IMG/VR virus record: IMGVR_UViG_3300034198_004780
Span: 1-64,000 of that record
Direction: 5' to 3' (one strand)
DNA: 64,000 nt
From: a virus
Made by a program: the position numbers and the translations under genes. This document shows, piece after piece, positions 1-64,000 of the stretch. How positions within the stretch are numbered: the stretch's first letter is position 1; each line of letters starts with the position of its first letter. The notes below the pieces were generated by a model that did not search any database, was not told the DNA's origin, and saw nothing but the letters and a program-made list of their open reading frames with translations.

Positions 1-860
1 ATGTAGAAGACACGACGTTCTGGTGCTCGCTGTACACGATAGATGATGATAGCATCTTCCAGCAGTTCTTTCTGCTTGTAGACCTTGAAAATGCTTTCTA
101 ACAGGCTGTTTCCAAAGGGAAAGTTGTTGTCCAGGCCTTCACTCATAGAAAGGTGAATGACATGTTTAGCGTCAATTGCATATTGATTTTGATTCATTTG
201 GAATCGACCACCAGCAGTTTGCGGAACTGATCCTACCATGCCGCGTTGTTGGGCGCCGGCAGTCATGTAGCTTGTTCCACCTGATGCGCCTGTTACGTTA
301 CTGGGGTTGATCTGTGTTACTGTTAGATTTTGTAGATTGATGTTTAAGTCACGGATAATGTATTGTTCTGGTAATTTACCGTCTGATTCGTTTACAATGA
401 TTTTATCAATCTTTGCCGGATCTAGATACATCCATGCCTGTGTTTCTGGATCACGGATAAAGAAACAATCGCCATATTTGAAACTGTTGCGAACAATTTT
501 AAAAATTCTGTTGCTAAATTTATTCAGTTTGGTCCACTGTTGAAGATACTTTCCCAGTACCTTAACTTCTGTTTGAGTTGCTCCTTCTTTAAATTTAAGG
601 GCAAATGGAGTTCCATTTTCTTCGTTTGACTGTGAGCAAAATTCAGCTAGTATGTCTAAGGCAGCGTTGACTTCGGAGTCAGTGTCCATTGTGTCATATT
701 GCTGATAGCGTTCTAGACGATTTGGGTGTCCTGAATAAACATCAGGCAGATATGAGGAATAGTTAGTACGTGTTGGATTAGCACGACTACTTGTGCTGCC
801 AACAGGACTCATAGTACCTTGGGTATTAACGGGAGTAAAGTACTTGCGCCATCCAGCCAT
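1..860 (-). CDS. Portal protein, T4 gp20-like (3' part outside the window; absent from the ORF track)
   Basis: Manual translation from ATG at 860: MAGWRKYFTPV...RLERYQQYDTMDTDSEVNAALDILAEF...VYKQKELLEDAIIIYRVQRAPERRVFY. The EDA.IIYR..RAPERRVFY motif is typical of gp20. Confidence 0.93.
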   Translation of the reverse strand, partial: MAGWRKYFTPVNTQGTMSPVGSTSSRANPTRTNYSSYLPDVYSGHPNRLERYQQYDTMDTDSEVNAALDILAEFCSQSNEENGTPFALKFKEGATQTEVKVLGKYLQQWTKLNKFSNRIFKIVRNSFKYGDCFFIRDPETQAWMYLDPAKIDKIIVNESDGKLPEQYIIRDLNINLQNLTVTQINPSNVTGASGGTSYMTAGAQQRGMVGSVPQTAGGRFQMNQNQYAIDAKHVIHLSMSEGLDNNFPFGNSLLESIFKVYKQKELLEDAIIIYRVQRAPERRVFY

Positions 861-874
861 TTTATTATGTGTCC

Positions 875-3280
875 TTATCTTCTTGGTCCAAAACTTCCGC
901 CCACACCATTAATTGCTTTAACTGTATCTTCAGCAGCCTCAGCGGTGCGGGTATTAATTCTTATCAATCTTTCTATGCTGTTATTTAATAAAACAGCGTC
1001 ACTGGGCTTAGAATCCTGGCTTGTAGACGCCGCAGGCGCACTCGGAGCAGACGGAGTTGCGTCAGGCGTACTGCTTTTTTCTGTTTTTTTAGCATCAGCG
1101 GCTTGCTGTTGACGCTGTTCATCTTCACGCTTTTTAGCCGCATCTGCTTTGAACTTTTCAGCCTGCTGTTTAAGTCCAGTATCGTTTTTAAGACTGTTAA
1201 CTTGATCTTTTAGGTTTGCAGGAACATCACGGTCAGTAGCCTGCTGTGTCATTATACGATAGGCTAAATCGCTGGCTGCTTTAAAATTATCTGTTCCATT
1301 AGAGGTCACTGGCTGTCCGTCAGCTCCAACTTTGGCTGCTTTGGCATTATTTGTACCTAGAGGAGTTTCCGGAGTTTCACCTACACCCCCACTTAAATCA
1401 ACTTCGCCAGTTTGTGATACTCCCTCAACTGATCCGCCAGATTCTTTAGATGATGCTTCACCTTCAAATATGCCAAATGTTATTTTATGCATTAGTGCTT
1501 TAAACAATGCTCCGAATAAACTACTTAAACCATCAAGCAGTACAGGCTTTATGTTGTTCCACATTTCTAAAATTACAGGTTTCATCCATGTCCAAACTTT
1601 ACTAAGAGTATTTTTTACCTCTGCCCAAAATTCGTCAACGTTTTTAATCTTGGCAAAGCGGCCAATGGTTTCACTTATCCATCCAACTAATTGTGTGCCT
1701 ATCTTAACCAAAATATCAGTAAATGGTTTAATTTTTTCTATAAAATCGTCGCCGCCTACTAAGAAAGAATCAATTAATTTCATAACAGGACCAATTAGTG
1801 GCGCCAATAGACTACTGATTAGGTCGTCTATTTTTTTACCAAAGTTTTTAAGTTGCTGTTGACGACCAGCAATATCAGCTGCTTCTCCGTCTTTGGCTTT
1901 GGCTTCTTTACCACGAAGTTCCACCATTATCTTTTGATACTCTTCAAAGTTTTTAGCTTCTTTGAATCTATTTGCGTAGGCCGTAGCTTCGGCACTGGTA
2001 ATTTGTTTACCTTGAGAAGCAGCCAGTTGCGCAATGTCCCCTAATGACTCACCGGTTGCTCTAGTGTTTTGAATCATTTTCCAGTTTGCGCCATCCTGCT
2101 GTTTCAAGTATTGTGCATCAGACATGTCTTTAGTTCTAACATATTTGTTCATGTTGGCAAAATATTCATCGGAAGCACCTTGCGTAGTCAACGCAATTCG
2201 CATGCCAGCTTCATTAATAGGAGTTGTAATACCTGTTCTGATAGCAAACTTTGCCTGTTCAGCTCCGTCTTTACCAAATTTAGCCATTGCATCTGCTACT
2301 CCTGCGGTAGCTCGCTTGGCTTCTTCGGGATCAAGGCCTGCTAGAAAGGCCTGGAAGTTAGCTTCTTCTGTTGCCGCTTTAAGTTCGGCTTCTATTGTTG
2401 CTCGCTGCTTGCCGGTAATTTCGCTCAGCTGAGTTAACTGTGATGCTAGTTCTGCGGCTCCTGCGGCCATTACTTTACTGTCTTGCAATCCTGATTTACC
2501 AACGGATCCTTGTGTTCTCATAAACAGCATCATGCTGTCTGCCATTTGCTCGCCGTTAAGTCCTAACCCGCGCATAATCTTGCCAGCATCGCTGTTGACA
2601 TCATTGAGCTCTCTCATGCCTTTACCAAATACTCTCATGCCAGCATCTGTAGACCCTAGTCCCATGGACAATGTATCTCCATTTTTAGCAACTACTCTAG
2701 CAAACTCGTCCATGTTTAACCCGGTAGAGTTGATAAATCCTCGTAGTTCAGTAAGGCTTGATCCAACACCGGCTCCAACAGAACTGATTGTGCGATATAC
2801 TTCCAAATTTTCTTCTTGTCGTACTACTGATAATTTGAATATGTCAAACAACATTCCAAGTGCACCACCTACTAGTGGAACTTGTTTTGCCAGCTCTCCC
2901 ATGACTCCTACGAGATCAGATACCTTCATGTTGCCTTTGCTGACATTAACAGCAAATTCACCAAGTATGCTAGCAACGTTGCCTATCTTGCTAAACAGTC
3001 CAGATATCATTGAGCCCAGCATATTAAAAACTTTACCAGCAGCTTCAACCGCAACAGTTAGTACCGTAAAGGCAGCGCCGGCTTTGCCTAATTGAGGAAT
3101 TACCTTTGACATGCCAGCTGACATGTCATTGATAGATTTAGACGCATTAGCTGCGCCGGCAGCTCCCGAAGGTGCTCCGCTTTTTCCAAGAACAGCAGAC
3201 AGCTTTAGTAATGAAGCGTTCATTGCTTTGGCTTCGTTTAGAAGTTCTTGTAGGGTCGTTTCTGAAGCGTAGTCTGCCAT
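875..3280 (-). CDS. Tail tape measure protein (gp29-like)
   Basis: 801 aa, Ala/Gly-rich helical sequence with hydrophobic stretches and W/F periodicity (VWTWMKPVILEMWNNIKP). Late promoter upstream; neighbours the hub chaperone gene. Confidence 0.75.
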   Translation of the reverse strand: MADYASETTLQELLNEAKAMNASLLKLSAVLGKSGAPSGAAGAANASKSINDMSAGMSKVIPQLGKAGAAFTVLTVAVEAAGKVFNMLGSMISGLFSKIGNVASILGEFAVNVSKGNMKVSDLVGVMGELAKQVPLVGGALGMLFDIFKLSVVRQEENLEVYRTISSVGAGVGSSLTELRGFINSTGLNMDEFARVVAKNGDTLSMGLGSTDAGMRVFGKGMRELNDVNSDAGKIMRGLGLNGEQMADSMMLFMRTQGSVGKSGLQDSKVMAAGAAELASQLTQLSEITGKQRATIEAELKAATEEANFQAFLAGLDPEEAKRATAGVADAMAKFGKDGAEQAKFAIRTGITTPINEAGMRIALTTQGASDEYFANMNKYVRTKDMSDAQYLKQQDGANWKMIQNTRATGESLGDIAQLAASQGKQITSAEATAYANRFKEAKNFEEYQKIMVELRGKEAKAKDGEAADIAGRQQQLKNFGKKIDDLISSLLAPLIGPVMKLIDSFLVGGDDFIEKIKPFTDILVKIGTQLVGWISETIGRFAKIKNVDEFWAEVKNTLSKVWTWMKPVILEMWNNIKPVLLDGLSSLFGALFKALMHKITFGIFEGEASSKESGGSVEGVSQTGEVDLSGGVGETPETPLGTNNAKAAKVGADGQPVTSNGTDNFKAASDLAYRIMTQQATDRDVPANLKDQVNSLKNDTGLKQQAEKFKADAAKKREDEQRQQQAADAKKTEKSSTPDATPSAPSAPAASTSQDSKPSDAVLLNNSIERLIRINTRTAEAAEDTVKAINGVGGSFGPRR

Positions 3281-3309
3281 GTGTTTTTTAAGGGTGAGTT
3301 ATCTTGGTA

Positions 3310-3348
3310 TATAAATAAAGATGTGACATCACATCAAGTTTATTTATA
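3310..3348. promoter_or_regulatory. Pair of T4-type late promoters (TATAAATA on + at 3310-3317 and on - at 3348-3341) with an intervening palindrome
   Basis: Exact T4 late consensus on both strands between divergent structural genes. GATGTGA-CA-TCACATC at 3320-3335. Confidence 0.8.
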
Positions 3349-3360
3349 GGAATTTAAACC

Positions 3361-4227
3361 ATGGCAAAAACAGCAATTAATCAAAACAATCCGTTGACAA
3401 AGTTTATGCGTCAACCAAAAATTTATATATCATTACCAAGCCAAGGGCAATACTGGCCAGCCAACGCCCTGGAAATTCCCGAAAACGGACAATTCCCAGT
3501 GTATTCAATGACTGCCAAGGATGAAATTCTATTTAAAACTCCGGACGCATTGATGAACGGACAGGCAGTTGTAGATGTAATTCAGAGCTGTGTTCCTAAT
3601 ATTAAAAATGCGTGGGCATGTCCAAGTATTGATTTAGACATGTTGTTAATTGCCATTCGTATTGCCACGTATGGCGACAAGATGAGCATAACATATAATA
3701 TTCCTGTTATCAACGAAGAATCAGACTACGAAGTCGATCTACATCGTTTCATCGATCATGCCAACTCTATTCAATGGGTTGAGCAGGTACCTATCGACGA
3801 GGACATGATTATATTTGTCAAACCCTTAAACTACAAACACATGAGTACTATTAGCCAACGTGGGTTTGAAACTAGTAAGATCATGCAGATTGCCAACGAC
3901 GACAAATTATCTGAAAATCAAAAAGCTGATATGATTCGAGCCAGTTTTAACGCACTAACCGATTTGACTACAGACATGATGGTTGGATCAATATTTAAAA
4001 TTAAAACAATCGAAGGTGATGTTACTGAAACTCGGTTTATCAAAGAGTTTATTGAAAATGCTGACCGTATTGTTGTAGATACTATTCAGAAACACATCAA
4101 TGATTTAAAAGTTCAAAACGATATTAAACCTGTGGTGTTTACCACTACTCTGGAACAACAAGAAGCAGGTGCTCCAGAAACATTTGAAGTGCCAATTAAC
4201 TTTGATAATTCTAATTTTTTCGGATAA
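3361..4227 (+). CDS. Baseplate hub assembly chaperone, T4 gp26-like
   Basis: P.IYISLPSQG, MTAKDE.L, IDLD.LLIAIRIATYG motifs resemble the gp26 family. Ends ...NSNFFG. Confidence 0.8.
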   Translation: MAKTAINQNNPLTKFMRQPKIYISLPSQGQYWPANALEIPENGQFPVYSMTAKDEILFKTPDALMNGQAVVDVIQSCVPNIKNAWACPSIDLDMLLIAIRIATYGDKMSITYNIPVINEESDYEVDLHRFIDHANSIQWVEQVPIDEDMIIFVKPLNYKHMSTISQRGFETSKIMQIANDDKLSENQKADMIRASFNALTDLTTDMMVGSIFKIKTIEGDVTETRFIKEFIENADRIVVDTIQKHINDLKVQNDIKPVVFTTTLEQQEAGAPETFEVPINFDNSNFFG

Positions 4228-4451
4228 GGCTTTTACTGCTAGACAGTGAAGGCATAACAAAATACATCCAGGAATTGGATGATGGAGTAAAAGCCTTAAA
4301 AGAAGAACTTTTTAGATTATGCTGGTTTATGAGAGGCGGTGTGACTCTTGAAGAAGCCTACCATATTGATGTTGCTGACCGTCAAATTATTAATAATATT
4401 ATCAAAGACAATTTGGAAACAACAAAAGAAAGCGGACTGCCTTTCTTTTAA
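4221..4451 (+). CDS. gp51-like ORF in the -1 frame, probably expressed as a frameshifted C-terminal extension of gp26
   Basis: Open frame RIRLLLLDSEGITKYIQELDDGVKALKEELFRLCWFMRGGVTLEEAYHIDVADRQIINNIIKDNLETTKESGLPFF* with no well-placed start. Preceded by T TTT TTC and a hairpin. Confidence 0.7.
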   Translation, partial: RIRLLLLDSEGITKYIQELDDGVKALKEELFRLCWFMRGGVTLEEAYHIDVADRQIINNIIKDNLETTKESGLPFF

Positions 4452-5131
4452 ATATCTATCTTTAAAAAACGACTTTCAAATTTGTAGGACTCAGCAATAC
4501 CAACTGCTTTTTCTAACGCACTAACACGCCCAACTAGTTGACTAATTTGATTGCCTCCAGGGGCGCCGCCTGCTGCACCTCCTTGCGCTACACCTGCTGA
4601 ACCACTTGCGGCCTGAGGGCCACCCACAGCAGCTTTTCCAGCTTGATAGCCTTGTTTCATTTTACCTAGTGCACCTCTAATACCGCCACCCACTGCACCA
4701 ATAGCTTTACTAACACCACCAACTGTATTTGCTAAACCAGTAACAGCACCGTTGACGCCTGCTGGTTGAGTTTGTTGTGTAGTATCAGCGGAAGCCGCAG
4801 TAGCAGGTGCGGCTTGTTGTGCTTGATCAGTTGGAACAGTTTGTGGTTGATTAGGATTAGTTGCAGCTGCTTTGTGTACCTGTCCAGCATTAGTTGGAGT
4901 AGTTGTTCCACCTGTACTACTTGGTGTAGTTGCAGGAGTAGTTACTGGAGCAGAACCGGTTACTTGATTTGCCATAGCAGCCATAGAATTGTTACCGGCT
5001 TTTTTTGCTGCATATGCTTGTGCACCTGCTTGCTTTCTAGCTAGCTCTTGAGCTTTATATTGATCAGGAGTTAATCCTGTAGAATCTAATTTTTCTTCTA
5101 TACTTTGTTCAAATAGCTGTGCAATTTTCAT
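4448..5131 (-). CDS. Low-complexity late protein, possible internal head protein
   Basis: Ala/Gly/Thr/Gln-rich. N-terminus MKIAQLFEQSIEE resembles T4 capsid-targeting leaders. TATAAATA on - at 5167-5160. Confidence 0.5.
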   Translation of the reverse strand: MKIAQLFEQSIEEKLDSTGLTPDQYKAQELARKQAGAQAYAAKKAGNNSMAAMANQVTGSAPVTTPATTPSSTGGTTTPTNAGQVHKAAATNPNQPQTVPTDQAQQAAPATAASADTTQQTQPAGVNGAVTGLANTVGGVSKAIGAVGGGIRGALGKMKQGYQAGKAAVGGPQAASGSAGVAQGGAAGGAPGGNQISQLVGRVSALEKAVGIAESYKFESRFLKIDI

Positions 5132-5172
5132 TTTACTCTAATCCTTAATGATTGTATTCTATTTATATGTTT

Positions 5173-5638
5173 AAATGAGCTAAAGCTCATTTGCGTTATC
5201 GCTATCGCTCAACGCATTTTACTTCAAAACAACATTCTAAGAAGATATATGAAACTACAAAGTAGTTTAAACTTTATGTAGATTGTTTGGTCAGACGGAA
5301 CCATTTTATAGGTTCCGTCTTCTTTATGTGAGTTATCTCAGCCAAGACTTTGGGAAGTAGGTATTTTATTATACACCGTATATGCTAAAGGACTCTGTGC
5401 TTTTCCTTCCTACCACGATACGCTTTGTGCGCTCTAGACCTCGTTCCTAGTGTCTAGATGTTTATAGCACGGTGTTTTCATATGCTAACAATTCATATTA
5501 TACCAATACTTAACTCACTTCCGATTTTTCAGGATACTAGGATCTACCTAGGGGAGTGTCTTGATATGTTACGTGTCCGGTTATTCTCCGGTTTTTCCAC
5601 AGCGGTATTACGACCGGCCCGCTAACCTTATGTGTTAG
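5173..5638. ncRNA. Large structured non-coding element (putative ncRNA or origin RNA)
   Basis: ORF-free stretch with at least 8 local hairpins plus nested long-range helices (5328-5335/5511-5518, 5373-5378/5470-5475, 5383-5387/5465-5469). Confidence 0.6.
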
Positions 5639-5639
5639 T

Positions 5640-5909
5640 TTAAAGTGCTTCTTTAGGAAGCCACTTAAGGAATTTATTATTACAAGTTTTACAGATGAGT
5701 TTGCCTGAATGGGGGCCTGAGGATAATTGAATACGATCTAAATCGTGAGTTTGGTGTATGCCTAAAAATTGTTTTTCTTTTTCTGCGTTTGCTTTTTTGT
5801 GTGCCTGTTCTATATGCCATGCCTTATCAAAACCTGTTTTTGGGTTAGTATAGTATTCAGAATTTAAAACACTAGATGTTGGGTGTCTTTCCCAATTTAT
5901 TTTTGTCAT
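5640..5909 (-). CDS. Small hypothetical protein with C-terminal Zn-ribbon-like motif
   Basis: GPHSGKLICKTCNNKFLKWL. ATGA overlap with the upstream gene. Confidence 0.6.
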   Translation of the reverse strand: MTKINWERHPTSSVLNSEYYTNPKTGFDKAWHIEQAHKKANAEKEKQFLGIHQTHDLDRIQLSSGPHSGKLICKTCNNKFLKWLPKEAL

Positions 5910-6334
5910 AGTTTATCTTTAATATGATTCTTGTGTACTCTTACTTGTACATGTCCATTGTAGTAGTCATCTGATTCTAGTACTTTTCGGTCGAATTGTT
6001 CGCGGGCCTCAACGTATGACGTTGCTGATTTTGATTTACAGTAGTAAAGAATCTCACGGGTGAACTTGTCTGTGCCTAATATGTCTATGTCTGCTTGTAA
6101 GTTTGGACTAGAACCCCAGTACTCTTGCCAATCGCTTTCTACTTTGCCTCTGATTTTCTTGCGCTTTTTCTTGCCGTTCTTTAACTTCACAGTCTTGTAG
6201 GTCGTCTTTGAAAACTTTGCTAATTTTTTGCCTATATACTTCCTGCCTGACTCTGTGTTGGTTATAATGTAAACATAGCCAACACAGTCTTCAGGTAATT
6301 CTGTTACCACGATGCCTTGATACGACCAAGTCAT
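5906..6334 (-). CDS. GIY-YIG endonuclease, T4 endonuclease II (DenA)-like
   Basis: GYVYIITN..SGRKYIGKK, ESDWQEYWGSS, F.REIL..C and YYNG motifs. Confidence 0.8.
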   Translation of the reverse strand: MTWSYQGIVVTELPEDCVGYVYIITNTESGRKYIGKKLAKFSKTTYKTVKLKNGKKKRKKIRGKVESDWQEYWGSSPNLQADIDILGTDKFTREILYYCKSKSATSYVEAREQFDRKVLESDDYYNGHVQVRVHKNHIKDKL

Positions 6335-6525
6335 TAAGCTGCTTTGGCTTCCTTGCGGGCATTCTTCTCAGCAGTGATTTCATTGCGGCGAGCTTTAACC
6401 AACTTGCCTAGTTCTGCCAATGCCTTACGAGCACGAGTGCCAGCAGCTGAGTTGCCTGCTGTAAATTTTGTATCTTCAGCGATAAACGCTGCCACTGCTT
6501 CATTGATTGCTTGAGTAGTACTCAT
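6334..6525 (-). CDS. Histone H1-like (Hc1-type) DNA-binding protein
   Basis: GNSAAGTRARKAL.ELGKL.KARR.EI is the Hc1 N-terminal signature. Likely start is the ATG at 6525, not the track's 6564. Confidence 0.75.
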   Translation of the reverse strand: MSTTQAINEAVAAFIAEDTKFTAGNSAAGTRARKALAELGKLVKARRNEITAEKNARKEAKAA

Positions 6526-6773
6526 TCTTTGGTTTCCTTTTTTCCTGGGTGTGCGGCACGCCACTCGACGCTTCGCTCTTTCATTCTCAACTGTGCAATT
6601 TCTTCCATGGCTTTTATGGTCAATCGCATTTCTTTATAAACTTTTCTAAGATCCATTGTTCGTTGAGGACTTTGACGATCCAACCATTTCTCGTGGAGTT
6701 TATAATACTGAGTTACTTTTTCAATAAATTGATCATGTGCTTCAGTATACTTGTTTATAAGATCCGACATCAA
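6522..6773 (-). CDS. Hypothetical protein, possible diverged Hc1 paralog
   Basis: 83 aa, helical, coupled to both neighbours. RK...E....IKA pattern shared with the Hc1 gene. Confidence 0.55.
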   Translation of the reverse strand: MMSDLINKYTEAHDQFIEKVTQYYKLHEKWLDRQSPQRTMDLRKVYKEMRLTIKAMEEIAQLRMKERSVEWRAAHPGKKETKE

Positions 6774-8560
6774 GCCTCTACGTATTCTGGATTTGTATCG
6801 TAGCTGGTAAAACCGTTTTCCTTAACAACACGTAGTACAGTATTAACTCGCCCAATCAACTCATCTTTATGCGAGATTAAGAAAATATTCTTATTGCGCT
6901 CACGTGCCATCTTCTTGAGAACTGACAACCCAGCTTCGACGCCTGCAGCATCCATGCCTGCATCAATAAGCTCGTCAACAAACAACAGATTGATGTGCTG
7001 ATACAAGTTTTCCCAAACATCACGGAAGGCAAAACTCAAAGACAAAATCAATCGATTACGTTCACCGCGTGATAAATTATCAAAGTCCAAATCCTGTCCT
7101 AACTGTGTGATCTCAACATTAAGATCGTTTAAGAATGTCACACGATGCGGCAAGCCCATCTTGTCAATATAATAGCTCAAACGTTTGTTTAGGTAGCTCA
7201 AGTTTTGATCAATAATCTTCTTACGGATAAACGAATCCTTGTTTGTCAACAACTTATACAAGAACTCTTGGTGCTCTTTGACTTTAGTTAGATCATTTAC
7301 TGCGTCCCAAGTAATTTCCTGTAGAGCAGTATGCTTGAGTTCTTCGATCTGTTCATTGTAGGGATTGGCTTCGTTGAACTTGTGCTCAAGACTCTGTTCC
7401 AAGCTGGCAAGATTGTTCTTGTGACCCAATGCTTCTGCCTCAGAGTCATAGAATGTAGTTGGAGGACGGGGCAAGTCGCCCAACTCTAACAGGCCGGTCT
7501 GAACTAGATCTAAATCATTCTTGACCTTATCATAATACGCACCAGCTTCTTCGCGATGCTTATTGGCTTCGACTATTAGTTCGGTGTGCTTGTGATCGTG
7601 TAGCTCTTGCTCGCAAGCGTGACATTTCTTATTTGCTAGACTTTCTAGGTCTTTTCTATACTTGGTCACTGACTTTTCCGCCTGTCCCAACGCAGATTCT
7701 AGCGTAGCACGTTGTTTGTTAAGTTCTTTGATAGTGCTGTTATTGACGTTCCATAGCTTTAGAGCCGCATGATCGGCAAGCTCTGCTTCGATATCCACAT
7801 CACTCAACTGCATAATGCTCTTGCCCAATTTTTCTAAATCATGTTCCTTTTTAGTCTCCCAAGCAGAGCTTTTAATACCTAGACTGTCAATGCTCTTCTG
7901 CACATTTTCGTTGGCAGTCTTGATACCTGCTATCTTAAATTCTTCAGCTTGTATATTGTCTTTGACAGTTTTTATCATAACTTTGAGATTTTCTGCTTTT
8001 TCTGACAATACTGTAATGCCTAACAACTGTTCAATGACCTCACGCTGATCAGCTGCCTTCATTGATAGAAACGGTTCAGTGTAGGTGTTCAAAGCTACTA
8101 GATGCTTGAACATGGTATGACTCATACCCAACAACTGTTCTATGTGTTTCTGTGTCTCACGACTGTCGCCTTGAGCATCATCTTCTTTTTCATCTGCGGC
8201 CTTTTGTTCTTCGTTATTGACATATAGACGCAATAGGTTAGGTTTTCGACCACGCTCAATACGATAGTCAACACCTCCTACTTCAAACTCTACTGTGACT
8301 AACATGGCCTTGGCATTTGTTTTGTTAATCAAGTTCTCTTTGCGGATATTTGTAAGAGCATTACCATACAATGCGTAACTTAGGGCATTGATCATGGTAG
8401 TCTTACCTGTGCCGTTGCGTGATCCGCTGTCGTCACCGCCTAGGTCTAAGTTCTCACCTAAGACTAAAGTCAAGTGCTCTTTGTCGAAGTCTACTGCCTG
8501 TGTTTGATTTCCTACTGACAGGAAATTTTTAACAGTTATATTGCGGATTTTAAATGACAT
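6770..8560 (-). CDS. Recombination nuclease ATPase subunit, gp46/Rad50/SbcC
   Basis: Walker A NGTGKTT, coiled coil with CHAC zinc hook, signature LSRGE, Walker B LFVDE, ISH. Confidence 0.95.
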   Translation of the reverse strand: MSFKIRNITVKNFLSVGNQTQAVDFDKEHLTLVLGENLDLGGDDSGSRNGTGKTTMINALSYALYGNALTNIRKENLINKTNAKAMLVTVEFEVGGVDYRIERGRKPNLLRLYVNNEEQKAADEKEDDAQGDSRETQKHIEQLLGMSHTMFKHLVALNTYTEPFLSMKAADQREVIEQLLGITVLSEKAENLKVMIKTVKDNIQAEEFKIAGIKTANENVQKSIDSLGIKSSAWETKKEHDLEKLGKSIMQLSDVDIEAELADHAALKLWNVNNSTIKELNKQRATLESALGQAEKSVTKYRKDLESLANKKCHACEQELHDHKHTELIVEANKHREEAGAYYDKVKNDLDLVQTGLLELGDLPRPPTTFYDSEAEALGHKNNLASLEQSLEHKFNEANPYNEQIEELKHTALQEITWDAVNDLTKVKEHQEFLYKLLTNKDSFIRKKIIDQNLSYLNKRLSYYIDKMGLPHRVTFLNDLNVEITQLGQDLDFDNLSRGERNRLILSLSFAFRDVWENLYQHINLLFVDELIDAGMDAAGVEAGLSVLKKMARERNKNIFLISHKDELIGRVNTVLRVVKENGFTSYDTNPEYVEA

Positions 8561-8566
8561 AGGTTC

Positions 8567-9592
8567 TTATAAGTTATGGTAAATGTCTAACAGTAATTTT
8601 TTGTCAAACGAATCAGAATCAATATTAACCATTTGGTCTGTTACAATTTGATCAACTGATTCAAACTCTGCGTCTAAACTATCGTCAATATTGCCTTCTA
8701 ACGTGTTCTTTTCTTGTATTAGGCTAATTTCACGAATATCGTATTGTTGGATAAACGTTTCTTTTAAGAAGTTTGCTTCTTCGTAGCTGATGTCAATGTC
8801 AAGATTTACCTTCAAATACATCTTTGACTTCATGATGTCGTCTTTCTGATCAATCAGTGTTGACAGTTTAACGTTTCTGTACTTGGGTGCATCTGGCCAA
8901 GATTTATATTCAGGCTTACCACCCCAATCCATATACATCATTCCGCGATCATCGTCCCATACGTCTGCAAAGTTATGCGGAAAAGCATTGCCAATATAAA
9001 CAACATTGCCGTTGTGCTGACGTTTGTGGAAGTGTCCTGAGAATACATATTCTGGACTGGCTAGATCACTTCGTTGAATCTCACCGTGATCTGGCATTTG
9101 CACCATGGCGTTCATGTAAAAGCTAGGAAGTTCAAAGTGACCAAATACATATCGGCTCTTTAATTCTTTCATCTTTTTCCATTCATCACCTACTAACCAA
9201 GGAACCAGCGTGACGTCGCCAATCGTAGTTACATGATCCACAACGGTTACACCGGGAATATGTCGACCGAACATTGAGCTATGAACGTCACGCTTGTCTT
9301 TATAGAACAGATCATGGTTACCTGGAAACCAATAGAACTGTTCAAATGCCGCGCCTAGCTTCTCTAGACAGCGCAAACTGGTATCCAAGGTAATTAGGTT
9401 GATACTATTTCTATTGTGATGCCAATCACCTAGAAAGATACAGGTCTCCGCGCCTTCTGTTTTGGCCTCAGCAATAAACCAATCAACAAAATCTTCACAG
9501 TCTTGATTGTGTGTCAGGCTGTTGGACTTTAGGCCATAATGTATGTCGGTAAAACATGCAACTCTCTTGAATAGATTGCTCATTGATATCAT
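8567..9592 (-). CDS. Recombination nuclease, gp47/Mre11/SbcD
   Basis: Metallophosphoesterase motifs DIH, GD, GNHD, GH, SGHFH. Start may be the ATG at 9583. Confidence 0.95.
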   Translation of the reverse strand: MISMSNLFKRVACFTDIHYGLKSNSLTHNQDCEDFVDWFIAEAKTEGAETCIFLGDWHHNRNSINLITLDTSLRCLEKLGAAFEQFYWFPGNHDLFYKDKRDVHSSMFGRHIPGVTVVDHVTTIGDVTLVPWLVGDEWKKMKELKSRYVFGHFELPSFYMNAMVQMPDHGEIQRSDLASPEYVFSGHFHKRQHNGNVVYIGNAFPHNFADVWDDDRGMMYMDWGGKPEYKSWPDAPKYRNVKLSTLIDQKDDIMKSKMYLKVNLDIDISYEEANFLKETFIQQYDIREISLIQEKNTLEGNIDDSLDAEFESVDQIVTDQMVNIDSDSFDKKLLLDIYHNL

Positions 9593-9630
9593 TCTCCTAA
9601 TAGTTAGTATACACTACTGCCCGGAGAAAA

Positions 9631-10545
9631 TCAAGCCTCTTCTTCTCCATCTTCAACTGACTCAGCTTCAGACTTTGGCATACGCATCTTTTTGTAGAGT
9701 TCTGCTTGCCGTGCTACTTCTTCTGCAAACTCTTGACTGTTCTGTCGTGTCATACTAGGGGTTAAACCATTTTCTTCTAATAGATCATCGCGAATATTCT
9801 GCATCTTCTTTTCCAAGTTTAGGATACGAGTAAACGAGTTGGTAACTGCGGCAGTATAATAGGCAAACGGATTCTCTGATTTACTTTCATCAAACTGTAG
9901 TCCAATCTGACTCAACTGTAGGATCGCCTGACCTTTCATTTCTTCAATGTAGGTATAACCACGCCAGTTGCTTCGCTGTGCATAACGCTCTGACAACTTG
10001 ATATACATTTTACCAAGATTCTCAGTAATGCGTCCATGGTCTTTGCTAAACTTACCTGTTTTAATCCCACCCTTCCAATGACTCTTACCTACACACTCTA
10101 GATTATCATTCTCATCAAACTTCCAATGTTGGTATGGAGGAAAGTTTACCTTTTCGTGAGCGTCTGCTGTGGTTTTTGTAGTTTTCTTACGACCTGGCGC
10201 TAGCGGAATATGATCAAATGTCATAATTCGAATAACTAGATCGGTTTTTTTAATTGTTTTGTAATCTGGAGTAACTTCTGCTAATTTAACTTTTTTATCT
10301 CCAGCTAGTCTAGCTATTACAAATGCCGCTAACCCTTGTCTTTTTGCCCGCATACGCTTGGCATCTGCAAGTGTACGTATGTTTATCTTGTCTAAAGATG
10401 GCAAAATAATGTCATGTTGAATGTAATCTTTGCTGACATAGCTACTGAAACTTGCTTTGCTTTTGTGTATTTCCGCAAGTAAATCTTTATTATTTAGGTA
10501 CTTTTGTTTACGACCTGACGGCTGTATGATTACTGAATTGGGCAT
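9631..10545 (-). CDS. Late-transcription sigma factor, gp55-like
   Basis: YLNNKDLL, NWRGYTY.EEM, FD..KSENPFAYYT motifs. Canonical position upstream of gp47/gp46. Confidence 0.85.
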   Translation of the reverse strand: MPNSVIIQPSGRKQKYLNNKDLLAEIHKSKASFSSYVSKDYIQHDIILPSLDKINIRTLADAKRMRAKRQGLAAFVIARLAGDKKVKLAEVTPDYKTIKKTDLVIRIMTFDHIPLAPGRKKTTKTTADAHEKVNFPPYQHWKFDENDNLECVGKSHWKGGIKTGKFSKDHGRITENLGKMYIKLSERYAQRSNWRGYTYIEEMKGQAILQLSQIGLQFDESKSENPFAYYTAAVTNSFTRILNLEKKMQNIRDDLLEENGLTPSMTRQNSQEFAEEVARQAELYKKMRMPKSEAESVEDGEEEA

Positions 10546-10568
10546 CTTAGCGCACCCTCCTTTTGTAT

Positions 10569-10597
10569 ATTATACTTGAAATGGTTGGTTGTGTCAA
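10569..10597 (-). promoter_or_regulatory. Sigma70-type promoter for the gp55 operon
   Basis: TTGACA-17 nt-TATAAT, perfect consensus. Confidence 0.85.
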
Positions 10598-10660
10598 CCA
10601 AAGATTAATTAAGTTAGCATTTTATTTATCTGGTTAAATACTGCACAGGGGAATAATTTA

Positions 10661-11719
10661 ATGGCCGACAATACAATTGTAACAACATCGGAAGACGCAG
10701 TAGCAACGTCTGATCCGTCTATTCAATTTTTTGACGACGGTTCCTCAATTCAATCTTTTGAAGATGGATCCACGTTAGCAACAGATGAAGAGGGCAATGT
10801 AACGTCATCTCCAGCTACAGAAGAACCAGCAGTTACAGAAGAATACACAACGGATAGTCTTGGCAATACATTTAAGAATGGATTTCTATACCGTGCTGCT
10901 GAAATAAATGATTCTATTGACGAAAGTGCAGAATACACAACTGATAGTCTTGGCAATACATTTAAGAATGGATCTCTATACCGTGCTGCTGAAGTAGATG
11001 ATACTACTGGGGAAAGTCTAAGCAGTACCACCGATAGTAGTGGACGATCAATTCCTGTTCCAAAAGGAGCACAGCCTGCTATTCCTCCAGCAGCACAGGC
11101 ACAATGGGGCCAAGCTAAAGATCTAAGAGTTAAACTTAAAGTACCTTCTGAGTATCTCAAAGGTCCAGGAGCAGGCCCTGCTAAAATACTACAAAAGAAC
11201 GGCGGAATATTATTTCCGTATACTCCTACTATATCGATGTCTAACCAAGCACGATACGCAACTCAAACACCGATGCACTCAAATTATCCTCTGTACTTTT
11301 ATCAATCCAGTTCATCAGGTCCAATTAAAGTCAGCGCAAAATTCACAGTGCAGAATGAATTTGAAGGTGCGGTATTGCTGGGAGTAATACATCTATTAAG
11401 AGGATTGACTAAAATGAAATTTGGTAACGATCCGGATGCCGGAGCACCTCCCCCTGTCTGTCGATTTGATGCCTACGGTGATTACATGTTCCACAACGTA
11501 CCGGTTGCAATATCTAGCTGGTCGCACGAGCTTCCAGACAATGTAGATTATATTGCCATTGGCCGTCCAGGTAGTCCAACAACCTATGGCCGCAGTATGG
11601 TTCCAGTAATTAGTACAATAACATTAGATCTCAATATCATGTACAGTAGACAAGAAATGTTAAATTACAATGTTAAAGATTGGATCAGCGGCGGCCTTCG
11701 ATATAAAGGATATCTATAA
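10661..11719 (+). CDS. Baseplate/tail-tube initiator (gp48/gp54-like) with acidic N-terminal extension
   Basis: FPYTPTI and GAPPPVCRFDAYG...VP motifs; first gene of the baseplate operon. TAAATA upstream. Confidence 0.6.
   Translation: MADNTIVTTSEDAVATSDPSIQFFDDGSSIQSFEDGSTLATDEEGNVTSSPATEEPAVTEEYTTDSLGNTFKNGFLYRAAEINDSIDESAEYTTDSLGNTFKNGSLYRAAEVDDTTGESLSSTTDSSGRSIPVPKGAQPAIPPAAQAQWGQAKDLRVKLKVPSEYLKGPGAGPAKILQKNGGILFPYTPTISMSNQARYATQTPMHSNYPLYFYQSSSSGPIKVSAKFTVQNEFEGAVLLGVIHLLRGLTKMKFGNDPDAGAPPPVCRFDAYGDYMFHNVPVAISSWSHELPDNVDYIAIGRPGSPTTYGRSMVPVISTITLDLNIMYSRQEMLNYNVKDWISGGLRYKGYL
10840..11002 (+). repeat. Two-copy direct repeat (~73 nt, period 90 nt) inside the CDS
   Basis: EYTTDSLGNTFKNG(F/S)LYRAAE occurs twice with near-identical DNA at 10840-10912 and 10930-11002. 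Confidence 0.95.
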
Positions 11720-12018
11720 TGGATCAGTACAATAAATCAAGTCCTTACGCAGACACACAACTGACCTCGGGGTATCTTGATGTTATTAATTTTATTGATA
11801 TCCCGTCTCAGAATGATGATATTCAATTTACCATAACCTCTTTATACATGCATCGCCCAGATTTATTGGCCTACGATCTTTATGGAGATAGTCAACTATG
11901 GTGGGTATTTGCAGTTCGCAACAAAGATGTAATCCTTGATCCGTTGTACGATTTTGTACCGGGACAGGTAATATTTCTACCTAAACTAGAAACAATTAAA
12001 TTAGTTATGGGATTCTAA
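11719..12018 (+). CDS. Baseplate wedge protein gp53-like (LysM-type)
   Basis: RPDLLAYDLYGDSQLWWVF. Confidence 0.85.
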   Translation: MDQYNKSSPYADTQLTSGYLDVINFIDIPSQNDDIQFTITSLYMHRPDLLAYDLYGDSQLWWVFAVRNKDVILDPLYDFVPGQVIFLPKLETIKLVMGF

Positions 12019-15000
12019 ATGGCCGATACAGTATATACAACTGCTGACACCGCTCGCCGCCGCGCCGAAGACCCAGAAATTCAACAAACAATCAACGCTG
12101 CTTATGAGCGATTTAAAGCAGGTGCGCAAGACGGAACAATATACACTGATCCCAATGGTAGAGTTGTAAATTTTGCCCCCTCATCAAACGCAAACGACGG
12201 TGTTGTCCAATCAAAGACAGATAAACCGTCTGCAGGTCAAATAGAAACAACTCCAAAAAAAGAAGACCCCTCCTCAGCAAAAACTGTAGGATTTAATTCT
12301 AAAGAAAAATATAAATCTGCCACTGAAAAAAACATTCTTCATAATTATCGATCTTGGACATATAATTTTGCACTTGGTCCAATAACTCGAGAAGCAATAT
12401 CAAATCAAGCTCTGCTAGGTATTGACGTTAAAAAATTTGCCATAATTAATACCGCTGGTAAAGGCACCGCAGGTATGGGTATTCATCAAGGCGGCGAAAA
12501 TGCCAAGGGTTCTAACATGACGTCGGCGAGTCAGTTGGTTGCAGGATTCAATACAAACAGTCCTGGACGATTTGACATGTTTATGGATAATGTACAGATT
12601 ACCAGTTTGATCACAGGCGGAAGTCCTGCATCAGGAACATCGATTGCATCAAATATTACATTTGATGTGTTTGAACCTTATAGTATGAACGGATTTATTG
12701 AGTCTCTACAGGTATCGTCTAAGGCAGCTGGCTATGTAGATTATACAAAGGCAGTATTTGCTCTGCGTGTGCAATTTCAAGGATACCCCGACACCGGGTT
12801 AGCCGCTGAAACCAAAGCTGAAATTATTCCACAGAGTACTAGATACTTTACCATGAAGATTTCAAAAGTAGACGTTGATGTAAACGAAACTGGTACTAGA
12901 TATCGATGCGAAGCAATTCCCTTTACACAAATGGGATTTGGTATTGCCAATAAGCTAACGTCGGATATCAAGGTATCAGGTAACACCGTAGGCGAGGTAT
13001 TAAAAACCTTTATTAAAGCAGTTAATGACAAGGTTAAAGATGCAACTAAAAACACTACAGATGAGCAAGGGTATGATACCTACGAAATATCAGTTCCCAA
13101 GTTATCTACAGTTGGGACCCCACAGAATACCAAAAGCGCAATACTGACCAGCGGCACTGGAACAAATGCTTTTCAAAATGTTGAAATGCTCAACAAGGTA
13201 ATGAATGAAGAATTGAAGGAAGTTACCGTATTTCAAATGCCTACCCCAGCAGACGTAGATAAAACCAATAAGTCTCGAGGAACAGCCGCACCAGCGACTC
13301 CTGTAAGATTAAATCCTAAAACAGGTACAGTGGTATTTGGCACAGGTGCAAACATACATGATTGTATTGCGGCAGTAATTCGAGACAGTGCCTATACAAG
13401 AGATCTTCTTACAGTCGAAGCAATAGAAAAAGCTAAAAAAAGTTCTGATGGTATGTTAACCTACTTTACCATTAGAATGGAAAGCGATCTTAAAAGATTT
13501 GACAGTGCTAACAACAAATATTTTTGCAATTATCGATATGTAATAGAGCCATACAAAATTCACTTTACAAAAATTCCTGGAGAAGAAATTGCTTCAATTA
13601 ATGTGGAAGGGATTAAAGCAAAGCTAAAAAGAGAATACAATTATATATACACGGGAAAAAATGAAGATGTAATTAAATTTAATCTAAATTTTAACAACTT
13701 ATACTATACTGCTATTCCTGCAATGATGGGTAATAAACCTTCTTCAAATAACAAAGAATTTGGAGCCTCGCCTAATAACGGAGTTGAAGTCCGTGCAACA
13801 AAAGCAACAAGTGAAGCAGAAGGCAAGGATTCCAAAGGATCACCAACTGCTTCACAAGCAACTGATCCTACCGAAAGCAATGATCTTAAACAGGCTGCAA
13901 AAGCTGGCCAGACACAAAATTCAGCTTATTACAAGTTGGCGCAAAATTTACACGAAGCAGTATTAAATACCACGGCATTAATTACTGGCAATCTTGATAT
14001 ACTTGGAGATCCATATTTTTTATGTAATGGCGGAATGGGCAATCAGGATCTTGTATTAGCTGAACCAATGAAAACCAAAGACGGGCAAGCACCTTATACT
14101 CAAGGACCTGTTTATGTTAATATAAATTTTAGAAATCCTATTGACATTGATCCAGCAACTGGTTTATTAAAATTCGATCCTAATCTAATTCCTTATAGCG
14201 GCATTTATCAAGTAACTACACTTAAGAATAGTTTTGTCAACGGTGAGTTTAAACAAAGTTTAGCAATATTAAGACTACCAGGACAGATTGTTGGAAAAGG
14301 TGAAACGGTATCTACCACGAAGACAAAGACTCGTCCACAGATTGGACAGCAAGTGGTTAAAGACAGTGCACCAGCAGACGTGTTAACCGCTGGATTTAGA
14401 CCCAGCGATTTTAATCTAGCAACATTATTGAGTAGGGGATTGCCAAGTACTGGCTTACCGGGAGTGTTGAGTAATTTCACCAATGCGGCCTCTGGAATAG
14501 GCAGCACCGTGCAAGGGGTTTTAAAACAGGCTGCCGGAGCGACTGGTGCCTTGAGTAACATAACTAGTCAATTGGGAGCCAGTCCGATTGGTGGGGTGAA
14601 TCAATTGACTAGTGGAGTTAGACTAGCGGCATCTGGATTAAGTGCAATAACCAACGTTACAAATATTGGAGCCACTACGGTTAATGCCATTGGTAATACA
14701 ATTGGTAATGTTGCAAATATTCCCAACGCAGTTACAGGCCTTGCTAACAACATGACAACTTCATTAACTGCTGTTCCGGGTCAAGCAGTTGATCTAGTAA
14801 ACAATTTATTCAACAATGCCGTTGGTCAAGTTAGTGGAGTAAAAACTCTTGTACAAAACACAGTTGATCTTGGCACCAACGCTGCTAAACAGGTAGGCGG
14901 AGTTGTTGACAAAATAGCTAGCTTACAAAATTCAGGAATCAATGATACCAACGATATTACAACAAAATTAGGAATAGATCCAGCTAAATTATCTGGACTG

Positions 15001-15633
15001 GGCCCCGAACTTGCTAGTCAGATTTCTAGTCAGTTGTCTACAGTTGCCAGTCTAGTTCCAGAAAATTCTAATCTAGGCGATCTAGCTGACCAAGGTGTAT
15101 CTTTTGCTAAACTGACTGGCGACAAGATAAAAAATCTATTTGCAATACAGGCAAAAGCCACAGCACCAGAGGCAATAGACCCCGAAGTTGCGTCAATAGT
15201 TTCTTCAGTCAACGGCAGCGTCAAGAGTTTATTAGGCGGTGCCGCAAATCTCGCCGCGCTTACTGACATTAATTCTGTAGGCAATCCGTTAGGTGCTGTA
15301 ACTGCTGGCCTTAACGCTGGACTACAATCAAGTCAAGCAGTCTTTGGTAGTATTTCAGCAGTTCAAAATCAGGTGAAAAATGTTATTGGCACTAGTTTGG
15401 GTGTTGCTAATAATGTTGGATCACTAGCACAAAATTCACTTAACTCATTTTCACCAGCCGGCGTTAATCTAGGATCTGTCGAAAGCAACATTACCAGCGT
15501 TAATTCAATAATTCAAAATACAACAAAAATAACCAACATGGCTTCTGCTGTGACGACACAGTTTGGAAGTTTGCGCCAGGCTAGTCCTTTAGATAAATTA
15601 ATACAAAGCAGTAACATACAAAGGAGCGTCTAA
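12019..15633 (+). CDS. Baseplate hub protein (gp27-like) with long Gly/Ala/Ser/Asn-rich C-terminal extension
   Basis: Lies between gp53 and gp5. I.GDP and YSGIYQVT...NSF..GEF.Q.L hub-type motifs. Confidence 0.6.
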   Translation: MADTVYTTADTARRRAEDPEIQQTINAAYERFKAGAQDGTIYTDPNGRVVNFAPSSNANDGVVQSKTDKPSAGQIETTPKKEDPSSAKTVGFNSKEKYKSATEKNILHNYRSWTYNFALGPITREAISNQALLGIDVKKFAIINTAGKGTAGMGIHQGGENAKGSNMTSASQLVAGFNTNSPGRFDMFMDNVQITSLITGGSPASGTSIASNITFDVFEPYSMNGFIESLQVSSKAAGYVDYTKAVFALRVQFQGYPDTGLAAETKAEIIPQSTRYFTMKISKVDVDVNETGTRYRCEAIPFTQMGFGIANKLTSDIKVSGNTVGEVLKTFIKAVNDKVKDATKNTTDEQGYDTYEISVPKLSTVGTPQNTKSAILTSGTGTNAFQNVEMLNKVMNEELKEVTVFQMPTPADVDKTNKSRGTAAPATPVRLNPKTGTVVFGTGANIHDCIAAVIRDSAYTRDLLTVEAIEKAKKSSDGMLTYFTIRMESDLKRFDSANNKYFCNYRYVIEPYKIHFTKIPGEEIASINVEGIKAKLKREYNYIYTGKNEDVIKFNLNFNNLYYTAIPAMMGNKPSSNNKEFGASPNNGVEVRATKATSEAEGKDSKGSPTASQATDPTESNDLKQAAKAGQTQNSAYYKLAQNLHEAVLNTTALITGNLDILGDPYFLCNGGMGNQDLVLAEPMKTKDGQAPYTQGPVYVNINFRNPIDIDPATGLLKFDPNLIPYSGIYQVTTLKNSFVNGEFKQSLAILRLPGQIVGKGETVSTTKTKTRPQIGQQVVKDSAPADVLTAGFRPSDFNLATLLSRGLPSTGLPGVLSNFTNAASGIGSTVQGVLKQAAGATGALSNITSQLGASPIGGVNQLTSGVRLAASGLSAITNVTNIGATTVNAIGNTIGNVANIPNAVTGLANNMTTSLTAVPGQAVDLVNNLFNNAVGQVSGVKTLVQNTVDLGTNAAKQVGGVVDKIASLQNSGINDTNDITTKLGIDPAKLSGLGPELASQISSQLSTVASLVPENSNLGDLADQGVSFAKLTGDKIKNLFAIQAKATAPEAIDPEVASIVSSVNGSVKSLLGGAANLAALTDINSVGNPLGAVTAGLNAGLQSSQAVFGSISAVQNQVKNVIGTSLGVANNVGSLAQNSLNSFSPAGVNLGSVESNITSVNSIIQNTTKITNMASAVTTQFGSLRQASPLDKLIQSSNIQRSV

Positions 15634-17732
15634 TGGCGGTAAACAGTAGAACCAGTGACATAAGAATCAGTCCTGGTCCCTATCTTGCTAAGGTAGCAAA
15701 TCATCTAGACCCTACGTATATGGGCTCATTAGAAGTTACTATCATGCGAGCAATTCCTGGAATTGGTGATACAGAAAGCACCAATGTTATTGTGAGATAT
15801 TGCAGTCCGTTCCTTGGATCCACCTCTGCAAAATTTGAAGGTAATGATTCGTCAGACTTCAATGATGTACAAAAAAGCTATGGCTTCTGGATGATCCCAC
15901 CCGACATCGGTGCAACAGTGATGGTGCTGTTTGTTGACGGCGATGTCAATCAAGGATACTGGTTTGGTTGCGTATCGGACATCTATCAAAACCAAATGAT
16001 ACCCGGACTGGCAGCCAGCCGTCATTCAGCAATGACCAAAGAAGAAAGAGACAAATATGGAACAGACTATGTTCCGGTTGCTGAGTATCTAAAAGGTACT
16101 AGAAATTTAAAAATTCCAACAGGGCCTGATACACAGAATAAACCAGTGCATCCTTTTGCCGATCGATTACTACAGCAAGGATTACTAGCAGACACTATTC
16201 GTGGAGTAACATCCAGCGGCGCCCGAAGAGAGGTGCCGAGTCGAGTATTTGGAATATCAACCCCAGGCCCGCTAGACACCAGTGTTAACGCACCAAGAAA
16301 AAACATAGGTTTTAATAATAGTCAGTTTAGAGCGCCAATAAGTCGACTGGGCGGAACTACATTTGTTATGGATGACGGTGATGAAGAAGGCAAGAATGAA
16401 TTAGTAAGAATCCGTACAAGAACTGGGCACCAAATACTTTTACATAATTCTTCAGACTTAATTTATATTGCCAACAGCAAGGGTACAGCATGGATTGAAT
16501 TGACCAGCAATGGTAAAATAGATATGTATGCGGAAGATTCTGTGTCCATTCATACACAAAACGATTTTAACTTTAGAGCTGATAGAGATATCAACATGGA
16601 AGCTGGTCGCAACATTAATATTTCTGCAATTGGTGATTGGCATCTTGATGCGTTTGGAGACTTTGTTGTTAACGTAGCAAACAAAGCAAAAATGACTGTT
16701 GGTAGCGATTACGACATTAAAGTAGGATCAACTATTCGCCAAGAAGCTGCAGGTGAAATGCATCTAAAAGCCAAGACCATATATGAAGGAGCCGCAAATA
16801 TTCACGTTAACGCATCTGGTAGTTTATATCTACAAGCTGGTGCAAAAATGAGCAGTGTAGCAGCAACTTGGGCGGTCAGTGCCAGCGGTAATTCTAATAT
16901 ATCTGCTGGCGGAGAACATCGAGAAACTGCTGGTCGTATTGAAATGAACGGACCGTCCGCAGAGGCAGCAGACAGCGCAACACCAGCCACTACAGCAATC
17001 GAAGCAACTCCACTTCCAACATTCAGCTTGCCTAACCGTAGTAGCACGGCCGGTTGGGCAAATGGTAGATGGTATAAAGCAGAAGATATTATTTCTATAA
17101 TGAAACGTGTGCCAACACACGAACCATGGGATCAGCATGAAAGTATCAATCCTACACAATTTAGTGCAAGTGCCACTGACATCGGTGGTAAAGAAAAAAT
17201 ACAGCCAAGCAAAAATCCTTCAGTGGCCTATACAAAAGTGCCTGCAACTGCTGGTACCCCACCGACCCCTACAGGAAATACAGAAGAGGACAATATTGCA
17301 GCCTTCTTGTGGATGATTCGAGTATGCGAAGGTACAAGTGGTCCGACTGGTTACAACACAATGTTTACTGGCAAATTATTTGAAGGTTTTGCCGATCATC
17401 CAAGGCAGGCCATTTCTGCAAGCGTTAGTGGTGCTGGCTTAACATCTACAGCAGCCGGCGCATATCAGTTCCTAAGTAAAACTTGGGATCAATGCCAAAA
17501 GACTTTATCATTGCCTGACTTTAGTCCTGCAAGTCAAGACAAAGCCTGTATTTTATTATTAAAACAAGCTCGAGCATTGGACTTGATTAAGTCTGGTGAC
17601 TTTACCGCAGCAATTAAACGAACCAATAAAATTTGGGCCAGCTTGCCTGATAGTCCTTACAATCAAAACCCCAAAGATTATAATACTGCTCTTGCGTTCT
17701 ATAAACAGGGCGGCGGAACAGCACTGGCTTAA
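15633..17732 (+). CDS. Baseplate central spike gp5 with C-terminal lambda-R-type muramidase
   Basis: N-terminal OB fold (DP..MG, PPDIG..V.V.F..GD), beta-helix repeats, and a C-terminal AFL.MI..CEG...DHPR...STAAGAYQFL..TW...FSPASQD...WASLP domain. Confidence 0.9.
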   Translation: MAVNSRTSDIRISPGPYLAKVANHLDPTYMGSLEVTIMRAIPGIGDTESTNVIVRYCSPFLGSTSAKFEGNDSSDFNDVQKSYGFWMIPPDIGATVMVLFVDGDVNQGYWFGCVSDIYQNQMIPGLAASRHSAMTKEERDKYGTDYVPVAEYLKGTRNLKIPTGPDTQNKPVHPFADRLLQQGLLADTIRGVTSSGARREVPSRVFGISTPGPLDTSVNAPRKNIGFNNSQFRAPISRLGGTTFVMDDGDEEGKNELVRIRTRTGHQILLHNSSDLIYIANSKGTAWIELTSNGKIDMYAEDSVSIHTQNDFNFRADRDINMEAGRNINISAIGDWHLDAFGDFVVNVANKAKMTVGSDYDIKVGSTIRQEAAGEMHLKAKTIYEGAANIHVNASGSLYLQAGAKMSSVAATWAVSASGNSNISAGGEHRETAGRIEMNGPSAEAADSATPATTAIEATPLPTFSLPNRSSTAGWANGRWYKAEDIISIMKRVPTHEPWDQHESINPTQFSASATDIGGKEKIQPSKNPSVAYTKVPATAGTPPTPTGNTEEDNIAAFLWMIRVCEGTSGPTGYNTMFTGKLFEGFADHPRQAISASVSGAGLTSTAAGAYQFLSKTWDQCQKTLSLPDFSPASQDKACILLLKQARALDLIKSGDFTAAIKRTNKIWASLPDSPYNQNPKDYNTALAFYKQGGGTALA

Positions 17733-17747
17733 TAGGGTAAATATACC

Positions 17748-18188
17748 ATGGCATATAAAAATCTTGTAATTTCCCCTACAAACGTCAGCAGTCAAGCATA
17801 CGTACAAAAGAGCCAGTTTTATAAAGGGTTTAGTACAGTTAATGACTCTAGCATGACTAGCAAAATCTATGATTTTGAACTTATACAGCAGGATATTATG
17901 AATATGTTTCAGACTAAAAAGGGAGAAAGAGTAATGAATCCCGAGTTTGGAACTGTCATATGGAGCTTAATTTACGAGCCATTTACTGATGATGTTAAAC
18001 AGCTAATCAGTGATGATGTGACTCGTATCTTGAATTATGACCCAAGAGTTACTCCTACTGAGATTCAAATTACTGAAGCAGAGTATGGCATGATTATCGC
18101 TGCAACTTTATATTACAAAAAACAAGACGTAAGCAAACAAATGAGCCTAGCCTTTGACAAGGATTTAGGCTTAGTTCGACAACAATAA
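17748..18188 (+). CDS. Baseplate wedge gp25-like
   Basis: T.KGERVMNPEFG...LIYEP...YDPRV. Confidence 0.92.
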   Translation: MAYKNLVISPTNVSSQAYVQKSQFYKGFSTVNDSSMTSKIYDFELIQQDIMNMFQTKKGERVMNPEFGTVIWSLIYEPFTDDVKQLISDDVTRILNYDPRVTPTEIQITEAEYGMIIAATLYYKKQDVSKQMSLAFDKDLGLVRQQ

Positions 18189-18241
18189 TATACCCACTTA
18201 ACTTTTTTCATAAATATGTTATCTAGGATATAGTATAGCAT

Positions 18242-21200
18242 ATGATACCATCAACAAAATCACAACTTTTAGTCGCCGAAGATTGGACTAAGATCTACCA
18301 AAGTTTCCGCAACGCAGACTTTCAAAGCTACGACTTCGACACCCTGCGTCGCACAATGATTACATATCTACGTGAAACCTATCCAGAAGAATTTAATGAC
18401 TATATTGATTCAAGCGAATATATTGCTCTTATTGATCTTATTGCGTACCTGGGGCAAAATTTAAGTTTCCGTATTGATTTAAATGCTCGTGAAAACTTTC
18501 TAGAAACAGCACAGCGTAAGGATTCAGTACTGCGTCTAGCACAGTTAATCAGTTACAACCCTAAACGTAATGTTCCTGCTAACGGAATGTTAAAAATTTC
18601 TGCACTTAGTACAACAGAGGATGTTATTGATGCTAATGGTTTTAATTTATCCAATCAAATTATTGGTTGGAATGATCCTACAAACACAAACTGGTATCAG
18701 CAATTTATTAGCGTGATGAATTCAACAATGCCGGGTAGCGGAGCATTTGGTCAACCAAACGACCAAGCAGTAATTAGTGGTATCACAACAGACCTATATC
18801 AAATTAATAGTCAAGGCAGTGACCTTCCAATCTATACTATAAACAAAGCAATTAACGGTGTTCCGATGACATTTGAAATCACCGGCGCAACATTTTCTGA
18901 AAAAGATTATATCTATGAAGTTCCACCAGTTCCGGGCGGTGCTCTAGGCGTTATTTTTCAAAACGACAATCAAGGAGCAGGATCAATCAACTCTGGGTTC
19001 TTTGTGCATTTCCGTCAAGGTACTATGGCATCAAGCGGATTTACAGTTAGCAATCCAGTGCCAAATGAAATCATTGGAATCAATGCTAACGGTATCAACA
19101 ATACCGACGTTTGGTTATGGCAAATAGGTGCAAGCGGCACGTATGACTCGTTATGGACTAAGGTTGATGCATTGGTCGGTAACAATGTAATTTACAATAA
19201 TCTATCAAACAACTTGAGAAAATTTTATTCAGTTAGTTCTAGATCTAACGATCAAATTGATTTAGCATTTGCCGACGGATCATTTGGTGACTTGCCTAAA
19301 GGCAACTTCCGTTTGTTCTATCGTCAAAGTAACGGACAGACGTATTCTATTACCCCTGATCAATTGTCAGGTATTAATATTATTATTCCTTACGCAAACA
19401 AAGCAGGAAATATTCATCAATTAACTTTAACACTTAGTCTACAGTACACAGTTAACAATAGCTCAGGACCAGAGTCAATTGCTAGTATTAAACAAAAAGC
19501 TCCGCAGACATACTACTTGCAAAATCGTATGATCACTGCTGAAGATTACAACATCGGCCCATTAACTGCGGGCAATAATGTATTGAAAGTAACCAGTGTT
19601 AATCGTATCTCAAGCGGTATCTCAAAGTATTTTGAATTAAGTGATGTTAGTGGAAAATACTCCAGCACAGATATCTATGCTCACGACGGTGCTTTATATA
19701 AAGAAAATAAACTTCCAAACTTTGATTTCAAATTTCAGTCACGCAATCAGGTTTTTGCCGCTGTAAAAAATCAATTAGCTCCAATTGTTGCATTAAATAG
19801 TTTTAAGAATTTTTACTTTGAAAATTATCCAAGACCATTATTCAACGCACTAAATTATTCTTGGAATCGAGTATCTAAAAAATCAGATCAGACAACTGGG
19901 TATTTTCAAAATGCACTTCTAGAACCAGTACAGACTGGTTACTTTAGCAGTACAACCGCTGCCTATATAACTGCCGGCGCCTTAATAAAATTTATTGCCC
20001 CCGTTGACAAATTTTTTGATCAAAATAATGTTCTTAGAAATACTCCGTTGACTGGTATTCCAGAGGATGGAAAAACGTATATCTGGTCAAAGGTAATTCA
20101 AGTTATTGGCGACGGCTCTAACCAACTTACGGGTGCTCTAAATGACGGAACTGGCCCGGTTATTCTCTCAGGTAAAGTACCAAGTGAAGCAATTCCTGAA
20201 ACAATTATTCCAGCATTTGTTACAGTATTCAGCTATGCCTTAGAAACACAGATGGTCAATCTATGTATGGCTCAGCGCAACTTTGGTCTAAGTTTTGATA
20301 AAACTACACGTCAGTGGTTTATCATTACTGATTCTAATTTGGATACAGTTTCTAAATTTAACCTAACATTTCAAGGCGATACGACTAATATACAGAAAGA
20401 CTCCAGTTGGTTAATAGCGTTTGAATGGACCGGAGAGGCCTACAAAGTTACCTATAGATTATTAGAATATATATTTGAAAGCGACAAACAGACTGCGTTT
20501 TTTGTAGACTATTCAAACACCAATTACGACTTTACCACAAACACGGTAATTAAAGATCAAATTAACGTACTAGGAATTAATAAAAAGCCATCAGCTTCTG
20601 CAGAATTGGGCGCAGACTACCGTTGGCAAATTGACAGCTCCATTGTAGAATCAGACGGATACATTGAGCCTAAAAAAGTTGTTGTCAGTTTTTATGATGC
20701 TAATAATGATGGACAAATTGATAATCCAGATTCTTTTCAAGAAATTGTTGATCCTAATGCCGAGCGTAACGGCTACCTAAAGAATTTTGTTTATTTTAAA
20801 ATTTCAAACGATGGAAACAGATACGATATTGTTGACACTGGCCTAACCACAATTGAAGCCTACCCAACCGAATCAGCAGTTGTAGATAAAGATGTTAATG
20901 TACTATATTATTTTTATGAATTAGATGTAGTTAAGAACTACGACGCAGTAACTGACACATTTGTATTGAATACTCAATACTTTGCTAGATCGGGTCGTTC
21001 AAAAATCAAATTTCATTATATACACAACAGCGGAGAAGAGCGTCGCATTGATCCAAGCAAGTCTAACATCATTGACATTTATGTTCTAACTTCAGAATAT
21101 GATATTGCGTTTAGAAATTGGTTAAGATCCGGAAGCGGCCCTTCCCCACTTGCTCCAACTAGTCAAAGTTTAGAAAATAATTTTGCAGCAGCATTAGAAC

Positions 21201-21649
21201 CAATTAAGTCTATATCAGATACACTTGTGTTTCATCCAGCTTCTTATAAAATATTATTTGGCACACAAGCAACTCCAAATTTACAAGGGACATTTAAGGC
21301 TGTACGTAATCCCGCAAGAACTAACAGTGACAACGATTTAATTACTAAAATTGTTACAGCAATTAATCAATTCTTTAGTTTAGACAATTGGGAATTTGGT
21401 CAATCATTTAATTTTACAGAACTGTCAACGTATGTGTTAAATCAAATGACCCCGGACATTGTTAACTTTATTATTGTTCCAAAAAATCCTAGTTTGCCGT
21501 TTGGTAGTTTATTTGAAATAGCATGTCAGTCTACTGAGATTCTTATCAATGGAGCAACAGCAGATGATATAGAAATTATTGATTCGTTAACTGCTTCAGA
21601 ACTTAATGTAGCTTCTCCAATAATTAATAATACTAATGCGAGCGTTTAA
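18242..21649 (+). CDS. Baseplate wedge gp6-like
   Basis: DFDTLR, ENFLETAQR..SVLRLA..I.YNPKR, FADG..G, ESIASIK..AP..Y..QNR.ITAEDY. Confidence 0.9.
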   Translation: MIPSTKSQLLVAEDWTKIYQSFRNADFQSYDFDTLRRTMITYLRETYPEEFNDYIDSSEYIALIDLIAYLGQNLSFRIDLNARENFLETAQRKDSVLRLAQLISYNPKRNVPANGMLKISALSTTEDVIDANGFNLSNQIIGWNDPTNTNWYQQFISVMNSTMPGSGAFGQPNDQAVISGITTDLYQINSQGSDLPIYTINKAINGVPMTFEITGATFSEKDYIYEVPPVPGGALGVIFQNDNQGAGSINSGFFVHFRQGTMASSGFTVSNPVPNEIIGINANGINNTDVWLWQIGASGTYDSLWTKVDALVGNNVIYNNLSNNLRKFYSVSSRSNDQIDLAFADGSFGDLPKGNFRLFYRQSNGQTYSITPDQLSGINIIIPYANKAGNIHQLTLTLSLQYTVNNSSGPESIASIKQKAPQTYYLQNRMITAEDYNIGPLTAGNNVLKVTSVNRISSGISKYFELSDVSGKYSSTDIYAHDGALYKENKLPNFDFKFQSRNQVFAAVKNQLAPIVALNSFKNFYFENYPRPLFNALNYSWNRVSKKSDQTTGYFQNALLEPVQTGYFSSTTAAYITAGALIKFIAPVDKFFDQNNVLRNTPLTGIPEDGKTYIWSKVIQVIGDGSNQLTGALNDGTGPVILSGKVPSEAIPETIIPAFVTVFSYALETQMVNLCMAQRNFGLSFDKTTRQWFIITDSNLDTVSKFNLTFQGDTTNIQKDSSWLIAFEWTGEAYKVTYRLLEYIFESDKQTAFFVDYSNTNYDFTTNTVIKDQINVLGINKKPSASAELGADYRWQIDSSIVESDGYIEPKKVVVSFYDANNDGQIDNPDSFQEIVDPNAERNGYLKNFVYFKISNDGNRYDIVDTGLTTIEAYPTESAVVDKDVNVLYYFYELDVVKNYDAVTDTFVLNTQYFARSGRSKIKFHYIHNSGEERRIDPSKSNIIDIYVLTSEYDIAFRNWLRSGSGPSPLAPTSQSLENNFAAALEPIKSISDTLVFHPASYKILFGTQATPNLQGTFKAVRNPARTNSDNDLITKIVTAINQFFSLDNWEFGQSFNFTELSTYVLNQMTPDIVNFIIVPKNPSLPFGSLFEIACQSTEILINGATADDIEIIDSLTASELNVASPIINNTNASV

Positions 21650-21651
21650 TA

Positions 21652-24600
21652 ATGGCCGGTAAAGATATCAGCAATCCAGTAGATGTTAACAATCCTTCAA
21701 GCACTCGTAGGTCTTCAGATTTACTTCCTGGATACATACGAACAGATAGAAATTCTAAATTTTTAGCCAGTACACTAGATCAGTTTATTCAACCTCCGCA
21801 GCTGGAAAGAATTGACGGATTTGTTGGTAGCAAATTAAGTTTAAATTATAAACCTAGTAACGATCAGTATATTGCCGGTACAACTAAATTAAGAACCGAT
21901 TATCAGCTCGAGCCATCACTAATTATTAATGATGATAAGCAACAAGTAAACTATGCGTTAGGATATGATGATTTAATAAATCAATTGGCATTTAACAACG
22001 CCGATGTATCAAATTTAAATCGATTGTTTAAATCTAAATCTTATTCATACGACCCGATGATTAATTGGGACAAATTTGTAAATTTTCGTCAATACTACTG
22101 GTTGCCTACAGGTCCGGATACTATTGAAATAACCGGTCGTCAAAAATCAACAGTCAGTACCTATACAGTTTCTGATAGCCCAGTCGATGGGTCTTTAATA
22201 TTCACACCAGACGGTACATCAAATAATCCTTTATTGACATTATATAGGGGTATGACCTATGTGTTCAACGTCAACAGTGCGCATCCATTTTATATTAAGA
22301 CAGCCTATTCTCAAGGTCCTCAAGATCTATACAGTGGCGTTACAAATAATGGCACACGCAACGGGCAACTAATTCTTACTGTTGACGAATTTACTCCAAA
22401 CACTTTATTTTATTTTGCTGACGGAAATCTAGCAGGCATAGGACAATTTGTTATTAAAACAATAACAGAAAATACCACAATAGATATTGAAAACGATGTA
22501 TTAGGGAAACAGACGTATACTTCAGAAACAGGTGTTACGTTTTCTAATGGAATGAAAGTGCGATTTGTTGGTACAGTAACACCAACAGAATATTTAGATA
22601 AAGAATTTATTGTTGAAGGGGTTGGTTCTAAGATTGTATTAGTTGACTATGCTAGTTTACAACCGGTTGGTGTTGAAACTACAAATCTAGATCCAAACTT
22701 TGATGCAACACCGTTTGACCTATACCCGTTTGACAATTTTAGTTTTATTCCGTTGACGCCTGAATATGTAACAATTAATCGTGCTGCGCCAGACAAAAAT
22801 CCGTGGGCAAGATTTAATTGCTGGGTCCATGCCGATGTCATTGCGGCTACGGCCAAAGCCAACGGTGTCCAAGGTGAATATCCTACAAAACTGCGAGCAC
22901 AACGTCCTATTATTGAATTTGCCGCTGGCCTGCAATTATATAATTATGGATCTAAATCAAAGAAGACAGTTAACCTAATAGATAACATTACTACAAATGC
23001 CTTTAAAATAGTTGAAGGTGCATCGGGATTTTATGTTGACGGAGTATTGTTAGAAGCAGGGCATCGCGTAATTTTTAATGCTGATACAGATTTGCTAGTC
23101 CGTGGTAAAATATATGAAGTGAAAATCTCAATAGTTAACAATAAACAATTAATTAACCTAGAGGAAGTATTAGACAGCGAACCATCTGTATACGATGCTG
23201 TAATGACTAGCCAGGGCGTACAATATGCTGGTGTTGCTTGGTGGTTTAATGGATCCACATGGACGTATGCTCAACAAAAAACATCATTGAATCAAGCACC
23301 GCTTTTTGATTTATATGATTCTAAAGGTAATCGATATGCTGACCAGACAGTGTATCGTTCTTCTTTCGCCGGCTCTCGATTGTTTGGATATACTGTAGGC
23401 ACTGGGGTAGTAGATCCTGTTTTAGGTTTTTCATTAGACTATCGAAATGTATCTAATGTTGGAGAATATTTGTTCTCCAACTATTTTATGACTGATACAT
23501 TTACCAATTTCAATAATAATACAATTGAAGTATTAAATGTTGCCGATGGTTTTTTTAAAGTGAATCTCCCAACCGAAGAAGTTTATCGTACAGTATGGGT
23601 TAAAACAATTGATCATCCTATTCCTATTTTACAATTTCAGGTATTAGACGCTGATTCAGAATATGTTGAGATCACCTCTATTGACAGTCCTGGCTATGCA
23701 AAAGATTTAGAAGTTGAGCTATTTGTAAACGATATTAAACAAATACGAAATGTCGAGTATATAATCACAGCATCAGATCGTCGCTTGTTTGCTGTGGCTA
23801 CTGATAAGTTTTCAAGCAACGATCGAGTATTGATTAAATTATATACTGCTAGTGTGCCAACCGCTAACGGGTACTACGAACCGCCTATTAACTTAACAAA
23901 TAACCCATTAAACGGTTCAGTTAAAAACTTTACCTTTACTGAACTTAGTGATCATGTAAAGACTATTGCAGATTTTAATGACCAGTTTGCAGGTACATTT
24001 CCAGGAGCCGGAAATTTAAGAGATCTTGGAGATGTTAGCGCATACGGCTCAAGACTGGTTACGCATGACAATCCAATGAGCTTTGCTCATTATTTCTTAG
24101 GAACTCAAGAAAATAATATTGTCAACGCTGTACGAAAGGTCTCAAACGATTATAATCTATTCAAAGCTAATTTAATTAAACAGATTACTGAATTACGTGG
24201 ATTATACACTCCGTCTCAAAGTTTAGATATTGCGTTAACTGCTTTAAATCGTAATAAAGAAGAATCAGCCAGTTACGGTTATTCAGATATGCTTGCTTAT
24301 GGAAAAAATTATTCAACCAGAACTTTTACAGTTACTGATGCTCGCAACGTTCAATATAGCCTAGCTAGTATTTTTGATACTACCGTACTAAGCGAAAGAT
24401 CTGTTTTAGTTTATTTAGAAAATGTATTATTAGTTGCCGGATATGATTATATTGTTAGCCAGTACGAACCTAATATTGTTATCAAGAAAGAATTGGCAGT
24501 TGGCGATAAAATTGTTATCCTTGATTATCCTAACACAGTTGGCAGTTATGTTCCACCCACTCCTACTAAACTTGGTCTCTATCCCAAGTTTAAGCCTGCA

Positions 24601-27600
24601 ATCTATATTGACGATACGTATGCATCAGCTCCACAGCGAGTAATTCAAGGTCATGATGGCAGCATCACAGTCGCCTTTACCAGCATGGAAGAATTTGCCG
24701 CTGGACAAATTGACTATCGTGATGCGGTTATTTTAGAATATGAAACTCGAGTTTTTAATAATCTAAAAGTAAAATATAATCCTGATTTATTAGATATTAG
24801 CACAGTATTACCAGGAGCTTTTAGAGACAACTCTTACTCTCAAACTGAAGTTACTGATCTAGTAACAGCTGACTTTTTAAGATGGGCCGGATCGTTTGGA
24901 GTTGATTATCAAACCAATAATACACTTGACGAATTGAATTCGTTTACATTTAATTACACAGGATCCGTTGATACCTTACGTAAAAATTCACTAACAGGAT
25001 ATTGGAGATCGATATACAAATATTTCTATGACACTGATCGTCCCCACACACATCCGTGGGAAATGCTAGGTTTTTCAGAAGAACCAGTGTGGTGGACCAA
25101 TGTCTACGGACCAGCTCCGTATACTAGCGGTAATCTTGTGCTATGGGATGATTTAGAAGCGGGTCGAATTGTTCAAGGTGATCGTGCTGGCATTAATATT
25201 GCGTATGCTCGTCCTGGTCTAAGCAAAATAATCCCAGTTAATGAAAGCGGAGTATTATTAAGCCCTACCGATTCGGGCCTTGCTGCTACACCTATTGTTA
25301 ATCCTAATGATCCAAGACGTTTAGTGGTGTTACGCAGCGATCAAATTGCCAACAGATGGGCGGTAGGAGATCAGGGTCCTGCTGAAACTGCTTGGCGTAG
25401 AAGTAGCTATTGGCCGTTTGCTTGCCAAGTATTAATGGCATTGGCTTATCCAGCCACCTATGCCGCACAATTATTTGATACAAGTCGCATAAAGAAAAAC
25501 ATTGCAGGCCAATACAAATATGGCGATACTAAAACGTTTTTAAATCCTTCAAAGGTCTTAATTTATAGAGATGTAATAGATAGCCAGCGTGTTTTAGCAT
25601 CGGGCTACAGTGTATTTGTTATTGAAGCTGGAATTTCTAAAAATATAAATTATTTGAATTCATTAAAAGTTGATCTAACAAATTTAGATTATCGTCTAAT
25701 GGTTAAACTTGGCGGTTTTGCCAGCAAAGAAAAATTACAAGTGGGAATAGATGCTGTAGACCCAACTAGCCCATATCCCGGTGCATTAATTCCATCTGAA
25801 GACTACAACATATTCTTCAACAAAAGCAATCCTATTGAAAGTCTTGAAATCTCGGGCCTTATTATTCAAAAAACGGGCCTCGGCTATTCAATTCGAGGAT
25901 ATGACAAATATAAACCATACTTTACTATTTTAAAACCATTTGCGTCCAATCTTGATCAAATAGAGCGAGTGGGCGGACGTAGCGAATCTTATGTAACCTG
26001 GTCACAGAATACAACGTATAATATTGGACAGATAGTATTTTATACTGATAGATATTATAGAGTAACACAGCGGCATAATAGCGATGTTTCGTTTAATCTG
26101 TCATATTATCAAAGTTTACCATACCTACCAACAGTGGGCGGAGTAGGCGTTTCAAGACGCACTGCATTTGACACAAGCGAAACTGTTGTTCCATATGGTG
26201 TAGAATACAAAACAATACAAGAAGTGTACGACTTAATTGTTGGATACGGGCAATGGTTGGAATCAAAAGGATTTATATTTGAAGAATTTAATTCTACATT
26301 GGAGCAAATACTTGATTGGAAATTCACGGCTAAAGAATTCTTATATTGGACTACTCAAAACTGGGATGTAAACTCTATTATCACGTTAAGTCCGTTTGCT
26401 AATAAACTTACATTGAGATCAGATCAGGGTGTTGTTGAAAACATTATGAATGAATTCTACGAATACAGTTTATTAAAAGCCGACGGCAACATGTTTTCTA
26501 AAAATAATTTTACATTAGTAAGATTGGATGGCGAATTTTCAATTACAACAATGAATACACAAGATGGAATGTTCTTTGCTAGATTAAATTTAGTGCAAAA
26601 AGAGCATGCAGTGGTAATGAATAATTTTACCCTATTCAAAGACGTGGTGTATGCTGTAGAAACTGGCTACCGCCAACGGCGTGTTAAATTAAAAGGATTT
26701 CGAACAGCCAACTGGAATGGAGATTTTTTCAGTCCAGGATTTGTGTTTGATCAAGCAGTTGTTAGCGATTGGCAGAAGTTTGTGGATTATGGTATTGGTT
26801 CGGTGATTCGCTTCTCTGGAAAATATTATTCGGCAATTAAATCAATCATTGGATCGAGTGCCTTTGATATTACTCAGTGGGCGCCACTAAATGAAAAACC
26901 AGAAGCTCAATTATTACCAAACTTTGATTATAAGATTAATCAGTTTGAAGATTTCTATTCGTTAGACATTGACAACTTTGATGTTGGCCAACAGTCAATG
27001 GCACAACATTTAATTGGGTATACCCCGCGACCATATTTAAATTATATTATTTCTGATCCAACTGCACAGTACAAATTTTATCAAGGATTCATACGAGATA
27101 AAGGCAGTAAGAAATCTCTAACTAATCTAAGTAAAGCTAGCTTTAATAACTTCCGTAGTTCTATTGATTTTAACGAAGAATGGGCGTTCCGTATTGGCTA
27201 CTATGGTGGATACAACACATACCAAGAATTAGAAACATCGTTAGAATCTACAGGATTTATTGAGAATCCGCAGATTTTACAATTTGTTGAAAATAAACCT
27301 GTAGGTAAATCAGATACTGTTTATTACAAAGATGAAGCAGATGCAATTATTAAACCTGAAAATTTTAATATTAATTTGATATTTCCTACAATTGAAACAA
27401 CGCTAGCTGAAAATAATTTTAAATTACCAGTGGCGGGATACGTGAGATTTGATGATGTCACCTCCACCGCCTATAATAAAAACAGCATATTAGACATTGC
27501 TAATAACAGCTTGTTAAAAGTTGGAACTACCATTTGGTTAGGATTTAGAGAAGACGGTGAATGGGATGTTCTTCGATTAACTGAAGTTCCCACAATTATT

Positions 27601-30600
27601 ACTGCGGTTGCTATTAATGTTGTTGGAGAATCGTTAACAATTAGCACTTACTATCCGCATCAACAATCGGTAGGTGACTTAATTAGCATTACAAGAATAG
27701 CTAGAGATATTGATCGATGCTATGTTATTGATGAGGTACTAGGTCCAAATCAGTTTGTTGTTCGATCAACAATAAAATCAATGCCTCCGTTACCAAACAC
27801 TATAAGGGGGTTAATGTTCTCATTTGATTCTTCAAGATTAAGAACATTCGATGATCTTTCTGATATTAAATTTTTAGATCGCTGGGCACTTGGTGAAAAA
27901 GTTTGGGTAGATGATGACGGAACCGGCAAATGGGTAGTTTATAAAAAGAGTAATAACTACCAAGCAACTGTTTATAGCTCTATAATTCCTAAGTCTGGAC
28001 AACATTATGCCAGCACCATAGTAACTGATGATAAAATTGTTGACGGTAGAACAGTAACAGTGGTTGTTGCATCTGCACCTGATTTTCAAGAAATTAACTT
28101 AGATGGTGATGATCTTCGAGGCAGAGTGTTTATATCAGTTAAAGACAGTTTTGGTGAAATCCAGTCATTTAATAATTACAATCTAAACGAAGATGTAACT
28201 TATTATAGTACTGCCACAAGTAGCCTTACTAATTTTGGTCAGAGTCTAGCATTTAATGCGACAGCCAATTTAGTAGTGGCAGGCGCTCCAGCAACCTCAA
28301 ATGTCAAAACCGCACAATCTAGCAACGGCTTTATTGTTAATACCGACTCTGAAGCAATTGAGCCTTTTGCAAAACAAGGTGTAGTAAAACTTTCAGTTCT
28401 AAATGCCGGATATAGAGAAATTGACAGTGCTCGAGTAGTTATTACAACTCCAATCCCTCAAACAGGCGCGGAATTTGGAACAAGCATTGCTCTTTCGTCA
28501 ACATCGACTACAAACTTTAAATTATTAGTTGGTGCTCCGGGGCAAACAGTTAATAATGTTAGTTCTGCTGGTGCCGTTTACATATACAATGTTGTAGTTT
28601 CTACGGCAACAATAGCAGTTACTACCAGCACACAATCCGCTCTATTACAAGATTCAACGAACCCATTAATTGCTAATAGTGAATTTGGTACATCAATTTC
28701 TGGAAACGCTAGTCTAACCAGAGTTGCGGTATCTGCTCCTGGTTACTTTTCTAACAGCACTACATCAACAGGGGCTGTATTTGTTTATGATTTTGCAACC
28801 ACATCAACTCCCACTATAATTACAGGCGAGGACGCAGCTATTAAATTTGGATCAGGAGATCAATTTGGTCCTAAAGTTACAATGACCAAGGACGGCGAAT
28901 ATCTCATAGTGGCAAGCTATAATGCACTTGACCCGGATCTCGGAATACGGTCAGGGGTTGTTGATATTTTTAAATGGAATTCTGTTGCCAAGAAGTTTAA
29001 GCACCATCAACGCATCGGAGCGCCAATATCGGCAGTCAACTCAACATTTGTTTATGGCTACGATATTTCTATTAGCGAGTCCGGTGATACTCTAGTTATT
29101 TCGTCAGTTGGCAATTCTAGAACTCCGCCACCAACATTTGACAAGTATACTGAACGATACAGTACATCAACAATCCTTGCTAAGAATTTTGAATCAATTT
29201 ATGTAAATAATCTCACTTCAGATGAGCGGAATTCTCCAACAACGTTTGACAGTGGCGCAACAACATTTTCTTCTAACGTTATTAATGCAGGTACTGTGCA
29301 TGTTTATAACCGGTTAGGGACCGGTGCAACTAAATGGGCCCATGCACAAAGTCTTTACAGTTCAGATATTGTATCTAATAGCATGTTTGGCCGCTCTGTA
29401 TTTGCGACAAATAATTCAGTGTATGTCGGAGCTCCGGCCAAGTTATTAAACGGTAATGACGGAGCTAATCTTGGAATTGGACAATTGTTTTCGTTTGATA
29501 AAATTGATAATTCTATTAACAGTTGGGCACTGTATAGAAATCAAGCGCCATCGGTTGACCTTGAACCAATTACAAGAGCAATTACAATAGATTCTAATTC
29601 GGAGCAGATACAATATTATATTGATATCATTGATCCCATTAAAGGTAAAGTCTTAGGAACAGCTGCAGAAGAATTGCGATACGTGACTTCTTATGATCCT
29701 GCAATATATAGTTTAGGAATATTAGGAGTTAATGTTAATTCTAATACCAACTGGCTTGATGAACACGTTGGCGAGTTATGGTGGGATCTATCATCAGTTA
29801 AGTACGTGTGGTATGAACAAGGTGAGCTAGAGTATAGAAAAAATAACTGGAATAATATATTCCCAGGTAGTTCTATTGATGTATATGAATGGGTAAGATC
29901 AGAGTATCTTCCAGCCGAATGGAGTCAGTTAGCAGATACAGCCGACGGACTAACACAAGGAGTAAGTGGACAACCTAAGTTTGTAGATAATTCAGTTATT
30001 AGTGTAAAACAAGTTTATAACTCTGTTTCAAATGCGTTTACTAATGTTTATTACTATTGGGTTAAGAATAAGGTCACAGTACCGACTAAAGTTGCTAACC
30101 GCAATAGATCTGCATTTGATATTGCTAATCAAATTGCTGATCCATTAAGTTCTGGACTACAATTTTTAGCAGTTATTAGTCCAACGTCGGTAATGTTGGC
30201 AAATATAAAATCTGTCATTGCCTCGGAACAGATTAATCTAAATATTTCGTTTGATCTAATTAATGATTCTGCAAACCGTCACACTGAATGGTTATTGCTA
30301 GAAGAAAACAATGCCAATAGTAAACCAAACTGGTTGTTAGAAAAGAAATTAATAGATAGTTTGTTAGGACACGATTCACTGGGAAATCCAGTGCCGGACC
30401 CCACATTGCCAAACAAATTACAATATGGTATTGAAGTTCGCCCTCGTCAAAGTTTATTTGTTAATCGTCGAGAAGCGTTAAGAAACATAATTGAATTTGT
30501 TAATGACATACTCAGCAAGCAGTTAATTACGGGGCAAATTAACTTTGCTAATTTAAATGCGGTTGACGATTTACCTAATGCGTCAACGTACGATTCTATC

Positions 30601-33600
30601 GTTGAGGATATTTTTACTTTAGAATTAATATCTACGAAATCTTTAATCACAGCAGAATTACAGCCAGTTATAGATTCTAATGGAAAAATTACCAACGTAA
30701 CTATAGTAAATGCTGGATATGGTTATCTAACAACCCCAACTGTATCTATTAATGGTACTGGCTTTGGAGCAGAAATTAGCTTAACTATTAACTCGTTTGG
30801 CAGTATTACAGAAGTCAATATTATAAATGCCGGCACAAATTATACAGCAGATACAGAATTTGTTGTTCGCCCATATACCACAGTAGTACAGACAGATTCA
30901 AACTCAGCAAATAAATGGGCAGTATATGAGTGGTCCGCAAATAAATCTGAATGGATTAAAATTCGTACACAAGATTTCAATACTACTTTATTCTGGAAAT
31001 ATATCGATTGGTCTGCTACCGATTACGACCCATTAAAAGAAATTATTTCTACCGTTTCGTCTGTTTATGCTTTAGAAGCACTACAGGTATTATCCGAGGG
31101 CAGCTATGTTAAGGTTTTGAACGGCGGTGATGGCCGTTATCTAATTTTGAAAAAAACAAATGGAGCAGGCGGATCGTTTGAGCCAGATTGGGATGTTGTA
31201 TATTCCGAAAAAGGAACAATTAAATTTTTAGAAACCATCTGGAACTTATCCGGAACACTATATGCTTGGGATGAAATAGTTGGATTTGATCAAACACAAT
31301 ATGATCAAGCACCCGATAAAGAGATTGAATTTATCTTAACTGCGCTTAAAGATGATATCTTTATTAGTGATCGTAAGGTTTACTGGAATCAACTATTCTT
31401 TAAAGCAGTTCGTTATGCAATGAGCGAACAGAAGTTTCTCGATTGGGCATTTAAAACAACATTTATTAGTGTTGTTAATAATTCTGGAAGTTTGGATCAA
31501 GTAGCTACTTATAAATTAGAAAATGTCAAGTATTATGAAGATTTCTTAAAAGAAATTAAACCATACCATACTAAGATTAGAAAATTCACCGAACAATACA
31601 CTACTACAGAATTAACGAATACATTCTCAACTGACTTTGATTTACCAAGCTATTACAATACATCTACTTTAAACTTTAATAAAGTTGAATTTGGAAATAA
31701 TCTACTATTGCAATATCCGTGGAAAGCGTGGTATGACAATTATGCCTACGGTGTGTCTACCATTGAATTATATGATAGCGGAGTTGGATATACAGAAACT
31801 CCTATAGTTAACATTGTAGCCGCAGCCGGTGATACAGGACATAGTGCAACAGCGGTGGCCTTTATATCGTTAGGTAGAATTTCACGAATTATTGTTACCA
31901 ATCCTGGTAAGGGATACACAGCAACGCCAACAATATCTATTAACGGTGGCGGCAGTACTGTGCTGACTCCTGCTAGAGCTTATGCTCAATTGGGTGGCAG
32001 TCCGGTGAGATCTAATTCTATTACAATGAAGTTTGATAGAACAACAGGTAACAGAGAAATTGGTGAGCAGTACTACACAGATACATTTGTTGCGCAAGGT
32101 GAAAATTTATTGTTTAATTTAACTTGGGTACCTGTACCTAATAAAGAATTAATTGTAATAACTCGAAATGGTATACTACAATTAGATGACTCGTATACTA
32201 TATTATATAGTACAGCAAAATATAATCCTCAACCTAATACTGAATATACTAAACAATCTGCAACACTGCGTTTAGAATTTATTCCAACAACTGGTGATGT
32301 GATAAAAATTACATATCCTAAGAGTTTGAATTTATATAACGCTGCAAGTCGTATTGAAGATTATTATCAACCTGGACCAGGCATGCCTGGAAAGGATCTC
32401 TCACAATTAATGACTGGTCTAGAATATTCTGGTTTAATTGTTGACGGGCTACCATTTAACTTTGCTGGCGGCTGGGATGCAATGCCGTATGCCTCCACTG
32501 GCTGGGATAATTATGCTTTAGAAAATGGCTATACATCCTTTGTAACTACACAAACATCTACGCAAACTTTTGTTCTTCCTACATTGATTACTACGGGTAC
32601 TGAGGTTAATGTCTATGTTAAGAGCATGGGCGATTCTAAAATTAATGGTCAGAGAATTGACAGCACTTCGACAACCTCATTAGTGCAGACATTGATTGGA
32701 TTAGGAACAGGCGCTGTTGATAAGATTGAAGTATTGATCCCGGGGATCGGCTATTCAAATACATACACAACATTTTCAATCTCCGCACCAAATACTGTAG
32801 GCGGAACAAATGCCGCGGCAACTATGGTTATTAATAGCGGATCTGTTACAAGTTTCGTAATTACCAATCCTGGAAGTGGATACACTGAGCCTCCAACAGT
32901 TACTATTGTTGAATCTATTAATCCAAATAATTCAACAAGCACTATAACTCTGCCAGCTATTGCTAGAGCAGTTCTAAAAGCAGAGTTTACCGCAGTAGGT
33001 TCAACAGCAACAACATCAACTGTGACAATACCTGACGCTGCGTTTACTACAACTTCAACATTGGTGATGTTTAGATACGCTGACAGCGACGGCACGGTAT
33101 TGCCAACAGACCAAGACAGTTTAGATGCGGTAGTTAGTGGCGGTAATTTAGCCTACACTACAGCATTGGGATTATCTCCTTCAGAAATTATTCTAGACGG
33201 CGGCTCACAAGCTACTCGCAGTATTACTGGAATGATGGATGATGGATTCTTAAATAGTATTAACAGTCACGCACCAGAAGAATGTGTACCGGGACAGATT
33301 CAAGAGGCTGTAGGAATTAGCGTGTATACTCAACCATCTAGTGCCGCACCAATAATTACCAATAGAAAATATTGGGCTGACGGAACTACATTAACCTACA
33401 AGTTAGGAGTTAAACCAGCCAATGCTGATTCGGTGATTGCAATCTTTAATAATCAATTAGTTCCTTCTAATGATTATACAATTGATTATGTTAATAATAC
33501 ATTCACATTCAATTCAAACACCGTTGGAACAGGTTGGCTAAGTCTAACATCAATGCAGTTGGGTACTTTAACACTACTAGGCACGTTTAACACTAGCACC

Positions 33601-35232
33601 TCTGCAGCCAGTGCGGTCTATACATCAGTGGTAAAATTTGCCGATGTAGGCAGTGTTTATGTTACAGTAAATGGGATCTCAACAACTAATTATACATTAA
33701 GTAGCTACCGTCGTCGTGCAAGATTAACAATTAACGAGCCAGGAACTATTCAGGCGTATTTGTTTAATGGAGTAGAAAAATCGTTCAGTGAAGTAACGGA
33801 TCAAATAATAGTAACAACGTCGACAACTTCTACATTTGTCCTAAGTCAACCTCCAGGTAAAGTAGAACCATTTCATAGTCAAGTAATTGTAACTAAAAAT
33901 GGATTAAGATTGCAACCTCCAGTTACTACCTATTATAAAGTTTCTAATTCTCAATCAGTTTATGATATAAGTCAGTCTATTGTATATCCTGCAGGTTTGA
34001 TCGATTTACAGCGAATTGAAGTTTATGTTAACGGCGCAAAAATACCAGTTGGACAAGATTGGAATCTTGATCAAGGTGCGGGCCAGATTATTTTTAATAA
34101 TAGTGTTATTTTTGATAATGACGTAATAGCAATCGTAGTTAAGCAAGAAAACGATTATCTAATCGAAAATAACAAATTAATTTTAATCAACGCTGTACCA
34201 ACCGGAACCAAGATAGAAATCACTACATTTACCAATCACGATCCTAATTTTATAAGAACAGAAACATTCAAAGGAGCAGTCAGCAACCAATACACAATGC
34301 AACGTCCTATATTAGATTCTGCGTATGTATGGGCATCCTATAATGGAGAACCATTAATTGTCAATCTAGACTACACTATTGATATTGATAATCGAACTGT
34401 TGTTTTAAGAAATGGCCTGTATCAAGGTCCAGATGATATTGCGGTAATAACAAGTTTTGCAGATATATCGGCAAAAGAACTAATTGCCTATAGAATCTTT
34501 AAAGACATGCTAGGCCGCACTCATTACAAACGATTAAGCGCACAAAATTCTACAGAGTTGGTTCAAGATTTAACAATGACTGCAACATCAATTACGGTTC
34601 AAGACAGCAGCGTTTTAACTAAACCTGATCCATTACATAATCTTCCAGGCATAGTGTTGATTGACGGTGAAAGAATAGAATTCTTTACAATTGTAGGCAA
34701 CACATTAGGACAACTTCGCAGAAGCACATTAGGTACAGCACCTAAGAATATTTACACAGCAGGAACTCCTGTAATTGATCAAGGAACGCATCAAACAGTG
34801 CCGTTCAAAGAAACTGTGGTTAAATACACCACTGCTACAACTACTGTAACAAATGCGTATTCGTTGTTGGATTCGATTAAATTTGATCCTAGTGTAGCAT
34901 ATAGTGATCAAGTAGAAGTCCGCTATCAGGGTCGTCCGTTGTTAAAACCTGGCCTTAATACAACCGAACATCAAATTGAATTGGGCTACGACTCTACATC
35001 AACGACTACAGTTGATGTTCCTGTTCCTTATGGATTTACAATTTCATCAACAAGCAGCGTATTAACACTCAACTTTACTCCGGTTGAAGGGGCACGATTA
35101 GAGGTTATAAAACGCACATCTAGGTCTTGGTATAATGTCCCACAGACATTATTAGAAAATACCACAGATCAAGCTAAATTTTTACTAGAAAGGCCGGCCA
35201 CGTTGCCAGATAAATATCGTTATGGACAATAA
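21652..35232 (+). CDS. Giant baseplate wedge/structural protein (gp7-like, 4526 aa)
   Basis: Follows gp6. LLPGYIRT..N.KFL N-terminus, KPYHT motif, FG-GAP-like propeller repeats, G.GY...P.V.I repeats, IDGERI. Confidence 0.7.
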   Translation: MAGKDISNPVDVNNPSSTRRSSDLLPGYIRTDRNSKFLASTLDQFIQPPQLERIDGFVGSKLSLNYKPSNDQYIAGTTKLRTDYQLEPSLIINDDKQQVNYALGYDDLINQLAFNNADVSNLNRLFKSKSYSYDPMINWDKFVNFRQYYWLPTGPDTIEITGRQKSTVSTYTVSDSPVDGSLIFTPDGTSNNPLLTLYRGMTYVFNVNSAHPFYIKTAYSQGPQDLYSGVTNNGTRNGQLILTVDEFTPNTLFYFADGNLAGIGQFVIKTITENTTIDIENDVLGKQTYTSETGVTFSNGMKVRFVGTVTPTEYLDKEFIVEGVGSKIVLVDYASLQPVGVETTNLDPNFDATPFDLYPFDNFSFIPLTPEYVTINRAAPDKNPWARFNCWVHADVIAATAKANGVQGEYPTKLRAQRPIIEFAAGLQLYNYGSKSKKTVNLIDNITTNAFKIVEGASGFYVDGVLLEAGHRVIFNADTDLLVRGKIYEVKISIVNNKQLINLEEVLDSEPSVYDAVMTSQGVQYAGVAWWFNGSTWTYAQQKTSLNQAPLFDLYDSKGNRYADQTVYRSSFAGSRLFGYTVGTGVVDPVLGFSLDYRNVSNVGEYLFSNYFMTDTFTNFNNNTIEVLNVADGFFKVNLPTEEVYRTVWVKTIDHPIPILQFQVLDADSEYVEITSIDSPGYAKDLEVELFVNDIKQIRNVEYIITASDRRLFAVATDKFSSNDRVLIKLYTASVPTANGYYEPPINLTNNPLNGSVKNFTFTELSDHVKTIADFNDQFAGTFPGAGNLRDLGDVSAYGSRLVTHDNPMSFAHYFLGTQENNIVNAVRKVSNDYNLFKANLIKQITELRGLYTPSQSLDIALTALNRNKEESASYGYSDMLAYGKNYSTRTFTVTDARNVQYSLASIFDTTVLSERSVLVYLENVLLVAGYDYIVSQYEPNIVIKKELAVGDKIVILDYPNTVGSYVPPTPTKLGLYPKFKPAIYIDDTYASAPQRVIQGHDGSITVAFTSMEEFAAGQIDYRDAVILEYETRVFNNLKVKYNPDLLDISTVLPGAFRDNSYSQTEVTDLVTADFLRWAGSFGVDYQTNNTLDELNSFTFNYTGSVDTLRKNSLTGYWRSIYKYFYDTDRPHTHPWEMLGFSEEPVWWTNVYGPAPYTSGNLVLWDDLEAGRIVQGDRAGINIAYARPGLSKIIPVNESGVLLSPTDSGLAATPIVNPNDPRRLVVLRSDQIANRWAVGDQGPAETAWRRSSYWPFACQVLMALAYPATYAAQLFDTSRIKKNIAGQYKYGDTKTFLNPSKVLIYRDVIDSQRVLASGYSVFVIEAGISKNINYLNSLKVDLTNLDYRLMVKLGGFASKEKLQVGIDAVDPTSPYPGALIPSEDYNIFFNKSNPIESLEISGLIIQKTGLGYSIRGYDKYKPYFTILKPFASNLDQIERVGGRSESYVTWSQNTTYNIGQIVFYTDRYYRVTQRHNSDVSFNLSYYQSLPYLPTVGGVGVSRRTAFDTSETVVPYGVEYKTIQEVYDLIVGYGQWLESKGFIFEEFNSTLEQILDWKFTAKEFLYWTTQNWDVNSIITLSPFANKLTLRSDQGVVENIMNEFYEYSLLKADGNMFSKNNFTLVRLDGEFSITTMNTQDGMFFARLNLVQKEHAVVMNNFTLFKDVVYAVETGYRQRRVKLKGFRTANWNGDFFSPGFVFDQAVVSDWQKFVDYGIGSVIRFSGKYYSAIKSIIGSSAFDITQWAPLNEKPEAQLLPNFDYKINQFEDFYSLDIDNFDVGQQSMAQHLIGYTPRPYLNYIISDPTAQYKFYQGFIRDKGSKKSLTNLSKASFNNFRSSIDFNEEWAFRIGYYGGYNTYQELETSLESTGFIENPQILQFVENKPVGKSDTVYYKDEADAIIKPENFNINLIFPTIETTLAENNFKLPVAGYVRFDDVTSTAYNKNSILDIANNSLLKVGTTIWLGFREDGEWDVLRLTEVPTIITAVAINVVGESLTISTYYPHQQSVGDLISITRIARDIDRCYVIDEVLGPNQFVVRSTIKSMPPLPNTIRGLMFSFDSSRLRTFDDLSDIKFLDRWALGEKVWVDDDGTGKWVVYKKSNNYQATVYSSIIPKSGQHYASTIVTDDKIVDGRTVTVVVASAPDFQEINLDGDDLRGRVFISVKDSFGEIQSFNNYNLNEDVTYYSTATSSLTNFGQSLAFNATANLVVAGAPATSNVKTAQSSNGFIVNTDSEAIEPFAKQGVVKLSVLNAGYREIDSARVVITTPIPQTGAEFGTSIALSSTSTTNFKLLVGAPGQTVNNVSSAGAVYIYNVVVSTATIAVTTSTQSALLQDSTNPLIANSEFGTSISGNASLTRVAVSAPGYFSNSTTSTGAVFVYDFATTSTPTIITGEDAAIKFGSGDQFGPKVTMTKDGEYLIVASYNALDPDLGIRSGVVDIFKWNSVAKKFKHHQRIGAPISAVNSTFVYGYDISISESGDTLVISSVGNSRTPPPTFDKYTERYSTSTILAKNFESIYVNNLTSDERNSPTTFDSGATTFSSNVINAGTVHVYNRLGTGATKWAHAQSLYSSDIVSNSMFGRSVFATNNSVYVGAPAKLLNGNDGANLGIGQLFSFDKIDNSINSWALYRNQAPSVDLEPITRAITIDSNSEQIQYYIDIIDPIKGKVLGTAAEELRYVTSYDPAIYSLGILGVNVNSNTNWLDEHVGELWWDLSSVKYVWYEQGELEYRKNNWNNIFPGSSIDVYEWVRSEYLPAEWSQLADTADGLTQGVSGQPKFVDNSVISVKQVYNSVSNAFTNVYYYWVKNKVTVPTKVANRNRSAFDIANQIADPLSSGLQFLAVISPTSVMLANIKSVIASEQINLNISFDLINDSANRHTEWLLLEENNANSKPNWLLEKKLIDSLLGHDSLGNPVPDPTLPNKLQYGIEVRPRQSLFVNRREALRNIIEFVNDILSKQLITGQINFANLNAVDDLPNASTYDSIVEDIFTLELISTKSLITAELQPVIDSNGKITNVTIVNAGYGYLTTPTVSINGTGFGAEISLTINSFGSITEVNIINAGTNYTADTEFVVRPYTTVVQTDSNSANKWAVYEWSANKSEWIKIRTQDFNTTLFWKYIDWSATDYDPLKEIISTVSSVYALEALQVLSEGSYVKVLNGGDGRYLILKKTNGAGGSFEPDWDVVYSEKGTIKFLETIWNLSGTLYAWDEIVGFDQTQYDQAPDKEIEFILTALKDDIFISDRKVYWNQLFFKAVRYAMSEQKFLDWAFKTTFISVVNNSGSLDQVATYKLENVKYYEDFLKEIKPYHTKIRKFTEQYTTTELTNTFSTDFDLPSYYNTSTLNFNKVEFGNNLLLQYPWKAWYDNYAYGVSTIELYDSGVGYTETPIVNIVAAAGDTGHSATAVAFISLGRISRIIVTNPGKGYTATPTISINGGGSTVLTPARAYAQLGGSPVRSNSITMKFDRTTGNREIGEQYYTDTFVAQGENLLFNLTWVPVPNKELIVITRNGILQLDDSYTILYSTAKYNPQPNTEYTKQSATLRLEFIPTTGDVIKITYPKSLNLYNAASRIEDYYQPGPGMPGKDLSQLMTGLEYSGLIVDGLPFNFAGGWDAMPYASTGWDNYALENGYTSFVTTQTSTQTFVLPTLITTGTEVNVYVKSMGDSKINGQRIDSTSTTSLVQTLIGLGTGAVDKIEVLIPGIGYSNTYTTFSISAPNTVGGTNAAATMVINSGSVTSFVITNPGSGYTEPPTVTIVESINPNNSTSTITLPAIARAVLKAEFTAVGSTATTSTVTIPDAAFTTTSTLVMFRYADSDGTVLPTDQDSLDAVVSGGNLAYTTALGLSPSEIILDGGSQATRSITGMMDDGFLNSINSHAPEECVPGQIQEAVGISVYTQPSSAAPIITNRKYWADGTTLTYKLGVKPANADSVIAIFNNQLVPSNDYTIDYVNNTFTFNSNTVGTGWLSLTSMQLGTLTLLGTFNTSTSAASAVYTSVVKFADVGSVYVTVNGISTTNYTLSSYRRRARLTINEPGTIQAYLFNGVEKSFSEVTDQIIVTTSTTSTFVLSQPPGKVEPFHSQVIVTKNGLRLQPPVTTYYKVSNSQSVYDISQSIVYPAGLIDLQRIEVYVNGAKIPVGQDWNLDQGAGQIIFNNSVIFDNDVIAIVVKQENDYLIENNKLILINAVPTGTKIEITTFTNHDPNFIRTETFKGAVSNQYTMQRPILDSAYVWASYNGEPLIVNLDYTIDIDNRTVVLRNGLYQGPDDIAVITSFADISAKELIAYRIFKDMLGRTHYKRLSAQNSTELVQDLTMTATSITVQDSSVLTKPDPLHNLPGIVLIDGERIEFFTIVGNTLGQLRRSTLGTAPKNIYTAGTPVIDQGTHQTVPFKETVVKYTTATTTVTNAYSLLDSIKFDPSVAYSDQVEVRYQGRPLLKPGLNTTEHQIELGYDSTSTTTVDVPVPYGFTISSTSSVLTLNFTPVEGARLEVIKRTSRSWYNVPQTLLENTTDQAKFLLERPATLPDKYRYGQ

Positions 35233-35875
35233 TAAAAAAACACAAGAAATCCCAGTAGTGGTGGATACTCAACCAAACGAGCAGAGTTCTCTACATGTTC
35301 GTGGGCATATTAAGATTTTTGACCCCGAGACTAAAGAAGTCTTCATTGATAAGCCAAACGCTATTCACTACGAAAATTTTAGCATTGGATTAGCACAGGC
35401 TATGAGCAATCAGGGCAAAGGCTTTATTGCTGAAATGTGCTTTGGCAACGGCGGAAGTCGAATTGACCCAACGGGTATTATAACATATCTTACTCCCAAC
35501 GCAGTAGGATTAAATGCTGGACTTTATAATCAACGATACGTTAAAAATATTGATTCGTCTAATGTACAAAATTTAGATCCGGCTAGAAATTTTATGGAAG
35601 TTCGTCATATCACTGGAACAGCATATACTGATATTCTAGTAAGTTGCTTATTAGACTTTGGTGAGCCATCGGGGCAGCAAGCCTTTGACAACAGTACTAG
35701 CGTTAATGGCGACTTTGTGTTTGACGAATTGGGACTACGAAGTTATAGTCCAGAAGGTCCAGGAGAAGGCATGCTGCTAACTCACGTTATTTTCCACCCT
35801 GTACAAAAGTCATTAAATCGTTTACTACAAATAGATTACACAGTTAGAATTCAAAGTCTAACCAACGGGGCATAA
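35222..35875 (+). CDS. Virion structural (baseplate) protein
   Basis: GHIKI.D...NAIH, FDELGL, HPVQKS.NR...IDYTVRI. In the late operon with TAAATA just upstream. Confidence 0.55.
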   Translation: MDNNKKTQEIPVVVDTQPNEQSSLHVRGHIKIFDPETKEVFIDKPNAIHYENFSIGLAQAMSNQGKGFIAEMCFGNGGSRIDPTGIITYLTPNAVGLNAGLYNQRYVKNIDSSNVQNLDPARNFMEVRHITGTAYTDILVSCLLDFGEPSGQQAFDNSTSVNGDFVFDELGLRSYSPEGPGEGMLLTHVIFHPVQKSLNRLLQIDYTVRIQSLTNGA

Positions 35876-35878
35876 TAA

Positions 35879-37042
35879 ATGAGCTATACCATATACTACT
35901 CAGATCCATCAAAAGTCAATTTTCCTATCATTGTTCAAGATGATGTAAAATACAATAGTGTTGGTTCTGGCGGATTAACTTTAGTAGGTAGAAGTTATCC
36001 AGGATATGGCCAATCTCTTGCAGAAAATTTTGTTCACCTACTAGAAAATTTTGCTAGTCCGGTACCTCCTTCTAATCCTATTGAAGGTCAGTTATGGTAT
36101 GATTCTAATACCAGTAAGTTGAGATTAAACGATGGGTCAGCTACAGTTGCTAGATGGAAACCAGTTAATGGTATATTTCAGCAAGCAAATGAACCAGACA
36201 ACGCTATTGCCGGCGATGTTTGGGTTGACACTAATACACAAAAATTAAGTATCTATAATGGCAACACAAACTTGTTTGTTCCAGTATCAACCGGCTATTC
36301 CGAAGACACCGACACTGGGAGCAGTTTTGAAACAATAACAGATACGTTAGGTAGTTTTCATCAAGTAGTTGTAAACAAGATAGACGGTACAATAATTTCA
36401 GTTGTTGCTGGTGAGGATTTTAATCCAAACCCACAGTTTGACGGCTTTACTAATTTACGTGCTGGAGTTAATATTGCTAATACTCGAGTATTCAACGGAA
36501 CCGCGGTACGGTCTAATGCCTTAATCCAGAATAATATTGCAATTAACGGCAACAACTTCTTAAGAAAAGATACAAGCCAGGGCATAAACGGGCAGTTTAG
36601 TATTCTTCAAGACGGATCTGCATTAAAAATTGGATCAGATTCTAGTTTTATTATTGAAAGAGAATCTGAATATAAAGCTAATTTCATTAATACGTATCCC
36701 GATGATGGACAATTTAATTTTAAAGTTACAAATAATGAACTACAAACAACCGTATTAGAAATCAACGGAGCTACGGTATCACAAGGCATTAAGGTTCGTT
36801 CAACCACGGCGGCAACATCGACACTGACGGGTGCGTTACAAGTAGTAGGTGGTGTAGGAATTGGCGGCAACTTATTCGTTGGAGGCTGGACAGTACTGAA
36901 GTCAACGACTACTTCAGCAGTTAATTCTTTTATAGGAACTCCAACCGGAGCAACAGTTTACTTTACTAATTTGACCCCTAAAAAGATTGGAGTTTATAGC
37001 GGAACTGCTTGGACAGACGCTATTGGAAATGTTTTAATTTAA
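35879..37042 (+). CDS. Tail fibre/baseplate attachment protein, paralog 1
   Basis: Shared N-terminal module L.LVG..Y..YG...ENF..LLENFA...P..P..GQLW.D; GALQVVGGVGIGGNL. Confidence 0.7.
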   Translation: MSYTIYYSDPSKVNFPIIVQDDVKYNSVGSGGLTLVGRSYPGYGQSLAENFVHLLENFASPVPPSNPIEGQLWYDSNTSKLRLNDGSATVARWKPVNGIFQQANEPDNAIAGDVWVDTNTQKLSIYNGNTNLFVPVSTGYSEDTDTGSSFETITDTLGSFHQVVVNKIDGTIISVVAGEDFNPNPQFDGFTNLRAGVNIANTRVFNGTAVRSNALIQNNIAINGNNFLRKDTSQGINGQFSILQDGSALKIGSDSSFIIERESEYKANFINTYPDDGQFNFKVTNNELQTTVLEINGATVSQGIKVRSTTAATSTLTGALQVVGGVGIGGNLFVGGWTVLKSTTTSAVNSFIGTPTGATVYFTNLTPKKIGVYSGTAWTDAIGNVLI

Positions 37043-37053
37043 TAGAGAAATAA

Positions 37054-38976
37054 ATGGCATATACACTAAAATTAACAGACGGTAAAATATTAACAACGCT
37101 ACCTGATCAACAATCGGATAATCTTACCACCAGCTTGACATTAATAGGTAAGAATGTAAATGCCTACGGTACTGACATTAATCAAAACTATATAAGACTG
37201 TTAGAAAATTTTGCTTTTACTTCTCAGCCGCGTAGTCCGTTAGAAGGACAACTATGGTTCAGTACGGTAGAACAGAGAATTAAAGTTTACACAAGATCTG
37301 GGCAATTTAAGCCAGTCGGTGGACCAATTATCTCAGCTACTCAACCTATTACAGTAGTCCCAGGAGACTTTTGGTTTGATTCTGATGCAAGACAACTAAA
37401 TCTTATAGATCAAAATAACGAACCAATTGTCATTGGACCGTCATACGATTCTAGCATAGGAAAATCAGGATGGGTAACCGAACAATTTACTGCAAGTGAT
37501 CTTTCAACTCAGACTGTTGTAAATTTATATGCTAACAATACCCTACTTGGCATATTAAGTGATAGAGCGTTTACTATGTCAAGTACGCTTACTAGCATAA
37601 CAAATGTGGGTGTTGGATTTAACGCAAATTATAATTCAACCGCTAAGACACAATTTTATGGAACAGCAACTAGCGCACTAACACTAACAGGCCGCTTTGG
37701 TACAATCCTGCCTGAGACAATTTTAGTTGATGCTCCGGGACTAACAATCACTAATGCGCTATCGATCAGTACCAATACACAATCATTATCAATTGGTAAA
37801 AATAAAGATTTTCAATTTTATGTACAAGGCGCCAATACCACAGCAACAATGCTGATCGGCGGACAGAATGAAGATTTTCAATTAAGAATCAATTCTGCAA
37901 ATAACGTCAATAAACCACCGGTGTTTAACGTCAACGGAAGCACCGCTAGGCTTGGTATTTTTAATACTAATCCAACTGTAGATGTAGATATAAACGGCAG
38001 CGTTAATATCAACGGAAATTTATCAGTATCGGGCTCGTCAACTTTTATTACTTCTAGTAATTTATTGATTTCTGATAAAACAGTTGAGCTAGCTTATTCT
38101 ACCGAAACCTACAGCAATGCACTGGCCGACGGCGGCGGCATAATATTACACGCCGGAGTTGACAAAACAATAACTTGGGGGTCAACATACGATGCCTGGA
38201 CATTCTCTACTCATGTTGATTTGCAAAATACGTCACTGGCATACAAGATTGGCGGAGTAGATGTTCTTACTCAAGGTACGTTAGCTGCATCTGTAACACA
38301 AGCTCCAGGATTAATACAGGTTGGCCCGTTAACTACAGCAACAATTGGCCAACTTAAATTTGATAATTCAACAATTGGCGCAACAGTATTCGGTACTGTA
38401 ATAACCGTAGGCGACAGCAATACTGCAAATATTAATTTTGCCGGTAAAAAATTATTTAATGCACTAGGACCATCTTCCAGCGATTCACGTAGTACCGTAG
38501 CAACAAAAGGATATGTTGATGATACAGCAGGAGTTGCGGCTAATCAAAAGCCAGTAGTAACTATTGACGTAACTGGAATAGCAGACAGTCCGGAAGATCC
38601 TCGATTAGATGCTTACGTAATTGACATGTTAACACGTCTGTTGCCACCGGGGGATGATGAGCCTGACCCAGCATTCCGTACTCCGAATGGTTCTAGAGCT
38701 CGAGTACTTGCAATTAGATATACAACTCCTGAACAATTAAATGTACCTAGTGAATTTATAGATTTAGGATTACGAGTATTAGTTGATAGCGGCGGCATTC
38801 AAAATTCTGCCAGTGTTGTTGGATATTCTACTGCTATTAGAGCATCTACAAACATACCAGGAACAAACTTAGGAATTAATAGATGCATTAAACAATATAT
38901 TGTATCTGGTGGAATTTGGGCTGGGCTGATTTATTCTGGCTCCTCTAACATTGTTTATACCGACGGCACTTGGTAA
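37054..38976 (+). CDS. Tail fibre protein, paralog 2
   Basis: Same N-terminal module; GIFNTNP..DVDING and VATKGYVD fibre motifs. Confidence 0.7.
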   Translation: MAYTLKLTDGKILTTLPDQQSDNLTTSLTLIGKNVNAYGTDINQNYIRLLENFAFTSQPRSPLEGQLWFSTVEQRIKVYTRSGQFKPVGGPIISATQPITVVPGDFWFDSDARQLNLIDQNNEPIVIGPSYDSSIGKSGWVTEQFTASDLSTQTVVNLYANNTLLGILSDRAFTMSSTLTSITNVGVGFNANYNSTAKTQFYGTATSALTLTGRFGTILPETILVDAPGLTITNALSISTNTQSLSIGKNKDFQFYVQGANTTATMLIGGQNEDFQLRINSANNVNKPPVFNVNGSTARLGIFNTNPTVDVDINGSVNINGNLSVSGSSTFITSSNLLISDKTVELAYSTETYSNALADGGGIILHAGVDKTITWGSTYDAWTFSTHVDLQNTSLAYKIGGVDVLTQGTLAASVTQAPGLIQVGPLTTATIGQLKFDNSTIGATVFGTVITVGDSNTANINFAGKKLFNALGPSSSDSRSTVATKGYVDDTAGVAANQKPVVTIDVTGIADSPEDPRLDAYVIDMLTRLLPPGDDEPDPAFRTPNGSRARVLAIRYTTPEQLNVPSEFIDLGLRVLVDSGGIQNSASVVGYSTAIRASTNIPGTNLGINRCIKQYIVSGGIWAGLIYSGSSNIVYTDGTW

Positions 38977-38986
38977 GGGAAAGATA

Positions 38987-40588
38987 ATGTCATATACTAT
39001 AAGCAAGACAAACGGCACAACATTGATAGTTTTAAACGACGGGTTGGTTGACAAAAATGCAACATCGTTGTCTTTAGTTGGAAAAAATGTCAGCAGTTTT
39101 GGGGATGCGCAAAATGAAAATTTTGTTCATCTATTAGAAAACTTTGCTGGCGAGTTACAACCAAGAAGTCCGTTACAAGGACAGTTATGGTTTGACTCCT
39201 CGGCCAATGTAGCTCGTCCTGCTGTGTTTGATGGTGTTAAATGGCGTCCTCTAGCAGTCAGTCTTTACAGCAACACGTCCACTAACGCTATTATAGACAG
39301 CAACGGAGCAGTATTTACAGCCAACCAGCCTGGCGATTTTTGGTTTGATAGTGTTAACAAACAACTACATGTAGTTTCAGGCACATCAAATGAAACAACA
39401 ATAATCGGTCCAGAAGCTGTAAAAGACTTCGGTACTACAAAATTAGCATCAGTTAAAATGATTGATACTGCTAATCAAGGCCATCCAGTAATTCAAATGG
39501 TACTTGACGGCGAAATAATTGGAATACTTAGTAATACTACTTTTAATTCTACAGCTACTGGATTTACTAAAGTTTTCCGCGGGCTAACATTTAAAAATTA
39601 TAGTTCAAGTACTCTTTATACAACAACAAGCTCGGACGTAGTTCTACACGGATTACACGAACAATTAGATCGATCTTTTACTAGACGTTCAATTAACGAA
39701 CATATTCAAGCAGACTGGTATATTGACAACAGCTATACATTAAACTTTGGCACAACGGGCCAGTCGTCAGTGACTTGGAGTACTGCAACTTCTAGATTAT
39801 TGCTTACTTCGTTGGGCAGTATTAGATTACAATCTGCAACCACTGCTGTTACATTTGACGGAAGTTCTGTCACTGCTTCTGCTAACACGGTTAATATAGG
39901 ATCAACTTCTACAAGATTTAACATAGTTTATGCTAACACAGTAGATGCAAATACTGTTACTGCAAATGTTTTTAACGGTGTTGCAATATTTGACAATGGA
40001 GCTCGCGTACTTACAACTGCAACTATTGGAGACTTTGGTACACAATTTATCAAAGGCACTGAAAATCAAATTACAGTTACTCCAAATACTGGTACAGTTA
40101 CACTTAGCTTGTCTAACATAGTTGATATTAAACGACTACGTGGAGGCAATGCAGGCAATGCGGGAACTATATCAGGTACTTGGACATTAGAAAGCGGATC
40201 AAGTTTACAAGCTACCTATGCTGACTTGGCCGAGTGTTATCAAGCTGATACAGAATACGAACCAGGTACTGTGTTAGAATTTGGCGGTGAGTTCGAAGTA
40301 ACAATAGCCGAGGATGGTACAAGAAGAGTCGCCGGAGTAGTGTCTACTGCGCCTGCATACTTAATGAATAGACAGTTAATGGGTGCAAATGTTGTTTCTG
40401 TAGCACTATCTGGACGAGTTCCTTGTAAGGTTCGTGGAAAAATATGCAAAGGAGACATGATGGTTTCTGCTGGTAGCGGGTATGCCCGGGCTGAATATTC
40501 ACCCATCATGGGCAGTGTTATAGGCAAGGCACTTGAAAACTTTGAAGGCGTTGAAGGCGTAATCGAAGTAGTAGTAGGACGTCTATAA
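38987..40588 (+). CDS. Tail fibre protein, paralog 3, with C-terminal peptidase G2-like chaperone domain
   Basis: Start ATG at 38987 (MSYTIS). C-terminal YADLAE.Y...PGTVL..GG...GVVST.P...VAL.GRVPCKV. Confidence 0.72.
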   Translation: MSYTISKTNGTTLIVLNDGLVDKNATSLSLVGKNVSSFGDAQNENFVHLLENFAGELQPRSPLQGQLWFDSSANVARPAVFDGVKWRPLAVSLYSNTSTNAIIDSNGAVFTANQPGDFWFDSVNKQLHVVSGTSNETTIIGPEAVKDFGTTKLASVKMIDTANQGHPVIQMVLDGEIIGILSNTTFNSTATGFTKVFRGLTFKNYSSSTLYTTTSSDVVLHGLHEQLDRSFTRRSINEHIQADWYIDNSYTLNFGTTGQSSVTWSTATSRLLLTSLGSIRLQSATTAVTFDGSSVTASANTVNIGSTSTRFNIVYANTVDANTVTANVFNGVAIFDNGARVLTTATIGDFGTQFIKGTENQITVTPNTGTVTLSLSNIVDIKRLRGGNAGNAGTISGTWTLESGSSLQATYADLAECYQADTEYEPGTVLEFGGEFEVTIAEDGTRRVAGVVSTAPAYLMNRQLMGANVVSVALSGRVPCKVRGKICKGDMMVSAGSGYARAEYSPIMGSVIGKALENFEGVEGVIEVVVGRL

Positions 40589-40615
40589 ATTTTACGATAA
40601 ATAGTTGAAAATAAT

Positions 40616-42247
40616 ATGCCATATACAATAAACAGAACCAACGGATTAAAAATAACAGTAGTTCAGGACGGTACAATCAATACTTCTGCGCTTGACATTA
40701 CTCTTATCGGAAAAAATTATACAGGGTATGGTGAAACATTTAACGAAAATTTTGTAAAACTATTAGAAAATTTTTCAAATACTACTCCTCCCAAAAAGCC
40801 GTTGTCCGGGCAACTATTTTTTAATTCTAGTACCAAGTCTTTAAAAGTTTACGACGGCACTAAATTTAAATCAATCGGAGTTGTTGAAAGCAGTGACACT
40901 AAACCGACAGGTATGAATGCTGGCGATCTATGGTATAAAACATCAGAAAAACGTTTATATGCCTATAGCGGAGTTGGATCTGATTGGATATTAGTAGGGC
41001 CCATATCAACTAAAGCATCTGTCAGTGGGGCAATTGAAGCAACTATCACTGCTACTAACTTAGTTTCACAAACAATTTTGAAACAAATTGTAGCAGGCCA
41101 AAATACATTTATATCATCCGCGGATCGATTTGATGTTTCCCCAACCGATGATGCGTATTCTGTATTTCCTAGAATTAAACAAGGAATAACATTTCCAAGC
41201 GCAGACGCTAACGGAATAAGTTATTCTCCTAATGTGTTTGGACATATTCTATGGGGTACCAGTGCCACTGCATTAGGGCTTGTTAAAAATAATGGAGATT
41301 ATGTATCGGCTGATGATTATTTAAGAAGGTCAGAACTTGCGTCTATAACCGGATCAATTACAGTTAATAATGATGATGGTATTTTAATCGGTTCTCAGGA
41401 TGTGTTAAAATTGCACATTACTGATAGTAATGTAGCCAACGCCAGTGTTATTAATGGATCAATTTTAAAAATCAATGCAAGATATAATGGCAATCAATAT
41501 TATAACATTATTAGTTTAACTACAGGAACTAATAACGATCCTAAAGTACTACCTAATCCTGCAGCAACGGTTTATATTGGAACATCATCAAATCCATTTA
41601 GCTACGCATATGTTAATACGGTTACTTCTAATGCTATTTACGATAATGGTGCACGAGTACTTACTACTTCGACAATTGCCGGAACTGCTAATCAAATTAA
41701 CGTAACTGCAGGTATTGGCGCTATTACACTTAGCCTTCCGCAAAATATTCATGCTAGTGCAAGCCCAAGATTTAATGGAATGACATTAAGTAGTTTAACT
41801 GCTGGATCATCTCCCTCAATTATTAACGGAGCTTGGCAATTAGCTGCCGGCGCAACTTTTCAAGCAACCTATGCCGACTTAGCAGAACGCTATGCCGCTG
41901 ATGCTGAATATACTCCAGGAACTGTTTTAATCATTGGTGGAATTGCAGAAGTTACCACAACTGATCGCCACGGAAATACTGCGGTTGCTGGCATAGTATC
42001 TACTAACCCAGCGTACACACTAAATGAAACTGCTGGTGATAATTCTACACATCCGTATGTTGCTCTTAAAGGTCGAGTTCCCTGTAAAGTAACAGGATCA
42101 ATTAGCAAGGGAGATTTGCTAGTTACTTCATATAAAACAGGATACGCAGAACGTGCTCATGCTAATGATAACCCAAATGCTATCCTAGGACGAGCATTAG
42201 CAGATTTTGATGGTGATGACGGAGTTATCGAAGTAATGATTGCCTAA
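40616..42247 (+). CDS. Tail fibre protein, paralog 4, with C-terminal peptidase G2-like chaperone domain
   Basis: Same N- and C-terminal modules as paralog 3. TAAATA upstream. Confidence 0.72.
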   Translation: MPYTINRTNGLKITVVQDGTINTSALDITLIGKNYTGYGETFNENFVKLLENFSNTTPPKKPLSGQLFFNSSTKSLKVYDGTKFKSIGVVESSDTKPTGMNAGDLWYKTSEKRLYAYSGVGSDWILVGPISTKASVSGAIEATITATNLVSQTILKQIVAGQNTFISSADRFDVSPTDDAYSVFPRIKQGITFPSADANGISYSPNVFGHILWGTSATALGLVKNNGDYVSADDYLRRSELASITGSITVNNDDGILIGSQDVLKLHITDSNVANASVINGSILKINARYNGNQYYNIISLTTGTNNDPKVLPNPAATVYIGTSSNPFSYAYVNTVTSNAIYDNGARVLTTSTIAGTANQINVTAGIGAITLSLPQNIHASASPRFNGMTLSSLTAGSSPSIINGAWQLAAGATFQATYADLAERYAADAEYTPGTVLIIGGIAEVTTTDRHGNTAVAGIVSTNPAYTLNETAGDNSTHPYVALKGRVPCKVTGSISKGDLLVTSYKTGYAERAHANDNPNAILGRALADFDGDDGVIEVMIA

Positions 42248-42263
42248 TCATTTTTTGGTTAAC

Positions 42264-42291
42264 GAAAAGGGACACCTCGGTGTCCCTTTTC
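42264..42291. terminator. Bidirectional intrinsic terminator between convergent operons
   Basis: GAAAAGGGACAC-CTCG-GTGTCCCTTTTC: a 12-bp perfect stem with A/T tracts on both sides. Confidence 0.9.
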
Positions 42292-42305
42292 TTTGGAGAT
42301 AAAAA

Positions 42306-42890
42306 TTAAACAGTTTCTTTAGTCTTCTTTTTAGGAGGATCTAATTCATCTGCTGTTTTACGGAGTTTAGCAGCTTCTTTATATAAAGCATCTGCGCGAG
42401 ACCGCATTTCAGTTGGAGATAATTCAACATTATTACTAATTGTTTCTTCTACTATTGCTGGAATCTTAGTACCTAATCCATCGTCAATTGTGGGTACTAC
42501 TGAATTAGACCCGTCTTTTATGGTCAAATCATTTAGGGTTATTCCCTGTTGTTGAGCAATGATATTGTTCAACTCGTCCAATGGAATTGATGTTTTAGTA
42601 TCTGGAGTAACCAGGACTGAGGTTGTTGCAACTTTTTTTAACATTCCGTTGGTATGCACAAACTGTAACATGTTTGAACCATCTGGAAATTTACGGACAG
42701 ACATAATATCAGCTAGTTCGTTAGCCTGCTGGCCTGCCTCTGATTCCAAAAGAGTCATTAAAGAATCATGATAACTATCTGGGAGACCTTGTGTACCGAT
42801 TACTAGAGCAGAGTATGGGTCTCCTGGAATTGTTCGATATGCAATAACAACCCTTGCGGCATTGTTTTTCATTTTACCAACGTGTTTCAT
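42306..42890 (-). CDS. Hypothetical protein
   Basis: 194 aa, GGAG RBS. Confidence 0.75.
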   Translation of the reverse strand: MKHVGKMKNNAARVVIAYRTIPGDPYSALVIGTQGLPDSYHDSLMTLLESEAGQQANELADIMSVRKFPDGSNMLQFVHTNGMLKKVATTSVLVTPDTKTSIPLDELNNIIAQQQGITLNDLTIKDGSNSVVPTIDDGLGTKIPAIVEETISNNVELSPTEMRSRADALYKEAAKLRKTADELDPPKKKTKETV

Positions 42891-42902
42891 TTTAATCTCC
42901 TA

Positions 42903-43154
42903 TTAGGCTTCTGTAGTTTCAGCAGCAGGTTGTTGGGTAGCCACAGCATTTAGGAATCCATCTAATTTATTAAATGCACTTCCTACTGCTGCCATTTCAG
43001 CTGCCTTAAATGCACCACGCTGACTTGCTACGTCGATAATAGCACGTAGATTGCCTAGGTCCTGGATTGTTAATTCTGGACTAGCTGATGCCTGTGATTC
43101 TGGTGTTTGCTCTGCTGATGTTGTTTCTACTGCTGCTTGTTGTTTTGTAGACAT
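42903..43154 (-). CDS. Hypothetical protein
   Basis: GGAG RBS; IIDVASQRGAFKA core. Confidence 0.7.
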   Translation of the reverse strand: MSTKQQAAVETTSAEQTPESQASASPELTIQDLGNLRAIIDVASQRGAFKAAEMAAVGSAFNKLDGFLNAVATQQPAAETTEA

Positions 43155-43163
43155 TTTAATCTC

Positions 43164-43445
43164 CTATGTGTTCTTGTCTAAGTAAGGACATGTTAGACTC
43201 AATATAGTTAGTTCTTTTGCATCCTCGACTCCAATTTCTTGAATCTCTAACATTTTGTTACTTGAATCTACTTTTAACGATTTGGTAATTGAATACCTGC
43301 TATCTAAGTTATGATAAATCCAAGCATCTATTGCGTCAATACTATGTGTCTTAACGATCATTTTAGCAAAGTGTTGAGGTATGTAAGTTAAACGTCTTGC
43401 GCCCAAGATATTGAGCGGATTTACAGACCCTTTTCCTAAAGCCAT
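43164..43445 (-). CDS. Hypothetical protein
   Basis: 93-aa ORF in a tightly packed operon. Confidence 0.65.
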   Translation of the reverse strand: MALGKGSVNPLNILGARRLTYIPQHFAKMIVKTHSIDAIDAWIYHNLDSRYSITKSLKVDSSNKMLEIQEIGVEDAKELTILSLTCPYLDKNT

Positions 43446-43457
43446 AATGTACCTACT

Positions 43458-44717
43458 TTATTTATAATATGCAACCTGGCCATATGGTGGAATTATGGAT
43501 TCCGTACCGTGAATAATAAACAGTGTTTCGCAGAACTCTTCTGGACCCCAACTGCCGCATGGATATCCGTCTGTAAACATAATAAAACGTTTTGGATCAA
43601 TATCGTTTTCTTCCATAAAACGGAAGTTGGCTTCAAAGTCTGTACCGCCCCCGCCCTTAACTTCGTAGCTCAAAATGTCACTGGCAGTATCTGCTGTAAA
43701 CTCGGCAAAATTATAAACATCAGTGTCAAAGCACCAAAGTTTGAGTTTAAAATCTACATATTCGTCCATAATGCCTTTAACTTCGCTGATAAAGTCTTTG
43801 GCCTGCTTGTCCGAAATACTGCCGCTCATATCAATAGCACAACATACATCCACTGTTTCGTCATTGATCATACCTGGTAAAATAGCACCAGTCATTTGGC
43901 TTTTACGATTTGGACGGCTAAAGCTGAAGTTGCTCTTAAGAATACTTTGGATATTCATACGCAACAGTTCACGCCAATCCATTTTAGGTTCTGTAAAATC
44001 TTTAATCATACGTGCTACACCTGCTGGAATCTTACCAGCACCTGCGGCCTGTGCGGCACTGACCATAGCTTCTTTGATCTCATCGCGGATCTGCTTCTTT
44101 TCTTCAGCAGTTAGTTTAGGACGACCTTTGCCCTTGCCTTCTTGATCCCCACCGTCGTCATCCTCACCTTCTCCATCGCCTTCACCATCCAAATGCTCAT
44201 CAAGCAATTCGCCTAGTGAACCGATGTCAATCTTTTCTGCTTTTTCATAAACATCATCATAAATCTGCTCATATGACCAACCACGATATTTGTTGTCTTG
44301 GAAGATTTTGATCCATTCTGGAACTTCGCCAATGCGTTCATCTTTGAGGATTTGATTAGCGGCATAGTCAGCGGCAATGTTTGACAATGTTGGGTCACGG
44401 CTATCACGACGACCCATATGATCAAATACGTTATGTAGGACCTCGTGAGCAAATCCAAACTCTGCTTGTTTTGGAGTAAGACGATCTACAAATCCTACAT
44501 TGTAATAAAATGTACGACCATCTGTAGCAAGTGTAGGACACCAATCACTAGCATCAACTAATTTCAAACGAGTAGCAAGATTGCCAAAGAACGGATGACG
44601 CAACAAAAGACCAACACGAGCCGTAGTTAACTTTTCGATAACCTTGTTCTTTTCCTCGTTGGTAAAAACACGAGTCTTGTCAATTTTTTTAGTACGCTCT
44701 TGCTTCATTGTAGTCAT
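43458..44717 (-). CDS. Metallopeptidase-like plus vWA domain protein (MoxR partner)
   Basis: T.ATDG, HEVLH (HExxH), MIDAS DMSGS, GGGGTDF, FTDGY. Confidence 0.9.
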   Translation of the reverse strand: MTTMKQERTKKIDKTRVFTNEEKNKVIEKLTTARVGLLLRHPFFGNLATRLKLVDASDWCPTLATDGRTFYYNVGFVDRLTPKQAEFGFAHEVLHNVFDHMGRRDSRDPTLSNIAADYAANQILKDERIGEVPEWIKIFQDNKYRGWSYEQIYDDVYEKAEKIDIGSLGELLDEHLDGEGDGEGEDDDGGDQEGKGKGRPKLTAEEKKQIRDEIKEAMVSAAQAAGAGKIPAGVARMIKDFTEPKMDWRELLRMNIQSILKSNFSFSRPNRKSQMTGAILPGMINDETVDVCCAIDMSGSISDKQAKDFISEVKGIMDEYVDFKLKLWCFDTDVYNFAEFTADTASDILSYEVKGGGGTDFEANFRFMEENDIDPKRFIMFTDGYPCGSWGPEEFCETLFIIHGTESIIPPYGQVAYYK

Positions 44718-44749
44718 TTTGGGTTCCTAGTATTTCAGTGTATGTATAT

Positions 44750-44778
44750 ATTATACAGTTATTCTTTGGTTTTGTCAA
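44750..44778 (-). promoter_or_regulatory. Sigma70-type promoter
   Basis: TTGACA-17 nt-TATAAT upstream of the vWA gene. Confidence 0.8.
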
Positions 44779-44944
44779 GTCCAAAATGAGCCAGAATCAT
44801 CTCGTCTAAAACCAAACAACTGCATGTAGTTCTGTTAAATTCAGCTGCCTCTTCAATGATCAGTTTGGCAAATAAGTCCAATCCCTCTTGATCTGGATTA
44901 TCTTCAATTCCGGCTTTTTGTTTAAGTTCAGTTAAGTTTGTCAT
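44759..44944 (-). CDS. Small hypothetical protein
   Basis: 61 aa; ATGA coupling with the upstream small ORF. Confidence 0.6.
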   Translation of the reverse strand: MTNLTELKQKAGIEDNPDQEGLDLFAKLIIEEAAEFNRTTCSCLVLDEMILAHFGLDKTKE

Positions 44945-45012
44945 TCGCTAGTGTCTACAGCTACAATAATAGCAACTAGAGCAATCAAGATCAAAGCAAT
45001 CCACATATCCAT
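44941..45012 (-). CDS. 23-aa single-pass membrane peptide (not in the ORF track)
   Basis: MDMWIALILIALVAIIVAVDTSE*, with TAATG and ATGA overlaps at its ends. Confidence 0.5.
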   Translation of the reverse strand: MDMWIALILIALVAIIVAVDTSE

Positions 45013-45179
45013 TAGTAATTTTCTTTAACCAAATAGTATTGTGGCTTTGGATATTTCTCTAAAATTTCTTCGCTTTTGATAAATGCGTTCATAACTGGAG
45101 CAGTAAAAAACATTTTATTGAGTACTGGTTTATGTGTTTCTGAATCGATCACGCTTAGATACCATGATTTTACAGCCAT
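45012..45179 (-). CDS. 55-aa hypothetical protein (not in the ORF track)
   Basis: MAVKSWYLSVIDSETHKPVLNKMFF...YYLVKENY*, with a purine-rich RBS. Confidence 0.6.
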   Translation of the reverse strand: MAVKSWYLSVIDSETHKPVLNKMFFTAPVMNAFIKSEEILEKYPKPQYYLVKENY

Positions 45180-45214
45180 ATTATATTCTCTTTTCTTTTA
45201 TTGTGTGTTAAGTG

Positions 45215-45235
45215 AAAAAGGACCCCGTAGGGTCC
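45215..45235 (-). terminator. Intrinsic terminator after the MoxR gene
   Basis: GGACCC-TACG-GGGTCC-TTTTT on the - strand (cUACGg tetraloop). Confidence 0.85.
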
Positions 45236-45239
45236 AATT

Positions 45240-46322
45240 TTAATTCTCCATTGCTGAGATAATGTACTTGCCGTATTTGGCGTGGAACTCATCAAAGCTC
45301 TTGAGCTTGCTGGCATCAAACGGTAAGCTGTATTGTGTAAGGGCAACTTTGGCACCCATAACAACCAACTCGGTTGGGAAATTATCCATCATAAAACGGA
45401 AGAAACAATCAGCCATGTCATTCCAGTTCTTGACTTTCTTTTCATGTGCTGTTTGTAATTCATAGCACATACTAATAGTCAAAGAATACATTGCTGAAAT
45501 CTCTTTAATCTCCAACTTTGTAACCTCACCATTTAAAATAGCTTCAGGCTTTGGCAACTGATTGGCAATTTTGCGATGTGCCATAAACTTCACTGCCAGA
45601 CCATCCCCGATAGCGCCAGCTACGAGATCAGTGAGCGTGTTCTCCGGCAAGTCATCGTCACCGAGGAGGTCTGACACGAAGCTCCATGAACGAGGCGTGG
45701 CAAACGCACGACTCGAACTTTTTGGATCAAAGTCGTAGAGGTCTTGTTTAGCAAAACCACAGTAACCTACAACTTGTTCGTGAATCTTATTTTTAACAGC
45801 CCATTCTTGCCAATCATCATAATTAGTTTTAAGTTCTAAATGTAAGAAACGATTAGCTAACGGAGCAGGCATACGATATGTAACACCTTTGTCGCTTTCG
45901 CGGTTACCAGCGGCAACAATACTAACACCTTTTGGTAAATGATATGTACCTACTCGACCATTAAGAATCAGTTGATACGCCGCGGCCTGCGTAGCCGGGG
46001 CCGCGGAATTTAATTCGTCTAAGAATAGAACTGCGGTACTATCTGGATCACTTGGCAACTCGCTCGGAGCCGCCCATTGCATTGTTTGTGCTTCTGGATT
46101 AAAGAATGGAATACCTTTAATATCTGTAGGTTCCCAAAGTGATAAACGGACGTCAACAACTTCACGGTCTGTTTCTTCTGCAATCTGTTTAACAATGTCT
46201 GATTTGCCAATACCAGGAGCTCCCCAAAGGAATACTGGACGGCTCACTTTAAAGCATTTACGAATAGCCGCTTTGGCTTCGTTAGGTGTTTGTGTACGAT
46301 TAGAACTGATTGACTCTGCCAT
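45240..46322 (-). CDS. MoxR-type AAA+ ATPase
   Basis: Walker A GAPGIGKS, Walker B LFLDE, AAGN, PLANRF, TPRSW. Confidence 0.92.
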   Translation of the reverse strand: MAESISSNRTQTPNEAKAAIRKCFKVSRPVFLWGAPGIGKSDIVKQIAEETDREVVDVRLSLWEPTDIKGIPFFNPEAQTMQWAAPSELPSDPDSTAVLFLDELNSAAPATQAAAYQLILNGRVGTYHLPKGVSIVAAGNRESDKGVTYRMPAPLANRFLHLELKTNYDDWQEWAVKNKIHEQVVGYCGFAKQDLYDFDPKSSSRAFATPRSWSFVSDLLGDDDLPENTLTDLVAGAIGDGLAVKFMAHRKIANQLPKPEAILNGEVTKLEIKEISAMYSLTISMCYELQTAHEKKVKNWNDMADCFFRFMMDNFPTELVVMGAKVALTQYSLPFDASKLKSFDEFHAKYGKYIISAMEN

Positions 46323-46373
46323 TTTATGTCTCTTTCTATAAAAGTTAGTTTACAACGCTCACTGCATACATAT

Positions 46374-46402
46374 AGTATAGCGTCAACTAGCAAAAAGGTC
46401 AA
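46374..46402 (-). promoter_or_regulatory. Sigma70-type promoter
   Basis: TTGACC-17 nt-TATACT upstream of MoxR. Confidence 0.7.
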
Positions 46403-46809
46403 GTGGTGGTTTGTCCAGCGTCTTCGGTGTTGTTTTTCAGCGACATGGCCTTGGCAATTCCAAACTTTTGGACATCACCGCTAAACAGTACCAATTGGAC
46501 AGCAGTTTTTTCTTTGAATACAATTATAGATTTTTTGGTTATATAGTATGGACCATCAATAAACCGATCTAGCCAAATGGTAACTTGATTTGTAAGTGTA
46601 AATTCTTTTGGAAACTCTATATTGTAGCTTTTCATATCCATTCGTTCAGTGAATACACTAAATCCCTCATCAGTAAGACGCATGCCGCCTGTTTCTTTCT
46701 TACGGGGATTTTGCCAAATAACAACGTGATTTTTGTTTAAACTTTTTAGATCTGATGGCCAACCTAACTGCTCGCTGACTATTTTGGTTAAAGAATGTTT
46801 AACATCCAT
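46399..46809 (-). CDS. Hypothetical protein
   Basis: 136 aa; GMRLT.EG. Confidence 0.7.
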   Translation of the reverse strand: MDVKHSLTKIVSEQLGWPSDLKSLNKNHVVIWQNPRKKETGGMRLTDEGFSVFTERMDMKSYNIEFPKEFTLTNQVTIWLDRFIDGPYYITKKSIIVFKEKTAVQLVLFSGDVQKFGIAKAMSLKNNTEDAGQTTT

Positions 46810-46811
46810 TA

Positions 46812-47093
46812 TTAGAGTCGAGTACCTGTGGTCAATTTATATACAGCAAAATCGGCGCAGTTAAATAATTCGTTTAATTTTTTAGCAAGATTTATAGCAT
46901 GCCCAGAATTTGAAAAAGAAATCTTCTTGTATTTTGGACCTAATTGTTGTGCTACTAAACTTGTGGTTTTTAGATTAACCGGCTTGTCTTTATAAAAAAC
47001 AGCCCAAATGGCTTCAGCCTCAAGTACCTGTTCAGTCTTGTAGGTTTTCTTACTGGTTATTTCTAGAAGCACAATTGGCTTAGGGCGGCTCAT
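46812..47093 (-). CDS. Hypothetical protein
   Basis: 93 aa, MSRPKP start; TAAATA upstream. Confidence 0.7.
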   Translation of the reverse strand: MSRPKPIVLLEITSKKTYKTEQVLEAEAIWAVFYKDKPVNLKTTSLVAQQLGPKYKKISFSNSGHAINLAKKLNELFNCADFAVYKLTTGTRL

Positions 47094-47138
47094 TCTACGT
47101 ATCCTTTTATATATACGCAGTTATTTATTCAAAAACCG

Positions 47139-47363
47139 CTATAAACTGCCACCATCCATTTTAACAGTAACATCGCCTGATTGTTGTACAGACAGCGCAA
47201 TAGCATCTAAATCACCGGCTAAACGAGTCATTACCACTGCTAGACTTTCTTCTAGTAAGGTTGCTTCATCTATTGACAAATTAACTGTCTTTTGACTACT
47301 TTTTCGAGCAATTCGAGCCTTTTCGAGGAACAATTCGATAGGTAAAGTATTGAGTGGTTTCAT
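47139..47363 (-). CDS. Hypothetical protein
   Basis: 74 aa, tightly packed. Confidence 0.65.
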   Translation of the reverse strand: MKPLNTLPIELFLEKARIARKSSQKTVNLSIDEATLLEESLAVVMTRLAGDLDAIALSVQQSGDVTVKMDGGSL

Positions 47364-47364
47364 T

Positions 47365-47847
47365 CTAGTCCTTGCTTACAGAGTTAAGTATCGAACGCAT
47401 TTCTAATTCGGTCTTAAATGGGCCTTGAAATGGATAGCGTTCCAGTGTAATCAGTTTGGGACAAAATGATTTAACCCAACCTTTACGGAATTTAATTACA
47501 TAATACCCAGCACAATACAAGCTCTTGCTCTTTGAGCTTTTGGCATAAATTGGCAACTTTTTCTTAACGTTCCATAGTGGACTAAACGCTCGTCCGTTCA
47601 TTGGAAAACCATAAATGTCTTGAGAAGTTATAGTTGGCCGTGTTGTCTTTTCTTTTTTAATAGCATCTTCTGTGATAGTGATGCCGAATCGTTCTTTAAT
47701 TTCTGTAAGATCACCTACTTCAATTTTTTGACCTCGACAAAGAACGCTGTAGCCTTTTTTCTCTTTGCTAAGAGTGCCAACTTTTTCACCATCGGTCTCT
47801 AGAATCCAAAATTTATTTGGAATTAATACTTTGGCAGTTGTTATCAT
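47365..47847 (-). CDS. Hypothetical protein
   Basis: 160 aa, basic; ATGA overlap with the RNase H gene. Confidence 0.7.
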   Translation of the reverse strand: MITTAKVLIPNKFWILETDGEKVGTLSKEKKGYSVLCRGQKIEVGDLTEIKERFGITITEDAIKKEKTTRPTITSQDIYGFPMNGRAFSPLWNVKKKLPIYAKSSKSKSLYCAGYYVIKFRKGWVKSFCPKLITLERYPFQGPFKTELEMRSILNSVSKD

Positions 47848-48836
47848 TTATGATACCTCGCATTTAATGGATCTGAATAACTCTGTGCCTGTTCACTTAC
47901 CTTAATCAAATCGTAGGTAGCACAGAATTTAATAAGTCTAATACCCACTTGACTGATATTCTTTTCTTTAGCAATTTCTGCTTTAATAGTATCTTCAATC
48001 CACATTTTTGGTTCTGCTGGATGTGCCTTAAGATCGCATAAGGTAACATTGCGAGCGTAGTCATCTAACACACGATGCTCTTTACCTTCATGATCGGTCC
48101 AACGCTGCAGCATCATGTTATTCCATGCCCAGCCTTTAGTGTTGCGATCAGCATAGGCCTCTTGCAATCCTACTTTGTTTTTTGTGCCTTTTGTGCGGAC
48201 ACCCGGATACGCTGAGAAGACGTTATCGCTAGTATCCCCTCGCATGCATTTTTCAAAGAGAAGCCATTCAGGATCCGGCGCTGGTTTTTCTTCATTAGTT
48301 TTTTTATCTTTAACTCTTTTGCCTTTTTCATCAAAGTACCCTTCGTGTGTAGTAGTAACTCCAGTAACGCCATTATACTGTTTTACGTTAGGTGCAATAA
48401 GTTGTGCAAAGTCGCCATCTGTACTAATGATAACATGATTGTCATCGGGATGTGCAGCAACCCAACCTGCAATTAGATCATCTGCTTCTAGATTAGCGTG
48501 TTGTAGAACTGTACAGTTTGTCTTTTCGTGTATGTAATCTTTAAAATCATCAAAGGTTTCCCAAAAGATTTTATCTTCTTCTGCATCTCTAGGACTCAGC
48601 GCATCACGAGCAACTTGTCGATTACGCTTGTATGGCTCGTAGTAATCCTTACGCCATGAGCGCCCCTCTAAACAAAAGATCACATGACTACCGTCAAAGT
48701 CTTTCCACGCTTTGCGTACAGAGTTTAGAATTACATGTAGACTCATTCCTACCTTTTCGCTAATGTCGCCACGTACTACATGACGAGCTCTAAAAAAAAC
48801 ATTTGCAGTATCGATTAATAAGTAAGTTTTATTCAT
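47844..48836 (-). CDS. RNase H / 5'-3' flap exonuclease (T4 Rnh-like)
   Basis: LLIDTAN, SWRK..Y..YK.NR, EADD.IA, STDGDF.QL, GDTSDNV. Confidence 0.92.
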   Translation of the reverse strand: MNKTYLLIDTANVFFRARHVVRGDISEKVGMSLHVILNSVRKAWKDFDGSHVIFCLEGRSWRKDYYEPYKRNRQVARDALSPRDAEEDKIFWETFDDFKDYIHEKTNCTVLQHANLEADDLIAGWVAAHPDDNHVIISTDGDFAQLIAPNVKQYNGVTGVTTTHEGYFDEKGKRVKDKKTNEEKPAPDPEWLLFEKCMRGDTSDNVFSAYPGVRTKGTKNKVGLQEAYADRNTKGWAWNNMMLQRWTDHEGKEHRVLDDYARNVTLCDLKAHPAEPKMWIEDTIKAEIAKEKNISQVGIRLIKFCATYDLIKVSEQAQSYSDPLNARYHK

Positions 48837-48842
48837 TCTTTT

Positions 48843-48871
48843 ATTGTACTAGATTTCTCAAATAATGTCAA
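48843..48871 (-). promoter_or_regulatory. Sigma70-type promoter, probably giving a leaderless RNase H mRNA
   Basis: TTGACA-17 nt-TACAAT, with the -10 box 6 nt from the ATG at 48836. Confidence 0.65.
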
Positions 48872-48952
48872 TAACATTGATAAATAAAGGTGCCCCTCGC
48901 GATACTCGAAATATCCAGGAGCTCTAACAGTTAAAAGGAACTATCAGCAATG
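48867..48952 (+). repeat. Conserved endonuclease leader, copy 1 (outward -35, TAAATA late promoter, structured 5' UTR)
   Basis: Near-identical to 53251-53336. Confidence 0.9.
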
Positions 48953-49552
48953 ACTATTTACACCCTCTACATAAAGACCCATAATAAAACCGGTCTTAAA
49001 TACCTTGGTCAAACTACATCAAAAGATCCACACAAATATCCTGGATCTGGATTATATTGGAAAGCTCATTTGAATAAACATGGATATGATTATAACACGG
49101 AAATCCTACACGAATGCCAATCTAAAGAAGAATTAAAAGAACGAGGTTTATATTACAGTAATCTTTGGAATATAGTAGAAAGTAATAACTGGGCTAATCT
49201 TAAAGAAGAACAAGGCGACGGTGGTAGGCAAAGTGAAGCAGTTAGAAAACGAATTAGTGAAACAGGCAAAGGTAGAATACCTTGGAACAAAGGCAAACAA
49301 ATATGGTCCGAAGAAGAAAAGATCAAAATCGGAGAACGCAATAAAGCACGTGGACCGCAATCTGCAGAAACTATTGCTAAACGTGTAGAAAAAACTACAG
49401 GTAAAAAAAGAACTGATGAACAAAAACAGCGATCTTCTGATGCACAAAAAGGAAGAGAATTAACTGAAGAGCACAAGGCTAAATTAAAAGCGGCGGCACA
49501 AAATAGAATTGCACCGCCGTGGAACAAGGGACTTAAAAAAAAGTCTAGCTAA
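48950..49552 (+). CDS. Free-standing GIY-YIG (Seg-like) homing endonuclease with NUMOD3 repeats
   Basis: TIYTLY.KTH.KTGLKYLG, YPGSG..W..HL.KHG, WANL; PWNKG and SE....KIS repeats. Inverted relative to the operon. Confidence 0.88.
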   Translation: MTIYTLYIKTHNKTGLKYLGQTTSKDPHKYPGSGLYWKAHLNKHGYDYNTEILHECQSKEELKERGLYYSNLWNIVESNNWANLKEEQGDGGRQSEAVRKRISETGKGRIPWNKGKQIWSEEEKIKIGERNKARGPQSAETIAKRVEKTTGKKRTDEQKQRSSDAQKGRELTEEHKAKLKAAAQNRIAPPWNKGLKKKSS

Positions 49553-49922
49553 TCTCTGACTTTCCGTTAGGCAATTTGTTTACATTAATATAACCCGAAC
49601 CTCTACGATCCATTCCGGGTACGTTTTCTTCACTGCCTACTTCACGACATAAATCACTAAACCACTGATCTACAAGTTCTTCATCTGTAGTGCCAGTGTA
49701 TCCATTGTTTCTTAACATCGACACAAAATACTCATTCCAGTCAAGTTCAAAAAAGCCATTCTTTGGATTTTCTGGATTTACGTGAGTTTGTAAAACGGTT
49801 ACCCACGGCTCCTTATTGGCAGTTGCTGCCGTCTTCGGATCTGCTGGACTAGCGTCTACTCGATACTTTTCAGCTTCTTTTGTTTTTTTTGACTTGAACA
49901 AGTCTTTAATTTTTTCTAACAT
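49545..49922 (-). CDS. Hypothetical protein
   Basis: EPWV.V...NP..GFFELDWN. Confidence 0.7.
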   Translation of the reverse strand: MLEKIKDLFKSKKTKEAEKYRVDASPADPKTAATANKEPWVTVLQTHVNPENPKNGFFELDWNEYFVSMLRNNGYTGTTDEELVDQWFSDLCREVGSEENVPGMDRRGSGYINVNKLPNGKSEIS

Positions 49923-50152
49923 ATCTTACCTTTTATTATTGCTACCAAAAATTCTTCTTTAGTCAACCAGTAATTTTCAAAAACTGGTGTACCTGGTCCT
50001 GTCCAAACAGCTTCACCATGATACCCCAATTTTAACCAAATCCAGCAACCACTTATTAAACAGCGATGCGGCCACCATGCAAATGTTAATCGCCATTGTG
50101 CTTTTCTAAAAAAAGCATCATACCAATCTCTTGTTTCAAATGGGATCGGCAT
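49916..50152 (-). CDS. Hypothetical Trp-rich protein
   Basis: Likely start MPIPF at 50152; FAWWPHRC..SG..IWL. Confidence 0.6.
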   Translation of the reverse strand: MPIPFETRDWYDAFFRKAQWRLTFAWWPHRCLISGCWIWLKLGYHGEAVWTGPGTPVFENYWLTKEEFLVAIIKGKIC

Positions 50153-50153
50153 A

Positions 50154-50417
50154 TTATATCCAACTAGCCGCTCTAGCAATTCCAACTAATCCAACTAAAA
50201 TCCAAAATGCGTTTAATAATGTATAAGCCGCATCTTTTTTCAAGGTAGCACAATATGTTAATAATATTGCATCTATGGTATTAAACACCCACACAAACAT
50301 AAATGGACTATCTGGTCCTAACCAAGATACTAAGCTAAAACTAATGATACGCATAACAACCCCAATCATTTCAAATTGAGGGATATGCGTATTAATATAA
50401 TTTAAAACAAATTTCAT
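50154..50417 (-). CDS. Small integral membrane protein
   Basis: About three hydrophobic segments in 87 aa. Confidence 0.65.
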   Translation of the reverse strand: MKFVLNYINTHIPQFEMIGVVMRIISFSLVSWLGPDSPFMFVWVFNTIDAILLTYCATLKKDAAYTLLNAFWILVGLVGIARAASWI

Positions 50418-51290
50418 TTAAGTTCCCCACTCATTCTTGAAAAGCGGCACCTGAAGCCTATCACTATATCTTAGGCCATTTTTCATAGCTATCAACGCCA
50501 CTGCCTTATTATTCAGAGCGTATACACTTTCAACGCCTCCGACCGGCATTAAGTAGACATGACCTGTAAATCCAGCGGCACGATATTCACTTGCGGCTTT
50601 AAGAGCATAATCACAATCTTCTTCAGTAGCAATAACAAATTTAAGATAGGTAGTACCTACTTGTTCATACTCACATACAACTTCTGGGCGAATAGCTTCT
50701 TCCCACTTTTCACCACTGCAAGGAAGTTTAGCACTGACACTAAATGTAATCTCACGATCAATGCCATAAGCGTTGCGCCATTTAGTTAGATAGTCTTTAA
50801 ATTCTGGAGTTAGCTTTTGAGTACCATTTGTTTCAAAAGTAATCTCTTTTAATCCCTTCATTTTAAGATTGTCAAGCAGGTCTGGATAAGCACGTTGCCA
50901 GCCTAGCAAAGGTTCACCGCCTGTAATAACCAAATGTTCATCTAACCATTCATTGTGCGGTAGAATTTCCATAATGCGATCTGCAAGTTCATTTGAACTT
51001 TCTTTAATAACAAATTTTTTAAATTCGGGATATATAGAACTATAACTATCGCATCCAGTTTTTGCCAACGGTAAATCTTTAAATGTTTTATATTGATCAA
51101 TATTTTTAATAAACTCAACAACTTCTGGATTATGCGTTTCGTCAACACCGAGAATGTCTTTTTCGTATCTTCCAAAATTTTTACAACGGAAGTTGCAACC
51201 AAACATACGAAGGAACACACTCGGGACACCCATATATCGACCTTCTCCTTGTATGCTGTAAAATAGCTCTGTATAATGTAATTTTGACAT
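50418..51290 (-). CDS. queE: 7-carboxy-7-deazaguanine synthase (radical SAM)
   Basis: ELFYSIQGEG...G.PSVFLR.FGCNF.C...CDS, ITGGEPLL, ETNGT, VS.K. Clusters with folE. Confidence 0.88.
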   Translation of the reverse strand: MSKLHYTELFYSIQGEGRYMGVPSVFLRMFGCNFRCKNFGRYEKDILGVDETHNPEVVEFIKNIDQYKTFKDLPLAKTGCDSYSSIYPEFKKFVIKESSNELADRIMEILPHNEWLDEHLVITGGEPLLGWQRAYPDLLDNLKMKGLKEITFETNGTQKLTPEFKDYLTKWRNAYGIDREITFSVSAKLPCSGEKWEEAIRPEVVCEYEQVGTTYLKFVIATEEDCDYALKAASEYRAAGFTGHVYLMPVGGVESVYALNNKAVALIAMKNGLRYSDRLQVPLFKNEWGT

Positions 51291-52076
51291 TCAAATCCTT
51301 TTTTGTTTAATGATACCATAATCTTCAAACGTCTTTCCAATATACGGAAAAAAATCTTTATGAAAATAGCAAAATCGTTTAGTTATTATAGCATTATTAT
51401 CTAACACAGTCAATGTATTTTTAGTAAATGTTGGATACAATTTTAACAAATCATCGCTGTTTTCACAAAACCCTAACGGTGTTTTATATGAATACTTCGA
51501 TGCGGCTAAACTCCTACTTCGTAATCCCTGTTTTACTTTTCTTGGCCGTTTGCTTGCGGCCTGTTTTTTAAGTTTGGTTTCTTTTGAGTCTTTTCTATTT
51601 TTGGCCAACGCTTCATATAAAATTCCATTATACATGTCAAATAATTTTTTAGGAATTCTTTTAACTTCGTTCGTATATAGGTGTTTTGCTACTACTGTAT
51701 TTTTGCTATAATTACTAACAACCTTTGCGTGTTCCTCTCTAATATAAGCATAAACCCTGCTGGTAATTTTATAATCACGTTGAACATCACCGGTTGTTGA
51801 ATACACCATTTTGTGTAACGCTTTAATCATTTTAGGACTGTTAGTTGCCCTTGCCAATAACAGATGAGCAATATAGTGTTGTCTAGCACCTAATTTAATA
51901 AGATTGTTTTTATTGTTGGTACCATTAAAAGAACGAGGAATGATATGATGATTTTCAATGTAACCATCAAATTTAATATTTTTATAATAGTTGATAAATT
52001 TTAGATAGCGTTCTATGATGTATTCTTTGGGAAGAATAGAATTTTTGAGAAGGTATTGTTTAATGTCATCAGACAT
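51291..52076 (-). CDS. Free-standing HNH homing endonuclease
   Basis: ENHHIIPRSFNGTNNKNNLIKL..RQHYIAHLLL. AT-rich. Real start is the ATG at 52076 after GGAG. Confidence 0.85.
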   Translation of the reverse strand: MSDDIKQYLLKNSILPKEYIIERYLKFINYYKNIKFDGYIENHHIIPRSFNGTNNKNNLIKLGARQHYIAHLLLARATNSPKMIKALHKMVYSTTGDVQRDYKITSRVYAYIREEHAKVVSNYSKNTVVAKHLYTNEVKRIPKKLFDMYNGILYEALAKNRKDSKETKLKKQAASKRPRKVKQGLRSRSLAASKYSYKTPLGFCENSDDLLKLYPTFTKNTLTVLDNNAIITKRFCYFHKDFFPYIGKTFEDYGIIKQKRI

Positions 52077-52080
52077 ATAA

Positions 52081-52161
52081 GATACTCCAGTAAAGTAATA
52101 AGGGGCTATCTGCGTTACTGGCACAGAAGGAGGATCAGTCCGTTCACCCAATATTATTTAT
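52081..52161 (-). promoter_or_regulatory. Late promoter plus pseudoknotted 5' UTR of the HNH gene
   Basis: TAAATA, then a multi-stem RNA whose loop CCAGUAA is complementary to UUACUGG overlapping the SD. Confidence 0.65.
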
Positions 52162-52358
52162 TATTCTGCCCTTCCGCTAGTGCATGAATCACTCCACGTA
52201 TCTGCCGCTTGTTTTTGATACTGCGCCAAATCCCATTTATCCTTAGCCGCTTTGTAGGCATCTTCAGTTAATCCATGCCAACCGCAACAATCACCTGTGG
52301 GGCTACGGCCACAACCACAAGATCCAATCTTACCATTTTCATTTGCTCTAACCTGCAT
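52161..52358 (-). CDS. CDGSH-type iron-sulfur/zinc-finger protein
   Basis: CGCGRSPTGDCCGWH matches the C.C..S...P.CDG.H pattern. Confidence 0.7.
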   Translation of the reverse strand: MQVRANENGKIGSCGCGRSPTGDCCGWHGLTEDAYKAAKDKWDLAQYQKQAADTWSDSCTSGRAE

Positions 52359-52750
52359 TATTTTTCACCTTTTAAGCTGTCCATAATTACTCTGCGTTCT
52401 TTATTATACACTTGTTTTTGAAGAAAAGCAACAAACTCGTCGTGTTCCATTTTCTCTGCTTTATTTAGAATATTTTGGCAAGCCCGCAAATAATACCTAC
52501 GACGAGCGGCTTTGGTAACACCTTTTTCATTTTCTACCGTAAATTGAAAAGTTCGAACCAACGCCTCTGCTGCCTCACTGGGTTTACCGTGCCATTCCAC
52601 GTCACCGTCATTGGTAATAATTAGTACTTCTTTATTTCCAGATGTAGTAAATGTAATTGCATTTTTAGCAGGAGCAAGATTACCAATAGTTATTCCAGAA
52701 TTGGCCCAGTTATATCCAGATCCTGCTCCGCTTAATGTATATGCCGGCAA
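52358..52750 (-). CDS. Hypothetical protein (start uncertain)
   Basis: The track's ORF (to 53038) overlaps the HIT gene by 233 nt. An in-frame TTG at 52750 is a more plausible start. Confidence 0.5.
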   Translation of the reverse strand: MPAYTLSGAGSGYNWANSGITIGNLAPAKNAITFTTSGNKEVLIITNDGDVEWHGKPSEAAEALVRTFQFTVENEKGVTKAARRRYYLRACQNILNKAEKMEHDEFVAFLQKQVYNKERRVIMDSLKGEK

Positions 52751-52805
52751 CGATGATATAGTTGTTCCTACTGCTCCAGTGCTGCACCAAGTAAACTCTA
52801 TAGGT

Positions 52806-53213
52806 TTAATCTGCTCGATAGTTCGGCGATTTATAGTTTCCCTTCCCCGGGATCGTATTGCGGACACCACCAATCGGATCTTCAACATCACCCTTTCTGC
52901 GAGGGATAAGATGGATATGGGGCCATCCAACAGTTTGACCAGCAGTTTCGCCTTGATTAAGTCCAACATTGAAACCGTCCCATTCTCCGGCCGCCACCAT
53001 TCTTTTACCTTCTCTAACAGCATCTTCAAATGCATCATTTAACAACTCCATTGAATTATATTTAGGTACGAATAATAAATGTCCAGGGGTACAGGGATAT
53101 TTGTCATAATACACTACAACATGAAAATCTTCACGAAACACATTATCCCACGGTGCGCTACTTTCCTCTAGCGTATCTGGACCGTCAAATATCTTATTGT
53201 TCATTTTGTCCAC
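52806..53213 (-). CDS. HIT-family nucleotide hydrolase
   Basis: D.YP.TPGHLL.VPK, GFNVG.N.G..AGQTV..PHIHLIPR. Confidence 0.92.
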   Translation of the reverse strand: MDKMNNKIFDGPDTLEESSAPWDNVFREDFHVVVYYDKYPCTPGHLLFVPKYNSMELLNDAFEDAVREGKRMVAAGEWDGFNVGLNQGETAGQTVGWPHIHLIPRRKGDVEDPIGGVRNTIPGKGNYKSPNYRAD

Positions 53214-53250
53214 CTTAATTTACTTTATTATTACATAGAACTAAAAACAA

Positions 53251-53336
53251 GTCAAATATATTGATAAATAAAAGTGCCCCTCGCGATGCGCCAACATCCA
53301 GGAGCTCTAACAGTTTATAAGGAACTATCAGCAATG
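53251..53336 (+). repeat. Conserved endonuclease leader, copy 2
   Basis: Near-identical to 48867-48952, with a compensatory change in one hairpin. Confidence 0.9.
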
Positions 53337-54065
53337 ACTATTTACAACCTCTATGTAAAGACCCATAATAAAACCGGTCTTAAATATCTCGGACAAACTA
53401 CCAAAAAAGATCCCCATAAGTATCCCGGTTCGGGAAAGTATTGGACAGCTCATTTAAACAAGCATGGTTATGATTATACTACAGAAGTTCTTCACGAGTG
53501 TCAATCTAAAGAGGAATTAAAAGAACAAGGATTGCATTACAGCAATATTTGGAATGTTGTAGAAAGTGCCGAATGGGCCAACCTAAAACCTGAAAGCGGC
53601 GACGGTGGTGACATGTCTATGTGTAAATCTTTTATTGAGGGAATTAAAAATAGAAAGATGCCATCGAGAAAAGGTATACCAAGGACTAAAGAGACTTGTG
53701 CTAATATAAGCAAGGCAAAAAAAGGTAAAATGCCAAAAAATCTAGATTTATTTACCCAATCATCAACAGATACCATATGGTATCATAATCCAATTACTGG
53801 AGAACACAGTAGGATTAAACAAGGTAATATTGCTCCTCGAGGATTTATAAAAGGAAACATTCGAGGTTCAAAAAGTAATACCGATAATCCACGCAACCCT
53901 ACTCCGGTACGTTGTGTTGAACTTTCTATGGATTTTCCTACCCTTAAATCAGCCGCTCAGTTTGCTAATCTAAAATGTCCGAGAGATATTGTTGATTCTA
54001 TAATAGGTCGAAATCAAAGAAAAACCGCCGGAGGATACCATTGGCAGTTTTTATCTAAAGATTAA
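53334..54065 (+). CDS. Free-standing GIY-YIG homing endonuclease (NUMOD3 plus NUMOD1-like HTH)
   Basis: Start ATG at 53334. N-terminal ~88 aa nearly identical to the 48950 gene; C-terminus F..LK.AA...KTAGGY.W. Confidence 0.88.
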   Translation: MTIYNLYVKTHNKTGLKYLGQTTKKDPHKYPGSGKYWTAHLNKHGYDYTTEVLHECQSKEELKEQGLHYSNIWNVVESAEWANLKPESGDGGDMSMCKSFIEGIKNRKMPSRKGIPRTKETCANISKAKKGKMPKNLDLFTQSSTDTIWYHNPITGEHSRIKQGNIAPRGFIKGNIRGSKSNTDNPRNPTPVRCVELSMDFPTLKSAAQFANLKCPRDIVDSIIGRNQRKTAGGYHWQFLSKD

Positions 54066-54617
54066 TTATTTCATCCAGAAGTTTTCATAAGGGAAGTCGA
54101 CCCAGACATCATCCTCAGCTTTATTAACTTCAATGCCCCAGTAGTCCATTTTAACATCGCACTTGCTGGCAAGATTATCTACAACTACTGCAAAACGTAC
54201 ATTGTTATTCCAAATGTTATTCCAACGCGGATCTGACGGTAAACAACCACTGCGCCAATCTTCCATAATCCAATTAAGTGTGGCGCCACTGTCGTTGATG
54301 TCATCTACTATGAGAATATTTTTGCCTCTCGTGCTACGTGGAGTATCACCGTCGTAGGTGTCACCGGTATATCCAAACGCATCTTCCGCCATCCAAAGAT
54401 TGCTTTCTGGCCCAAGTTCAGAGGCATTATCTCGTAGACTAACACCCAAAGCAAACATAGGTACATTGAAATAATGACTGATCATAACAGCAGGCAATAA
54501 CCCACCACGGGTAAGACCTACTACATAGTCGGGACGCCATTCGCTGACGGCAATATCTCTACAGATTTTACCCATTTGAAATTGAAACTCTTGCCAACTG
54601 ATTTTATTTTTGTTCAT
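54066..54617 (-). CDS. Type I purine phosphoribosyltransferase (Gpt/Hpt-like)
   Basis: VVGLTRGGLLPA, PRPP loop ILIVDDINDSGATL, WV.FP.E. Confidence 0.9.
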   Translation of the reverse strand: MNKNKISWQEFQFQMGKICRDIAVSEWRPDYVVGLTRGGLLPAVMISHYFNVPMFALGVSLRDNASELGPESNLWMAEDAFGYTGDTYDGDTPRSTRGKNILIVDDINDSGATLNWIMEDWRSGCLPSDPRWNNIWNNNVRFAVVVDNLASKCDVKMDYWGIEVNKAEDDVWVDFPYENFWMK

Positions 54618-55089
54618 TTTTGCTCTTTCGCATTTTCATATAATATTCGTTTTGAATCCATATGTTGTTTACTAGAAAGCCCCAATCACGCACTTTCTTA
54701 AATGGCATAAACAAGGTCCAGGCCGTAACACCTGGTTTTAATTCAATACGATGATAGCTGTTGGGACTGCATATACGGAAGTGTCCAGGGCCTCTCCATT
54801 TTTGTACTTCGCAGGTCATTTCGCCCATTTCATTAAAGAACGGAATCCACTCCCAATATCCGCCACGCAAAATTAGTGTACAGTATCCCCATGGATGATC
54901 ATGAGGGGTTTCCTCGTCGCTTTTATGAAATCGATGAAGGAAAATATTAAACAAAAATTTATTCCTATTTTTAAGAAATAAGTAATATCTAGTCAAGTAT
55001 AGCTCGTTATCTACTCTATCATATATTAAATTCTTACGACCCAATATTATCATAAATTTATCAAATAGCTTAAATAATTTTTTTATCAT
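54604..55089 (-). CDS. Cupin-fold protein
   Basis: LH.F..SD...PHDHPW.....L.GGY.E...HRIEL. Start uncertain. Confidence 0.7.
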   Translation of the reverse strand: MIKKLFKLFDKFMIILGRKNLIYDRVDNELYLTRYYLFLKNRNKFLFNIFLHRFHKSDEETPHDHPWGYCTLILRGGYWEWIPFFNEMGEMTCEVQKWRGPGHFRICSPNSYHRIELKPGVTAWTLFMPFKKVRDWGFLVNNIWIQNEYYMKMRKSKNEQK

Positions 55090-56017
55090 TAAATTCATTT
55101 TCCCAAATGGTTACCAATTTAAACCCTAAATTTTTTAATATCTCTTCTCGTTTTATAGTGTTATTATACAACGTTCCAAACGATAAATCAACTGATGAAT
55201 TAATCATTTTAGAATCAAATATATTTGGATTTCCGTGCCAGTAATCTCCATAAAATTCATATATAGTATTTGTTTTAGGATCATACCCATCTACAACAAA
55301 GTATCCTACATCATATCGAATTTCGTGTTCTCTCATAAATTCTATATCAAATGAATCTAACCACTGTTGAGATATAGGACTTACTGACGTGCCGGCACAT
55401 AGTTTACACCCAGACCCCTGAATATGGTCTCTTGGCGCCTGTTTAAATACTCCGTGCTCTTTACAAATAATTTCTACTTGGTTAATAAGTGTTTTGTAAT
55501 CCACTAAAGAATAATCGTATCTATCATTATGGATGATCTTAGATCTTTTTACAAACTCATCAGTACCTAATCTTTTCTTGTTTGAAATTTTATCTTTTTT
55601 ACATAAAGGACATCCTTGCCCTCTTATAATATGGTATGCTGTATTGTTAAACACAGTATTGTGTACTTTACATAAAACGGTTAATCTACTACCGGTATTA
55701 TAAAATACTGATGATAAAAAATCAAATTTATCACCAAATTTTTTAAAACATTTAAGTTTTAAATCTTCAATATCTTGAATTAAAATTTTTGAAGATTTTT
55801 CTTTTTTTCTTTGTAACCCACATTTAGGACAACCTGCAGATAAGTGATCGTAATGATGTTGTAAAAATTTTCCATGTATCGGACAAATTATAGTAACCTT
55901 ACCATTAATTTTATTACAAATATCAAGTGTTGCATAATCATACTTGTTTCCGTGTTTTAGTTTATATTTTTCTAACAACTCTTCTTTGCTATATGCTTTC
56001 ATACTGATGATCTCCAC
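55070..56017 (-). CDS. Putative homing endonuclease: DUF723-like Zn-finger repeats plus C-terminal Vsr/PD-(D/E)XK nuclease
   Basis: Three C..HG.F.....H..G.GC..C repeats; VDGYD...IYEFYGDYWHG...IWE. Very AT-rich. TAAATA upstream. Confidence 0.8.
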   Translation of the reverse strand: MEIISMKAYSKEELLEKYKLKHGNKYDYATLDICNKINGKVTIICPIHGKFLQHHYDHLSAGCPKCGLQRKKEKSSKILIQDIEDLKLKCFKKFGDKFDFLSSVFYNTGSRLTVLCKVHNTVFNNTAYHIIRGQGCPLCKKDKISNKKRLGTDEFVKRSKIIHNDRYDYSLVDYKTLINQVEIICKEHGVFKQAPRDHIQGSGCKLCAGTSVSPISQQWLDSFDIEFMREHEIRYDVGYFVVDGYDPKTNTIYEFYGDYWHGNPNIFDSKMINSSVDLSFGTLYNNTIKREEILKNLGFKLVTIWENEFNDKKII

Positions 56018-56030
56018 ATCTATCGTTTAT

Positions 56031-56240
56031 TTATGTAGATTGTCTATCAATATCATCTTGACTCCTTGCTATATCATACATTAGTTTAAATTGTTCCCAG
56101 CTATGATGTAATGCTGGGTATTTTTCACACATACGACCTAGACGGATTGAATCAATTTTATAAGTAGTCATCCAACTGTGTTGTCTGTCTAATTTTAAAT
56201 CTGAGGCAATTTTTGCCAATTCATCTACAACGCTTTTCAT
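56031..56240 (-). CDS. Hypothetical protein
   Basis: MCEKYPAL...WEQFK..Y; ATGA coupling. Confidence 0.6.
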   Translation of the reverse strand: MKSVVDELAKIASDLKLDRQHSWMTTYKIDSIRLGRMCEKYPALHHSWEQFKLMYDIARSQDDIDRQST

Positions 56241-56569
56241 AACTTTAGTGTTTCTATTGTGATGATCTTGCCTAGCTCCTTGCCGATATCCTTGTCATCC
56301 GTGATAACATGTAGACTATTATGGTGACGATCCTTCTGCCGGTCATAAAAACTAGTTTCAATAACAGTTCCACCCGATGCTTTAAAGACTTTAAAATTAA
56401 TACCGCGATCGTTGTCTATTGATAGGCTAGGCATTACAGCAACAGCATAACTGTCTTGTTCTACTATATCTTCGCCACTATCATTAAGCCAATCGCGAAA
56501 CCTTTGTTTCCACGTTTTTTTATAATTAAAGTTGCCTGGGTTAATGCTTACATTATATGGTGATCTCAT
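56237..56569 (-). CDS. Hypothetical protein
   Basis: 110 aa, coupled to folE. Confidence 0.65.
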   Translation of the reverse strand: MRSPYNVSINPGNFNYKKTWKQRFRDWLNDSGEDIVEQDSYAVAVMPSLSIDNDRGINFKVFKASGGTVIETSFYDRQKDRHHNSLHVITDDKDIGKELGKIITIETLKL

Positions 56570-57333
56570 TTACCTGCGTGTCCTTGCTGTAGTTTAATGT
56601 TATCAAAAAACTCTTTTTTAGTATCCATGTCGCTTTGAAATGCTCCAGTTAATACTGTAGTTTGAGTCATGGAACTACCTGCCATAATTCCCCTATTGGT
56701 ACAGCAACCGTGTTCGGCCTGTATATAAACTGCAATATTCTTGCTTCCTGTAGCGTTGCTTATTTCTCTTGCGATGTCGTTACACAGTTCTTCCTGTAAA
56801 GTGCCACGGCGAGCACACCACTGAGCAATACGAGTGTACTTGCTGAGACCAATAAGCCTGTCGGCAGCAATAATACCAATATAAGCAACACCCACCACAG
56901 GCTGGTGATGATGACTACACATGCTACGAAGCTCACTACGCACAACCAACATACCTTTGTATCCATCATCTACCTCATTAGGAAAACTTGTTGCATCGGG
57001 CGCTTCATCATACCGCCCTGCCATAATTTCGTTAAAATACATCTTAGCTAGTCGTTTAGCAGTACCTTGACTATTAGGATCATTTTCACGGTCAATAAGT
57101 AATGCATCAAGAACGCCTTCAAATGCTATAGTTGCGTTTGCAATTAGTTCATCTCTATGTCCAACTACATATTCGCTAATATTATCTCCGGCCCAAAAGC
57201 GTTTCTTATTGCGTCGCATATTGAAGCGAATAGCATCTGCTAGGTTACCTTCTTTATAATCTTTGTTGTCATCGCCTTGCATGTCTGCACCAGCAAGGAC
57301 GTTTTTTAAATCTTCTGTTGTAAATGTTGTCAA
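56566..57333 (-). CDS. folE: GTP cyclohydrolase I
   Basis: T..RLAKMY, SMCSHHHQP, GLSK..RI, R..LQE.L, AEHGC...RG. Confidence 0.95.
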   Translation of the reverse strand: MTTFTTEDLKNVLAGADMQGDDNKDYKEGNLADAIRFNMRRNKKRFWAGDNISEYVVGHRDELIANATIAFEGVLDALLIDRENDPNSQGTAKRLAKMYFNEIMAGRYDEAPDATSFPNEVDDGYKGMLVVRSELRSMCSHHHQPVVGVAYIGIIAADRLIGLSKYTRIAQWCARRGTLQEELCNDIAREISNATGSKNIAVYIQAEHGCCTNRGIMAGSSMTQTTVLTGAFQSDMDTKKEFFDNIKLQQGHAGK

Positions 57334-57374
57334 TTCTATTCTCCGAGTTTATGCCGTGGATGGCTTGTATAGTA

Positions 57375-58478
57375 CTATTTTATATTCTTTAGCAGATTAT
57401 TACAATTAAAAAATTGCTCAGTTAAATCTTGTGCTTGTTTATTTAGGCTAGGTAATAACTTACTATAATTCTCCATGTGCTGGATAATTTTATTACATAG
57501 TTCTGGGCGATGTGCGGTATATGACTCAAATGATTCTGTCCATTCACTTGGATATTTAAAAGCGTCATAATACATTTCAGTATATGATAAACGATCCGGA
57601 ACCATTGGAATAGCATCTACAATAGCACCCTCATAACAACTAATGCCCAGTGTTTCCTGTAGGTTAGCTGAAAACACCAACTTGGCCTCACCTAGTAAAT
57701 TATGGTATTCATTCTTTGACAATTGTTGATCCTGACAAACAACGAACTCATATTGTGGTAAATGTTCTTTTAGATCACGGAATATTTCAACTTGTTTCTC
57801 TGGAGCAATACGATGTGGAAATAATATTAGATCACGCTTGGGCATATTTTTATATGCGGCAAGGGTACCATCCATATATTCCATAGGCCACCCTGTGCGT
57901 ACAATCTTGTCTGTAAGCGTACCTGCACGTAACTCTGCTAGCTCGTCATCAAACCAAGGATTCTCACTAATGGGTCCATTTTGTAATAGATTGGTAAAAA
58001 ACATTTCAATATGAAACTCAGTAGCAAAGTAGTTGTAGTCAAATGCGTGATAAAAACTCTTCTCAGCGTATCTAACCCAAGGCTTATCACCTACAAGACG
58101 TCCTAAAAAATCTTGAGGATCATAACTACCAGCATGCCACAGACCGTGAGTCGTTACAGGAATCTGTAACAGTTCACTCATATATTTTAGGTTGATGATG
58201 CCAGGGTGCCAAGCATCAGTAAAAATAAAGTGATCGCCAGGGCTAATTGCTCCGGAGCAAAATAGCCTGCCCATTTTTTCAACTTGACTAGACTTATATA
58301 TATTGGTGCCACCAAAATTAAGGAAAGCGCCAGGAGTAGTGGCTGTAGGGATGTCCGTAGGGCCAGAGATAATTTCGACATGATGTCCTTTTTTTCGTAA
58401 GAGACTAGGTACATGAGTTTTCCATTCACCTGTGTACCTTGTTTCAACACTTTCTAAGTCGACTAAAAATATAGTCAT
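57375..58478 (-). CDS. GT-B glycosyltransferase
   Basis: FPHR.APEK, QETLGIS.YEG...A.PMVPDRLSY.E (GT1/GT4-type C-terminal motif). Confidence 0.8.
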   Translation of the reverse strand: MTIFLVDLESVETRYTGEWKTHVPSLLRKKGHHVEIISGPTDIPTATTPGAFLNFGGTNIYKSSQVEKMGRLFCSGAISPGDHFIFTDAWHPGIINLKYMSELLQIPVTTHGLWHAGSYDPQDFLGRLVGDKPWVRYAEKSFYHAFDYNYFATEFHIEMFFTNLLQNGPISENPWFDDELAELRAGTLTDKIVRTGWPMEYMDGTLAAYKNMPKRDLILFPHRIAPEKQVEIFRDLKEHLPQYEFVVCQDQQLSKNEYHNLLGEAKLVFSANLQETLGISCYEGAIVDAIPMVPDRLSYTEMYYDAFKYPSEWTESFESYTAHRPELCNKIIQHMENYSKLLPSLNKQAQDLTEQFFNCNNLLKNIK

Positions 58479-58699
58479 TAGGCTTCTCTACGTTCCTTAG
58501 CTTCACGACGGGCTTTGCGCTGTAGATACTCTTGAGTACGCTGCCAATCCTTGTAAGCCTTAGACCTGTAAAGATCTGCAGGGTTAAAATCGATCAATTC
58601 CAAACGGCAATGATCGTGCCATGTTTCTAGGTCACTAAAGATCTTCGATACTTCAGGTTTCATAGTTAGATACTTCGCTAACCACTTTGGCTGTGCCAT
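58478..58699 (-). CDS. Hypothetical protein
   Basis: 73 aa, AAGGA RBS. Confidence 0.65.
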   Translation of the reverse strand: MAQPKWLAKYLTMKPEVSKIFSDLETWHDHCRLELIDFNPADLYRSKAYKDWQRTQEYLQRKARREAKERREA

Positions 58700-58717
58700 T
58701 TTATTTCCTTTTAATAC

Positions 58718-59095
58718 TTAAGGTTTATATTCAACGATTCCATCGGATTCGCCGTCTTCGGATACAACTACTTCATAATATCTCTCGCCGTACTTTGGCA
58801 GGAGATGATTATTTAGGATATCTGTAGCAATCATTTCACATGACTTGTGATTTTGATTCCCAGATTGAATAAATTCTTGTAATGCCCACTTGACCAAGAA
58901 AAACTCTAGTTCACGATCTAAGTGTGTAACACCAATCTTTACATCAACTTTGAACATATGACGATGTTCATTTTCTAAGAATTTAATACGAGGATCAATA
59001 GTTCCAGCATGTGGATAGTAGTGAAATCCTTCAAACTCTGTACGTACTTTAATAAAAGTACTTGTGCAAGGTCTTATGTCTTGTTTAATATTCAT
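58718..59095 (-). CDS. QueD-like T-fold protein of the DpdL (CDG decarboxylase) type
   Basis: LENEHRHMF matches LxxxHRHxF rather than the QueD CxxxHGH motif; SCEMIA and VSEDGE. Confidence 0.7.
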   Translation of the reverse strand: MNIKQDIRPCTSTFIKVRTEFEGFHYYPHAGTIDPRIKFLENEHRHMFKVDVKIGVTHLDRELEFFLVKWALQEFIQSGNQNHKSCEMIATDILNNHLLPKYGERYYEVVVSEDGESDGIVEYKP

Positions 59096-59619
59096 TTAAT
59101 AATCTCATCTTTACCATATTCGTCCCAGCTTGTAAACTGATCACGACCTGTTAGGCTGTGAAGTGTATGACACCAAACTCCTGGATTTGTTGCCTTGAAG
59201 TCTTTGTCGTCTAGTTTAATTGTAGCATTATATCCTAGCTGTGTCAAGTGGGGAATCTTTACAGATAGTTGAGGAATAAATTTCCTTTGTTCAACTAGTG
59301 AGCTTTCCAAAAGACCTTCAACCAAACTAACGTCTAAATCTAAGGTACACCACAAGTCATGTTCCAAGCAATCCAAAATCATCATCTCCCAATCACGCCA
59401 GCCGTCACCATCATTAGTTTCTAATTTTGGAAAACTTTGATTGGCACCAAAATAAACGTGTGTACAATCGTTATTCTTGACCAAATTAAGTATAACGCTG
59501 GCATCTTGGATGCCTACTACAAATAGTGTACGCATACCAAACGCAGGAGTCTTTTCAATTTCGGTACCAACAAAGAATGTTACTTCTTCGCTGACGCCTG
59601 TGTCGTAATCACGTTTCAT
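59092..59619 (-). CDS. Hypothetical protein coupled to DpdA and DpdL
   Basis: ATGA overlaps on both sides; G.E.E.T...G..TLFV, HVYFGAN. Confidence 0.7.
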   Translation of the reverse strand: MKRDYDTGVSEEVTFFVGTEIEKTPAFGMRTLFVVGIQDASVILNLVKNNDCTHVYFGANQSFPKLETNDGDGWRDWEMMILDCLEHDLWCTLDLDVSLVEGLLESSLVEQRKFIPQLSVKIPHLTQLGYNATIKLDDKDFKATNPGVWCHTLHSLTGRDQFTSWDEYGKDEIIK

Positions 59620-61250
59620 TCTGCTATACTTTCCTCAAGAGCTCGTAAGTCGTCATCATCTGGATTCTCAAGATCAACTTCTGATGAATTAGTAATTTGT
59701 TCAAGTTCAAATAAACTACCAAAAGTATTTGCCGCAGGACCGCCTTGTAATCGAGCACCTTCTAATGATTTTAAAAACGGGCCAGCTTGCTCGATCATTT
59801 CAAATGCTTCTTCTTTGGTAGTAGTATTAAACAGGTCTTCGATAAAAGAACTAAAATACAGAATGTTACGTGGAACCCAGTCTGAATACTCATCGCTCAT
59901 GTCTTGTGCTTTAACTTTCTTCCAATGTTTCCATGAAAGTTTATCTTTAGTTTTAGCAATCTCAATGTCCATCAACTGTTGAGCACGTTGAACTGCACGA
60001 ATATGACATTCAACGTTATGACCCATCATAAGTGCATAGGCAAAACTATCCCACGATGTTTTGTTAGGAATCTTACCTAACTTGTTAAGTCTTGGAACTT
60101 CGACATAATGTTCCGGATTCAAATGATCAAACTTTACACCTTCGCCTAACTGTGCTTGTGTCTTTGGAGTTCCGAGATTATAGTAGGCAATATCGCCCAT
60201 CGTTAATCTGCGTCCAATTTCTGATTCGAATGGGAACGGAATGTCTGATCCTGAAAGTGCTTTGTTATCTGGGGCTTTGTCCATAATAACACTCCACCGC
60301 TTGGGCGTGTGGACTGCTGTTGTATAGACGAGTCCGTGTGCTGTTGCGATGAACGGTGAGGCGCAGTCAAAAGATACGGTAAAGTTTTCATTAATATGCT
60401 TTCTAATTTGTCGTTGAATTAAAGTCAAGTAGCATGACCAATCTAATTGGGCAGTGCCCAAGAAGTGCATCCAGTCTTTACCTTTGAGTAAATTATCTTC
60501 ACGTAATGTAACTAGGCGCTTTAATGTGATATCCATCTTACACATATTAGCACCGCCCATTGCCCAACCTTCTGCTTCCTTACCAGCATATTTGCCTTTA
60601 GGATCGGAGAATTCTTTTACACCTTGATACCACTTTTCAGCGGTATCCCAATCACCACCTTGTAGAACGTTAAGCCATTTGGTCTGACCTAAACGATTTT
60701 CTAAGAAGTAGTCATTGTTGAAGCGTGTCTTATCCAAACAATCTTCAAATGTTTTTAATCCAGTTTTAGGTGAGTGAATGTGATCACAGGCCCATGTTGG
60801 CACGTCCAACATCATTGACCAATCTGCTGTAAGCTCAAGCCACTCGAGAATCTTTTGACGAGTCTTGTTGGCTTCCTTGCCTTCAAAGTTTAACCAGTCA
60901 AATTTGAGAACACCCTTACCAATCTGATATCCACCTGAGTCCCCCAAGATCATGGTGTTGCTACGATCTCGTTGTTGAATCATAGACTCTTGTTCCATGC
61001 TCTTGACAAGATCCAACTGAGCGTGACCTGCTGAATACAGACCATATTTGTAGGTAAAGTAGCCGTCTTCTGGATTTAGAAAGTTCATGCCTTCTACTCC
61101 GCGATCAAAGCCTACAGGAATGCGATCATCTGCGATAAACTTTTCTAATCGTTGTTTAGCAATATATGTGGAATAGAAAGAGGAGATTGCTGGCAAATAT
61201 ATTGCATAATCTTTCTGTAGTGGGGTTAGGTTGACTGGCGGAGTCTTCAT
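59616..61250 (-). CDS. TGT-fold 7-deazaguanine transglycosylase (DpdA family)
   Basis: DSGGYQ, LDVP, VLQG, GWAMGG, HFLG, SFD..S are TGT catalytic-core motifs. Clusters with folE and queE. Confidence 0.82.
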   Translation of the reverse strand: MKTPPVNLTPLQKDYAIYLPAISSFYSTYIAKQRLEKFIADDRIPVGFDRGVEGMNFLNPEDGYFTYKYGLYSAGHAQLDLVKSMEQESMIQQRDRSNTMILGDSGGYQIGKGVLKFDWLNFEGKEANKTRQKILEWLELTADWSMMLDVPTWACDHIHSPKTGLKTFEDCLDKTRFNNDYFLENRLGQTKWLNVLQGGDWDTAEKWYQGVKEFSDPKGKYAGKEAEGWAMGGANMCKMDITLKRLVTLREDNLLKGKDWMHFLGTAQLDWSCYLTLIQRQIRKHINENFTVSFDCASPFIATAHGLVYTTAVHTPKRWSVIMDKAPDNKALSGSDIPFPFESEIGRRLTMGDIAYYNLGTPKTQAQLGEGVKFDHLNPEHYVEVPRLNKLGKIPNKTSWDSFAYALMMGHNVECHIRAVQRAQQLMDIEIAKTKDKLSWKHWKKVKAQDMSDEYSDWVPRNILYFSSFIEDLFNTTTKEEAFEMIEQAGPFLKSLEGARLQGGPAANTFGSLFELEQITNSSEVDLENPDDDDLRALEESIAE

Positions 61251-61253
61251 AGA

Positions 61254-61988
61254 TTATGCCTGTGCTGGAATGATATACTTGTAAGTAGCAATACCACTAT
61301 CTAATTCAATTTGCATAGCACCGTCATTACTAATACTCAACTTAGTGTTGTTTGCATCTGCAATTTTTAAGATACTTAATACTTGACTAACCGGCCATGT
61401 CCAAGACTTGCTCAATGTTCCTGCAACTCCTGTGGCAAATACAAATTCACCACCGTGGGTTGATTGATCACCAAATACAAATTTAAGATTACCATTTTCA
61501 GTCTTAGTTAGGAATGTTGCGTGTTCTGCATTGGCGGCCGCCTGAAAGTTGAAACGCTGGATAGCGGCAACTGTGGGACTAACTTCAACGTGCCAATTAA
61601 CACCGCGGAATTTAACTGTTTTAAGTTTCTCGTTGATAATTTCTGTGTTCATAAAACGATAATCGTTTTTAAAATCACCTACGTCATTTTCAAAGTGGAT
61701 ACCAACTGGAACTGTATCACCATTGCGATCAGCGGTAACAATGTCAAGTTTAGCATTTTCTTTGTAAACTGGGCAGTCTAAATGAATCTTCAACTTGTTA
61801 AGTTGTGGCATACCAAAGACGCCCTTCATTTCCGGTACTGCTGTGTTTACTTCTCCGTACATGATTACAGAACGGTCATCAGCCATACTATCAATCTTAG
61901 TAGCGGAGTCATCACCTGTAATTTTAACGGTATCTAGGAATCCTAGATTATGTGTATGTCCTACAATGTCTTTAAGCAAATCAAGCAT
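61254..61988 (-). CDS. Sliding clamp, gp45-like
   Basis: 244 aa directly downstream of the polymerase; clamp-like alpha/beta pattern, C-terminal Y.YIIPA. Confidence 0.7.
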   Translation of the reverse strand: MLDLLKDIVGHTHNLGFLDTVKITGDDSATKIDSMADDRSVIMYGEVNTAVPEMKGVFGMPQLNKLKIHLDCPVYKENAKLDIVTADRNGDTVPVGIHFENDVGDFKNDYRFMNTEIINEKLKTVKFRGVNWHVEVSPTVAAIQRFNFQAAANAEHATFLTKTENGNLKFVFGDQSTHGGEFVFATGVAGTLSKSWTWPVSQVLSILKIADANNTKLSISNDGAMQIELDSGIATYKYIIPAQA

Positions 61989-62006
61989 ATAATTCTCCTT
62001 TGTTAT

Positions 62007-62035
62007 ATTATATTTAGGTTTTTGGTCTTTGTCAA
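62007..62035 (-). promoter_or_regulatory. Sigma70-type promoter driving the clamp and modification operon
   Basis: TTGACA-17 nt-TATAAT. Confidence 0.82.
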
Positions 62036-62041
62036 GTAATT

Positions 62042-64000
62042 TTATTCAAAGCTGAATAAATTACCAAAATTATTGTCTTGCGTTGTGGATTCCAAATCCC
62101 ACTCTAGTACACCGATAAGATTATCTAGTTTATTGTTGATAATGGCAGTTTCCATAGCACTATCATCAAAAGGCAATTCCTTAAACCACTGTGGCAAGCG
62201 CATCTCATCGACCGGATAAGCAACTGAAGTATAGCCCAAGGGATTCTCCTTTACCTTACACACAATTACTTTCATACCATCAACAACCTGTTGACTGTAT
62301 TTGTCACCATTCATGCGCTTGAGAGTGTTCCAATTGATACTTGCTCTAACGTGACCTGGCATATTGGCTTTACCGGCTTTCTTTTCCTTGGCTTCGTATT
62401 CGGCAATATTGTTGGCACGTTTTGGGCTTCCTTTCTCCCAACCCGGCCGACTCTTAAACTCGGTGCGGAACTGACTGATACGATCGAGGATTTCAGTTTC
62501 GCCAGAACCATTTAATACCTTGGTTAGAAGTTCACTTAAAAAGTTCTGCATGAACTCTGGAGTATCTGAACGTTTCAAGTCTAGACCCATGGCTTTGATC
62601 TTACCTGGGCTGTCTTCTGTATCCTGTCTCTTACCATCTTTGTCGTAGTACAGTACAGCATAGCGTTTCTTGGTAATAAACAGGCCTTTAATAGCAACAA
62701 TCTCACGACCTGCTTTGATAACTTCTCCTCGCGACTTTGGACAGTGAAAATCATCCAGCATAAACTGCGGGAATGTATCATTGACTTCTTCAGAGATCTG
62801 ATCATATAACTGTACTACTGATTCTTTATTCCACGGAATGAGTCCCTTGTTGATATCATTCTTCAGCACAGGCCAAGCAGTAAAATATACAGAGTCAGTA
62901 TCACCGTAGATGATGCTCTTACCTGTGTAGTCATACTCACCTGCAATGTATTCATTTACCTTTGCAGCCATATGACGGGCAATGCGGCGTCCTGTAAGAG
63001 TGGTTGATTGACCAATACGCTTGTCAAAGAAACGACAACCAGGATTAAGAATAGCACCATACAGACTGTTGAGGTTAATCTTTTTAACCAATTGACGCTT
63101 GTCCCAATATTCTTCTTCAATTTTATTCTCCGCTTTAATACATTCTTTTAATTTGGCCTGCATGTCTTTACGTTCACTATACCATCGTTTCAGCAATCCA
63201 GGAATAACACCTTCTTTTTCGTAACTAAAGATAGTACCGTTAGCTGATAACATCCAAGGTTGATTACTGTCAAAAAATACATCATGTAATTGAGCACCAC
63301 TTAGTACATCAGTCGACCCGTCTTCCCAATCAACAATAATATCGTGACTGATATCTTTACTCATGACAAGTTCATATTCATTACTGCCGAACTTGCCTTC
63401 CCATGCTGACGCAAAGCTACTGCCCTTGGCCATTTTAGCTTCAATTTCATCTTTGGTATAGTCTTGACGCAACTGTCCAACAATGGTCTCAGGACCCATA
63501 TTAAGTGCTCTAATGGCACTGGGATATAGTGAGTTGATGTCCATGCTTCCAATCCAGTCGTGAAGACCTTTCTTTGGATACGCTACATATGCACCCGCTG
63601 CTTGATTATCACCGCGGTCATCCATTCTAGGCCGGCTTGGAACAATAAGACCCTTGTGATGGGCTTCATTGATAATGGCCTGTTCAGTAACAGCCACAGC
63701 ACCCATTGTTGTTTGGATCAATACAGTATTCTCATGAGCGACGGTATTAGCAAGGTCGATAAACTTCAGTTTCTTATCCAGATCATCAAGTAGTTTACAG
63801 TCATTAATGTTGTATTCAATAAACTTACGGAAGTCATTGTTGTACAACTGATCAAGTGTGCCTTCGTATTGTGTCTTACGTTGACCCAACTCATATTCAG
63901 CAATAGCATCTAGTCGATATGAATGACGTTCTTCGTAGGTGTACTTGCGATACAGTTCTAGTGAGTCAACGTGTACACGACCAATCAAGTCATATGTAAC
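62042..64000 (-). CDS. Family B DNA polymerase, gp43-like (5' part outside the window)
   Basis: DINSLYPS, KINLNSLYG, YGDTDS, KKRY, ExoIII YNINDC. The frame is open to the window edge. Confidence 0.97.
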   Translation of the reverse strand, partial: VTYDLIGRVHVDSLELYRKYTYEERHSYRLDAIAEYELGQRKTQYEGTLDQLYNNDFRKFIEYNINDCKLLDDLDKKLKFIDLANTVAHENTVLIQTTMGAVAVTEQAIINEAHHKGLIVPSRPRMDDRGDNQAAGAYVAYPKKGLHDWIGSMDINSLYPSAIRALNMGPETIVGQLRQDYTKDEIEAKMAKGSSFASAWEGKFGSNEYELVMSKDISHDIIVDWEDGSTDVLSGAQLHDVFFDSNQPWMLSANGTIFSYEKEGVIPGLLKRWYSERKDMQAKLKECIKAENKIEEEYWDKRQLVKKINLNSLYGAILNPGCRFFDKRIGQSTTLTGRRIARHMAAKVNEYIAGEYDYTGKSIIYGDTDSVYFTAWPVLKNDINKGLIPWNKESVVQLYDQISEEVNDTFPQFMLDDFHCPKSRGEVIKAGREIVAIKGLFITKKRYAVLYYDKDGKRQDTEDSPGKIKAMGLDLKRSDTPEFMQNFLSELLTKVLNGSGETEILDRISQFRTEFKSRPGWEKGSPKRANNIAEYEAKEKKAGKANMPGHVRASINWNTLKRMNGDKYSQQVVDGMKVIVCKVKENPLGYTSVAYPVDEMRLPQWFKELPFDDSAMETAIINNKLDNLIGVLEWDLESTTQDNNFGNLFSFE

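What the first reader, a model, noticed from the sequence alone, without database searches (positions are those of the whole stretch)
5173..5638. ~470-nt ornate structured non-coding element: candidate novel large ncRNA or origin-priming RNA
Seen: the only long ORF-free gap in the window, and almost entirely paired. Local stems: 5173-5180/5185-5192, 5192-5197/5211-5216, 5252-5258/5262-5268, 5293-5302/5311-5320 (10 bp perfect), 5433-5439/5452-5458, 5529-5538/5555-5564, 5577-5580/5588-5591, 5602-5605/5619-5622, 5622-5626/5634-5638. Nested long-range helices: GTGAGTTA/TAACTCAC (5328/5511), ACACCG/CGGTGT (5373/5470), TGCTA/TAGCA (5383/5465). Crossing or competing pairs: GTAGG/CCTAC (5357/5409), GGAAGT/ACTTCC (5353/5517). 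The strand is unresolved: A-rich junctions and operon direction favour -, while G-U pairs in the 5529 stem favour +. I could not match it to tmRNA, RNase P or an intron by eye. Inference: either a GOLLD/ROOL-class phage RNA, or an R-loop primer RNA at a replication origin (GAGCGATAGCGA in the distal hairpin resembles primosome-assembly signals, and the phage encodes RNase H).
Basis: partly seen in the sequence, partly recalled or inferred. Interest (0 to 1): 0.8.

Follow-up and report, generated by a model that had tools for sequence, protein, structure and literature searches.

The report
Large knotted twin-box phage RNA gene
The gene-free gap holds a real gene for a folded, knotted non-coding RNA of about 465 bases that many uncultured water phages share, that is in no RNA catalogue, that carries one short word twice, and whose job is unknown.

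Summary
Window 5132-5639 is the longest ORF-free stretch and is a conserved structured RNA gene. It is read on the MINUS strand, about 5651 to 5170.

Relatives stand in at least 100 IMG/VR viral contigs. They are 60-84% identical to the window copy.

An 86-pair model with four pseudoknots is 98.5% paired in 59 sequences. Slid controls give 30-40%. 47 pairs change on both sides, and 0 of 500 shuffles reach the observed values. There are 444 G-U cells against 21 A-C cells, which fixes the strand.

No Rfam family matches, including GOLLD, ROOL and Polynucleobacter-1.

One 6-8-nt word (ACAUAAAG here) occurs twice, 48-62 nt apart, around a near-invariant hairpin, in 79 of 79 loci. The word differs between lineages but the two copies stay alike.

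The neighbouring GIY-YIG nuclease is not needed. It is absent from 4 of 5 complete small phages that carry the RNA.

The origin or primer reading and the coding reading are not supported. The function is unknown. My best guess is a trans-acting scaffold that shows two identical words to one reader.

This scan has met the same family many times on other DNA.

The parts
5170..5651 (-). Whole non-coding RNA gene. The ends are approximate and not mapped. The conserved core is 5270-5638. The conserved leader 5639-5651 overlaps the last codons of the 89-aa ORF.
   Evidence: 74-76% nucleotide identity in 6 syntenic loci. nhmmer gave 82 full-length hits. The upstream leader word is conserved. The 3' hairpins are conserved.
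5633..5638 (-). 5' end word CUAACA. It pairs with UGUUAG (5485-5490) in the loop of hairpin P8 (pseudoknot 1).
   Evidence: helix 1: 6 pairs, 100% paired, 2 with changes on both sides. Coordinates.
5601..5623 (-). Hairpin P2 (AGCGG / CCGCU)
   Evidence: helix 2: 3 of 5 pairs change on both sides (GC<->CG).
5596..5600 (-). GUGGA, the 5' strand of the long-range closing helix P3. It pairs with UCUAC at 5278-5282, which overlaps box 2 (5272-5279) by two bases.
   Evidence: helix 3: 97.6% paired, G-U/G-C and U-A/U-G changes only, no double changes.
5577..5591 (-). Hairpin P4
   Evidence: helix 4: 4 of 4 pairs change on both sides.
5500..5567 (-). P5 domain. It holds the closing stem 5561-5567/5500-5506, P5a 5554-5557/5513-5516, P6 5547-5551/5537-5541 and P6b 5532-5534/5520-5522. 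Hairpin P7 of the relatives is missing in this copy.
   Evidence: helices 5-9. One search shows no window letters in the P7 columns. L025 has the same short form.
5480..5498 (-). Hairpin P8. Its loop holds the partner of the 5' end.
   Evidence: helix 10: 4 of 5 pairs change on both sides.
5465..5475 (-). 5' strand of long-range helix P13 (ACACCGUGCUA). It pairs with 5373-5387.
   Evidence: helix 11 for the upper part. for the lower part: 58 of 59 keep 5 bp or more, mean 5.88 against 4.94 +/- 0.09 for dealt-out partners.
5433..5458 (-). Hairpin P9 with the invariant 14-nt loop CACUAGGAACGAGG (5439-5452)
   Evidence: helix 12: 6 of 6 pairs change on both sides. The loop is invariant in 59 of 59 sequences. 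The relatives were fetched with this very word, so that count is not an independent test.
5421..5431 (-). Short form of the variable hairpin P10
   Evidence: helix 14: 3 of 3 pairs change on both sides. Its length varies widely among relatives.
5389..5416 (-). Compact pseudoknot core. S1 is 5414-5416/5397-5399. S2 is 5404-5407/5389-5392. GUAGG (5409-5413) pairs with CCUAC (5357-5361).
   Evidence: columns 335-351 and 334-352 are among the top MI pairs. helices 15-17: 3, 3 and 2 pairs change on both sides.
5343..5347 (-). UCUUG, which pairs with CGAGG (5439-5443) of the P9 loop (pseudoknot)
   Evidence: helix 13: 97.6% paired. Column 251-410 is G-U in 34 and G-C in 22 sequences. There are no double changes, so support is moderate.
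5322..5329 (-). Box 1: ACAUAAAG
5293..5320 (-). Hairpin P14 between the boxes. Its 3' arm and the following bases (GGUUCCGUCUGAC) are near-invariant.
   Evidence: helix 18: 99.8% paired, 3 pairs with G-U changes. Conservation.
5272..5279 (-). Box 2: ACAUAAAG, identical to box 1
5252..5268 (-). Hairpin just after box 2
   Evidence: Present in the window fold. 34 of 55 distinct tails of relatives hold CUUCG, and 23 of 55 fold to a hairpin. The MAFFT columns are unreliable here.
5192..5216 (-). Hairpin with the conserved loop region GAGCGAUAGCGA. I read it as tandem G-A pairs, G-C and C-G pairs, and a GNNA loop.
   Evidence: the motif is in 53 of 79 loci, with different, complementary flanking stems.
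5173..5192 (-). Terminator-like palindromic hairpin, the likely 3' end
   Evidence: The same hairpin type follows the GAGCG hairpin in L099 and L102. It was not caught by the consensus terminator scan.
5160..5167 (-). TATAAATA word before the 227-aa gene. It is not part of the RNA. I recall it, from no call, as the T4-type late promoter consensus.
   Evidence: Sequence. A like word stands at the same place in 24 of 79 loci (last column).
5640..6334 (-). Upstream neighbours, not part of the RNA: the 89-aa ORF (5640-5909) and the 142-aa GIY-YIG domain protein (5906-6334).

Best explanation
The gap is a stand-alone gene for a trans-acting, compactly folded non-coding RNA of about 465 nt on the minus strand.

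Shown:
- It is conserved in at least 100 viral contigs.
- Its fold is kept by compensatory changes. The fold has a closing helix between the 5' region and box 2, a peripheral P5 domain, a P13-enclosed core, and four pseudoknots.
- Two identical single-stranded 8-nt words (ACAUAAAG) flank a near-invariant hairpin.
- Two conserved hairpins follow at the 3' end.

Inferred:
- It is transcribed in the direction of the gp46/gp47 - GIY-YIG - 89-aa gene row and ends at the hairpin 5173-5192.
- It acts as a scaffold, either as an RNP or like a ribozyme. The scaffold holds out the two identical words to one common reader.
- The nuclease gene and the RNA gene are neighbours. They are not a two-part system.

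Real RNA gene on the minus strand: about 0.95. The scaffold-with-common-reader mechanism: about 0.3.
For: Conservation and fold:
- 74-76% identity over 399-528 nt in 6 syntenic loci.
- RNAalifold predicts 62 pairs, 33 of them with changes on both sides.
- My 86-pair model is 98.5% paired against 30-40% when partners are slid. 47 pairs change on both sides, against 12 or fewer when slid and 24.9 +/- 2.2 when shuffled. 0 of 500 shuffles reach the observed values.
- Strand: 444 G-U cells against 21 A-C cells, and 98.5% against 90.1% paired.

Independent gene:
- The downstream genes differ between loci and often face the other way.
- The upstream gene is GIY-YIG, the 89-aa ORF, or an unrelated 150-210-aa ORF.
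- In ~30-kb phages the RNA has its own upstream TATAAATA- or CTAAATA-like word and a ~65-nt leader.

Twin words:
- 59 of 59 aligned sequences and 79 of 79 loci hold the same word twice.
- There are 9 different words in the main set. Further words are ACAUGAG and GGUAAU(R)UCA in divergent loci.

Nuclease not needed:
- 4 of 5 complete or near-complete ~30-kb carriers have no GIY-YIG or 89-aa homolog.
- 492 cultured phage records have the GIY-YIG homolog. 3 of 3 that I looked at have no RNA after it.
Against: - There is no transcript evidence of any kind, so the ends are inferred.
- No reader of the boxes was found. There is no reverse-complement word at a constant place within +/-3.5 kb. No alignment column covaries with the boxes beyond the other box and phylogenetic background. 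The word is not enriched genome-wide in 4 of 5 small genomes.
- The identity of the boxes could come from a copying or processing mechanism instead of a shared reader.
- Three helices (P3, the P9-loop pseudoknot and P14) rest on conservation and G-U changes only.
- The window copy lacks hairpin P7. I cannot exclude that this copy is impaired.
Confidence: 0.55

Rival explanations
1. The RNA is a precursor. It is cut at the same place in both boxes, by itself or by one endonuclease, and releases or circularises the near-invariant ~50-nt hairpin RNA between them. The large fold is then the processing scaffold.
For: - Identical words at both borders of a conserved unit are what one cutting site used twice would need.
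- The unit between the boxes is the most conserved hairpin of the RNA.
- The box spacing is narrow, 48-62 nt.
Against: - No known self-cleaving motif scores.
- No guide that covaries with the boxes was found.
- No reads were available to show ends (no RNA holder listed).
Confidence: 0.08
2. The RNA is the specificity partner or guide of the neighbouring nuclease-only GIY-YIG protein, with or without the 89-aa protein.
For: - The GIY-YIG gene lies within 3.5 kb in 63 of 79 loci: upstream in 58 and downstream in 5.
- It has no DNA-binding domain by Pfam.
- The RNA starts within a few bases of the upstream stop codon in most loci.
Against: - 4 of 5 complete ~30-kb carriers of the RNA lack the protein altogether.
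- The protein is a common gene of cultured T4-like phages, found in 492 records. It has no RNA behind it in 3 of 3 examined.
- The 89-aa ORF is present in only 33 of 79 loci.
Confidence: 0.04
3. The region is a replication origin, and its transcript is an R-loop primer.
For: - It is a long non-coding stretch beside recombination genes gp46/gp47.
- It is rich in hairpins.
- AGGCA words are repeated upstream in the small phages.
Against: - Compensatory and G-U-tolerant changes show selection on a folded RNA of one strand.
- Cumulative GC skew does not turn here.
- The same RNA lies at the end of the tail and lysis module in ~30-kb phages.
- The supposed primosome word is the loop of a covarying hairpin.
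Confidence: 0.03
4. It is a long form of the catalogued Polynucleobacter-1 motif (Rfam RF01718), as earlier notes of this scan say of sister subfamilies.
For: - Earlier notes say this, unchecked by me on their DNA.
- Weinberg 2010 lists the motif from Burkholderiales and fresh water/estuary (one table row seen). One search lists freshwater and estuary DNA holders of small shares of the stretch, which I did not lay.
- The family is modular. Divergent loci keep the 3' two-thirds but carry another 5' domain.
Against: - RF01718 gives no match in the window region at E<=10 or in the window's whole record at E<=10.
- It matches 0 of 50 other records that carry the RNA at E<=1.
- It matches none of 19 divergent loci at the gathering score.
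- It does not match the other-5'-domain locus L070 at E<=10.
Confidence: 0.12
5. It is a cis-acting leader or trailer of a neighbouring gene, or a small protein gene (the 55-aa ORF 5458-5625 on the plus strand).
For: - The RNA abuts the stop codon of the upstream ORF.
- Antisense frames are often open for 43-90 codons.
Against: - The neighbours on both sides change between loci.
- Variability by codon position is flat: 0.110, 0.107 and 0.096.
- The length of the stretch is not kept modulo 3 (25, 24 and 10 sequences).
- The frame stays open in only 3 of 59 sequences.
Confidence: 0.02

Closest known systems
GOLLD and ROOL large ornate RNAs (Rfam RF01998, RF03087). From bioRxiv 10.1101/2024.12.08.627333 I saw only the search listing and the start of the abstract.
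   Same: - They are large, intricately folded non-coding RNAs.
- They were found by comparative genomics.
- No function is known.
- From recall, they are often carried by phages or prophages.
   Different: - Neither model matches.
- This RNA is smaller, about 465 nt.
- It has its own architecture.
- It has two identical co-changing words, which I do not know from those families.
- Nothing is known here about oligomers.
Polynucleobacter-1 RNA motif (Rfam RF01718; Weinberg et al. 2010, PMC2864571; I saw one table row)
   Same: - It is an orphan motif listed from Burkholderiales and fresh water/estuary.
- Earlier notes of this scan say it forms the first third of sister subfamilies of this RNA.
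   Different: - The model has 141 positions.
- It matches none of the 51 records tested here.
- It does not match the alternative 5' domain.
- The conserved core described here (P9 loop, pseudoknots, boxes) is not catalogued.
HEARO / omega-RNA type nuclease-associated RNAs (Rfam RF02033, named from recall)
   Same: A large structured RNA lies directly beside a small nuclease gene.
   Different: - No model match.
- The RNA exists without the nuclease, and the nuclease exists without the RNA.
- No transposon ends were seen.
Free-standing Seg-type GIY-YIG genes of T4 beside conserved genes (recalled textbook knowledge, no call)
   Same: The upstream neighbour matches Pfam SegE_GIY-YIG at 1.7e-30. 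It sits beside a highly conserved RNA gene.
   Different: - The protein has only the nuclease domain (142 aa).
- It is a widely kept gene of cultured T4-like phages, not a sporadic insert.
- Homing was not tested.

Membership tests
Any Rfam 15 family (includes GOLLD RF01998, ROOL RF03087, group I intron, RNase P, tmRNA, 6S, HEARO) | Covariance-model score at or above the family's gathering score | tested here: not met
   0 matches in the 64-kb window at gathering. At E<=10 on 5050-5750 there were only 4 chance-level hits of 9.7-16.9 bits, against cut-offs of 38-102 bits. ARAGORN found no tRNA or tmRNA.
Polynucleobacter-1 (RF01718) | Match to the 141-position covariance model (gathering score 37 bits) | tested here: not met
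   No match on 5050-5750 at E<=10. 0 of 1 (own record, E<=10). 0 of 50 carrier records (E<=1). 0 of 19 divergent loci at gathering. None in L070 1100-1750 at E<=10.
Polynucleobacter-1 (RF01718) | Shared helices with the Rfam seed structure | not testable with these tools
   Neither the seed alignment nor a member sequence was at hand. The paper's supplements are closed.
Twin-box phage RNA (working name from earlier notes of this scan; uncatalogued) | Hairpin with the invariant loop CACUAGGAACGAGG and a covarying stem | tested here: met
   Window 5433-5458. 6 of 6 stem pairs change on both sides.
Twin-box phage RNA (working name) | Pseudoknotted core (S1/S2, GUAGG-CCUAC) | tested here: met
   helices 15-17. 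Window coordinates.
Twin-box phage RNA (working name) | The same short word twice, flanking the GGUUCCGUCUGAC hairpin | tested here: met
   ACAUAAAG at 5322-5329 and 5272-5279. 79 of 79 loci show a twin word.
Twin-box phage RNA (working name) | 3' hairpin with the GAGCG..GCGA loop region | tested here: met
   Window 5192-5216. 53 of 79 loci.
Replication origin with primer RNA | Strand-compositional turn at the site | tested here: not met
   Cumulative GC skew falls steadily through 1-12 kb with no extremum at 5.4 kb. This is a weak test for a phage that may have several origins.
Replication origin with primer RNA | Initiation of DNA synthesis at the site | not testable with these tools
   This needs coverage data from early infection or replication-intermediate mapping.
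Protein-coding gene (55-aa ORF 5458-5625, plus strand) | Frame kept open, and third-position excess of change among homologs | tested here: not met
   The frame is open in 3 of 59. Variability is 0.110, 0.107 and 0.096 by codon position.

The most novel reading that the evidence does not exclude
The two identical, lineage-specific words are programmable recognition elements. Held at fixed places by the knotted scaffold, they base-pair with the same 7-8-nt sequence twice. The targets could be two copies of one target, or the two strands of a symmetric site, in host or rival-phage nucleic acid.

The RNA would then be a portable, sequence-directed effector or decoy. It works without a dedicated phage protein, and unrelated phages exchange it.

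My evidence does not exclude this:
- The words change between lineages while the scaffold stays.
- No partner lies in cis.
- The RNA occurs in two unrelated phage types.

Nothing yet shows a target.
Probability: 0.07. Interest if true: 0.9.

Novelty: new member of a known kind. Interest (0 to 1): 0.68.

Why it matters
Large, strongly conserved, multiply knotted RNAs are rare, and they have in the past turned out to be ribozymes or parts of basic machines.

- This RNA is carried by at least a hundred uncultured water phages of two unrelated types: T4-like giants of about 330 kb and phages of about 30 kb.
- It was found in none of 185,579 prokaryote species genomes with the two word patterns I scanned.
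- It is in no catalogue.
- Its two words change between lineages yet stay identical within a genome. No ordinary base-pairing rule explains this pattern. It points to a reader or a copying step that is still to be found.

Because the RNA seems to need no dedicated phage protein, it can be tested by expressing it alone.

Tried and rejected
1. Rfam at gathering and at E<=10 on the window, on 19 divergent loci and on L070 gave nothing relevant.

2. RF01718 searched over the window's own record and 50 carrier records gave nothing. I could not reproduce the link stated in earlier notes.

3. blastn 'distant' of 5100-5700 against 50,697 phage records found no match. No cultured relative of this subfamily was found.

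4. The look-up of sequencing runs: no RNA holder listed. 20 rows hold the stretch or part of it as DNA, and one of them may be the source sample. I did not lay reads, since contigs of DNA runs cannot show a transcript.

5. Anti-box search. The exact reverse complement of each locus's own word appears within +/-3.5 kb only at scattered places. G-U-tolerant partners were tried by eye only. The mutual-information partners of the box columns are the other box plus hairpin columns that follow phylogeny.

6. Box word as a genome-wide signal, tested in 5 small genomes.
   - G004 and G010 have only the 2 RNA copies.
   - G031 and G044 each have 1 extra copy.
   - G012 has 6 sense copies against 0.92 expected, two of them just before start codons.
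   - The pattern is not consistent across genomes.

7. Template-jumping reverse transcription between the boxes. No RVT_1 match in 0 of 5 complete or near-complete carriers. A host enzyme is not excluded.

8. Genome-contig scans found 0 hits and then 1 hit. The hit (L138, a MAG contig) shares nothing beyond the pattern itself and is G+C-rich, so I count it as chance.

9. Extended repeat around the boxes. The 22 nt before box 1 and before box 2 align only slightly better than shuffles (-1.87 against -4.69, sd 2.56).

10. A tmRNA-like or small ORF between the boxes was considered from the spacing. The spacing (48-62 nt) is not kept modulo 3, so I rejected it.

11. Literature.
   - 'Polynucleobacter-1' occurs in one paper of the library.
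   - A search on structured RNA, bacteriophage, covariation and metagenomes listed 73 papers.
   - In Fremin et al. 2023 (PMC10690425) I saw passages only. Its candidates are 29-151 bases long and their list is in supplements that I could not open, so pieces of this RNA may be among them.
   - In bioRxiv 10.64898/2026.09.22.753630 I saw passages only. It does not mention GIY-YIG.
   - My statement that the RNA is not described in print rests only.
Full report
WHERE IT LIES. The window is the first 64 kb of an 88,726-base IMG/VR virus record that CheckV rates 25% complete. A relative's contig has 331,654 bases and is rated 95% complete. This is therefore a T4-like giant phage.

On the minus strand the gene row runs as follows:
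- gp47-like phosphoesterase (8567-9592)
- gp46-like SMC/AAA protein (6770-8560)
- an 83-aa ORF
- a 76-aa Hc1-like protein
- a 142-aa SegE-type GIY-YIG domain protein (5906-6334, Pfam 1.7e-30)
- an 89-aa ORF with no family (5640-5909)
- the gap 5132-5639
- a 227-aa low-complexity protein (4448-5131)

The gap is the longest ORF-free stretch of the window: 508 nt, against 295, 235 and 220 nt for the next three.

IS IT MORE THAN CHANCE. Both strands fold better than all 100 dinucleotide shuffles (z -3.23 and -3.33). That alone decides nothing, so I looked for relatives.

- The 89-aa protein led to 6 viral loci. In these the stretch behind the gene is 74-76% identical to the gap over 399-528 nt. 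That is as conserved as the flanking protein.
- A profile of the core then gave 108 hits, 82 of them full length.
- After removing identical copies, 58 sequences plus the window were aligned. Their identity to the window is 0.60-0.84, median 0.77.

STRUCTURE. RNAalifold predicted 62 pairs, 33 with changes on both sides. I added helices from mutual information and from a helix scan, then counted an 86-pair, 18-helix model with four crossing helices:
- 98.5% of 5034 cells are standard pairs, against 30.1-39.6% when the partners are slid by 1-3 columns.
- 47 pairs change on both sides, against 7-12 when slid and 24.9 +/- 2.2 in shuffles.
- The covariation score is 0.301 against 0.127.
- 0 of 500 shuffles reach any observed value.

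The lower part of the long-range helix P13 is misaligned by MAFFT, so I tested it apart. 58 of 59 sequences keep 5 or more contiguous pairs, in at least 10 sequence variants. The mean is 5.88 against 4.94 +/- 0.09 when the 3' strands are dealt out among sequences.

Three helices rest on conservation and G-U/G-C or A-U/G-U changes only, and are less sure: P3, the P9-loop pseudoknot, and P14.

STRAND. In the model, 444 cells are G-U and 21 are A-C. Read as plus-strand RNA, the model falls to 90.1% paired. The RNA is therefore on the minus strand, in the direction of the gene row.

ANATOMY IN THE WINDOW, from 5' to 3' on the minus strand:
- A conserved leader (5651-5639) overlaps the last codons of the 89-aa ORF.
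- CUAACA (5638-5633) pairs into the loop of P8.
- Then come P2, the 5' strand of the closing helix P3, and P4.
- The P5 domain follows. In this copy it lacks hairpin P7; L025 has the same short form.
- Then come P8 and the 5' strand of P13.
- P9 carries its invariant 14-nt loop, and P10 follows.
- A compact pseudoknot follows (S1/S2). Its GUAGG pairs with CCUAC beyond P13.
- A strand then pairs with the P9 loop.
- Next are box 1 (5329-5322), the near-invariant hairpin P14, and box 2 (5279-5272). The 3' strand of the closing helix P3 (5282-5278) overlaps the start of box 2 by two bases.
- A small hairpin follows (5268-5252).
- Next is a hairpin whose loop region GAGCGAUAGCGA is kept in 53 of 79 loci while its stem changes in a complementary way.
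- A palindromic, terminator-like hairpin (5192-5173) closes the RNA.
- Behind it stands a TATAAATA word (recalled as the T4-type late promoter) before the 227-aa gene.

THE TWIN BOXES. Earlier notes of this scan said that the family carries one 7-letter word twice, and I checked this. The two strongest identity couplings in the alignment lie between the two boxes.
- In 59 of 59 sequences the two sites share a word of 6-8 nt: ACAUGAA in 35, ACAUAAAG in 8 (the window among them), ACAUGA in 4, GCAUAAU in 4, ACAGAAAG in 3, and four more words.
- In 79 of 79 distinct loci the word stands twice, 48-62 nt apart.
- Divergent loci carry ACAUGAG or GGUAAU(R)UCA twice.

So the word drifts between lineages while the two copies stay alike. 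I found no partner for it:
- No reverse complement stands at a constant place within +/-3.5 kb.
- No column covaries with the boxes apart from the other box.
- The word is enriched genome-wide in only 1 of 5 small genomes.
- No phage reverse transcriptase is present that could jump between the boxes (0 of 5).

CONTEXT AND THE NUCLEASE. Among 79 distinct loci, the GIY-YIG gene lies upstream in 58, downstream in 5, and is not nearby in 16. The 89-aa ORF is present in 33. The downstream genes vary and often face the other way.

A second group of carriers are phages of about 30 kb, rated 98-100% complete, two of them with terminal repeats. In G004 I saw a tape-measure-like protein, tail-fibre-like proteins, a terminase-like protein, a portal-like protein and a capsid-like protein. 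I named these by eye from the translations, without a family search. In these phages the RNA follows the tail-fibre and small-protein genes and has its own TATAAATA- or CTAAATA-like word plus a ~65-nt leader with 3-4 AGGCA repeats.

Four of the five small genomes have no homolog of the GIY-YIG or the 89-aa protein. Conversely, the GIY-YIG protein has homologs in 492 cultured phage records: Methylophilales phage Melnitz at 52% identity, and hundreds of cyanophages, often labelled 'NAD synthetase'. Melnitz-3, S-SSM7 and phiN3 have no such RNA behind the gene. The RNA and the nuclease are therefore separable, and the guide-RNA reading is unlikely.

WHAT IT IS NOT.
- It is not coding. The 55-aa plus-strand ORF shows no codon-position pattern and stays open in 3 of 59 sequences.
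- It is not a cis element of a fixed neighbour.
- It does not look like an origin. Selection acts on RNA pairs, the skew does not turn, and the supposed primosome word is a hairpin loop.
- It is in no Rfam family.
- It is not Polynucleobacter-1 by model score in 51 records, nor in the alternative 5' domain.
- It was not found in 185,579 prokaryote species genomes with the two patterns scanned. These gave 0 hits and 1 chance hit.
- It was not found in 50,697 phage records by blastn.

The family is modular. L070-, L069-, L093-, L099- and L071-type loci keep the 3' two-thirds from P9 on, but have another 5' domain.

HOW IT MOST LIKELY WORKS. Shown: this is an independently conserved, compact, multiply knotted RNA with many invariant unpaired purine-rich stretches, exchanged between unrelated phage types.

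Inferred: it is a trans-acting scaffold (an RNP or something like a ribozyme). Its two helix-adjacent single strands show the same word to one reader. I give this about 0.3.

The main rival is processing at both boxes to free the invariant hairpin (0.08). The rest of the probability lies with mechanisms I cannot name.

KNOWN OR NEW. In kind, it belongs with the large ornate orphan RNAs of phages such as GOLLD and ROOL, but it is a member of neither. The claimed tie to the orphan motif Polynucleobacter-1 could not be reproduced on this subfamily.

I found no description in print. My literature checks were:
- searches
- passages of PMC10690425
- passages of the 2026 preprint
- one table row of PMC2864571
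Supplements were closed, so short pieces of the RNA may be listed there.

The scan itself has reported the same family on many other genomes. This window adds a P7-less variant with the word ACAUAAAG.

VERDICT. This is a real feature on the minus strand: a new member of the class of large orphan phage RNAs. Its function is unknown, and the twin-box rule is the unexplained and most interesting part.

Noticed in passing
window 5640-5909 (-): The 89-aa ORF has no Pfam family. It is 64-76% identical in 6 viral loci, and its C-terminus holds a CxxC pair. Its last codons overlap the conserved leader of the RNA. It is present in only 33 of 79 loci, always directly before the RNA.
   Followed up: partly
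window 5906-6334 (-): The 142-aa nuclease-only GIY-YIG protein has homologs in 492 cultured phage records, many labelled 'NAD synthetase'. That label looks like a carried-over mis-annotation.
   Followed up: partly
L013, L074, L121, L111, L009, L125, L051: the 110 nt before the RNA: In the ~30-kb phages a TATAAATA- or CTAAATA-like word is followed by GACAGGCA and a ~65-nt leader with 3-4 AGGCA/GGCA repeats. One such word stands 7-8 nt before CUAACAC in most loci. The window has AAGCA there.
   Followed up: no
G012, G004, G031, G044, G010 (loci L128-L137): The same RNA stands in complete phages of about 30 kb that share almost nothing else with the T4-like giants. This suggests the RNA gene moves between phage types.
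   Followed up: partly
G012 (L128) 10675 and 10963, in the orientation: In this one small phage the box word ACAGAAAG occurs 6 times on the sense strand, against 0.92 expected. Two copies lie 8-12 nt before start codons of small genes just downstream of the RNA.
   Followed up: partly
window 5500-5567 (-): The window copy lacks hairpin P7, about 24 nt. P7 is present, with 3 of its 4 pairs changing on both sides, in the other sequences of the main set (3 divergent rows differ or are gapped there). The partial locus L025 has the same short form.
   Followed up: partly
L069 1-1174: A cluster of six tRNA genes lies about 4.4 kb from the RNA in one divergent carrier.
   Followed up: no
window 6334-6564 (-): A 76-aa protein matches the chlamydial histone-like Hc1 family (Pfam 1.3e-13). 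It recurs between gp46 and the GIY-YIG gene in many relatives, as family F10.
   Followed up: no
window 4228-4447, 44945-45239, 53039-53273: Three further ORF-free stretches of 220-295 nt. I did not examine them.
   Followed up: no
window 4448-5131 (-): The 227-aa protein is rich in A, G, T and Q, has no Pfam family, and follows a TATAAATA word. Only its C-terminal 105 residues have a relative (67% identity) in one viral contig.
   Followed up: no

Follow-up and report, generated by a model that had tools for sequence, protein, structure and literature searches.

A conserved 5' hairpin element in two phage homing endonuclease cassettes and its possible role in antisense control

Two homing endonuclease genes of an uncultured large phage are headed by nearly the same short stretch of DNA, with promoter-like motifs at its edges and hairpins between them, which raises the question of what a mobile nuclease gene gains from such a leader and on which strand the leader acts. 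The window analysed here comprises 64,000 nt, positions 1 to 64,000 of IMG/VR record IMGVR_UViG_3300034198_004780. The original prediction, made from these letters, described a self-contained mobile GIY-YIG cassette with an outward -35 element, a late promoter and a structured mRNA leader.

Two precise insertions and their shared module

Comparison with relatives that have empty sites shows that both + strand genes are precise insertions, and defines both ends of each cassette.

48837..49544, + strand: cassette 1, inserted DNA (empty sites in relatives)
53220..54065, + strand: cassette 2, inserted DNA (empty site in L266)
48950..49552, + strand: HEG1, 200 aa, divergent GIY-YIG-like N-terminal domain plus NUMOD3 (PHROG 314, NUMOD3)
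53334..54065, + strand: HEG2, 243 aa, N-terminal family of HEG1 with an unrelated C-terminal part (alignment, PHROG)
48843..48871, - strand: outward sigma70-like promoter of cassette 1, TTGACA-17-TACAAT (scan match 11/12)
53227..53255, - strand: outward sigma70-like promoter of cassette 2, TTGACT-17-AATAAT with TG (scan match 10/12)

In 45 of the 77 relatives that hold both genes, the ATG of the flap endonuclease gene is adjoined or overlapped by the stop of a p125 homologue (for example AGTTAATGACC in L189); in the window 708 nt separate this ATG (48836) from the stop (49545-7), the insertion of cassette 1 having split a translationally coupled gene pair. At the second site, L266 joins ...AAATAA directly to ATTAAGGTGG, two sequences that lie 846 nt apart in the window, and its flanking proteins are 89% identical. 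The mobile, self-contained nature of the cassettes is thus borne out, as are the overlapping or abutting stops: HEG1 ends (stop 49550-49552) 8 nt inside the convergent gene 49545..49922, and the HEG2 stop (54063-54065) abuts that of gene 54066..54617.

The predicted common module of about 85 nt is real as well, with 73 of 84 aligned columns identical between 48867-48949 and 53251-53333. The window has exactly two matches to its core pattern (0 of 100 shuffles), and these are the only two copies in the whole 88,726-nt record. The two leaders are 87-89% identical, while adjacent third codon positions differ at 35 of 95 sites; we argue that the leader is probably under selection at the nucleotide level.

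HEG1 matches PHROG 314 ('homing endonuclease', E 1.6e-15), and 14 of the 44 members of its N-terminal family give weak SegE_GIY-YIG matches. The N-terminal domains of the two proteins share 84 of 117 residues (72% at the amino acid and 78% at the nucleotide level), so that 'nearly identical', as they were first described, is too strong, but the C-terminal parts cannot be aligned, in keeping with a swappable DNA-binding part.

Both outward promoters are complete and lie at the left end, wholly within the insert, which confirms the earlier reading of GTCAA as an outward-facing -35 element. That of cassette 1 faces the flap endonuclease gene (47844..48836), with 30 nt, or about the distance to the predicted start site, between GTCAA and the end of the insert; that of cassette 2 faces a HIT-family gene (ATG 53204) whose ribosome-binding site, ATTAAGGTGG, begins directly at the insert end.

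The leader element and the strand of its fold

Each module contains two hairpins, P1-P2 being listed for either strand.

48892..48922, no strand assigned: hairpin P1-P2 of cassette 1, GCCCCT-CGC-GATA..TATC-C-AGGAGC (folds, family covariation)
53276..53305, no strand assigned: hairpin P1-P2 of cassette 2 (folds)
48925..48946, - strand: hairpin P3' of cassette 1 (fold)
53308..53330, - strand: hairpin P3' of cassette 2 (antisense fold)

The element is widespread. A pattern scan matched at least 120 IMG/VR stretches, and a covariance model gave 148 copies (164 sources, 1.29 Mb of IMG/VR contigs), always ahead of homing endonucleases in those contigs; the same model found 0 copies in 80 close-relative loci (467,578 nt) fetched via the flap endonuclease. 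Pairing reaches 94.4% and 95.1% of cells in two sense alignments; shuffles reach 81.8% and 83.6% (0/500), and sliding the partners leaves at most 48%. The alignments of this study were fitted to the models, and most of the copies come from a pattern with fixed P1. P1 occurs in at least 10 different sequences, and neither the sequence nor the length of P2 and the two loops is constrained. Sequence conservation is seen in the internal loop (CGC opposite C), the linkers and the motifs CAGC and TCTAA(C/T). No match was found in Rfam, and we found no description of the element in Rfam, GenBank phages or the literature searched. The idea of a conserved, undescribed RNA element travelling with the nuclease is supported.

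The element is not, as first thought, peculiar to GIY-YIG enzymes. Clustering the N-terminal parts of the 110 complete downstream ORFs gave ten groups (44/31/13/9/7/2/1/1/1/1), with annotations as homing endonucleases of GIY-YIG-like, HNH, HNH_3 and DUF7487/TnsA-like type. Such breadth speaks against control of the gene by its own protein. Different nuclease families even have their first codons (MxIY, MYL, MIFI) in common at the nucleotide level.

Which strand, then, does the fold belong to? On the - strand, P1-P2 of cassette 1 is followed by CCUUUAUUUAUC in a terminator-like arrangement, though a simple terminator scan did not flag this hairpin and U-tract, and its C.A mismatch in the sense fold becomes a U.G pair. 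The - strand form of P3' in cassette 1 has 8 pairs (UGAUAGUU/AACUGUUA), its + strand counterpart only 4 (AGTT/AACT), across the Shine-Dalgarno (SD) sequence. The copy in cassette 1 folds at -17.4 kcal/mol (z -1.49) antisense and -7.0 (z +0.49) sense, that in cassette 2 at -18.7 (z -1.70) and -10.5 (z about -0.4), respectively; the sense folds of both are no better than shuffles, with z +0.66 and -0.44 in a separate test. The family follows the same pattern: the mean energy of the P3 region is -6.9 kcal/mol antisense but -2.6 sense, the antisense fold is the better one in 131 of 133 copies, the mean z against shuffles is -2.64 versus -0.44, and 77% versus 7% of copies fall below -1.5. In an antisense alignment of 111 copies (A7) pairing is found in 98.1% of the terminator helix and in 440 of 444 cells of the outer four P3' pairs, while the same 7-pair helix is 73.4% paired in the sense alignment, where one pair forms in 1 of 75. 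Positions 0-6 of the helix contain, in sense notation, 207 A.C cells and 3 G.U cells; in the extended helix 128 of 132 copies have A.C at one sense pair, and 55 have C.A at others. At the bridging pair, T occurs only with A (8/32 vs 0/113, p 3e-6). For P1-P2 by itself the two strands do not differ in stability (-10.0 vs -10.4 kcal/mol, 60:60, p 0.15), so the strand signal resides only in P3, the bridging pair and rare P1 variants.

Because the opposite-strand fold is significantly better, the covarying element is probably not a structure of the mRNA. The first description was right in its details, in that GATA/TATC versus GATG/CATC is truly compensatory within GCCCCT/AGGAGC and the AGTT/AACT hairpin exists, but the sense fold has a C.A mismatch in its outer stem and energies no better than those of shuffles. 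The cis-acting mRNA element proposed at first, with ligand sensing, self-cleavage or binding by its own nuclease as its mode of action, could draw on the conserved internal loop and linkers and on the lack of a match among known families. We nevertheless regard it as very improbable: the element is common to unrelated nuclease families and unrelated DNA-binding domains, P2 and the loops are free to vary, the fold prefers the other strand, and there is neither a multi-helix junction nor pocket-like conservation. Two simple hairpins with variable loops are what is present, and nothing points to a riboswitch or ribozyme.

We give equally little credence to a role at the DNA level, as a single-stranded hairpin or homology patch for recombination that shuffles the 5' module among endonuclease genes. 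One module does head about ten nuclease families with shared first codons, and composite promoter-early/stem-loop motifs (PeSLs) have been proposed as exchange points (PMC2839356, PMC4122927). That said, the compensatory changes and the G.U/A.C asymmetry indicate a selected, folded single strand and not mere homology, and recombination alone has no need of the fixed-distance promoter boxes described next.

Late boxes facing both ways

The late box of T4 spans -13 to -6 (PMC1524935). The record contains 17 copies of ATAAATA, 16 of them no more than 90 nt upstream of an ORF start on the same strand (expected fraction 0.04, p 6e-22), a placement consistent with the prediction that TAAATA is a late promoter.

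48879..48886, + strand: forward late box of cassette 1, GATAAATA, predicted +1 at 48892 (ATAAATA placement, T4 box geometry)
53263..53270, + strand: forward late box of cassette 2, GATAAATA, predicted +1 at 53276 (same basis)
48955..48961, - strand: inverted late box of cassette 1 (reverse complement GTAAATA), in HEG1 codons 2-4
53339..53345, - strand: inverted late box of cassette 2 (reverse complement GTAAATA; box pattern)
48878..48949, - strand: predicted antisense RNA of cassette 1, about 70 nt, ends placed by box geometry and fold
53262..53333, - strand: predicted antisense RNA of cassette 2, about 70 nt, ends placed likewise

The original claim that the whole structure lies downstream of the promoter missed half of the architecture, and is incomplete because of the second, inverted box in codons 2-4. 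Its sense form, TATTTA, stands 8-10 nt past CAGC in 118 of 130 leaders (the other 12 lack it at the usual place) and is kept in three reading frames, at offsets of 5, 3 and 4 from the ATG in 86, 18 and 9 copies. Whichever way a box faces, a G follows it after a 5-nt spacer; for the forward box, this spacer precedes the P1 core G in 108 of 125 family members. Inverted boxes are preceded by A in 69% and by G in 25% of cases, forward boxes by A in 83% and by G in 4%; the GTAAATA of the window copies is thus a minority form, which counts against an antisense reading. Hairpin and box occur together in a protein-similarity sample, where 16 have both, 4 the box alone, 0 the hairpin alone and 26 neither (p 5e-9).

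Could the sense leader account for these features? A 5'-terminal P1-P2 might protect the late mRNA from 5'-end-dependent decay, P3 might partly mask the SD and lower translation, and TATTTA might be an A/U-rich translation-initiation element. In 108 of 125 copies P1 begins at the predicted +1, P1-P2 is as stable on the sense strand as on the other, the SD G's could form apical U.G pairs (93 cells), and hairpins at the ribosome-binding site are known to control T-even endonucleases (PMC2988022). This explanation seems unlikely to us, as sense P3 folds no better than shuffles, the A.C and C.A cells spoil the extended helix, and neither the conservation of CAGC and TCTAA(C/T) nor the constant distance from CAGC to TATTTA over three reading frames is explained.

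Since the fold is best on the opposite strand, we favor a small antisense RNA, probably one restraining the nuclease: a cis-antisense RNA of about 70 nt, of the IS10 RNA-OUT/IS200 art200 type, ending at a hairpin and U-tract that overlap the forward late promoter. We hold this reading to have about an even chance of being correct. The first ~130 nt of each insert would then be a two-way control module. Inward, the T4-type box GATAAATA would start the nuclease mRNA at the first base of P1-P2; outward, the box in codons 2-4 would start an RNA antisense to the whole 5' UTR, with a 5' hairpin, P3', of 7-8 bp whose loop presents an anti-SD CCUU. This RNA would stop at the P1-P2 hairpin, the U-tract of which is the forward late box read on the opposite strand, and by pairing with the mRNA leader it may mask the ribosome-binding site and keep nuclease synthesis low, much as RNA-OUT acts on IS10 and art200 on IS200. 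Past the hairpin, the outward sigma70-like promoter would re-start the host gene that the insertion had cut from its operon. The antisense RNA could also be longer, because a hairpin with a U-rich tail need not stop transcription: at 3310-3348 two native TATAAATA boxes face each other across a hairpin and apparently drive two real genes.

The arrangement might instead insulate the cassette with no regulatory RNA at all, the hairpin and U-tract halting antisense transcription through the nuclease gene as a PeSL-like terminator-promoter unit, and the outward sigma70 promoter and inverted late box re-promoting the downstream host gene. The upstream neighbor is divergent at 84 of 116 cassettes and both neighbors are opposed at 57 of 98; the - strand of both window cassettes reads hairpin, U-tract, TTGACA-17-TAnnnT; GTCAA lies within 30 nt of the late box in 28 of 124 copies elsewhere, 23 of 24 with a known neighbor being divergent (p 0.004); and cassette 1 did break a coupled gene pair. 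Yet the inverted box is kept equally beside divergent and co-oriented neighbors (80/84 vs 29/32, p 0.39), and the stability of P3' is likewise independent of the neighbor's direction; both would therefore serve the cassette, not the neighbor. A plain terminator has no role for P3', the nearby sigma70 box is present in only 23 of 84 divergent cases, and a strong terminator already stands at the far end of HEG1:

49491..49519, - strand: terminator-like hairpin on the host-gene strand, in the 3' coding end of HEG1 (hairpin scan)

This 11-pair stem, with 7 GC pairs and followed by CTTTTAATTT, sits 26 nt past the stop of 49545..49922, so that little host transcription should reach the leader. We consider the insulator reading improbable.

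Relation to known systems

In IS10/Tn10, a promoter on the opposite strand within the 5' end of the transposase gene yields a short folded RNA, RNA-OUT, that blocks translation initiation on RNA-IN. IS200 combines antisense control of tnpA by art200 with mRNA secondary structure (PMC4513863). The cassettes resemble both in having an opposite-strand promoter motif inside the 5' end of a mobile element's nuclease or transposase gene and a short, stably folded RNA, here predicted, complementary to the 5' UTR and ribosome-binding site; no sequence similarity is claimed. What differs from IS10 and IS200 is that the module sits on a phage homing endonuclease, has phage late-type boxes for both promoters, with the terminator U-tract of one forming the other, and is portable between nuclease families that are not related.

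Among T-even phages, I-TevI, I-TevII, I-TevIII, segB and Aeh1 mobE are controlled by a late promoter and a hairpin at the ribosome-binding site, and seg43(25) has a hairpin upstream of that site (PMC2988022). The cassettes share the late TATAAATA-type promoter directly upstream of the ORF and RNA hairpins around the ribosome-binding site, in genes whose T-even expression is described there as tightly restrained. In T4, however, late transcripts start inside the inhibitory hairpin and so escape it (PMC2988022), whereas here both hairpins lie downstream of the late box and fold better on the other strand. The same account lists seven T4 cassettes without a promoter, and segD in antisense orientation with no promoter found (PMC2988022); the cassettes described here, in contrast, are self-promoted and mostly inserted antisense.

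PeSLs of T4-like phages (PMC2839356, PMC4122927) are likewise small, conserved, portable, intergenic units of terminator and sigma70 promoter tied to modular shuffling, an order matched on the host strand of both window cassettes. As those papers present them, they are generic intergenic repeats of hyperplastic regions, while the present module occurs only at endonuclease starts, with 0 hits in 468 kb of relatives, carries late boxes, and has a nearby sigma70 box in just the 28 of 124 copies. CfrI of the T4-like cyanophage S-PM2 (Millard et al. 2010) also runs opposite a homing endonuclease gene: it is an antisense RNA of ~225 nt, co-expressed with that gene and of unknown function according to a review (PMC2984593). 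It connects this gene with psbA, and the review, in contrast to what we predict for the cassette RNA, does not present it as a portable 5' module.

Two antisense cassettes and their ends

Among the selfish elements of large phages, homing endonucleases are the principal ones. The window belongs to an 88.7-kb IMG/VR virus record, 25% complete by the CheckV estimate. Most genes are on the - strand, and two cassettes are inserted antisense to their host genes. Each holds one homing endonuclease gene (HEG).

Endonuclease genes of the two cassettes
48950-49552, + strand: HEG1, in cassette 1; 200 aa; PHROG 314 'homing endonuclease', E 1.6e-15
53334-54065, + strand: HEG2, in cassette 2; 243 aa; PHROG 314 'homing endonuclease', E 6e-15

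The original prediction described nearly identical nuclease domains joined to differing C-termini. The C-terminal parts are indeed unrelated, with no similarity beyond the first ~117 residues, but the identity over that common N-terminal part is only 72%. NUMOD3 is found in HEG1 and is absent from HEG2, and nuclease activity is predicted from sequence. A Pfam search of both products gave no GIY-YIG match. Among 44 N-terminal relatives, 14 had sub-threshold SegE_GIY-YIG matches (best 4e-4) and six had GIY-YIG matches (best 7e-4); TIGR01453 reached E 0.039, under its cut-off, and PDB sequence searches with the nuclease domain matched nothing meaningful.

Comparison with empty sites, which had been proposed as the way to define the cassette ends, bounded both inserts to the base, using relatives fetched through the flanking host genes. 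Cassette 1 is flanked by the p125 gene (49545..49922) and a flap endonuclease gene (47844..48836). In 45 of the 77 relatives holding both genes, the p125 homologue ends in TAATG, its stop overlapping the flap endonuclease start; in the window, 708 nt (48837-49544) separate the two. For cassette 2, the closest relative (flanking proteins 89% identical) reads AAATAA followed directly by ATTAAGGTGG, and 846 nt (53220-54065) stand between exactly these two sequences in the window. Each cassette is polymorphic for presence or absence, at one exact point between conserved host genes. The junction upstream of the flap endonuclease is also a recurrent insertion point, and in 22 of the 77 relatives it holds a co-oriented ordinary gene of 620-800 nt, of several kinds, from which the leader described below is absent (loci L223, L228, L230, L233-L243, L251-L256 and L259-L263).

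The left end of each insert contains a complete outward sigma70-like promoter, TTGACA-17-TACAAT (11/12) in cassette 1 and TTGACT-17-AATAAT (10/12) in cassette 2. Since the promoter is complete within the insert, and the insert boundary, 30 or 31 nt past GTCAA, falls at about its predicted start site, the idea that the element re-promotes the operon it interrupts is supported. Elsewhere, GTCAA lies no more than 30 nt from the late box in 28 of 124 distinct leaders, 25 of which have a -10 box at 16-18 nt scoring at least 4/6. A divergent neighbour accompanies 23 of the 24 GTCAA leaders of known orientation, against 61 of 91 leaders without GTCAA (p = 0.004). This makes the outward promoter optional in the cassette and dependent on context. 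At the other end of cassette 1, the 3' coding end of HEG1 includes a strong terminator-like hairpin for the host strand (49491-49519). A different sigma70-like sequence, TTTACA-17-CATAAT (10/12), occurs within the first codons of HEG1 and HEG2 (48957-48985 and 53341-53369, + strand), where it overlaps an inverted late box and may only reflect conservation of the coding sequence.

Distribution and specificity of the leader

Both genes are headed by a leader of about 85 nt that runs from GTCAA to the ATG and comprises a hairpin, P1-P2, and a second hairpin, P3, on the side of the Shine-Dalgarno sequence (SD). The two window copies are identical in 73 of 84 aligned columns. Codons 1-95 of HEG1 and HEG2 have 78% nucleotide identity, and 35 of their 57 differences are at third positions; by this comparison, the leader is under stronger nucleotide-level constraint than adjacent silent sites. 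The core leader pattern has two matches in the window, against none in shuffled sequence, and the whole record has only two leader copies, both at endonuclease genes.

The leader is widespread. Protein-based retrieval gave 63 loci, about one third with the same leader, and the pattern of the commonest P1 matched at least 120 IMG/VR stretches. A sense covariance model (R1) built from 18 leaders, a search of the kind proposed in the original prediction, identified 148 copies in 164 sources (1.29 Mb in all). Every inspected copy has a late box before the leader and an ORF after it. The 110 complete downstream ORFs form ten N-terminal clusters, annotated as several kinds of GIY-YIG-like, HNH, HNH_3 and DUF7487/TnsA-like endonucleases. 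If a single portable module heads endonuclease genes from many unrelated families, it would add a new regulatory layer for this class of element; to our knowledge, each control described so far (T4 late promoters, RBS hairpins, I-TevI autorepression) is specific to its gene.

A pure insulator of the PeSL type is one rival reading of the leader, judged unlikely. PeSL is a generic intergenic repeat of its phage genome, and the leader module differs in this respect: R1 had 0 matches in 467,578 nt of close relatives fetched via a non-endonuclease gene, and both record copies are at endonucleases. A generic repeat was accordingly rejected. The first reading of the leader, as a riboswitch, ribozyme or autoregulatory RNA, is a further rival, judged very unlikely. 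An Rfam 15 covariance-model search of eight loci, including both window copies, gave the leader no family match with an E-value of 1 or less. The PreQ1 riboswitch has a weak match at L025:5314-5359 (- strand; 25.4 bits against a gathering score of 39, E 0.38), most likely by chance. No description of the module was found in Rfam or in the papers searched. PMC10690425 catalogues more than ten thousand candidate structured RNAs of viruses; an endonuclease-associated motif is not named in the main text, and the supplements might hold one.

Neither the region nor a consensus-type leader had a match among GenBank phage records. Genome contigs gave 14 pattern matches, which led to six model-confirmed copies, all on MAG contigs (L347, L357, L350, L353, L351 and L359) binned as Haliscomenobacter (two), Mucilaginibacter, Bacteroidetes, Bacteroides and Terrimicrobiaceae; these are either mis-binned phage DNA or a hint at hosts. 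Two contigs depart from the usual ATG: at L019:3001 and L022:3001, which are close relatives, the leader is intact and the endonuclease ORF starts with ATT in one and TTG in the other. At L076:728-801, a leader hairpin and late box stand without a recognisable SD, CAGC or downstream ORF, possibly the remnant of a lost endonuclease gene.

The window also carries other endonuclease genes. A third homing endonuclease, of the HNH type (51291-52161, - strand; PHROG 655, E 3e-34), runs in the direction of the host genes. It is served by a AATAAATA box of its own and by a longer, different leader that ends in an SD hairpin, TACT..GGAGTA, and R1 gave no match to it. A fourth, endonuclease-like gene (DUF723, PHROG 559; 55070-56034, - strand) has an upstream CATAAATA box and a hairpin, GATG-TGGAGAT-CATC, with the SD in its loop.

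The strand of the conserved fold

Covariation in the leader is strong. In two sense alignments, which were fitted to the model, 94-95% of cells are paired, against 82-84% in shuffles (0/500) and at most 48% when partners are slid, and both-side changes occur in 14 and 11 of 16 pairs. The P1 helix is kept across at least 10 different P1 sequences. Most copies were collected with a fixed P1. The search pattern has no bearing on covariation in P2 and P3, and for P1 the covariation comes from the minority of copies that the model identified.

Folding energies point to the opposite strand. In the window copies, sense folds are no better than shuffles; antisense folds reach -17.4 and -18.7 kcal/mol (z -1.5 and -1.7), and the SD-side hairpin extends from 4 pairs in sense to 8 in antisense through G.U pairs. 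For 133 distinct leaders, mean energies are -6.9 kcal/mol antisense against -2.6 sense in the P3 region (antisense favoured in 131) and -15.8 against -12.2 for the full UTR (antisense favoured in 118). Composition is not the cause of this preference, since the mean z relative to shuffles is -2.64 antisense and -0.44 sense. P1-P2 alone has no strand difference in energy across leaders and was set aside as an uninformative strand test.

The pairing counts agree. At the outer seven helix positions, sense notation gives 207 A.C cells and 3 G.U cells, and at the bridging pair T occurs only opposite A. An antisense covariance model (R2, 111 copies) has its putative terminator helix 98.1% paired and the four outer pairs of P3', the antisense form of P3, paired in 440 of 444 cells; the same seven pairs on the sense alignment are 73.4% paired, with one pair formed in 1 of 75. 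Given these energies, z-scores, base asymmetries and pairing counts, the selected fold, at least for P3 and the helix junction, is that of the strand opposite the gene, which also accounts for the conservation of TCTAA(C/T) and (A)TCAGC, otherwise hard to understand. The conserved structure is probably not one of the mRNA. Rival readings are a sense-only leader, stabilising the mRNA and occluding the SD, which is judged unlikely, and a recombination patch at the DNA level, judged very unlikely. More generally, when a covarying 'leader' is identified only from sequence, its structure may be that of the opposite strand.

Late boxes and a predicted antisense RNA

ATAAATA occurs 17 times in the record, 16 of them no more than 90 nt upstream of a same-strand ORF start. 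In T4 the late box spans -13 to -6; its Aeh1 variant reads CTAAATA (PMC1524935). The cassette's putative late box, GATAAATA, 5 nt before P1, fits a T4-type (gp55) TATAAATA-like box at -13 to -6 upstream of genes. In 108 of 125 leaders, five bases lie between TAAATA and the first G of P1, so late mRNA should begin with this hairpin.

A second box lies inside the coding sequence. In 118 of 130 leaders the ATG is followed by TATTTA, the reverse complement of the late box, which lies 8-10 nt past CAGC and is read in three frames (MxIY, MYL, MIFI); relatives without hairpins have the same residues in other codons. As with the forward box, five bases intervene between the inverted box and a G, here the one that complements the final C of CAGC. 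The preceding base is A in 69% of inverted boxes, against 83% for the forward box, and the window copies have the minority form GTAAATA. In the protein-retrieved sample, hairpin and box occur together in 16 cases, hairpin only in 0, box only in 4 and neither in 26 (p = 5e-9), the four box-only cases being codon chance. A candidate opposite-strand promoter is thus present, as a motif, in the 5' end of the gene it would control. As a promoter for the neighbouring gene the inverted box is disfavoured: unlike the sigma70 box, it and P3' are kept equally beside divergent and co-oriented neighbours. Also rejected was an I-TevI-like arrangement in which read-through transcripts would form a long-range helix from the forward box (ATAAATA) and TATTTAT. 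Pairing would be limited to the invariant hexamers; there is no covariation in the bases beside them, where a forward C is never matched by G.

Read from the inverted box, the leader would form a small antisense gene: late box, two-base 5' tail, 7-8 bp hairpin with an anti-SD loop, linker, P1-P2 hairpin and a U-tract formed by the forward late box read in reverse complement. Across the leader family, P1-P2 is followed by (A)CUUUUAUUUAU, which a simple terminator scan did not flag. The predicted RNA, of about 70 nt, would be complementary to the entire 5' UTR and would have the stable, conserved fold typical of cis-antisense control. In the window it would extend on the - strand from ~48949 to ~48878 in cassette 1 and from ~53333 to ~53262 in cassette 2. 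IS10 RNA-OUT has this layout, a small antisense RNA over the transposase 5' region. So does IS200 art200, which blocks initiation of transposase translation (PMC4513863). We give even odds to the leader making a cis-antisense RNA of this type. The minority box form in the window copies, the terminator scan and the native box pair described below are weak points of this reading. I-TevI-type control differs, in that its late start lies inside the RBS-sequestering hairpin and late mRNA escapes, whereas the cassette box is upstream of both hairpins.

Such a module would supply its own late promoter, probably an antisense repressor and sometimes an outward promoter repairing the interrupted operon, and would explain low-cost antisense insertion between translationally coupled host genes. 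It is compact (about 130 nt) and, with the empty sites fixing its parts to the nucleotide, directly testable with reporters. P1, the linkers and often P3 are nearly identical among one genome's cassettes (87-89% here) and across nuclease families, so the antisense RNA might also act in trans, the cassettes of one phage sharing an antisense pool that caps total nuclease load; we regard this extension as unlikely. If true, competing homing endonucleases would be under copy-number control, or would police one another, through a portable module passed to new endonuclease genes by recombination.

A native analogue of the cassette geometry lies at 3310-3348, where two face-to-face TATAAATA boxes (+ strand 3310-3317, - strand 3348-3341) surround the palindrome GATGTG-ACAT-CACATC. 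Each is 43 or 60 nt upstream of a divergent ORF, with overlapping 5' UTRs. This pair seems to drive two real genes, its hairpin apparently being read through, so read-through of the cassette hairpin is possible as well.
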